A stretch of DNA of 32,000 nt from Gemmata obscuriglobus (GCF_008065095.1 NZ_CP042911.1:4140001-4172000), one strand, 5' to 3'. Positions 1-32,000 are shown, counted from the stretch's first letter. Made by a program: numbers and translations. Notes: generated from the letters alone by a model not told the origin.

Positions 1-324
1 GGTTACTGTTCTTGCTGTACTCGATGGCTGAATGTTTCGCGCACCCGGCGCGTTCAACGCGCTGGCGACACAATTCAGCTTGAGGCGAGGCCCTGCTTGA
101 CACTCGGGCGTGACGAACCTCGCGCTCGGAAACGGTTCGATGCGGTTCGAGACGAACCGCACCGGCCTAACGACGTGGCGCGGGTTGTGTAACACCTCAA
201 AGGGCCAAGTACTCGTTCGCGACCGCACAAGTCTGACTGCGCGTGGGGCTGGTGGACCCGGCCCGGCGTTTCATCCTCCGCATGCGCGGCCGATGTTGCG
301 GCACGGGGCGGGTGACCCGGCGCG

Positions 325-735
325 TCAGTCCTTCAACTCGATCACAACCCCGTCGTTGGTGCCTTGCTTCAGGGTGATCCGCACGCCGCTGGAGTTCGGC
401 TGCTGGAACTTTGGCGGAAGGTTGAACTTGGCCGCGGGCGGTTGCTTCGTTCCGGGCGGGAGCTGCCCGGGAACCGGTGGCTGAAGGAACACTTTGTACT
501 CGGTCGCATCCAGCGGGCCTTCGATCTTGAACGCACCGTTCTCGGACAAGATCGCCTGCCCCCCGGAGCCGGTGTCCGAGATCAGGTTGATCGACCCGAC
601 CGTTTGCGGCTTCCCGTTGTAGCTCACGGTGCCGCTCACGGAGGCGGTCGGTTTTTGGCTCGAGCACCCGGCAACGAGGCACAGCACGACGAACACAGCG
701 CCGCTGAGTTTACGGGCCGGGAATCCTGTTGTCAT
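325..735 (-). CDS. small secreted lipoprotein, probable partner of the upstream DUF1559 gene
   Basis: Internal ATG at 733-735 of the 325..1059 ORF gives MTTGFPARKLSGAVFVVLCLVAGCSS, a signal peptide with an LVAGC lipobox. The body is about 110 aa and beta-rich (SGTVSYNGKP...). It lies 68 nt downstream of, and co-directional with, the DUF1559 gene. The upstream part of the long ORF is Arg-rich GC noise. Confidence 0.7.
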   Translation of the reverse strand: MTTGFPARKLSGAVFVVLCLVAGCSSQKPTASVSGTVSYNGKPQTVGSINLISDTGSGGQAILSENGAFKIEGPLDATEYKVFLQPPVPGQLPPGTKQPPAAKFNLPPKFQQPNSSGVRITLKQGTNDGVVIELKD

Positions 736-803
736 GGGTTCGGACACCTCGACTTGTGGGTAGGGTGGAGGGCGGGCGGGCGACCCCGCCCGGCACGGCG
801 GGG

Positions 804-1817
804 TCAGTTGAACGAAGCCACCAACCCGTCGTTGCGGGCGCACAGCCGCTGGAACGTGGTGAAGTCGATGCCGTCGTTCACGAAGCGGACCGACCCGTCG
901 GCGACGAGCACGTTGATGCCGCCGCTGTGGAACGAGTTCAAGACCGTGTTGCCGCCCCAACTGAACGCCGCCCCGCTCCCGCACGTTTTCGAGTTGATGG
1001 CGTAGGCGTTGGCGGTCAGCCCCATGCCCCAGAGGTCCCCGCACCCGCCGGTGCCGCACGAACCGACCCCGCGGGCCGACGTGTTCGTGCAGCCGCCCCA
1101 GGGGCTGAAGTACCCGTTCCGGGCGTCGCCGCTGGCGTAACTACAGTTCTGCACGTTGCCGGACTGTTCGGCGACGAAGATCGTGTTCGACAGGCCGTCC
1201 GTCACCCCGCTCACGGTCACCTGCTCGTTCCAGAGCAGCATCCCGTTGTTGGCCCACCACCCCCCGTAGTTCGATGCGGAGTACGCGGTCCCTCCCGACG
1301 GGTCCGGGTACGCGCCCATGACGCCCTGATACGCCGGCACCTGGTGGTTCTGTTGCGTCCACCACGTGACCCACGCCTGCGGCTGCGTTTCCGGTAGCGC
1401 GCTGGACGGGCACTTCCAGGTTTTGAGCACGGCGCCGTTGAGCACCGCCAGCGGTGTGGGGCTGGAGTACACGCGCTTCTTGAGCCGGCCGTTGATCGTC
1501 TCGCTCGGGAGCGCGTTGTACAGGTTGTCGAGTTCCAGGTACGGGAAGATCTCCACGCGCCAGTTGCCGTGTTCGATCCCGTAACCTTCTTGCCCCACCG
1601 GGTATTTCTGGTACGCGCCCTCGAAATTGTGGAGCGCGAGCCCGATCTGCTTGAGGTTGTTACTGCACTGCATGCGGGCCGCGGCCTCGCGCACTTTTTG
1701 CACCGCGGGCAACAAGAGGCCGATCAGGATCGCGATGATCGCGATCACCACCAGTAACTCGATGAGAGTGAATGCTCGGGCGACGGTTGGTCGCCGACGG
1801 GGGCGGGATGAGCGCAT
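804..1817 (-). CDS. DUF1559 / H-X9-DG protein with prepilin-type N-terminal cleavage/methylation domain
   Basis: ATG at 1815-1817 gives [66 protein letters not shown], the classic planctomycete pseudopilin-like N-terminus. C-terminal [16 protein letters not shown] matches the H-X9-DG motif. Confidence 0.9.
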
Positions 1818-2169
1818 AGAGGGTCCTGGAGCGAAGCGGGTATGAGTTTGCCGGGCCGGGAGAATGAAAGAGGCGGCGGGCCGGAGATGGAGAGGGAACG
1901 TTCGGAGAAGGTAACCGGTCACCGGGTCAAGTGCAACAGAATACTTGGCGCACGTTAACCACGCAACTACGGTCTCAAGATTGAAACGTGAGTCGGGGGG
2001 AATCGAGACGCGGTTTTTCGCCCCCCGGAACGAATCGCGGGCTCGGCCGCACCGGGTTGGCTCGCAACGGCCCGGGACGCTACACTGAACCCGTTCCGGT
2101 GCGTCGTCCCCGCTTGCGCCGCGCCGGAGGTCCGAACCCTCTCAGGCCTCTGCCCGTCCGGAGCCCCCG

Positions 2170-3342
2170 GTGACCAAACCCGATCCCGCGCCACGCCCGC
2201 CTGCCGCACCCGCCGACCTGGAGATCAAAGACGCACAGCTCATCTTCCCGGCCGTCTGGGCCGACCTGCTCGAGAAACACGGCGCGGACGTTCAGTTCCC
2301 GAGCGAGTTCATCTGGCTGGGCGGCGCGCCCGGGGCGGGGAAGGGCACCAACACCCCGTTCATCGCCCGCGCCCGCGACATCACCGCGCCTCCCGTTGTC
2401 ATCAGCGCGCTGCTCACCACGCCGCAGGCCGTGGCGATCAAGAACGCGGGCCAACTGGTCGGCGACCGCGAGGTGGTCGCGCTGCTGCTCGAGGAACTGC
2501 TCCACCCGCAGTACCGCGACGGGGTGATCGTGGACGGGTTCCCGCGCACCAAGGTCCAGGTCGAGTGCTTGAAGCTGTTCTACCACGCGCTGCTCGCCCG
2601 GGGCGGCCCGCCGCCGATGTTCCGGATCGCCCTGCTGTTCGTCACCGAGGAGGTGAGCGTCGAACGGCAACTGAAGCGCGGGCGCGAGGTGCTGGAGCAC
2701 AACCGGCAGGTGCGCGCCTCCGGGGCGGGGGAGCGACTGGAGGAGCGCGTCACCGACCTCGACCCGGGGCTGTGCCGCAAGCGGTATCAGGGCTTCAAGG
2801 ACACCACGTTCGACGCCCTGCAGTCGCTGCGGCAGATCTTCCACTTCCACTTCATTGAGGCCGACGGCGACCTGGGTGAGGTGCAGCGGAACATCGTCCG
2901 GGAGTTCGCGTACCAGAGCTCGCTGGAACTGAGCCCCGAGGTGTTCCAGAGCATCCAGCACCTGCCGCTGGCCACGGAACTGGCGCGGCACGCGCGGCAG
3001 GAGCTGGTGCGGCGGCTGGAGCAGTACGCGCGCGAGAACCCCGACGCGTTCCGCCGGGTGATCGGGTGGATCGAGACGAAACTGCTCCCGATCGTTCACG
3101 CCCACGCCATGTCGGGGCACGCCCAGATCAACAGCGAGGAGGCGCTCCTCGACGACCCCACGGCCCTGCGGATGATGATCGACGTGCTTTCCGAACGCGG
3201 GTTCCACGTGACCGTCGATCTCCACCGCGTGGACGTGCCCGAGCGGGTCGACCCGCAGACGTGGGCGATCATCTGCCAGACGAAGAAAGTGTTTCGGATC
3301 GAGATCCGCTACCCCCCGTCGGACATCCGCCGCGGGCACTGA
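2170..3342 (+). CDS. adenylate/nucleoside-monophosphate kinase-like P-loop protein with about 150-aa C-terminal extension of unknown function
   Basis: GTG start at 2170. P-loop GAPGAGKGT; NMP-binding-like LVGDREVVALLLEEL and DGFPRTKVQVECL resemble adenylate kinase. The region after about residue 240 (ELSPEVFQSIQHLP...FRIEIRYPPSDIRRGH) has no kinase motif I recognise. Confidence 0.75.
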   Translation: MTKPDPAPRPPAAPADLEIKDAQLIFPAVWADLLEKHGADVQFPSEFIWLGGAPGAGKGTNTPFIARARDITAPPVVISALLTTPQAVAIKNAGQLVGDREVVALLLEELLHPQYRDGVIVDGFPRTKVQVECLKLFYHALLARGGPPPMFRIALLFVTEEVSVERQLKRGREVLEHNRQVRASGAGERLEERVTDLDPGLCRKRYQGFKDTTFDALQSLRQIFHFHFIEADGDLGEVQRNIVREFAYQSSLELSPEVFQSIQHLPLATELARHARQELVRRLEQYARENPDAFRRVIGWIETKLLPIVHAHAMSGHAQINSEEALLDDPTALRMMIDVLSERGFHVTVDLHRVDVPERVDPQTWAIICQTKKVFRIEIRYPPSDIRRGH

Positions 3343-3379
3343 CGCGACCCAGGGTGCGGGTCGGTCGGGGAACCACTGG

Positions 3380-3401
3380 GCTCCGGCAACTGGGCCGGAG
3401 C
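3380..3401. terminator. hairpin between convergent genes (GCTCCGGC-aactgg-GCCGGAGC)
   Basis: Perfect 8-bp GC stem with a 6-nt loop, lying between the stop at 3342 (+) and the stop at 3478 (-). There is no T-run, so terminator function is only presumed. Confidence 0.35.
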
Positions 3402-3477
3402 TGAACAAGTACCAACCAGGCTGAGTGCCGGGTTGTCTGTTCCCAGCCGGGCTTTGCCTTGGCAGCACATCAAGTGC

Positions 3478-4332
3478 TCACGCGACCGGGTTCCGGAGCG
3501 TGCCGATGCCGGTGATGGTGATGCTCACGTCGTCGCCCGACTTCAGCGTGAAGTCGTCCGGGGGAACGATCCCGGTGCCGGTGAGCAGCAGCGCCCCGTG
3601 CGGGAACTCGTTCTCCTTGAACAGCCACTCCGCGAGGCTCTCGACCGTCCGCGCCATCTGGGCCAGCGTGGTGCTCCCCTCGAACGCGGTCTTGCCGCCG
3701 CGGGCGATCACCAACCGGATCTCGACCCCCGGGAGTTCGGGCATCAGGGCGGCCGGGGTCACCAGCGGGCCGACCGAGCACGACCCCCGATAAATCTTCG
3801 CCTGCGGCAGATACAGCGGGTTCTCGCCTTCGATGTCGCGCGAACTCATGTCGTTGCCGATCGTGTATCCCACGATCGTGCCGGCGGGCGAAATGACCAG
3901 CGCGAGTTCCGGTTCCGGGACGCTCCAAGTCGCGTCGGTCCGGACGCGAACCGGGGAGCCGGGGGCGACCACGCGCGCCGGTGTTGCCTTCAGGAACAAC
4001 TCCGGGCGCGGAGCGGAGTAGACCTTGTCGTAGAACTGCGCGGCCCCGACCGATTCTTCCTCGCGGGCGATCTTGCTCCGCTTGTAGGTCACGCCCGCGG
4101 CCCACACCTCTTGCTGGTCCACCGGGGGCCGGAACTGTGTGGTTTCGAGCCGGTCGGCGGTGGCGCTGGTGTCGAGCAGTTCGCGGGCGGTCGCAACCGG
4201 GTCCGGCGCGTGGAGCAGGTCAGCCAGCGTCCGGACCGCGGGGTTGCGGCCCAGATCGAGCGGGTACACCACCCCTCGCTCCACGGCCACCACCGTCTCC
4301 CGACCGCCGCGTAGCGCTTTCCCGAATTGCAT
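3478..4332 (-). CDS. fumarylacetoacetate hydrolase (FAH) family protein (2-keto-3-deoxy-sugar-acid dehydratase-like)
   Basis: Translation has FAH-fold hallmarks: WSVPEPELALVISPAGTIVGYTIGNDMSSRDIEGENPLYLPQAKIY ... GALLLTGTGIVPPDDFTLKSGDDVSITITGIGTLRNPV. The ATG at 4330-4332 (MQFGKAL) is preceded by GGGAG. An alternative GTG start lies at 4344. Confidence 0.85.
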   Translation of the reverse strand: MQFGKALRGGRETVVAVERGVVYPLDLGRNPAVRTLADLLHAPDPVATARELLDTSATADRLETTQFRPPVDQQEVWAAGVTYKRSKIAREEESVGAAQFYDKVYSAPRPELFLKATPARVVAPGSPVRVRTDATWSVPEPELALVISPAGTIVGYTIGNDMSSRDIEGENPLYLPQAKIYRGSCSVGPLVTPAALMPELPGVEIRLVIARGGKTAFEGSTTLAQMARTVESLAEWLFKENEFPHGALLLTGTGIVPPDDFTLKSGDDVSITITGIGTLRNPVA

Positions 4333-4580
4333 GACCGCTCCCACACGTGAAGAGGATTTCGTACCGTCGTTGTATGCCCGTGCCGTCCCGCTTCACTCCG
4401 GGGCGAGCCGCATTTCTCGCAGCCGATACCCAGGGGTTGCGAACGCCGGCGCTGTCACCGCCGGGGTCCCGGAACGCATCCGCCGGAACCGGCACTGCGC
4501 CGAAGTCGCAGACGAGGTCCACCTGGCGCGAGGGCGACCGGCCGGCAGGGGGCACCGAAACCGTTGCTCCTCCATCGCCC

Positions 4581-5984
4581 CTACTTCAGAACCTGGCGGA
4601 CCGGCTCGCCGTGGCAGATCGCGAGCGGGCGCCCCTGGGTGTCGTGGATCTCGGTGTCGCGCGGGATGCCGAGACAGTGGTAAATCGTTGCGTGGATGTC
4701 CTGCGGGAGAACGCGACCGTCCTTGGGGTACGCCGCGAGTTTGTCGCTCGCCCCGTGAACCGCGCCGCCCTTGACGCCGCCGCCCGCGAGCGCGATCGAG
4801 AAGCACGGCCCCCAGTGGTCGCGCCCGCCGGCACCGTTGATTTTCGGCGTGCGACCGAACTCCGCCATCCACACCACGAGCGTGTCTTCCAGCAACCCGC
4901 GGTCGGCCAGGTCCTCGATCAGCGCGCTGTAGGCGGCGTCGAGGACCGGCATGAGCTTTCGCACGCCCTCGGTGTTTTTGCTGTGGGTGTCCCAGTGCCC
5001 GTTGTTGGGCGCGTCCGGCACGCGGGTCCAGTTCACACGCACCAGTGGCACCCCCGCCTCAACCAGGCGCCGGGCGAGCAGGCACGACTGCCCGAACCGG
5101 GTCCGCCCGTACCGGTCGCGGGCGCGGGGGCCTTCGGAATCGAGGTCGAACGCCTTCCGGGCCGCCGGCGACGTGATCATCTCGAATGCGCGGCGCGTGT
5201 GGGCGTCGGCACTCAGTTCCGACACGCCGCTCCGGTGCGAGGGGTGCGCCTGCGCGCCGCCGAGCGCGTCGAGCAGCCCTTTCCGACCGTCGAACCGCGG
5301 CGCCGGCACGTCTGTCGGCAGGCTCAGCCCCGGGACCTCGAACGTGCCCAACTCGGGGGCGCAGTTCATGAGCCACGGGTCGCTGGCGCGCCCCAGGAAC
5401 CCCGCGTCCTGTCCGGGCCAGGTGAACCCGCCGTCGTTCGCGCTCTGTTCCGGTAGGGTGACCGCCGCCGGGAGCGTGCAGCGCGGCTGAAGCACCTTCT
5501 TCACCACCGCGCCCAGGGAGGGCCAGTCGTTGGGCGCTCCGGGCTTGGCGTTCTCGACCTGCATCGGGACGTGCGCGTGCCCGGTGGTCATGAAGTAGCC
5601 GCTGGCGGAGTGGGCGTTGTCGTTGGTCTGGCACGCCCGCAGGACCGCGATGCGCTCGGTCAGGCGTGCGGTGCGCACCATCGTTTCGCCGATCAGGAGT
5701 CCGGGCGTGGCGGTGCGGATGACGCCCATGTCGCCGCGGGCTTCGGCGGGCGAATCCGGCTTCGGGTCCCAGGTCTCCTGCTGTGGCGGTGCGCCCAACA
5801 GGAACAACAGAATGACGCTTCTGGGCCTTCGGGTGAGCGCCGGGCGTCCGTCTCTCGGCCCTTCAGCCGCAAGAAGTGTCGGAAGGGTGAGCCCGAACGC
5901 GCCGAGCGAGCCGACCGTGAGAGCTTCGCGGCGGGTGACACGGTCGCAGAGGCTCGCGGCCTCGCGGGTCAAAAGGGAGAGCAT
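4581..5984 (-). CDS. DUF1501 domain protein (sulfatase-like fold, Tat-type signal)
   Basis: ATG at 5982-5984 gives MLSLLTREAASLCDRVTRREALTVGSLGAFGL, a twin-arginine-like leader. C-terminal WMAEFGRTPKINGAGGRDHWGPCFSIALAGGGVKGG is the DUF1501 signature common in Planctomycetota. Confidence 0.9.
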   Translation of the reverse strand: MLSLLTREAASLCDRVTRREALTVGSLGAFGLTLPTLLAAEGPRDGRPALTRRPRSVILLFLLGAPPQQETWDPKPDSPAEARGDMGVIRTATPGLLIGETMVRTARLTERIAVLRACQTNDNAHSASGYFMTTGHAHVPMQVENAKPGAPNDWPSLGAVVKKVLQPRCTLPAAVTLPEQSANDGGFTWPGQDAGFLGRASDPWLMNCAPELGTFEVPGLSLPTDVPAPRFDGRKGLLDALGGAQAHPSHRSGVSELSADAHTRRAFEMITSPAARKAFDLDSEGPRARDRYGRTRFGQSCLLARRLVEAGVPLVRVNWTRVPDAPNNGHWDTHSKNTEGVRKLMPVLDAAYSALIEDLADRGLLEDTLVVWMAEFGRTPKINGAGGRDHWGPCFSIALAGGGVKGGAVHGASDKLAAYPKDGRVLPQDIHATIYHCLGIPRDTEIHDTQGRPLAICHGEPVRQVLK

Positions 5985-6543
5985 CGGCGGGGCTCGCGCG
6001 GGTGGGGGGAAGCGCGTCGGTCGGTGGGTGAGTTTAGTATGCCGTGAGGTGTGGTGGAAATGAAGCGAAATCCATGATCTTGAGATGGTGATCTTTCGCA
6101 TCCCCTCCGACGGTTTTACCGGCCAAGGTGTTGTTGACCGGGGCAAGGATTGCGCGCCGGTGTCTACGTCGCCAGCACCGACGCGCGAATCAATTTGGGA
6201 GGTGGAGCGGTAACTGCGGCGTTGGCGACTACGCCGACGAGATCGCGACTGGAGCAACGGGTTGGGTCACGGTCAGCGGTACAGGCTGGGCGGGCACGAG
6301 TTTTGACAGCGATGGTGCCCGCATGGATGTGACCGGATCGCAGATCACCTCGGGCGTTGGGCAGTCAGCGTAACCGGCCCTGTCTCCGGCATGGGCGCAT
6401 CTCACCAGGACGATGTCTCCTGTCCGTGCGTTGTTGCCCACTCGCTCGCCCGAAACGACCTCAATAAACCCCGTTGCCAACGCGACCGAAACGCGACACA
6501 CTGTCGTCACCCGCCACCGCTCCCCGCCACGTTTGGGTGCCTC

Positions 6544-8727
6544 ATGCCTCTCATTCTCCTACTCGCGGCCGTTTCGGCCGCTCCCGATCTCCCCATCGCC
6601 CCGCCCCCGCGCCCGGCCGTGCCGCCCGGCATCGACCCGGCCCTCGCGGACTGGACCCCGCGCCCGGCCGTGGGAAAGGCCGAGCCGTGGGAGCGGATGA
6701 CCGACAAGGATTGGATCGACCCGCGGTTCCGCGACATGAACACGGGGCCGTTCCTGAACTGCACGATGCAGTACCCGCTCGGCAAGGGACGTGAAACGAT
6801 CTACAAGGCGACCGTGGTGCGGGTGGGCGCGAAGGACGAGTTCGCGGCCGTATTCGACCGCTCCACCATGCGGGTGAGTGCCGCGTGGGCCGGCGGGTAC
6901 CTGAACCACAGCGACCGCCGCTTCGGTCTGCTCAACACGCCGACGCCGAAGGGCGAAATGCTGTTCGCCAACGCCGCCGGCCCCGGCTGGGCCGACCCGA
7001 ACGGCACGTGGGACGCGCCGAAACCGTTCACCGCACCGCTGCGGAAAGAGTGGGCCAAGTACCGCGGGCTGTACGTTCACGGCAGTCGCGTCGTGTTCAG
7101 CTATACCGTAAACGGGCGCGACGTGCTCGAGTCGGTGGCCCTCGGTGCGACCAAGAGCGGGAAACAGGTGCCGCTGCGGACGATCGAAGTTCAGCCCGGC
7201 ACGGCAGCCGTCACCCCCGCGCCGGCGCGCGTGCGCAACAACACGCCCGCCCGCGAGATCAAAAGCCCGCTGCCGGTTCAAATCGTCGAACCGTTCGAGA
7301 ACGAAGCGGTTTCCGTAAAGGGGAACAGCCTCGCCGATCTGACGAAAGGCGGCCCAAAACGCTGGGGCGATCCGATCGTCACCCAACTCGTCCGCGGGAA
7401 GCCCGCCGGGGCGTTCGCGGTGGACACGCTGACCATCCCGTACAAGAACCGCTTCGGCGCGCTGTTCTTCTGCACCGGCGTGGACTTCCTCAAAGACGGC
7501 CGGATCGCGATGTGTACCTGTCACGGCGACGTGTGGCTGGTCACGGTCGACGAGAAGGAGGGAACGTGCTCCTGGCAGCGGTATGCGACCGGGCTCTACC
7601 ACCCGCTCGGGCTGAAAGTCGTTGACGGGAAGGTGGTTGTTCTCGAGCGCGGGCAACTCACCCGCCTCCACGACCTGAACGCCGACGGCGAGGCCGATTT
7701 CTACGAGTGCGTGAGCAACGACTGGCACACCGGGGCCGGCGAACACTCCTACGACACCTGCCTGGAAACCGACCCCGAAGGCAACTTCTACTTTTTCAAG
7801 ACCGGCGACACGCACCTCCCGTCCGGCGGCACCCTGATCCGCGTCACGAAGGACGGCGCGAAGGCCGAAGTGTTCTGCACCGGGTTCCGGCACCCGATCG
7901 GGATGGGCATGTCGCCGACCGGCGTGCTGACCGGCGCGGACCAGGAAGGGAACTGGATGCCCGCCACCCGCATCGACCAGTACCGTAAAGGCGGGTTCTA
8001 CGGTGACATGCGCGGACACCACCGCGCCACCCCGCCCACAACTTACAACAACCCGCTGTGCTGGCTCCCGCGCGAGGTGGACAACTCGGCCGGCGGCCAG
8101 GTATGGGTGCCGAAGGGAGCGTTCGGGCCGCTCGCCGGGCTCCCGCTCCACCTCTCTTACGGCCGATGTCGGCCCTACGTATTACTCCGGCAGGAGTTGA
8201 GCGACGGCTCGGCGCAAGGCGGGGTCGCCGGTCTCGGCATCCAGTTCCTGTCAGGTGTGTGCCGCGGGCGCTTTGGACCCGACGGCAACCTGTACGCGTG
8301 CGGGCTCAACGGCTGGCAGACGGCGGCCCAGGCGGACGGGTGTTTGCAGCGCGTGCGGTACACCGGTCAGCCGCTCGACGTGGCAACGGGGCTGGAGGTG
8401 CGGGGTAATGTGCTGAAGCTCACGTTTGCCCGGCCCTTGGACCCGAAATCGATCGCGGTGACCGACAACTACCGCTGCGCGTGGTGGAACTACCGGTGGA
8501 GCGGCGAGTACGGTTCCAAGCGCTGGAAGCCGTCCGACCCGACCGCCGAGGGCCAGGACGACGTTCCCGTTCAGAGCGCCACGCTCTCGACCGACGGGCG
8601 GACGCTGGAACTCACGTTCGCGGCACTTAAGCCGGTGATGCAAATGCAGGTCGGGTACAACGTGAAGGCCGCGGACGGCGCCGCGGTGACCGGCTCAGTG
8701 GTCCTGACCATTAACAGCACCAAATGA
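6544..8727 (+). CDS. secreted beta-propeller protein of the PVC 'putative membrane-bound dehydrogenase' family, without a cytochrome c module
   Basis: ATG at 6544 gives MPLILLLAAVSAAP, a signal peptide. Also present: GVDFLKDGRIAMCTCHGDVWLV, LHDLNADGEADFYE, FRHPIGMGMSP and GNWMPATRIDQYRKGGFYG, which resemble the glucose/sorbosone-dehydrogenase-like propeller. I saw no CxxCH motif. Confidence 0.8.
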   Translation: MPLILLLAAVSAAPDLPIAPPPRPAVPPGIDPALADWTPRPAVGKAEPWERMTDKDWIDPRFRDMNTGPFLNCTMQYPLGKGRETIYKATVVRVGAKDEFAAVFDRSTMRVSAAWAGGYLNHSDRRFGLLNTPTPKGEMLFANAAGPGWADPNGTWDAPKPFTAPLRKEWAKYRGLYVHGSRVVFSYTVNGRDVLESVALGATKSGKQVPLRTIEVQPGTAAVTPAPARVRNNTPAREIKSPLPVQIVEPFENEAVSVKGNSLADLTKGGPKRWGDPIVTQLVRGKPAGAFAVDTLTIPYKNRFGALFFCTGVDFLKDGRIAMCTCHGDVWLVTVDEKEGTCSWQRYATGLYHPLGLKVVDGKVVVLERGQLTRLHDLNADGEADFYECVSNDWHTGAGEHSYDTCLETDPEGNFYFFKTGDTHLPSGGTLIRVTKDGAKAEVFCTGFRHPIGMGMSPTGVLTGADQEGNWMPATRIDQYRKGGFYGDMRGHHRATPPTTYNNPLCWLPREVDNSAGGQVWVPKGAFGPLAGLPLHLSYGRCRPYVLLRQELSDGSAQGGVAGLGIQFLSGVCRGRFGPDGNLYACGLNGWQTAAQADGCLQRVRYTGQPLDVATGLEVRGNVLKLTFARPLDPKSIAVTDNYRCAWWNYRWSGEYGSKRWKPSDPTAEGQDDVPVQSATLSTDGRTLELTFAALKPVMQMQVGYNVKAADGAAVTGSVVLTINSTK

Positions 8728-9134
8728 GCGCGCCCGCATAAAATCGCGCAGCTTCAGGCTACTGATACCAAAGCTGATCGGTCCGTAATCCCGTCCGACG
8801 TTCGCTGAGTCGCGCCGCTTTGGTGGAACCAGGACTTCCACCGACGGATACGGATCAGTCAGATTTTGCCCAGCTCTGGTGTAAACAGTATTAATGCATG
8901 AATTTATGTAAAAATGTTATCATTGTAGTCGATTTTTGTTGCGATACTGTGCGATCTTCATTGCGTGACCAATGCACCCCTCAAGTAGCCGCCGGGCTCC
9001 CGCTGTGGCGTTCAACGGAGCATGGGTCGGCCGCCGCGGTACAAAAACATGTTGCACCGCGGCATTATTTCTTTGGGTCACAGAGGTCTCGATCTTCTGT
9101 GCAGCCAGTCGGGCGCGACTTGGGTCCGGGCCGC

Positions 9135-10064
9135 TCACCACTCCGATACGTTCACCACTTCGCCGCCGGACCGAGTTGCAAGGGACGGGAGGATGTCGCG
9201 CGCGGCGTGGCGGAAGAAGTGAACCGACCCGTCGGCGAACAGAAAGTTCGCGCCGCCCGCATGAAGGCTCCAGTAGTGGTACCGATCGCAGGGGTTTTCG
9301 GTCCGACCGGGTCCAAACACAAATGGCCCGCCGCAGCGTTCGCCCGGTGGCGGGTAGTTGATGATTGGCATATCCTCATCGGGTCCGTAGAGCGTGCCCC
9401 AATAGCCGTTCGGCGGAGCCAACCGAGCGTACCATCCCCCGGCCTGGAACGTATCCGGCGGGGGGCGCTCTCCCACCGCTACCGTTTGACTGGCACCGTC
9501 CGAGATGTCTGTCAACCGCACACCCGGGTACTGCCCCATGACCCCATCATTGGCCTGCTTACCGCTCACGCCCATATACGACGTGCAGGCCATTGAAAGC
9601 CGGTCCCGAGTCGCCACCGGGGCCGTCAACCGACCGTCGGACGGACACTGGTAGGGTTTCACGACGGCGCTGAACCCGACGTGGGGCGGGTTACAGAGCG
9701 GGTCCAGAGGGTGCGTGACGAGGGCCCGCTCTGTTCCCTCCGACAACGCCGCTTGATCCATTTGCGCCAGTATTTGTGCCATCCACGTAACGGTCACGGG
9801 CGGTCGGCGCAGTGCGTTTTGGGGCACCCCGTCGGGCAACCGGCCGTGGGAGGCGTGGTAGTTCTGAAGGGCGAGACCGATCTGTTTCAGATTATTTTGA
9901 CAGGAGGTGCGGGCCGCTCCCCCGCGAATTTTTTGCACAGCCGGGAGCAAAAGGCCTATTAACAAGCCAACGATCCCCAAGACCACCAGCAGTTCCACCA
10001 AACTGAACCCGGGCCGTTCGGATGTGTTCGATGGGATACCAATACGGGCGGATGGGACGCTCAT
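9135..10064 (-). CDS. DUF1559 / H-X9-DG protein with prepilin-type N-terminal domain (second copy)
   Basis: ATG at 10062-10064. [54 protein letters not shown]; C-terminal [16 protein letters not shown]. Confidence 0.9.
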
Positions 10065-10079
10065 TGTTCGGTTCCGGTC

Positions 10080-10097
10080 GTGACGGTGACGGTGACA
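10080..10097. repeat. short tandem hexamer repeat (GTGACG x3, last copy GTGACA)
   Basis: Read directly in the 90-nt spacer, immediately upstream (on the minus strand) of the 10064 start codon. Confidence 0.5.
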
Positions 10098-10154
10098 GGT
10101 ATCTCAAACTCGAACTGCTGCTTTTCGAAGTGGGCAACGCACGAGACCCGAAAC

Positions 10155-11228
10155 TCACACCGTCCGGGCGATCTTCATTTTCTTGTAAACATAAATCGCA
10201 ATTCCGCATGCAATCATGAATGTCGATACTCGTGTAATCCAGCGATCGGGAGATTGAATCTCTTCCGTTGTTGCCGATGTGAACGTATCGCCCGCCCCAG
10301 AGGGGGCGTTGCTCGATGGGTTCGGCAGGGTCCCTCTCGCGACCGTCAATGGCTTACCGTCCGCCCCCTTGGCCTCCCCACCGATCTCGCCCGCGCTGTT
10401 GGTCTGCCAAACCTTGTTTTGGATCTGGTCGAGGACAGTGAAATTGGGAGGAAATTTAAATGCCAACCGGTCTCTTGACACAGGTTGGTTCAACCGGATG
10501 TCCTGAACTGCAACGGTGCGCCGCGCGATCACTTTCCCGTCCACCGCGGAATAATTGGTGGACGCGACTTGACTCGGGAAGTAAATGCCAGGGGCGACCT
10601 CTCGAAATGCGGTCACGGTGTTATCACCAATGGGATGTGGGAACTCCTTTGTGCTCCAGATCACGAGCTTGCCCACTAGATAGTTGTGTGATTTCGAAAA
10701 CCAAATGTCGAGCTTCGCCTTCTCATGGGTCAGCGTGACCACCGCGTACTCGTTCCCCGCTTCCTTGGCATTTCTCACCGACGCGCTCTGGCCCGCTTCC
10801 TTTAGCACGGTTGCGAACGGGGCACGGAACTGCGTCGCGCCGGGAACGGTGAGGAGGCACAAGGCCATCGGGTCACCGTAGATCGGTCCGCCTGCGGCGG
10901 CGATTTTCCCGGAACTGGTCGAGGCGCCCCCTGCTGTCGGGCCGTTGTCAAATGTGCGAACCGTATTGTCTTTACCGTATGTTTCGGAATGTCGTCCCCT
11001 CTCAGTATGTAGTTTCAGGTGGAACTCCCCTCCATCCCGCCAGTATTCAATGGTTTCGGCGCCCGTGGGCAACGCCGGCTCAAAAGTGACGCGTAGCTTC
11101 AAATATAAGGTGGATATCGCCTCAGCCGTTTCGGTGTGGCGTAATTTGACCGCATTGAGGTCGGCGTCGCCCGCCCGTGCCCACGCAGGGCAGAGCATCC
11201 AAGCCCCAACCAATAATGCACGAACCAT
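10155..11228 (-). CDS. hypothetical exported protein with N-terminal signal peptide and C-terminal transmembrane anchor
   Basis: MVRALLVGAWMLCPAWARAGD is a signal peptide. A beta-rich body of about 300 aa follows. C-terminal WITRVSTFMIACGIAIYVYKKMKIARTV is a TM helix plus a basic tail. G+C is visibly lower than in the neighbours. It is co-directional with the DUF1559 gene 90 nt downstream. Confidence 0.75.
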   Translation of the reverse strand: MVRALLVGAWMLCPAWARAGDADLNAVKLRHTETAEAISTLYLKLRVTFEPALPTGAETIEYWRDGGEFHLKLHTERGRHSETYGKDNTVRTFDNGPTAGGASTSSGKIAAAGGPIYGDPMALCLLTVPGATQFRAPFATVLKEAGQSASVRNAKEAGNEYAVVTLTHEKAKLDIWFSKSHNYLVGKLVIWSTKEFPHPIGDNTVTAFREVAPGIYFPSQVASTNYSAVDGKVIARRTVAVQDIRLNQPVSRDRLAFKFPPNFTVLDQIQNKVWQTNSAGEIGGEAKGADGKPLTVARGTLPNPSSNAPSGAGDTFTSATTEEIQSPDRWITRVSTFMIACGIAIYVYKKMKIARTV

Positions 11229-11257
11229 CAGTAACCCTCATGAAATGGGGAGCCTTT

Positions 11258-11408
11258 GTGCTCCCCCACGGCCAACGCGTATTAATTGCCTGGAAATCCC
11301 AGGGTTTCGCAGTTGAGACCCCAAAAACGCCTTGCGAAACAAGCACTACCTCGCGAAACACACGAAATCCCAGGGGAATCAATACGCGTTGGCCGTGGTG
11401 CTCCCCCA
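11258..11408. mobile_element. MITE-like palindromic element: 22-bp terminal inverted repeats flanked by a direct repeat
   Basis: CCACGGCCAACGCGTATTAATT (11266-11287) versus the reverse complement of AATCAATACGCGTTGGCCGTGG (11377-11398) matches 21/22. GTGCTCCCCCA occurs at both outer edges (11258-11268 and 11398-11408). Internal direct repeat GAAATCCCAGGG at 11293-11304 and 11364-11375. Central 8-bp hairpin GTTTCGCA...TGCGAAAC. Confidence 0.4.
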
Positions 11409-12111
11409 ATCATCAAGCAACGGCTAACGGCTGCTCCACCGCCTCCGCACGCATTACACCCTTGGTACAGAACGACGCAGGGGAACCCGTTCTGATCAGT
11501 CTCGTTGCAACCGTAGAGGTTTGCTGGCCGCTGCGTGCAAAATTCGGTCCCGGATCGCACGTTCACCCATCCAGCGTTGACCGTACACGTCGATCGCTCG
11601 GATAGATGACCACGGCGTTACACGCCCACAACCCGAGCACGTACCGATGAGCCCCGGTGCCACAGGTGACTTGGACGCAACCGGCACTGGCATCCCGAGC
11701 AGACAGCGCACGAAAAGTACCAAGAGGCGCGGGGCCCCCTACCACAACAGCCCCTCCGCATCAGAAAACTCGTTGCCAGCCGGTGTGGTCGGCGGAGAGG
11801 GCGATGATCGTAAATCAGTCGACTCTGAAATAAAAGACCAAGAAAATGCACGTCCTGCTCCTGATGCTCATGGCCACGCGGCGCCAACGAGCACGCAGCA
11901 AATGACACCCTGCAACCCGCCTTACGAGTGCGTGCGGCGAGTGTTCATAATTAACATGACAAAATAAGTTGTTTAAAATATCATACTAAAGAGATAATGA
12001 TTTTGCATCGCAGGCTATGAGCGTTCTCCTGCGGGCAGGCGTGCTGGTGGATTGATGCATAGTTTACACTAATGCTGTTATAAAATACTGCGGTATTGAA
12101 TCTTCTATCTC

Positions 12112-12146
12112 GGCCCGTGTGCCCGCCTGCGGCGGGCACACGGGCC
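12112..12146. other. perfect 16-bp stem hairpin (GGCCCGTGTGCCCGCC-tgc-GGCGGGCACACGGGCC)
   Basis: Exact inverted repeat read from the sequence, directly after an AT-rich patch and 183 nt upstream of the thiO-like start. A second 9-bp hairpin, CGGCCGTAC-aacacga-GTACGGCCG, is at 12208-12232. Function is unknown (terminator or structured leader). Confidence 0.5.
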
Positions 12147-12328
12147 GCCGCACTGAACGCGCCTGCCGGCCGCCATTTAGTTCGTCGTGACGCGAGCCGC
12201 TGCCCCGCGGCCGTACAACACGAGTACGGCCGGCACCGGCTTCGAGCGGGGCGCCGCCCGCCAATCGAGCCTCTGTTGGGTAATATGCGAGCAGGATTCG
12301 CTCGGAACTTGAAACGGCTGACCCCGGT

Positions 12329-13453
12329 ATGCCAGCTTCACCAGATGTCGTCATCCTCGGCGGCGGCGTGATCGGCCTCACGTCCGCCTATTTCCTCGCG
12401 CGGGCGGGCGTGTCGGTCCACGTGTACGACCGCGGCGACCTCGGCCGCGAGGCGTCGTGGGCGGGGGCCGGGATCGTGCCGCCGGGGCACCCGGACCGCG
12501 CCGCGACGCCCGCCGACCGGCTCCGCGGCATCGGCTCGGCGCGGTTCCCGGAACTGTCCGCGGAGTTGCGCACGCTCACGGGCGTCGATAACGGCTACCG
12601 GCGCTGCGGCGCTCTGGAGTTTCTCTCTCCCGACGACTCCGATGTTGTGGACCTGTGGCGCGCGGAAGCGATCGCGTTCGAGCGCCTCACAGTGGCAGAA
12701 TCGCGGGCACTCGAACCGCTCGGCACCGTCGAAGGGGAGCCGTACCTCCTGCCGGGATGCGCGCAGGTGCGAAACCCGTGGCACCTCCGCGCACTGATTG
12801 CCGCGTGCGAACGCGCCGGCGTCGCGCTCCGACCGGGCGTAGGTGCGGACGGGTGGGAGTTCACCGACGCGCGGGTCACCGGCGTGCGGCTCTCGTCCGG
12901 TGCCGTCGTTCGGGCCGGCAACTACCTTCTGGCTACCGGGGCCTGGAGCAAACCGCTCCTCCAGCCGCTCGGACACACGCCGCACGTTTACCCCGTGCGC
13001 GGGCAGATCGCGGCGGTCCGCGGCGCGGCCGGGTCGCGCGTCCTGATGATGGGGAAGCGGTACATCGTTCCCCGCGGCGACGGTTTAACGCTGATCGGTT
13101 CCACGGAGGAACCCGAAGCCGGGTTCGAGAACCGCACCACGCCCGAAGGCATCGGCGGACTGGTCGCGTTCGCTCAAGCCGTGCTCCGGTTCGCGAACGG
13201 TCCGATCGTCGAGGCAAGTTGGTCCGGCTTGCGACCCGGATCTCCGGACGGGCTACCGTACCTGGGACCAGTCCCCGGCACGGACCGCGTGTTCGTCGCC
13301 GCCGGCCACTTCCGCGCCGGGGTGCAGCTCTCGGTCGGCACCGCGCAGGTAGTGACCGAACTACTGACCGGGCGACCGCCGTGTGTGGAGCTGCGCCCGT
13401 TCGCCCTGGACCGCCGCCCCGGGGCGAACGCGAAGACCGCGTTCCGGAGCTGA
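12329..13453 (+). CDS. thiO: FAD-dependent glycine oxidase-like oxidoreductase (DAO family, ThiO-like)
   Basis: N-terminal Rossmann motif DVVILGGGVIGLTSAYFLARAG. C-terminal WSGLRPGSPDGLPYLGPVPGTDRVFVAAGHFRAGVQLSVGTAQVV matches the ThiO/DAO pattern. Confidence 0.8.
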   Translation: MPASPDVVILGGGVIGLTSAYFLARAGVSVHVYDRGDLGREASWAGAGIVPPGHPDRAATPADRLRGIGSARFPELSAELRTLTGVDNGYRRCGALEFLSPDDSDVVDLWRAEAIAFERLTVAESRALEPLGTVEGEPYLLPGCAQVRNPWHLRALIAACERAGVALRPGVGADGWEFTDARVTGVRLSSGAVVRAGNYLLATGAWSKPLLQPLGHTPHVYPVRGQIAAVRGAAGSRVLMMGKRYIVPRGDGLTLIGSTEEPEAGFENRTTPEGIGGLVAFAQAVLRFANGPIVEASWSGLRPGSPDGLPYLGPVPGTDRVFVAAGHFRAGVQLSVGTAQVVTELLTGRPPCVELRPFALDRRPGANAKTAFRS

Positions 13454-13473
13454 AAGCGGTTGCGCCGAAATTA

Positions 13474-13512
13474 ACGGAACGAACGAATTTGAAGATCATT
13501 CGTTCTTTCCGT
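13474..13512 (+). terminator. hairpin 20 nt after the thiO-like stop (ACGGAAcGAACGAA-tttgaagatca-TTCGTTCtTTCCGT)
   Basis: 13 paired positions with one mismatch and an 11-nt loop. The right arm is relatively T-rich. Position fits a thiO terminator. Confidence 0.4.
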
Positions 13513-13515
13513 CCT

Positions 13516-13550
13516 GTCGATCCGGTTCAACCCGTCGATCGTTCTCAACC
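13516..13550 (+). promoter_or_regulatory. tandem 17-nt direct repeat GTCGATCnnnnTCAACC x2 upstream of the first GTPase gene
   Basis: GTCGATCCGGTTCAACC (13516-13532) and GTCGATCGTTCTCAACC (13534-13550). 13/17 positions are identical and all four differences fall in the central 4 nt. The repeats lie 47-81 nt upstream of the ATG at 13597. Confidence 0.3.
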
Positions 13551-13596
13551 GGCACTCTTTCCGGCCGTTCGCCCTGACATCTGCGATAATAGAGGC

Positions 13597-15465
13597 ATGC
13601 AACCGACCGAACACCGCTCGGCCGTCGGTCAACTCGCCGACGACCTCCGCTGGCTCGAAGACCACTGCCGCCGGCAGCCCGAGCTGTCCGCGCACGCGGC
13701 CACGCTGCGGCTGGCGTCCGCGCTGACGCGCAACGTGATCGGGCCGTTCCTGGAGGGCCAGCCCCCCCGGCCGCTGCACGTTTCGGTGGTCGGCGGCGCC
13801 GGCGCGGGCAAGAGTACGGTGGTGAACTTCCTGGCGGGAGCAAAGGTCGCGGAGGCGAACCCGCAGGCCGGGTTCACACGCCACCCGACGGCGTTCCTGC
13901 CGCCCGGCCCCGCGTTCCAGTGGCCCAGCTACCTCGGCTTCCTCGGCTCGATGCACAAGCTCTCGGAAGACAAGCCCGCGAGCGTGGACGAGGACGTGTA
14001 CCAGGTGAAACGCGTCCCGCTGCCGGCGAGCGCGAAAGAGGGTTATTCGCACCCGTTGGGCGAGTTCGTGATCTGGGACTGCCCGGACATGACCACCTGG
14101 GCGGCGGAGAACTACGTCGGCCGGCTGCTCGAGATCTCGGCCCTGTCGGACGTGATCGTCTACGTGGCGTCGGACGAGCGGTACAACGACGCGGTCCCGA
14201 CCGAGTTCCTGCATTTGCTCGTGAAGGCCGGTAAGGCGGTCGTCGTGGCGCTCACGAAGATGCGCCCGCAGGACGCCGACGCGTTCATCGAGCACTTCAA
14301 GCAGGAGATCCTGGGCCGGCTCCCCAGGCTCCCGAACGGCGAGACGCCCGCCGTTCCCGTGGTCGCGATCCCGCACATGAGCGTCGCGGACCGGTCCGAC
14401 CCGGCGGGCGCCGGCGCGCACTACCGCGTCCAGTTGCTGAACCAGATCCTGGTTCAGTGCGAGAGCGACGCCCTGACGCGCGCCCGAACAGTGACCAACG
14501 CCGCGAAATACCTGTCGACCGCCGGTGAAGGGCTGCTCGAGGTCGCCAAGCGCGACTTCAGTGAACTGGACGCGTGGAAGTCCGCGGTGCAGTCCGGTAA
14601 GGCGGCCTTTGAGGAGCGCTACCGACGGGAGTTCCTCTCGGGGGAGCAGTTCCGACGGTTCGACCGGTTCCGCGAGCGCCTGACGGACCTGCTCGAGTTG
14701 CCGGCGGCCGGGCGCGTGGTCGGCGGCATCTTCTGGGGGCTCCGGGCGCCGTACCGGTGGACCCGCGACGCGATTTACGGGCTACTCGTACGCCCGGACG
14801 TGCTAAATCTGTCGGAAGAGTCGGTACTGTCGGGTGCGCTGGCGGGCTGGCTGGACGCGCTGCACACCGAGGCGCTGCGCAAGGCCGGTGCCCATGCGAT
14901 CTGGAAGCAGGTGTCGATCCGGTTCGAGTCGGAACTCGCGCCCCAGGCCCGGGACCGGTTCGCCACCGACTTCCGGTCCTTCGAGCTGAAAGAGACGGAC
15001 GACCTCGAACAGGCCGGCCGGGCGCTCGTGAACGGTCTGGAGAAGAACCCGGCGCTGCTGTACTCGCTCCGGGGCGGGAAGCTGGCGGTGGACCTCGCCA
15101 TCATCGGGGGCGTGGTGTATTCGACCTGGCCGCCGGGCTGGGGGCTGTTGCTCATCCCGCTCGGGGTGTCGGCATCCCACCAGACGGCGGAACTCGCCAC
15201 GCGGGCGGTGGCGGAAGGCGCGCGGCAGCGGGTCCGGTCGCACCGCGAGTCGCTGATGACCGCCTCCCTGAGCGCGCCGCTGGCGAACTGGCTGACCGAG
15301 TGGCCCGCGACCGGTGGGACGTCGCTGGAGAAGCTCCAGCAGGTGCTCCGCCGGGTGCCGGAGTCGATCCGCACGCTCGAAGAGCGAGTTGTTGCGAAGG
15401 CCGCCGCACTCACGCAGCCCAAAGAAGCACCGCCGGTGCCGGTCGCGGCTCCCGCCGGGCCGTAA
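13597..15465 (+). CDS. membrane-anchored dynamin-like / HSR1-type P-loop GTPase, paralog 1 (622 aa)
   Basis: First start codon after the thiO stop, within the long 12655..15465 frame (gataatagaggcATG). G1 GGAGAGKST (13792-13818), G2-like FTRHPT, Walker B/G3 FVIWDCPD, G4-like LTKMRPQD. A long helical middle follows, then a hydrophobic hairpin LAVDLAIIGGVVYSTWPPGWGLLLIPLGV near the C-terminus. Confidence 0.85.
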   Translation: MQPTEHRSAVGQLADDLRWLEDHCRRQPELSAHAATLRLASALTRNVIGPFLEGQPPRPLHVSVVGGAGAGKSTVVNFLAGAKVAEANPQAGFTRHPTAFLPPGPAFQWPSYLGFLGSMHKLSEDKPASVDEDVYQVKRVPLPASAKEGYSHPLGEFVIWDCPDMTTWAAENYVGRLLEISALSDVIVYVASDERYNDAVPTEFLHLLVKAGKAVVVALTKMRPQDADAFIEHFKQEILGRLPRLPNGETPAVPVVAIPHMSVADRSDPAGAGAHYRVQLLNQILVQCESDALTRARTVTNAAKYLSTAGEGLLEVAKRDFSELDAWKSAVQSGKAAFEERYRREFLSGEQFRRFDRFRERLTDLLELPAAGRVVGGIFWGLRAPYRWTRDAIYGLLVRPDVLNLSEESVLSGALAGWLDALHTEALRKAGAHAIWKQVSIRFESELAPQARDRFATDFRSFELKETDDLEQAGRALVNGLEKNPALLYSLRGGKLAVDLAIIGGVVYSTWPPGWGLLLIPLGVSASHQTAELATRAVAEGARQRVRSHRESLMTASLSAPLANWLTEWPATGGTSLEKLQQVLRRVPESIRTLEERVVAKAAALTQPKEAPPVPVAAPAGP

Positions 15466-15771
15466 CCACGGGGCACACGGGCGGAGGAAAAAGTCCCCGA
15501 ATGCGGTTTTAACCCGCTTCGTGCGACCGCGAGTGGGAACGCGGAACTCGAAACGGCTGGATTTGAAGCGTATCGCGTTCCTACTGAAATTCGGGCGAAG
15601 TGCAACGCGCCCGAAGAATGGGCACGACTACTGGTGCTCGTGCGGGACATTTACTGGGTATGTCGCACCCCTATTTGGGGGCAGTTTGCTACCGTTGCGT
15701 TCCCGGGGTGCCGCCCGGGCGATGCTGTCACCCCTTCCGGGGGTGAAGGGAAGCCAGGAGCAACGAATCGC

Positions 15772-17682
15772 ATGAGCGCGAGCGGACCCGAACAAGAAGA
15801 CGCCACCGCCACGACCGCCGTCGCGCCCGAGGTGCCGCCGCAACCGCTGCTGCGCACCCTCGCACCGCTCCTCCGCGGGCTGGAGCGGCCCGTGCGGTCT
15901 TGGCTCGACTCGCGCCGGAAGTACCCGCTCAGTATGATGCAGCGGGCCGAGCTGGAAGGGCTCGCCGACGACCTGCGGCGGCAGGCCGAGACGCTCGATG
16001 TCGAGAAGCCGCTATTAGTCGTGATGCTGATGGGGGGCACGGGTGTCGGAAAGTCGACGCTCCTGAACGCCCTCGCCGGCGGGCCGATCGCGCAGGCGTC
16101 GTTCACCCGCCCGACCACCCGCGACCCGGTGGTGTACTTCCACCACTCGGTCAAGTCGGAGCGGCTCGACCCGGCACTGCGGCTGTGCCGCCTGGTCCAG
16201 CACGACCGCGCGGGGCTCGAACAGAAGGTGATCGTCGACACCCCCGACGTGGATTCCAACGACCTGAGCAACCGCGACAAGCTGGTCGCCCTGCTGCCCG
16301 TCGCCGACATCGTGCTGTACGTCGGCTCGCAGGAGAAGTATCACGACCGGATCGTGTGGGACCTGTTCAAGCAGCAGCGGCAGCGCCGGGCGTTCGCGTT
16401 CGTACTCAACAAGTGGGACCGGTGCCTCACCGGCGAAAGCGGAATCCGGCCCGACGAGGACCTGCTCGCGGACCTCAAGGCCGAGGGGTTTCAGAGCCCC
16501 TTGCTCTTTCGCACCACGGCGCAACTGTGGCTCGACGCGGCGAAGACTCATTCCGGGAGCGGCCCCCCGCCCCGTCCCGCCGACCTCCCCGAAGGCGAGC
16601 AGTTCGCGCTCCTGCGGAGCTGGCTCGAACTGGGGCTGACGAAGCTCGAGATCGAAGCCGTCAAGGCGCGCGGGGTCGGGCAACTGCTCGCGCACGTCGC
16701 GCGCGTCGCCGAGGCGAACCGGCCGCCGGACCTCACCGCCGAGGCCGAGAAGGTCAAAACCGCGTGGGAGACAACGCTCGCGGACGAGGCGGATGTGCAA
16801 GCCGACGTGCTGGTCGGCACGCTGGAACCGTACCAGACGGAGGTCGAGCACCATTTCAGCGTCGAGGACCAGCAGCGGTTCCGCGGGCTGATGGCGGCGT
16901 ACCTGCGCGTCACCACGCGGCTCCGGTACGCCGGCAGCGGGCTGCGCGACCGCATCCCGTTAGCCGGGCTGAAGGGCAAGCTGCTCGGCGGGAAGGTCGA
17001 TACGCCGGTCGAGTGGAACCTGGGCGCGTTCGTGCAGGAGTGCGCCCGCACGGCCGGGGAGCGCGTGCTCGACCAGCGCACGGCGGCGCTCATCAACCGG
17101 TTACTCGTGGACGCCGAGTCGAAGGGGTTCCCCCTCACGCTGTTGAGCGAACCGGCGAACTCGGCGGGCCGGCTGGACTGGCGCGACAAGGTCACCCGCG
17201 CCGTGATCGACGCGCTCGCCGAAGTGGAGCGCCAGGCCACGAACCCGACGGGCTTCCGCCGGGCCTTGCGCGGCACGCTCACCGCCGCGGCGAACACGCT
17301 CCCGGAGATCGCCCTCGTGGCGACCGTCGGCACTCTGTTGTGGAACTTTTTCGTGCCCACGCCGAGCATCACCCCGGACATGTTCCAGATGTTGCTGGTG
17401 GTGCTGATCCCGCTCGTGGTGATCGTGGCGGTCCACCTGCTCATTCTGCTGCTGTTGCCGATCCGCTGGCCGACGATCCGCGCCGAGTTCCGCCGGCAGT
17501 TGGGTGACCGAATGGCAACGGAACTGGGGCGCGCGTACCTCGCGATTCCGGGCGAGGTCGCCGCCGCCATCCGTGAGGAGCGCAAACAGGTAGACAGGCT
17601 TGTGGCCGAAACGAAAGAAGTTGAGAACTGGCTCACCGAGCGCCAGCAGGCCGCACACGTGGGCGAGCTGTACGGAAAGTGA
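15772..17682 (+). CDS. membrane-anchored dynamin-like / HSR1-type P-loop GTPase, paralog 2 (636 aa)
   Basis: ATG at 15772 is preceded by AGGAG (15756-15760). An alternative in-frame GTG lies at 15634. G1 GGTGVGKST (16033-16059), G2 FTRPTT, G3 VIVDTPD, G4 VLNKWD. Helical stalk-like region, then two TM segments LPEIALVATVGTLLWNFFV and MLLVVLIPLVVIVAVHLLILLLLPI, then a C-terminal coiled segment. Confidence 0.85.
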   Translation: MSASGPEQEDATATTAVAPEVPPQPLLRTLAPLLRGLERPVRSWLDSRRKYPLSMMQRAELEGLADDLRRQAETLDVEKPLLVVMLMGGTGVGKSTLLNALAGGPIAQASFTRPTTRDPVVYFHHSVKSERLDPALRLCRLVQHDRAGLEQKVIVDTPDVDSNDLSNRDKLVALLPVADIVLYVGSQEKYHDRIVWDLFKQQRQRRAFAFVLNKWDRCLTGESGIRPDEDLLADLKAEGFQSPLLFRTTAQLWLDAAKTHSGSGPPPRPADLPEGEQFALLRSWLELGLTKLEIEAVKARGVGQLLAHVARVAEANRPPDLTAEAEKVKTAWETTLADEADVQADVLVGTLEPYQTEVEHHFSVEDQQRFRGLMAAYLRVTTRLRYAGSGLRDRIPLAGLKGKLLGGKVDTPVEWNLGAFVQECARTAGERVLDQRTAALINRLLVDAESKGFPLTLLSEPANSAGRLDWRDKVTRAVIDALAEVERQATNPTGFRRALRGTLTAAANTLPEIALVATVGTLLWNFFVPTPSITPDMFQMLLVVLIPLVVIVAVHLLILLLLPIRWPTIRAEFRRQLGDRMATELGRAYLAIPGEVAAAIREERKQVDRLVAETKEVENWLTERQQAAHVGELYGK

Positions 17683-17688
17683 CACCGC

Positions 17689-18639
17689 ATGGCTGATGGG
17701 AAGTGGATCACGGGCCTTTCGCCCGAAGTGCCGGTTGCGGAGGCGGCCGGTCGGGTTCTCGCCGAACGCTTCCGACTGGTACGGCAGTACCTCCCTCTCG
17801 CCGCGGGCCGGGCCTGGGAGGACGCCGAGTTCGTTCACCAGTTGCGCGTCGGCACCCGCCGCGCCTGCGCCGCGCTTCGCGTGTTTGCTCCCGCGTTCCC
17901 GCGGAAGCCCCTCAAAGCCACGAAGGAAGCCCTCCGCGCTCTGCGCCGGGCGGCTGGCGGCGCGCGCGACTGGGACGTGTTCCTCGCCGCCTTACCCGGT
18001 TCTACGGCGTTTCGGGGCACGGACGCAGAGCCCGCCCGCGACTTCCTGCTGGGATACGCCTTCGGCGAGCGAACCGTGGCGCAAGCCCACCTCGCCGACG
18101 CCGAGGCGCGACACGGTGCGGCGTTCCGCGCCGCGGCCGACGCGCTGCTGACCCGCGCCCACAACACCGAGAGCGCCGACGCCCCGGCAACCATCGGTCC
18201 TCTGGCGGTCGAGCAACTCGGCGAGTTGATGCGCGAGTTGACCGACGAGGCCGAAGCGAACCCGACCGAACCGGTCGACCTGCACGCCGTGCGGATCACC
18301 GCGAAGCGACTTCGGTACGCGATCGAAATCTTCGCGGCGTGCTTCCCCCGGTTTCTGAAGGACACTGTCTACCCGGCGGTGGAGCGGGTGCAAGAAGTGC
18401 TCGGCGAGGTCCAGGACGCCGCGGTCGGTCTGGACCGGCTGTCCGACATCCGGGGGCGTCTCGGTGCGGCGCTCCCCACGCAAATGGCGCGCGTGAAGCC
18501 CGGGTTTAACGAGCTGGCTTCCGAACTGCGGGCCAAGATCCCGGCAGGGCGCGAGGCGTTCGCAGCCTGGCGCCAGCAGTGGCTCGAAATGACTTCCATG
18601 TTCAAGCTCGAACTGATCTCAGCGACCATTACCGGATAA
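17689..18639 (+). CDS. stand-alone CHAD domain protein
   Basis: Starts 6 nt after the GTPase-2 stop. It is all-helical, with the repeated CHAD signatures FVHQLRVGTRRACAALRVF and LHAVRITAKRLRYAIEIFAACFP, plus VQEVLGEVQDAAV. Confidence 0.8.
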   Translation: MADGKWITGLSPEVPVAEAAGRVLAERFRLVRQYLPLAAGRAWEDAEFVHQLRVGTRRACAALRVFAPAFPRKPLKATKEALRALRRAAGGARDWDVFLAALPGSTAFRGTDAEPARDFLLGYAFGERTVAQAHLADAEARHGAAFRAAADALLTRAHNTESADAPATIGPLAVEQLGELMRELTDEAEANPTEPVDLHAVRITAKRLRYAIEIFAACFPRFLKDTVYPAVERVQEVLGEVQDAAVGLDRLSDIRGRLGAALPTQMARVKPGFNELASELRAKIPAGREAFAAWRQQWLEMTSMFKLELISATITG

Positions 18640-18642
18640 CGC

Positions 18643-20349
18643 TTACGGCATCACCCAATCGGTGCGCAGCCGGTACACGCGCACTTGCAGCCGGGGATGG
18701 TCTCGCCCCGTTACGGGACCGGCGCCGCCGTAGTAGTTCGGTACAGTCTTCGCCGAGAGCAGATCGTCGGCCGTAACGCCGCCCAGATCGTCCGCAACCC
18801 ATTCTGGAGGGTGCCGCACATCGAACCCCGCGTACGGCCGCGGGAACGGATCATCCGGCGGGTATTCGGGCACCACGAGGTAGTCCCCGGCACGCGCTTC
18901 CGTCTGCTGAGCGATGAGCGGCAGCATCCCGAATCGCTCGCAGTAGTACTGAAAACCCCAATGTCCGACGTACCACACCCGACCCGCCGACAACGGCTCC
19001 TCCGCTCGCGCCCGTGCAACCCGTAGCGCGGCTTCTTCGGCGCACAGCTTCTCGGGGTAAGCGTCAAGAGTGTCGATCGCGGCCACCAGCGCGCCGGCCC
19101 CCACACCCACACCAACGACCCATCGAGAGGGGCGGCGATCCTGACGTACACGGCAGACGCGGCTCAACACGCGTGCCGCAACCAGACCCAATACAACGCT
19201 GACCCCGATGACACGCCGGGCCGCCGGGAACGGCGCTAAGCCAATTGCCGCCGCCAGTTCGATGAGCAGCCAACCGGAAAGAAACAGCGCCCCGCGGTGA
19301 ACACGAACGCCCAGCCCCGTTCGGACGCGGAACAGCAGCACGCCCAAACATCCTGCTCCTGCCATCAGCCAGATGAGCCCGCTCAGTTGCCAGAACGCGG
19401 ACACCAAGTTGAGGTCGGAAATGATGGTCCACCGGCGCGGCAGTGTGACGAGCGAACCGAACCCGAGGCACCACAATGCGGCAGTTCCGGTAGTCCAGCA
19501 TCGTGCAACACGGAGCGCAGACATAGCAAGCAACCCGCTCCCGACGGCAAGACACCCCAGGTAACCGCCCAGTGGTGCGAGGAGAGGGAACTTGGACTCG
19601 ACGAAGGCGCTCAATCCGCCGCCGCCCGACGAGCCGGCGTGGAACGCGAAGTGCGATCGGCCGTACTTTGCGACGAGTAGAAATTCCCAGCCCGCAAATA
19701 ATGCAGCAGCAGCGAATACCGCGCACACGGCGGGAACCACGCGCCGGTGTGTGATCCCGTACCACGCGATCACCGCCGGAGCTACAAACGCGCTGTACTT
19801 CGTCTGCATCGCTAGCCCTGCGACACAGCCCGCGAGTGCCGCGAGCCCCAGACCACGCCCCGCGGCACGGATGAACAGTTCAACCGACGCCAGGGCGAGC
19901 GCCAGCGCCGGCACATCGAGCATCAGGTTCAGCGAGGGCAGAACGGCGGGCGAGAGCATCAGCACCGGCAGGGCAACACCCTCTATGCCCCGTGCGAAGC
20001 GGACCAGAAGCGTGTTCAAAGCCCATGCCAGGAGCAGCACGAACGGAAAGAGCCACAGCTTCAGGAGCCCGACGTGTTCACCGAACAGCGTCATCCCGAG
20101 CGCCAGCCAGTACGGCACCACGGGCGGGCACAGTACCTCCATCGCGGGTTCCGGCTGTGCCCACCAGAAAAGAGCGAACCCGTAGGGGTTGGTTGGGTGG
20201 GAGTGGATGTGCCGGGCAAACAGGAGGTACGCGGTGTCGTCCACCGTCACGGGTTTCGCAACGTTCGCGAGGGTGACAAACCCCGCCAGCACGAGTAACA
20301 GCCGCCCCCCGGCGCGTGGGACGGACGGAGAAAGTCGATCGGCGCTCAA
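18643..20349 (-). CDS. polytopic GT-C type glycosyltransferase (ArnT/PMT, GT39-like)
   Basis: TTG start at 20349. More than 10 predicted TM helices. VTVDDTAYLLFARHI in the first loop resembles the acidic GT-C catalytic motif. Soluble C-terminal domain. The stop is only 3 nt from the convergent CHAD stop. Confidence 0.7.
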   Translation of the reverse strand: MSADRLSPSVPRAGGRLLLVLAGFVTLANVAKPVTVDDTAYLLFARHIHSHPTNPYGFALFWWAQPEPAMEVLCPPVVPYWLALGMTLFGEHVGLLKLWLFPFVLLLAWALNTLLVRFARGIEGVALPVLMLSPAVLPSLNLMLDVPALALALASVELFIRAAGRGLGLAALAGCVAGLAMQTKYSAFVAPAVIAWYGITHRRVVPAVCAVFAAAALFAGWEFLLVAKYGRSHFAFHAGSSGGGGLSAFVESKFPLLAPLGGYLGCLAVGSGLLAMSALRVARCWTTGTAALWCLGFGSLVTLPRRWTIISDLNLVSAFWQLSGLIWLMAGAGCLGVLLFRVRTGLGVRVHRGALFLSGWLLIELAAAIGLAPFPAARRVIGVSVVLGLVAARVLSRVCRVRQDRRPSRWVVGVGVGAGALVAAIDTLDAYPEKLCAEEAALRVARARAEEPLSAGRVWYVGHWGFQYYCERFGMLPLIAQQTEARAGDYLVVPEYPPDDPFPRPYAGFDVRHPPEWVADDLGGVTADDLLSAKTVPNYYGGAGPVTGRDHPRLQVRVYRLRTDWVMP

Positions 20350-20455
20350 TCGCTGCCCCGGTTCGAGTTCTTCGAGCCACTTCGGCTGGGTGAAGTTGTC
20401 CGCGGGTGGTAAAATACCGGTAGATGACTCGGGCCGCCACGTAGAGACTTTCGCG

Positions 20456-21199
20456 GTGCATGAACGCCTTCAACAAGACGACACGGCTCCGCCGCGTGCG
20501 CTCGCGGCGTACCTGCTCGGCGTCATCGATTTCGACGAGCTGAGCGCGCTCCAGCGCCGGCTCCGCTACGATGTTAGCGGTGACCGCGACACGGCTGCTG
20601 CCATCTTCTGCGAAATCGAACCCGGGATCACGATTGGGCGCGAAGGGAGCGCCGCCCACATTCGCCCCAGCGCCGAATCGCTCGCGGCCCGGCGCTGGCC
20701 GGTTCGGTGGGTCGGGCGCGGCGGCGGCGCGGTCTTGCACCAAGTTGGACAAGTTGTCTGCTTCCCGGTGTTCCCGCTTGACGCCCTCAACCTTTCACCG
20801 GCCCGGTACCTGAGTGAGTTGCAAGCCGTCTGCCTCGACCTCTGCCGTGATTACGGAATCGCAGGGACTCTCGACGCGGAACGCCCCGGAGTGCGGGCCA
20901 ACGGCCGGCTGATCGCTCACATCGGCGTTGCCGTCCGCGACTGGGTCAGTTCTTACGGCATGGTGCTGAACGTGAACCCGGACCTGGGGCCGTTCCGTGA
21001 CGTGAAGTGCAACGGCGACCCGGTGCCGATGACCTCACTCCAGCGCGAGAGCCCGTTGCGGGTTCGTGTCTCGGGGGTGCGGCAGAAGTTGCTCGAGCTG
21101 ATCGCGGCCCGGTTCGGGTTCGCGCGCGTTTCTGTGTTCCATCACCACCCCGCGGCGCTCCCGCGAGCCACCCGACATGCGCTCCCTCACGCTTCTTGA
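20456..21199 (+). CDS. lipB: octanoyltransferase LipB
   Basis: RGGGAVLHQVGQVVCFPVF (compare the LipB motif RGGxxTYHGPGQ) and RLIAHIGVAVRDWVSSYGMVLNV. The in-frame GTG at 20456 gives a normal-length N-terminus. The upstream part of the 20189 ORF overlaps the divergent gene. Confidence 0.8.
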   Translation: MHERLQQDDTAPPRALAAYLLGVIDFDELSALQRRLRYDVSGDRDTAAAIFCEIEPGITIGREGSAAHIRPSAESLAARRWPVRWVGRGGGAVLHQVGQVVCFPVFPLDALNLSPARYLSELQAVCLDLCRDYGIAGTLDAERPGVRANGRLIAHIGVAVRDWVSSYGMVLNVNPDLGPFRDVKCNGDPVPMTSLQRESPLRVRVSGVRQKLLELIAARFGFARVSVFHHHPAALPRATRHALPHAS

Positions 21200-22073
21200 T
21201 AAGCCCGCCCCGCCGCCCCGCACCGGCCACCGGCTGCCGGAGTGGCTCAAGCGCCCGCTCCCGGCCGGGAACGGGAACAACTTCACCGCGCACCTGATCG
21301 AAGACCTGCGCCTGGAGACGGTGTGCGAGAGCGCGCGGTGCCCGAACCGCCCGGAGTGCTGGTCGCGCCGCACCGCGACCTTCATGATCATGGGCAACTA
21401 CTGCACCCGCACGTGCAGCTTTTGTTCGGTGCCAAAAGGCTCCCCAGAGGCTCTCGAAGCCGATGAGCCGGCCCGGCTAGCCGAGGCGGCTACGCGGCTG
21501 GGTCTGAAGCATGTCGTCATTACGTCCGTGACACGCGACGATCTGCCGGACGGCGGCGCGGACCACTTCGTGCGGTGCATCGGGGCCGTGCGCGACCGGC
21601 TCCCCGCCGCAGCGGTCGAGGTGCTCACGCCCGACTTTATGGGTGACAACGCGGCCATTGATGCGGTCACCGACGCGCGCCCAGAAGTGTTCAACCACAA
21701 CCTCGAAACCGTTCCCCGGTTGCACCGGATCGTGCGCGGCCGGGCGCTGTACGCCAGGAGCTTGGCGCTGCTGGAACGCGTCAAGCAGCGGGCGCCGCAG
21801 GTCGTTACGAAAGCTGGGCTGATGCTCGGAATCGGTGAGACGCGTGACGAGTTGTTCGACGTGTTCGCCGACCTGCGGTCGATCAACTGCGACGTCCTGA
21901 CGCTGGGCCAGTACCTCGCGCCGACCGCGAAGCACATTCCGGTCGCGCGGTTCGTGCCGCCCGAGGAGTTCGACGAGATCGCGGCCCTGGCCCGGTTGAT
22001 CGGGTTCAAACAGGTGGTTGCGGGACCGTACGTGCGGTCCAGTTACCACGCCGACGACATGGTTCCGCACTAA
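21177..22073 (+). CDS. lipA: lipoyl synthase LipA (radical SAM)
   Basis: LETVCESARCPNRPECWSRRTATFMIMGNYCTRTCSFCSV contains both Cys clusters (CxxxxCxxxxxC and CxxxCxxC). It overlaps the lipB 3' end by 23 nt. Confidence 0.92.
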   Translation: MRSLTLLDKPAPPPRTGHRLPEWLKRPLPAGNGNNFTAHLIEDLRLETVCESARCPNRPECWSRRTATFMIMGNYCTRTCSFCSVPKGSPEALEADEPARLAEAATRLGLKHVVITSVTRDDLPDGGADHFVRCIGAVRDRLPAAAVEVLTPDFMGDNAAIDAVTDARPEVFNHNLETVPRLHRIVRGRALYARSLALLERVKQRAPQVVTKAGLMLGIGETRDELFDVFADLRSINCDVLTLGQYLAPTAKHIPVARFVPPEEFDEIAALARLIGFKQVVAGPYVRSSYHADDMVPH

Positions 22074-22083
22074 AGGAGCGCCT

Positions 22084-22329
22084 TTGCCGGAACCGCGCCG
22101 CACGGCCATCACGCTGCCCGATCTCGGCTCTGCGCGGGTCGTTTTCAGCCTGTGGCACGTCCGGATCGGCGACAGCGTGGCTGAGGGGGACCGGGTCGCC
22201 GAGGTGCTGATCCCCGGCGCGACGTTCGATGTGCCGGCCCCGGCCACGGGCCGACTCGTCGAGACGTTCGTGCTGCCCAACGACCCGCTCTCGCCGGGTG
22301 CCGCCCTCGGAACCGTTCGCGAAGAGTAA
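22084..22329 (+). CDS. small lipoyl/biotinyl-domain-like protein lacking the modifiable lysine (81 aa)
   Basis: TTG at 22084 lies 5 nt after AGGAG (22074-22078), which directly follows the lipA stop. ITLPDLGS..WHVRIGDSVAEGDRVAEVLIPGATFDVPAPATGRLVETFV aligns with the E2 lipoyl-domain pattern (..GDxVxxGDxLxEVETDKAxxEVPSPxxG), with Gly in place of Lys. Confidence 0.6.
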   Translation: MPEPRRTAITLPDLGSARVVFSLWHVRIGDSVAEGDRVAEVLIPGATFDVPAPATGRLVETFVLPNDPLSPGAALGTVREE

Positions 22330-22341
22330 CGAGCCACCACC

Positions 22342-22992
22342 ATGCCGCGCCCCGCGTTCCTGTCGCTCGACGGCCTCGACGGCACCGGCAAATCGACCCA
22401 GTGCCGGCTTCTGGTCGAGTGGCTCGTCGCGCAGGGCGTCCCTGTCACAGCTTGTACCGATCCGGGCGGCACCCCGCTCGGTCAGGAGCTTCGCAAACTA
22501 CTGCTGTTCGGCCGCGAACACCGCATCGGAACGCGAACCGAAGCGCTCCTCTTCATGGCGTCCCGGGCGCAGCTCGTAGAAGAGGTGATTCGGCCCGCAT
22601 TGGCTCGGGGCGAAGTGGTCGTGTCCGACCGGTTCCTGCTCGCGAACGTCGTTTATCAGGGGCACGCCGGCGGGTTGAGTCCGGAGGAGTTGTGGCAGGT
22701 CGGGACGTTCGCCACCGGCGGTGCCGAGCGCCTCGAACCGGACCTCACGCTCGTCCTCGATCTGCCACCTGAGATTGCGGCAGTGAGGCGCAACCGCGAA
22801 GCTGATCGCATGGAAGCCCGTGGAGCTGATTACGCCGAGCGTGTGCGCGCCGGCTTCCGGTCCGAGGTCGCACGCCGGACCGAACGGTTGCGCCTCGTTG
22901 ACGCGACCGCCAACGTGGATGGCGTTCAGAAAATCATCCGCGGTGAGGTCGCCGGGCTACTACGTGGCCGGGGCTGGAACGTGAAGGAGTAG
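22342..22992 (+). CDS. tmk: thymidylate kinase
   Basis: FLSLDGLDGTGKSTQCRLL P-loop, TDPGGTPLGQELRKLLL, SDRFLLANVVYQG. Confidence 0.92.
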   Translation: MPRPAFLSLDGLDGTGKSTQCRLLVEWLVAQGVPVTACTDPGGTPLGQELRKLLLFGREHRIGTRTEALLFMASRAQLVEEVIRPALARGEVVVSDRFLLANVVYQGHAGGLSPEELWQVGTFATGGAERLEPDLTLVLDLPPEIAAVRRNREADRMEARGADYAERVRAGFRSEVARRTERLRLVDATANVDGVQKIIRGEVAGLLRGRGWNVKE

Positions 22993-23000
22993 GAACCGGC

Positions 23001-24017
23001 ATGTCGTGGGACCGCATCCGCGGGCAGCACGCACCCCGAAACACGTTCGCCGCTGCCCTCGAAGCAGGCCGGCTCGCGCACTCCTATCTGCTCGTCGGCC
23101 CGGACGGCGTGGGTAAGCGACAGTTCGCGCGTGAACTCGCGAAGGCGTTCCTGTGCGAGCATCCGCCGGCGAAGTTGACCGCGTGCGACCGCTGCCCGGC
23201 GTGCGCGCAGGTGAATGTCGGCACACACCCTGATCTCCTCTTTTTGCGCACGCCCGAGGACAAGCACGAGCTACCAGTGGATGAGATGCGAGCGTTCTGC
23301 GCGCAAATCGCGCTGAAACCGACTCGCGGGCCGCGCAAGATCGGCATCGTCGAGGACGCCGATGATTTCAACGCCTCTTCGGCCAACTCGTTTCTGAAAA
23401 CGCTCGAGGAGCCGCCGCAGGGCGCGCTCTTGTTGCTGATCGGTACGAGTATCGACCGGCAGTTATCGACGATTCTGTCCCGGTGCCAGATCGTTCGGTT
23501 CGCGCCGCTGAGCCCGGCGGACCTAAAAGCGGTCCTCGCGGAGCAGGGCATTGATGACCCGGTTAAGCGTGACCGGTTGGCCAAACTCGGCGCCGGCAGT
23601 GTCACCCGCGCCCTGGCGCTCGACGACGACTCCATCTGGCAAGTGCGGCAGAAACTGCTCGAAGGGCTGATGTCGCCGCGCCCGCCGTTCCAGCAACTCG
23701 CCGATGTATGGGCGCGGTTCAACGAAGAAGCCGGGAAGGAAACAGCGCCGCAGCGCCTCCGCACGTCGCTGGTGCTCCAGTTTCTGATCGAGGCCGTGCA
23801 GAACGCGCTGAAGCTGTCGCTCGGTGCGGCGGTGCCCGAACTTGACGCCGCCGAAGCTCCCTTGCTGAGGGCGTTCGCAGACCGAATCGGGGCTGCCGGG
23901 TTGATGGAACTGCTGGACGCGCTCGTGGAAGCCGATTTCCACGTCGAGCGCCGGGTGCAACTTATTCTGATCGTAGAATCGGTCGTGACGAAGTTCCCGC
24001 GCGAGTCGAGCCGGTAA
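23001..24017 (+). CDS. holB: DNA polymerase III delta-prime subunit
   Basis: [27 protein letters not shown], Zn-module-like [31 protein letters not shown]. Conserved tmk-holB order, with an 8-nt gap. Confidence 0.9.
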
Positions 24018-24024
24018 CTCGCTT

Positions 24025-24678
24025 CTAAGGGGCAAGCCGCTCACGCGTCCAACTCGTTCCAGTACGAGTGAAAACGATCCGGTCATGAAGCCGGCTTCGC
24101 CGCCCCTGCCAGAACTCGATAACCGTGGGGATCACGCGATAACCGCCCCAGTTCTGTGGGCGCGGTGGGTCGCCGTCGGGGTATTTGGCCGTCAGCTCTG
24201 CGTGCGCCCGTTCCAGCACCTCGCGGTCTGCAATGACGGCACTTTGAGGCGAAGCCCACGCACCCAACCGGCTCCCGAGCGGGCGCTTCTTGTAGTACTC
24301 ATCCGACTCGGCCGCGGACACCATCTCCGCGATGCCTTCAACGCGCACCTGGCGCTCCAGCGGGTGCCACAGGAACACCAGAGCCGCGCGCGGGTTCGCT
24401 TCCAGCTCGCGCCCCTTCCGGCTGTCATAGTTGGTGAAGAACGTGAACCCGCGGTCGTCGAGCGCCTTCAGGAGGACGGCCCGGGCCGATGGCTGCTGGT
24501 CCGGGCCGACGGTAGCCAGGATCATCGCGTTGGGGTCGGTGAGGTCGGCCGCAAGTGCATCCGCGAACCACTTATGAAACAATGCGAACGGATCGGCGCC
24601 GGCGTCGGTCTCCGTCAGCCCCCCGGTCGAGTACTCCTTGCGCAGATCCGCGAGTCGCAACTGTTCCTCGCTCGGCAT
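24025..24678 (-). CDS. pdxH: pyridoxamine 5'-phosphate oxidase
   Basis: [52 protein letters not shown] and [16 protein letters not shown] are canonical PdxH motifs. Confidence 0.92.
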
Positions 24679-24888
24679 ACGTGTCCCCTCTCAACCCAGA
24701 TCGTGTGCCGAGCATTTTATTCGCCAGGACCTGATAAGCCCGGAGGTGTCCTTTCCCCGTTCACGAGTCTCATTTTCACGGGGTGCCGACGCGACGGTCG
24801 CAGGGATAGAACACTTGAACCGCGCCGTGTTCGCCACTCCACCCTCCCGCCTGACGGCGCGCGGGCACTCTTGACCAAGGACCACCGA

Positions 24889-25479
<591 letters not shown>

Positions 25480-25490
25480 TACACCGACAG

Positions 25491-25550
25491 TCGAGGGGCC
25501 GGAAGTCGTGCGCCAGAAAGCCCGGCAGCCGCCGACTTCCGGCCCCTCGA
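25491..25550. terminator. bidirectional terminator-type hairpin: perfect 18-bp inverted repeat TCGAGGGGCCGGAAGTCG / CGACTTCCGGCCCCTCGA
   Basis: Arms at 25491-25508 and 25533-25550 with a 24-nt loop. It lies exactly between the convergent stops at 25479 (+) and 25552 (-). Confidence 0.6.
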
Positions 25551-25551
25551 A

Positions 25552-26373
25552 TCACCACTTTCGCTCCATCATTGAAACAATCTGAACGGCAATCTGGTCC
25601 TGGATACGTTTCGAGGCGGACGCGTTAGTCTCACCCAGTTCCGGGATGAGGCGACCGGTGGCCAAAATGCGCACGGGGGTCGGCCGTTCGAGCGGTGTCC
25701 GGTCCGGCGGTACCGGCACGCTCGGATCGAACGGCACCGGCGGCCCGTCGAGTTTCGGGTTCGGCCCCTGGCGCGGCTTCCGCGGGTTGGACAGAATGGT
25801 CCCGTCGCGGAGGTCGCGCCAGACGACGTCCACCGCGACCTGAATTTCTGCCTCGCGGATCTGGTTCTGCTGGTTCAAGTTCTGAATCATCTTCTGAATC
25901 ATCACGACGTTACCCAGCAGTTCGGTATCCGCCTTCGACGGGTCGGACGTAACTCGGTACGCGGTGGTCTTGCCGATCTCGTGGATCACGGCCTGGGTAA
26001 CGTCGACCTCGAACCCGCGGTACGGGGTGGTCTGAAACTCGCGGTTGTTGAACAGCGGCACGTAAACCGTGCGGATGTTCTGGTCGTACAGCGCGCCGGC
26101 GCCGACATCGTACCCGAAAATCCGGAACCCGTTCTGACACCCGGTCGTGACCGACGCGGCCGCCCCGCCCACGATCGCGAGGAACTGGCGCCGGCTCGGG
26201 GCCGCGGGCGTTGTGGTTCCAGCCGGGGGTACGTGTTCGCTGTTTGACATATTCGATTCCGAATGGCGCGTCACAACACCGCAACGCGAAACCCCGGCCA
26301 CGACCGCCATGAGCGCGACCACCACAACGCCCGACACGAGCTGCACCAGGAGCCGACGGCCCGCGTTCGCCAT
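25552..26373 (-). CDS. LptE-like LPS-assembly lipoprotein
   Basis: Tat/lipobox-like SRRQFLAIVGGAAASVTTGC, followed by RTVYVPLFNNREFQTTPYRGFEVDVTQAVIHEI...ADTELLGNVV, which resembles the LptE family. The ATG at 26373 has GGAGG 5 nt upstream. A shorter alternative start (MSNSEH) is at 26250. Confidence 0.65.
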   Translation of the reverse strand: MANAGRRLLVQLVSGVVVVALMAVVAGVSRCGVVTRHSESNMSNSEHVPPAGTTTPAAPSRRQFLAIVGGAAASVTTGCQNGFRIFGYDVGAGALYDQNIRTVYVPLFNNREFQTTPYRGFEVDVTQAVIHEIGKTTAYRVTSDPSKADTELLGNVVMIQKMIQNLNQQNQIREAEIQVAVDVVWRDLRDGTILSNPRKPRQGPNPKLDGPPVPFDPSVPVPPDRTPLERPTPVRILATGRLIPELGETNASASKRIQDQIAVQIVSMMERKW

Positions 26374-26498
26374 GCGAACCTCCACTGACAGGTCGGGCGT
26401 TCCGGCCGCGCTCGCGGGTGACGGACGCCCGACACGTCTCCGCGGTCGCAAACGTCCCGCGGCTCCGAACGCGCCGTGGGAACCCTGACTCCGCTCGC

Positions 26499-27743
26499 TT
26501 ACTGCTGCGGGACGCCGCCGCCGATCGGTTGGGGTTGCGGCACCGGCGAGCCGCCCGCTGGGATCAGGCTCGGGTCGGTGCGGACGCGGTCCTTTTCGTC
26601 CACCGGTTTGTTGCGGCCGAACAGTTCGTTGAACTTCGCCTGCGCGATCGCGAACGGGTCGTTGCCGGGCTCCGGGCGCCCTTCCTGCATCAGCCGCACC
26701 AGTCGCTCCTTGTTCTCGGTCGCGGCTTCGGCGTACTTGGTGCCGGCGTACCGCCGCCGCACCAGTTCGTAGTAGAACACCGCGGACCCGGGGTGCCCGG
26801 TGCGCTCGTAGTACTCGGCCATCCGGAAGTCCTTCTCGGCCTGCTGCGAACGGATCGCGAACTTGGCCCGGGTCAGTTTCTCCGCCATCGCCGGGTCGTT
26901 GGCCAGTTCCGGCACCGAGCTTTCGGCGACCGACACAAGGTGGAGGGCTTCGGCACATTTGCGCCCGTCGTAGCTCGCCCCGCCGGTCGCGTTGTTCTTC
27001 GCCTGGATCGCGAACGCCATCGCCTGTGGCAGCAGCGTGCTGTCCTTGTGCAGCTCACAGAACTGGCTGAAGAACTGGTCCGCTTCGCTGAAGTTGCCGC
27101 GGATGAAGTTCACGTACCCGCACCAGAACAGCGCCTTGTCGGCGGTCGGCCCGGTGATGTCGTGCGTGTGGACCCGCTGGAGCGCTTCGAGCGTGTAGCC
27201 CTCTTGATCAACTTGCGGCCGGGACCGGTCGAGTAGGTGCGGCCAACTCGGTCGCCAGCGCATGACACCCTTTTCGTCGGAGCGGCGTTCCAGTTCCGCA
27301 CGGAAGTCGTCGAGCCAGTAGTCGCAGATCTGGAATATCCGCGCGCAGCAGTCGCGCCGGTAAACCCCGGATTGGAAGTCCAGGAGCACCTTGTGGTAGG
27401 TGTCCGCGGCCTCCGGGTAGTGACCGAGTTGGTAGCGGCACTCGCCCTGCATGAACCGGGCGCGTTCCGCGAGTTCCTTGGGGTTGCTCTGGTTGTCGGC
27501 CAGGGTGCGGAACTGGCCGAGGGCCTGCTTGTAATCGCCGCTCTGGTACAACTGTTCGGCGGCGGCGAGCTTCTGGTCCGCTTCGGGGTCGTTGTAGCTC
27601 GAACTCAGGATGGGCTTGGCGGCGCTGCTGACCCGCTCCTTGAAGTTCCGGGCCGTGGTACACCCAGGGGCGAGCAGCGCCAGCGCGGCGAGCAGCGCCG
27701 CGGTGCGACCGGGTCGGAACGTCCTGTCGGCTGGCTTCCGCAT
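26499..27743 (-). CDS. BamD/YfiO-like TPR outer-membrane assembly lipoprotein
   Basis: ATG at 27741-27743 gives MRKPADRTFRPGRTAALLAALALLAPGC (lipobox). TPR-like repeats follow (AEQLYQSGDYKQALGQFRTL; GECRYQLGHYPEAADTYHKVL; MAEYYERTGHPGSAVFYYELV). The C-terminal tail is Pro/Gly-rich. Confidence 0.65.
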   Translation of the reverse strand: MRKPADRTFRPGRTAALLAALALLAPGCTTARNFKERVSSAAKPILSSSYNDPEADQKLAAAEQLYQSGDYKQALGQFRTLADNQSNPKELAERARFMQGECRYQLGHYPEAADTYHKVLLDFQSGVYRRDCCARIFQICDYWLDDFRAELERRSDEKGVMRWRPSWPHLLDRSRPQVDQEGYTLEALQRVHTHDITGPTADKALFWCGYVNFIRGNFSEADQFFSQFCELHKDSTLLPQAMAFAIQAKNNATGGASYDGRKCAEALHLVSVAESSVPELANDPAMAEKLTRAKFAIRSQQAEKDFRMAEYYERTGHPGSAVFYYELVRRRYAGTKYAEAATENKERLVRLMQEGRPEPGNDPFAIAQAKFNELFGRNKPVDEKDRVRTDPSLIPAGGSPVPQPQPIGGGVPQQ

Positions 27744-27778
27744 CCGTGCGTTCTCCCCACAACCCCCGAACCCCGGTC

Positions 27779-28729
27779 TCATCGTGCGTCCACGTAGTTC
27801 AACATCCGCGGCCGGCGGCCGAGCACGCAACTCACCGCGTACCCGAGCACCTGCCGCACTTCTGCCCGCGTCTCGTCCGGCAGTGCCGTCTCGGCGCCGC
27901 GCGCGGTGAGGTCGCGAATGCAGAGCAACGCGTCCCCGGACACCATGCGGCGGTCGGCCACGGCCGGCCCGCATTCCGGGCACAGTACGCCCCCCGCGAG
28001 CGGGCTGAAAAAGGCCCGCGCGGTCGGGCTGAGCCGCTCACGTCCACAGGTGGCACACGCATCGAGTCGCGGGCTATATCCCAGCTCCTGAAGCCAAACA
28101 AGTTCAAATGCCGACACGGTCGCGAGCAGCGAGCCTTTCCCCCCGCCCGCCTCGGTTCTCAGGGGGGCGGTCCGTTCCACACTTCGCGCCCCGTTCACTT
28201 CCGGACCCAGTTCAACCGGCGAGTCGGCCCCGGCCGCTTGGCTTACGGGTGCTCCTTCCCCCTCGCGAACTGCGCCCTCTTCCTCGGCCCCGGTACTACC
28301 CTCTCTCTCCGGATAAAAGACCGCGGTCCGTCCGAGCGCTCGCAGGATGGCGAGTGCGGCGTCGAAGAGTACCGGATGCGGGTCGTAGTCCTGGAGCCCC
28401 TCGGCCAGTAGCTCCGCGACGTAATAACCCGCGTACAGGGCCGGAAGGTTCTTGCGAAGCGCCGGGAACTGTTCGTTCATCCGCGCCTCGGTGAGGAGTT
28501 CTAGACCGCTCGCCTTCCGGATGAACACCACCTCGCACACGGTCAGGAGATCAAAGGCGACATCGAAGTTGGATTTGAGCCGGCGCCCGCCTTTGGCGAG
28601 CGCGCGGATCTTACCGAACTCACGGGTGAATAACGTGGTGATGCGGCTGGTCTCGCTCCAGTCGGTGCCGCGGGTCACGATCGCCAGCGCTTTTTCGGAC
28701 TGCACGGGTCGGGATTCACTTAGGGTCAA
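27779..28729 (-). CDS. recO: DNA repair protein RecO (with internal low-complexity insertion)
   Basis: ALAIVTRGTDWSETSRITTLFTREFGKIRALAKGGRR is the OB-fold N-terminus. ELVWLQELGYSPRLDACATCG...GGVLCPECG is the zinc motif. TTG start at 28729, with an alternative GTG at 28705. Confidence 0.85.
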   Translation of the reverse strand: MTLSESRPVQSEKALAIVTRGTDWSETSRITTLFTREFGKIRALAKGGRRLKSNFDVAFDLLTVCEVVFIRKASGLELLTEARMNEQFPALRKNLPALYAGYYVAELLAEGLQDYDPHPVLFDAALAILRALGRTAVFYPEREGSTGAEEEGAVREGEGAPVSQAAGADSPVELGPEVNGARSVERTAPLRTEAGGGKGSLLATVSAFELVWLQELGYSPRLDACATCGRERLSPTARAFFSPLAGGVLCPECGPAVADRRMVSGDALLCIRDLTARGAETALPDETRAEVRQVLGYAVSCVLGRRPRMLNYVDAR

Positions 28730-29150
28730 AGAGGGACACCTGAGTCAGACCAGAGCGAGGGACTGTCACCCCGTGCTGCTCAAAGATTGCAGTTGGCCGC
28801 TTGAGTAAGGCGAGTCTGTGTTCGGGTTGAACAAACATCTGGCGTGTGGTGGCGACCACATCCGGATGTCCGGTACGTCGCCGCATACCTGCTGCGACGT
28901 TCCGCAGGCTCGCCAGAACCCGCGGTGCGGTGTGGGGTCGCGCCGCACCCGCCACCGGTCCCCCGGCCAGGGGCGCGTCGCCGATGGGGTGCCGGGCCTC
29001 AAGTTCCCTGTGCCACGGATGTACTCGCGCCGCACATCTGGGGGTGTCGCCTCTGGGATAACGGTTGTGATCTCGGGCATCGCCTCGACTACCTCCTTCC
29101 CATCGCAAGGTACCCAGTGAAGCGGTTGCACGGTAGCGGTATGTTGCATC
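28716..29150 (-). pseudogene. decayed C-terminal remnant of an ISAs1/IS4-like DDE transposase
   Basis: One frame gives ...HTAPRVLASLRNVAAGMRRRTGHPDVVATTRQMFVQPEHRLALL, resembling the transposase tail G.AP.V.A.LRN.AI.LLR..GH.NIAAA.R......P...L.LL. Another frame upstream gives LHWV (compare HW.IEN.LHWV). No intact N-terminal catalytic region is present, and the frames are broken. Confidence 0.4.
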
Positions 29151-29470
29151 GGTATTCCTCTCTAATTCCGATGGCAGCGGGCCGCTCAGGGGCAATTAGG
29201 GCTCGGGATTCGTAATCGTGCCAGCGGCGTAAGTGTTTTTGAGAGAGTGCTTTGCGCGGCGGGCGAGGGCGGCGCACATTCGACTCGCGGGGAGGGGCTT
29301 TTCGGCCGCATGCGCCGGTACACCCCGTGCGGCTGGCGACACCTTCGAGGCGTACAGGCGTCAAAATCGGCGGAACTGGCTGACAGTTTGATGCCAGCAA
29401 TGCCCTAGCAGGTCGGCAGCGGCGTACCAGCGATTCGGTAGCAGTGTACCAGCGAATGCCCCACTGCTTA

Positions 29471-30181
29471 TCAGCGACAGTCGCCGATGTCCTCTGCGGC
29501 TCCCGAATCGGATTCGGGGGACAGTGCGTGGGTCGGCAGAGCGCGACCGTCGTGCGGGCCGTCGAGGCCGCCGTACACATCGCCGAGTCGGAGCTTGCCG
29601 CGGACGAGCAGCATGCGGTCGGTGGCGCGCCGGTAGAAGTCGAGGAGCGGCGCGGCTACGGTCTCCCCTTCCAGGATGCCGAGCGCCTGAACCACGGCTT
29701 CGTATGTCGACATGCGGTGACCCGGGCGGTTGCGGCGGAGGGCCACTCCCGCGAAGTCCCGGGCCGGGAGCGCAACCTTCACCGCCGAATCGAGGAGCGG
29801 TATCCGCTTCACCATTTTGCCCGCCTGTTTCCAGTTGCCGTCCGGGACGATGAGTGCCGGCGGCGACGGCAGGGCGGCGACGAGTTCCGGCGTCAGCGGC
29901 TTGGCCCCGCGGCCGGGGAAGAGCACAATCGGAGTCGCTCCGGCGGGCACGTGTGCCGCCGGGTCGGCGGGTGCGGGAAAGGCACCGTGACAGAGGAGCG
30001 TGGCGTTGCGGACCGCCAGGGTGAGGAGCCGGACCGTGTTGCTGGTCCGGCCCAGATCGTGGACGTGGACGATGAGAAGGAGCGGGGTGTGGGTTGCGAG
30101 TCGCGGCGCGTGCGCGCATACGCACAGCCACGCGTGAAGGCGGCAGGCGGGGCAGGGGGTCGGGTCGCGGTCGGCGGACAT
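29471..30181 (-). CDS. DTW-domain protein (tRNA-uridine aminocarboxypropyltransferase family)
   Basis: ATG at 30179-30181 gives MSADRDPTPCPACRLHAWLCVCAHAP, the CxxC...CxC motif. TSNTVRLL and LIVPDGNWKQAGKMVKR match the DTW motif region, here DGNW. Confidence 0.8.
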   Translation of the reverse strand: MSADRDPTPCPACRLHAWLCVCAHAPRLATHTPLLLIVHVHDLGRTSNTVRLLTLAVRNATLLCHGAFPAPADPAAHVPAGATPIVLFPGRGAKPLTPELVAALPSPPALIVPDGNWKQAGKMVKRIPLLDSAVKVALPARDFAGVALRRNRPGHRMSTYEAVVQALGILEGETVAAPLLDFYRRATDRMLLVRGKLRLGDVYGGLDGPHDGRALPTHALSPESDSGAAEDIGDCR

Positions 30182-30380
30182 CGGGCTCCTGGTTATTCGG
30201 GCGACATCGCGAACGAGCCGGGGCGCCACGGAAACCCGATACGTGCGGGTGTTCACGTGATCGCGGTTCGTTCCCGTCCCAGAGGATGAACTTATTGAAG
30301 CCGCGCCGTGTGAGCCGGCTTCGCCTTCGCGGTCGGAGAAGCTAAGATTCGAATAATCGAAGTGTCAAATCGGCCACGGG

Positions 30381-30600
30381 GACCAGCACCTGTTCGCCGC
30401 GGTTCTGCTGGCGGGCCTGTTGCAGGTGGCGTTCGGCGTGCTGCGGTGGGGCAAGTTCGTCTACCTGATACCGCTGCCTGTCACCATCGGGTTCGTGAAC
30501 GGGTTCGAGCCGTTTCGCGTCCGCGGTGCGGTCGGGTCGGCGCGGTAGCTGAGCGGATTCCGGTTGCGGCCCTGGTGGGCGTGATGCTCCTGGTGGCTCG
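30381..30600 (+). pseudogene. two out-of-frame fragments of a SulP-family anion permease
   Basis: Fragment 1 is LFAAVLLAGLLQVAFGVLRWGKFVYLIPLPVTIGFVNG, then a stop at 30546. It matches the SulP pattern LLAGLLQ..G.LRLG.L...IP.PVI.GF..G. Fragment 2, in another frame, is RIPVAALVGVMLLVA (SulP late TM, IP.AALAGVL). The expected 250 aa or more between them is missing. Confidence 0.5.
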
Positions 30601-30913
30601 TTCCACGACCCGCCGCTCGGCTGCTCGCACTCCTTCGTGTACCGTTGCACCGCCCCAGCCCAGCTTGTCCGTATGCCCCGTTGGTCCAGCGGCCGACCGT
30701 CGGTGAGGGTCGAAAGCAGGTCAGCCGCCGGTATGCGTGGGTCCGCCCGCAATCCGCCCTCGAAAGGGGAGTGGGCGGTGCCAGGAAGGTCTCGGCCTTT
30801 GCAGTCGTTCAACTCGCTCAAAATCTGGAGTGGTGCACTTAAACTGCTCTGGGGGCATCGACTCCCATTCCGACGGCTTATGAGTCGGCAGAAGTCCACA
30901 GCCGCACCTCGGA

Positions 30914-32000
30914 TCAGGCTCGCGGTTCGGTCTTTTGCCGCACCGGAAGAACGTCCTTCAGCACGTCCCGTGCGGCCCGGATCGTTCGCTCGGTCGTGGC
31001 CCAGTCGATGCAGGCGTCGGTCACCGAACACCCGTACCGGAGCTGGGACAGATCTTTCGGGATCGGCTGGTTACCGCCCTCGATGTGACTTTCGAGCATC
31101 AGCCCGACGATCGATCGGTTGCCGAGCCGGATCTGGTTGACGCAGTCGCTCATCACGAGCGGTTGCAGTTCGGGCCGCTTGTACGAGTTGCCGTGGGAGC
31201 AGTCCACCACGATGTTGGCGGCCAGCTTGGCCTTCGCCAGCGCCTGCTCGGTCATCAAGATGCTGACCGTGTCGTAGTTCGGCCGGGCACCGCCCCCGCG
31301 GAGCACGATGTGCCCGTACCGGTTGCCGCGGGTGCGCACCACCACAATCCGGCCCTGCTCGTTGATGCCCAGGAAACTGTGCGGTTGCGACGCGGAGAGC
31401 ATCGCGTTGATGGCCGCGTCCACGGAGCCGTCGGTCCCGTTCTTAAACCCCACCGGTGTTGAGAGCCCGGACGACATCTCGCGGTGCGTCTGGGACTCGG
31501 CGGTGCGGGCGCCGATCGCGGTCCACGAGACCAGTTCGCCGAGGTACTGCGGGCTGATCGGGTCGAGCGCTTCGGTGGCCGCGGGCAGCCCGATCTCGGC
31601 CACCTGCATCAGGAACGACCGGGACTTCTCCAGCCCTTCCTCAATGTGAAACGAGTCGTCCATCCGCGGGTCGTTGATGTACCCCTTCCACCCGACCGAC
31701 GTGCGCGGCTTCTCAAAGTAGACGCGCATGACCAAATACAGGGTGTCCGAAACCTCATCGGCCAGGTGCCGGAGGCGGCGCGCGTAATCGAGGCCGGCGA
31801 CCGGGTCGTGAATCGAACACGGCCCCACGACGACCATGAGCCGGTGGTCCGCACGGTCAAGGATGCCTTCGAGGACCGTCCGTCCTGCGGAAACCGTCTC
31901 GGCGGCGCGTGCGGTCATCGGGCACCGCAACCGGATCTCGTCCGGTGTCGGCACCTCGGCGTACAGTGATACATTTGTATTTGCGAGCTGCGAGCCACTC
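30914..32000 (-). CDS. aroG: class I (AroG/F/H-type) 3-deoxy-7-phosphoheptulonate synthase, probably 5'-truncated by the window edge
   Basis: LMVVVGPCSIHDP, VMRVYFEKPRTSVGWKGYINDP, TAIGARTAESQTHREMSSGLSTPVGFKNGTDG, VDCSHGNS. The reading frame stays open from the GTG at 31954 to base 32000. Alignment with E. coli AroG/AroH suggests about 13-16 more N-terminal residues, so the true start may lie beyond the window. Confidence 0.9.
   Translation of the reverse strand, partial: SGSQLANTNVSLYAEVPTPDEIRLRCPMTARAAETVSAGRTVLEGILDRADHRLMVVVGPCSIHDPVAGLDYARRLRHLADEVSDTLYLVMRVYFEKPRTSVGWKGYINDPRMDDSFHIEEGLEKSRSFLMQVAEIGLPAATEALDPISPQYLGELVSWTAIGARTAESQTHREMSSGLSTPVGFKNGTDGSVDAAINAMLSASQPHSFLGINEQGRIVVVRTRGNRYGHIVLRGGGARPNYDTVSILMTEQALAKAKLAANIVVDCSHGNSYKRPELQPLVMSDCVNQIRLGNRSIVGLMLESHIEGGNQPIPKDLSQLRYGCSVTDACIDWATTERTIRAARDVLKDVLPVRQKTEPRA

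Follow-up and report, generated by a model that had tools for sequence, protein, structure and literature searches.

Most bacterial dynamin-like proteins (BDLPs) are encoded by side-by-side operon pairs and form heterotypic complexes (PMC6104087). Campylobacter jejuni DLP1 and DLP2 (Cj0411/Cj0412; 5owv, 5oxf), two divergent paralogues with adjoining genes, assemble into a membrane-tethering heterotypic 2:2 tetramer (PMC6104087), and their operon also harbors a third, unrelated gene (cj0413, HcpA-like). Mycobacterial IniA/IniC and Streptomyces DynA/DynB are likewise encoded by tandem genes within an operon, and these partners act jointly in membrane fission or, for DynAB, in division (PMC6715688; bioRxiv 10.1101/2025.06.23.661029). 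Nostoc punctiforme BDLP1 (2j68/2j69/2w6d) binds membrane transiently through a paddle, and Eleos (LeoA/LeoBC) is a further multi-gene BDLP operon. Mitofusins, eukaryotic proteins of the outer mitochondrial membrane, function as isoform pairs and are permanently attached by two hydrophobic helices that form a hairpin near the C-terminal third. Membrane tethering, fusion, fission or repair has been shown for Campylobacter DLP1/DLP2, IniA and Bacillus subtilis DynA.

CHAD domains, in turn, bind polyphosphate (polyP) and decorate polyP granules, and known stand-alone CHAD genes typically accompany polyP-metabolizing enzymes (PMC6537752). Because stand-alone CHAD proteins are common (PMC6537752), the gene described below is not unusual in lacking a CYTH fusion, although a preliminary description of the locus had noted that CHAD is usually fused to CYTH triphosphatases.

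Here we describe, in a 32 kb stretch of Gemmata obscuriglobus DNA (the whole of which is referred to as the window), two consecutive GTPase genes, G1 and G2, which most likely constitute a BDLP-class pair without such a label in databases (public annotation: ‘50S ribosome-binding GTPase’, ‘GTPase Era’), followed by a gene encoding a CHAD protein. A link between a BDLP pair and CHAD was undescribed before; the novelty claimed for it stands, but the link is facultative, CHAD following in about half of the related lineages. We assign a rough probability of 45% to the proposal as a whole, namely a BDLP-class pair to which CHAD is coupled.

The C. jejuni tetramer serves as a working model for G1/G2, which are known here from their genes and a model of G2, with CHAD as the third gene. 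G2 aligns over its full length with the DLP1/DLP2 chains (E 7.7e-9 to 4.8e-8; best TM-score 0.37, for DLP2) at only 10-13% identity, and differs from them in its D-x-P-D G3 motif, its smaller G domain, and a strongly hydrophobic two-helix hairpin in place of their transient lipid-binding tip. Nostoc BDLP1 is the best structural match of G2 and, among dynamin-family proteins, the only one that the G2-family sequence profile retrieves (2j68, E 4.8e-4). The two share the order of N-terminal helices, G domain, helical neck/trunk, hydrophobic element (~100 residues from the C-terminus in both) and returning helices, but are only 12-14% identical, the G3 glycine is missing in G2, and the G2 hairpin resembles a permanent anchor. 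With mitofusin/Fzo1 (5yew, 5gom, 9kff), compared as truncated mitofusin structures only, G2 shares the G domain and HD1 helical bundle (TM-scores <=0.54, target-normalised), as well as a two-helix hairpin predicted to attach it permanently too; orthology is not implied. IniA is also a structural match (Foldseek E 1.8e-8), but IniA/IniC and DynA/DynB belong to other phyla, show no detectable orthology to G1/G2, and have roles (drug tolerance, FtsZ-ring control) that are not transferable to an FtsZ-less planctomycete. The CHAD protein, like CtCHAD (6qv7/3e0s) and the phosins, is of the ‘long’ type (~300 aa) with both H-x-x-R-x-x-x-R type motifs intact; unlike known stand-alone CHADs, it is encoded behind a BDLP gene.

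Gene layout and neighborhood

Open reading frames and their translations place the three genes on the plus strand (Table 1), as the preliminary description had it. The TGA stop codon of G2 ends at position 17682 and the CHAD ATG starts at 17689, leaving exactly 6 nt between them. Each of the three genes has hundreds of homologues, and the G1-G2-CHAD order recurs on many independent contigs; the three-gene layout is therefore not a chance ORF artefact. Gemmata sp. JC673 is 97% identical to the window.

In this genome G1 and G2 are not closely spaced: a 306-nt spacer intervenes. Alignment with four related loci (L012, L017, L018, L055) identifies ~290 of these nucleotides as extra; the spacer has no repeat copies in the window or the fetched loci, no Rfam match, and an RNA fold z-score of -1.9.

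The locus belongs to a housekeeping block (thiO-like, lipB, lipA, tmk, holB) that is conserved in part, which implies that some of the adjacency is inherited synteny. The gene for the ThiO-like oxidoreductase (NCBIfam TIGR02352: E 7e-58, 196 bits, below the cutoff of 250.8) immediately precedes G1, in the same orientation, in 23 of 32 evaluable loci, down to 33% G2 identity; this junction has been kept in a larger share of loci, and across deeper divergence, than that between G2 and CHAD. No ppk, ppx or CYTH gene is present within the 32 kb window, nor are other defence genes.

Table 1. Coordinates of genes, motifs and other features in the window.
Feature	Position	Strand	Basis
ThiO-like FAD-dependent oxidoreductase (DAO family)	12329..13453	+	Pfam DAO E 4e-59
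G1, 622-aa GTPase, first of pair	13597..15465	+	translation; MMR_HSR1 28.5 bits
G1 P-loop GGAGAGKST	13792..13818	+	G67, G71, K72, S73, T74 invariant, n=39 sequences
G1 G3-like motif WDCPD	14074..14088	+	W160, D161, P163, D164 invariant, n=39
G1 degenerate G4 LTKMR	14251..14265	+	without guanine-specifying Asp
G1 short hydrophobic hairpin LAVDLAIIGGVVYSTWPPGWGLLLIPLGVSA, paddle-like	15082..15174	+	Kyte-Doolittle
Spacer G1-G2	15466..15771	.	306 nt, mostly insertion specific to this genome
G2, 636-aa BDLP/mitofusin-class GTPase with membrane hairpin	15772..17682	+	AF2, Foldseek, homologues
G2 P-loop GGTGVGKST	16033..16059	+	invariant, n=85 sequences
G2 G3-like motif DTPDVD	16237..16254	+	D156, T157, P158, D159, D161 invariant, n=85
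G2 canonical G4 NKWD	16408..16419	+	invariant, n=85
G2 hydrophobic hairpin, residues 510-563	17299..17460	+	Kyte-Doolittle 1.6 and 3.3
Stand-alone ‘long’ CHAD, 316 aa	17689..18639	+	PF05235 E 1.2e-36
First CHAD polyP-binding motif HQLRVGTRR	17836..17862	+	aligns to CtCHAD H..R...R motif
Second CHAD polyP-binding motif HAVRITAKRLRY	18283..18318	+	aligns to CtCHAD LHELRIDCKKLRY

The GTPase pair

The preliminary description had proposed a BDLP plan, including a hydrophobic hairpin or TM pair, for both proteins; this is well borne out for G2 and tentative for G1. In a Foldseek search of the PDB with an AF2 model of G2 (pLDDT 86.6, pTM 0.75), ranks 1-48 are all dynamin-superfamily proteins in near full-length alignments of 650-830 columns, headed by Nostoc BDLP 2j68 (E 5.6e-11) and including, as had been predicted for BDLPs and IniA, Campylobacter DLP1/DLP2 (5owv/5oxf), IniA (6j72), mitofusin, SynDLP and OPA1. 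Among generic GTPases, MnmE ranks first at E 1.9e-5, ~10^6-fold behind the BDLPs. TM-scores are low (0.23-0.39), as would be expected for hinged multi-domain proteins, and do not prove the same domain arrangement. Dynamin_N (PF00350) matches 31 of 32 G2-family members at E<0.01 (best 2e-11); the window G2 itself scores 24.8 bits, missing the cutoff of 27, over the P-loop region only. A G domain with helical neck and trunk bundles, the latter assembled from helices of both termini as is characteristic of the BDLP/mitofusin class, is thus found in one member of the pair, G2, which we consider very likely to be BDLP-class. Its homologues share 70-97% identity across Gemmataceae and about 30% across Planctomycetota.

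The hydrophobic stretches of G2 (residues 510-531 and 536-563) overlap model helices 495-527 and 537-561, and in the model probably form a membrane anchor of two helices at the trunk tip. The corresponding element of G1 is weak: residues 496-526 contain two ~11-residue stretches around a WPPGW turn (Kyte-Doolittle about 2.0-2.2), and no 19-residue window exceeds 1.4. From its sequence, we infer a BDLP-like layout for G1. The GTPase domains of G1 and G2 are homologous (BLASTP 27% identity, E 4e-9; hhalign probability 99%, E 1.7e-18), but homology is confined to this domain, and the remainder of G1 has no detectable similarity to G2 or any solved structure. PF00350 matches 17 of 39 G1 homologues (best 2e-4); the window G1 reaches 15.8 bits, below the cutoff of 27, again in the P-loop region only.

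The canonical G1-G4 motif set (GxxxxGKS/T, switch-I Thr, DxxG, N/TKxD) is incomplete in both families. Both proteins have the P-loop and switch-I Thr, but D-x-P-D is invariant at the G3 position: the G2 motif, which follows beta-strand 152-156 of the model, reads D-T-P-D, and the WDCPD motif of G1 also lacks the canonical glycine. In the G4 columns of G1, K occurs in 38 of 39 sequences, and the Asp position is occupied by R/K/A. G2 thus departs from the canonical set in part and G1 to a greater degree, and with the G3 glycine replaced in both proteins and the G4 aspartate missing from G1, one cannot count on GTP hydrolysis of the ordinary dynamin type. At about 180 aa the G domain is compact, and its sequence resembles Era/EngA.

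The tandem arrangement is conserved: G1 lies upstream of and adjoins G2 in 36 of 44 loci, with a 4-nt ATGA start/stop overlap in at least 15 of 39, a sign of frequent translational coupling, and adjacency extends to planctomycete loci in which G2 identity is only about 30%. G1 and G2 probably act as a pair. The most likely interpretation is a heterotypic pair of the BDLP/mitofusin class, vertically inherited in Planctomycetota.

A CHAD gene downstream of G2

The third gene encodes nothing but a CHAD domain, as had been noted (PF05235: 127 bits, cutoff 25.6, residues 25-251), and matches CtCHAD in the PDB (6qv7/3e0s, E 3.5e-11) as well as RcCHAD (9e-10). In the window protein, H50, R53, R57 and R209/Y210 are the aligned counterparts of CtCHAD H253, R256, R260 and R418/Y419, residues to which mutagenesis has assigned polyP binding; mutation of H..R...R residues in CtCHAD lowers polyP binding (PMC6537752). 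Among 25 G2-linked CHADs sharing only 30-61% identity, H50, R53, R57 and R58 of the first motif and H199, R202, K206, R209 and Y210 of the second are still invariant. The gene thus encodes a genuine CHAD that, judged by these residues, probably binds polyP.

The three-gene module of the preliminary description holds insofar as CHAD, when present, always lies directly 3′ of G2 in the same orientation (28/28 CHAD-containing loci; 99 loci fetched), but CHAD is not a fixed part of the neighborhood. It directly follows G2 in 23 of 42 evaluable loci of the Gemmataceae-like clade (55%) and in none of 9 more distant planctomycete loci, and is absent behind G2 in 19 clade loci, including L018, L019 and L022, where G2 identity is 73-84%. 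CHAD is a lineage-specific, facultative add-on, whose adjacency to G2 is non-random but patchy; a functional coupling to G1/G2 can be put forward only tentatively.

Alternative readings and possible function

Could G1 and G2 be ribosome-associated GTPases of the Era/EngA type, as their annotation suggests? MMR_HSR1 is the only Pfam model above cutoff for either protein, EngA/Der and Era give the best PDB and NCBIfam matches at the sequence level, and the compact G domain would fit. These matches, however, span only the core from P-loop to G4 and stay far below the family cutoffs (NCBIfam Era/Der 21-31 bits, with cutoffs of 237-307), neither a KH nor another RNA-binding domain is present, and the fold search with the whole G2 protein favors BDLPs over MnmE-type GTPases by the margin given above, making this reading extremely unlikely. 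Identity with an Era/EngA equivalog, which would include a KH or second G domain, was rejected: the C-terminal ~400 residues form a helical neck/trunk and hydrophobic hairpin without Era/EngA counterpart. The preliminary description had suggested an Eleos-like defence variant; such an anti-phage system, with CHAD as sensor or effector, is very unlikely. BDLPs such as B. subtilis DynA do contribute to phage defence (PMC12998192), and the PADLOC LeoA/LeoBC models match the window G2 remotely (E 1.7e-6 and 2.6e-5) and 30 of 32 G2-family members (best E 4e-13), but these are partial matches to GTPase-domain segments (25 bits over 66 residues for LeoA), as expected of any BDLP, and G1 reaches only E 0.063 with LeoBC. 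The models for LeoA and LeoBC/LeoB+LeoC yield no orthology-level match, CHAD is not an Eleos component, and the housekeeping neighbors, in a stable chromosomal position syntenic across the phylum and outside any defence-island context, leave such a role without support. A stable neighborhood at deep divergence and identities that track phylogeny point to vertical inheritance rather than to a mobile defence island.

A more serious contender, to which we give somewhat less than even odds, accepts the BDLP-class pair and regards CHAD as a mere passenger, inserted once behind G2 in an ancestor of the Gemmataceae-like clade and kept by inertia or shared transcription, with no functional tie to the GTPases. 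Its patchy distribution would imply about 12-14 independent losses; unrelated genes (epimerase, Uma2, GGDEF, ROK, BamB-like, BBP7) occupy its place in CHAD-less loci, genes for polyP metabolism are absent nearby, and 8 of 26 G2-CHAD gaps exceed 100 nt. The wide retention of the ThiO-like gene next to G1 shows, moreover, that gene order can be conserved in this block without a shared mechanism behind it. Against inertia, the G2-CHAD junction is preserved at a higher rate than the one that follows, between CHAD and holB (6/18), persists while G2 diverges to 45% and CHAD to 30% identity, and survives rearrangement on both sides, both where outer flanks differ and in loci in which G1 and G2 have come apart (L014, L035, L041, L053). 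The gaps have a median of 22 nt (<=20 nt in 12/26), and the many of 3-26 nt suggest co-translation. Among the 10 G2 columns whose conservation is most specific to CHAD-bearing lineages, 6 are arginines (binomial p 7e-4; 0/300 label shuffles), an exploratory, post hoc result without phylogenetic correction.

In the mechanism that we propose, G2 would be anchored in the cytoplasmic membrane or its invaginations via the two-helix hairpin at its trunk tip. G1, produced from the same transcript, with an ATGA-coupled start in most relatives, would bind G2 and contact the membrane only through its short paddle-like loop, and a nucleotide-driven hinge motion of the G1-G2 complex could cause membrane to be tethered, fused, cut or repaired. 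In the Gemmataceae-like clade, CHAD may be a facultative accessory linking the membrane-bound pair to polyP, either positioning polyP granules at the membrane or tuning the pair to polyP/phosphate status.

To our knowledge, Planctomycetota have no FtsZ, and their mechanism of budding and division and their endomembrane dynamics are unexplained. That G1/G2 are a conserved dynamin-type fission/fusion machine of this phylum, to which its membrane-anchored subunit G2 in Gemmataceae recruits polyP via a co-expressed CHAD, is unlikely; if true, polyP granules would be tethered to or enclosed by membrane invaginations, in an acidocalcisome-like manner, or membrane remodelling would be gated by polyP/energy status.

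Conservation of the GTPase gene pair

Two GTPase genes (G1 and G2) and a stand-alone CHAD-domain gene (CHAD) occupy the plus strand of this high-GC (~65-70%) window as the preliminary description had placed them, an arrangement borne out by ORF listing and translation, with exactly 6 nt between the G2 stop codon and the CHAD ATG. An exhaustive search returned 3,194 clusters (50% identity) with E<1e-3, of which 127 reach E<1e-30; full-length relatives are found at identities as low as ~30%, and those with names belong to Planctomycetia or Planctomycetota. Gene order was compared across 99 loci, 10 of them from genomes, 80 from metagenomes and 9 from exact-protein look-ups. The 10 genome loci are distant and non-planctomycete; generic P-loop patterns saturated the scan with a broad family alignment (A1) that yielded them, and their use is limited to showing tandem pairs in other phyla.

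Features of the window
Feature	Position	Strand	Description
DUF1559 (two) and DUF1501 (one) genes	807-1922, 9135-10064, 4584-6257	-	
ThiO-like gene	12329-13453	+	FAD oxidoreductase
G1	13597-15465	+	622 aa
G1, G3 motif	14074-14088		
G1, G4 motif	14251-14265		
Out-of-frame ORF	15314-15775		
G1-G2 spacer	15466-15771		306 nt
G2	15772-17682	+	636 aa
G2, G3 motif	16237-16254		
CHAD	17689-18639	+	316 aa
Multi-pass membrane protein gene	18643-20349	-	568 aa

G1 lies directly beside G2 in 36 of 44 loci, and two of the negative calls are alignment artefacts. Immediately upstream, a ThiO-like gene adjoins G1 on the same strand (23/32 evaluable loci, L015, L080 and L087 among them), an adjacency that extends to planctomycetes in which G2 is only 33% identical. 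In L015 (43% identity), where the ThiO-like gene overlaps the start of G1, an entire housekeeping block is present (thiO-like-G1-G2-holB-tmk-lipA-lipB), without CHAD. The ThiO-like/G1 junction is more widely kept than that between G2 and CHAD, and the conserved unit may be thiO-like-G1-G2. By comparison, CHAD adjoins holB in 6 of 18 loci.

Alignment with four close relatives indicates that ~290 nt of the G1-G2 spacer is an insertion peculiar to the window genome; in relatives, the G1 stop and G2 start usually share an ATGA, seen in 15 or more of 39 loci. An apparent fusion of the two genes in L048 proved artefactual, a stop codon lying between them. The spacer has no Rfam match and no repeat copies, promoter or terminator consensus sequences were looked for and none was seen, and its folding signal is weak (z-score -1.9). 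Its effect might be to uncouple G1 from G2-CHAD, or it might contain a promoter. An out-of-frame ORF running through the spacer retains a terminal ATGA that takes in the G2 start codon.

Tandem pairs of more distantly related GTPases, often overlapping by 4 nt, are found in Pseudomonadota, Chloroflexia, Mycobacterium and other Actinobacteria (L001-L008 and L091-L096; for example 6821-8506 and 8503-10101 in L005). With G2 they share 34-42% identity in the GTPase domain, and CHAD is absent from all such loci outside Planctomycetota; together they suggest that paired GTPases resembling bacterial dynamin-like proteins (BDLPs) form a broader family, seemingly without a name.

One exception to the pairing rule is a distant planctomycete MAG (L097, 3538-7019): G1 is missing, and the G2-like gene (672 aa) overlaps by 4 nt an upstream gene for a sulfite/nitrite reductase. 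The multi-pass membrane protein gene convergent with CHAD has no Pfam or NCBIfam match; a counterpart in Gemmata sp. SH-PL17 (65% identity) keeps this position, and that in L056 (37% identity) is found farther downstream. The DUF1559 and DUF1501 genes, typical planctomycete families, agree with the taxonomic placement of the window and are unrelated to G1-G2-CHAD; the DUF1559 proteins bear type IV pilin-like N-methylation motifs.

Fold and nucleotide-binding motifs of the two GTPases

By the identity of G2 to proteins of Gemmata sp. JC673 (97%) and Gemmata sp. SH-PL17 (84%), the window belongs to a Gemmata chromosome. MMR_HSR1 is the only Pfam model above cutoff for both window GTPases, their Dynamin_N matches being below threshold and confined to the P-loop. 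Sequence searches against PDB, NCBIfam and Pfam gave mostly weak Era/EngA/IRG P-loop matches that did not settle the family, and to which the public labels 'GTPase Era', '50S ribosome-binding GTPase' and 'EcfA2' can be traced.

An AlphaFold2 model of G2 built from 85 family sequences (alignment A3, 29-97% identity) reached pLDDT 86.6 and pTM 0.75, against pLDDT 44 for a single-sequence prediction. From the N-terminus, it shows two helices, a compact G domain of seven strands (~80-260), a long helical stretch, hydrophobic helices at 495-527 and 537-561, and two C-terminal helices that turn back. In a Foldseek search of PDB with this model, ranks 1-48 all belong to the dynamin superfamily: Nostoc BDLP (E 5.6e-11), Campylobacter DLP1/DLP2, IniA, mitofusin 1/2, Fzo1, SynDLP, OPA1, dynamin, Drp1 and Mx. 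These alignments cover 650-830 columns, with low TM-scores (0.23-0.39 for the query, at most 0.54 for a truncated mitofusin), a pattern to be expected when hinged proteins are compared in different conformations. A sequence-level match to BDLP 2j68 (E 4.8e-4) comes from the family profile as well. From the predicted structure we conclude that G2 is of the BDLP/mitofusin class at the fold level, in agreement with the plan first proposed for it.

These results bear on two other assignments. That G1 and G2 are ribosome GTPases of the Era/EngA type would fit their public labels, but the first generic GTPase in the Foldseek list for G2, MnmE, appears only behind the dynamin superfamily (E 1.9e-5), and this reading is effectively excluded. 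The same holds for a defence role like that of the LeoA/LeoBC anti-phage system Eleos, raised in the preliminary description: PADLOC LeoA/LeoBC models, like Dynamin_N, do match nearly all G2-family members, but the matches are weak and the locus sits among housekeeping genes, and we reject it as very improbable.

G1 is related to G2 within the GTPase domain (27% identity, E 4e-9; hhalign probability 99%), and hhalign found no similarity between them beyond it; the remaining 400 residues matched nothing in that comparison or in a PDB sequence search. A short hydrophobic hairpin (residues 496-526, around WPPGW) is present, and 17 of 39 G1 homologues give weak Dynamin_N matches. Judged by its length, the position of the hairpin, these matches and its pairing with G2, G1 is probably BDLP-like, with less certainty than G2. 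Membrane anchoring, originally suggested for both proteins, holds for G2 (Kyte-Doolittle values up to 3.3); the G1 hairpin appears at best paddle-like.

Four motifs are invariant across the 85 sequences of the G2 family: GGTGVGKS (P-loop), RPTT (switch I), DTPD (G3) and NKWD (G4). The corresponding motifs in the G1 family (39 sequences) are GGAGAGKST, TRHP, WDCPD and L-T-K-M-R, the last without the guanine-specifying aspartate. Both families therefore share an invariant D-x-P-D, in which aspartate replaces the canonical glycine of the TRAFAC DxxG (switch II); the departure from so universal a motif is of interest for GTPase mechanism. Since pairs of BDLP genes in one operon, in some cases joined by a third gene, are already well known (PMC6104087), G1 and G2 constitute a new divergent subfamily of a known kind, marked by the D-x-P-D G3 motif, the compactness of the G domain and a hairpin like that of mitofusins.

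The CHAD gene downstream of G2

CHAD encodes a full 'long' CHAD domain (PF05235, E 1.2e-36); among solved structures it stands nearest to Chlorobium CtCHAD and Ricinus RcCHAD. Mutation of H253, R256, R260 or R418/Y419 in CtCHAD lowers polyphosphate (polyP) binding (PMC6537752); these residues align to H50, R53, R57 and R209/Y210 of the window protein, and are invariant in 25 G2-linked CHADs that are otherwise only 30-61% identical, which supports a conserved, predicted polyP-binding role. Stand-alone CHADs are common, usually with polyP enzymes as neighbours (PMC6537752); the 32-kb window contains no ppk, ppx or CYTH gene.

A CHAD HMM built from the loci matches 28 of them, in every case directly downstream of G2 on the same strand, with a median gap of 22 nt (≤20 nt in 12/26, >100 nt in eight). 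Of the three-gene module originally proposed, the G1-G2 pair stands, but CHAD is facultative: it follows G2 in 23 of 42 loci of the Gemmataceae-like G2 clade (G2 identity ≥45%) and in 0/6 below that identity, or 0/9 adding three look-ups. The clade's deepest branches in a neighbour-joining tree of G2 (L069, L071, L072, L056) are among the CHAD-bearing loci; the simplest history is one gain followed by ~12-14 losses, some in near relatives of the window (L018, 84%; L019, 79%; L022, 73%). Genes downstream of G2 in CHAD-less lineages are mutually unrelated, and same-strand ORFs of similar size, inspected as divergent CHADs, proved to be epimerase, Uma2 or GGDEF genes or had no hit. In the L014/L035/L041/L053 lineage, inserted genes part G1 from G2, and G2-CHAD is still tight.

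Proposed function and significance

The favoured reading, modelled on Campylobacter DLP1/2 (PMC6104087), is a heterotypic pair of BDLPs in which membrane-anchored G2 has G1 as its peripheral partner; powered by nucleotide, the two would tether, fuse, divide or repair membranes. In Gemmataceae, CHAD would act as an optional accessory that binds polyP. To functional coupling of CHAD with the pair we assign a probability of roughly 40%. The strictness of its position, its close spacing to G2 and its survival when the locus is rearranged count in favour; frequent loss, confinement to one clade, the eight long gaps and block-wide conservation of gene order count against, and lend themselves to the other reading, that CHAD is a mere passenger behind the BDLP pair, which likewise falls somewhat short of even odds. 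Among the ten columns of G2 whose conservation is most specific to CHAD-bearing lineages, six are arginine (R471, R497, R69, R128, R368, R35; binomial p 7e-4, 0/300 label shuffles), which speaks for coupling as an exploratory, post hoc signal uncorrected for phylogeny. That the pair is a division or endomembrane machine linked to polyP appears improbable.

No paper treating CHAD and dynamin-like proteins together was found in the literature searched, in keeping with the initial statement that no such link was known, and in the open literature searched no dynamin-like protein is named for either Gemmata or Planctopirus. G1 and G2 most probably represent a vertically inherited BDLP-class pair that public records carry under other labels, and the association of CHAD with such a pair is new and facultative. 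Planctomycetes lack FtsZ and have extensive membrane invaginations, and their mode of budding or division is still unknown (PMC4164004). The main value of the pair is as a concrete and testable candidate membrane-remodelling machine in this FtsZ-less, endomembrane-rich phylum. The dozen or so losses of CHAD offer natural with/without comparisons and, if the adjacency is functional, polyphosphate would for the first time be connected with a dynamin-like machine.
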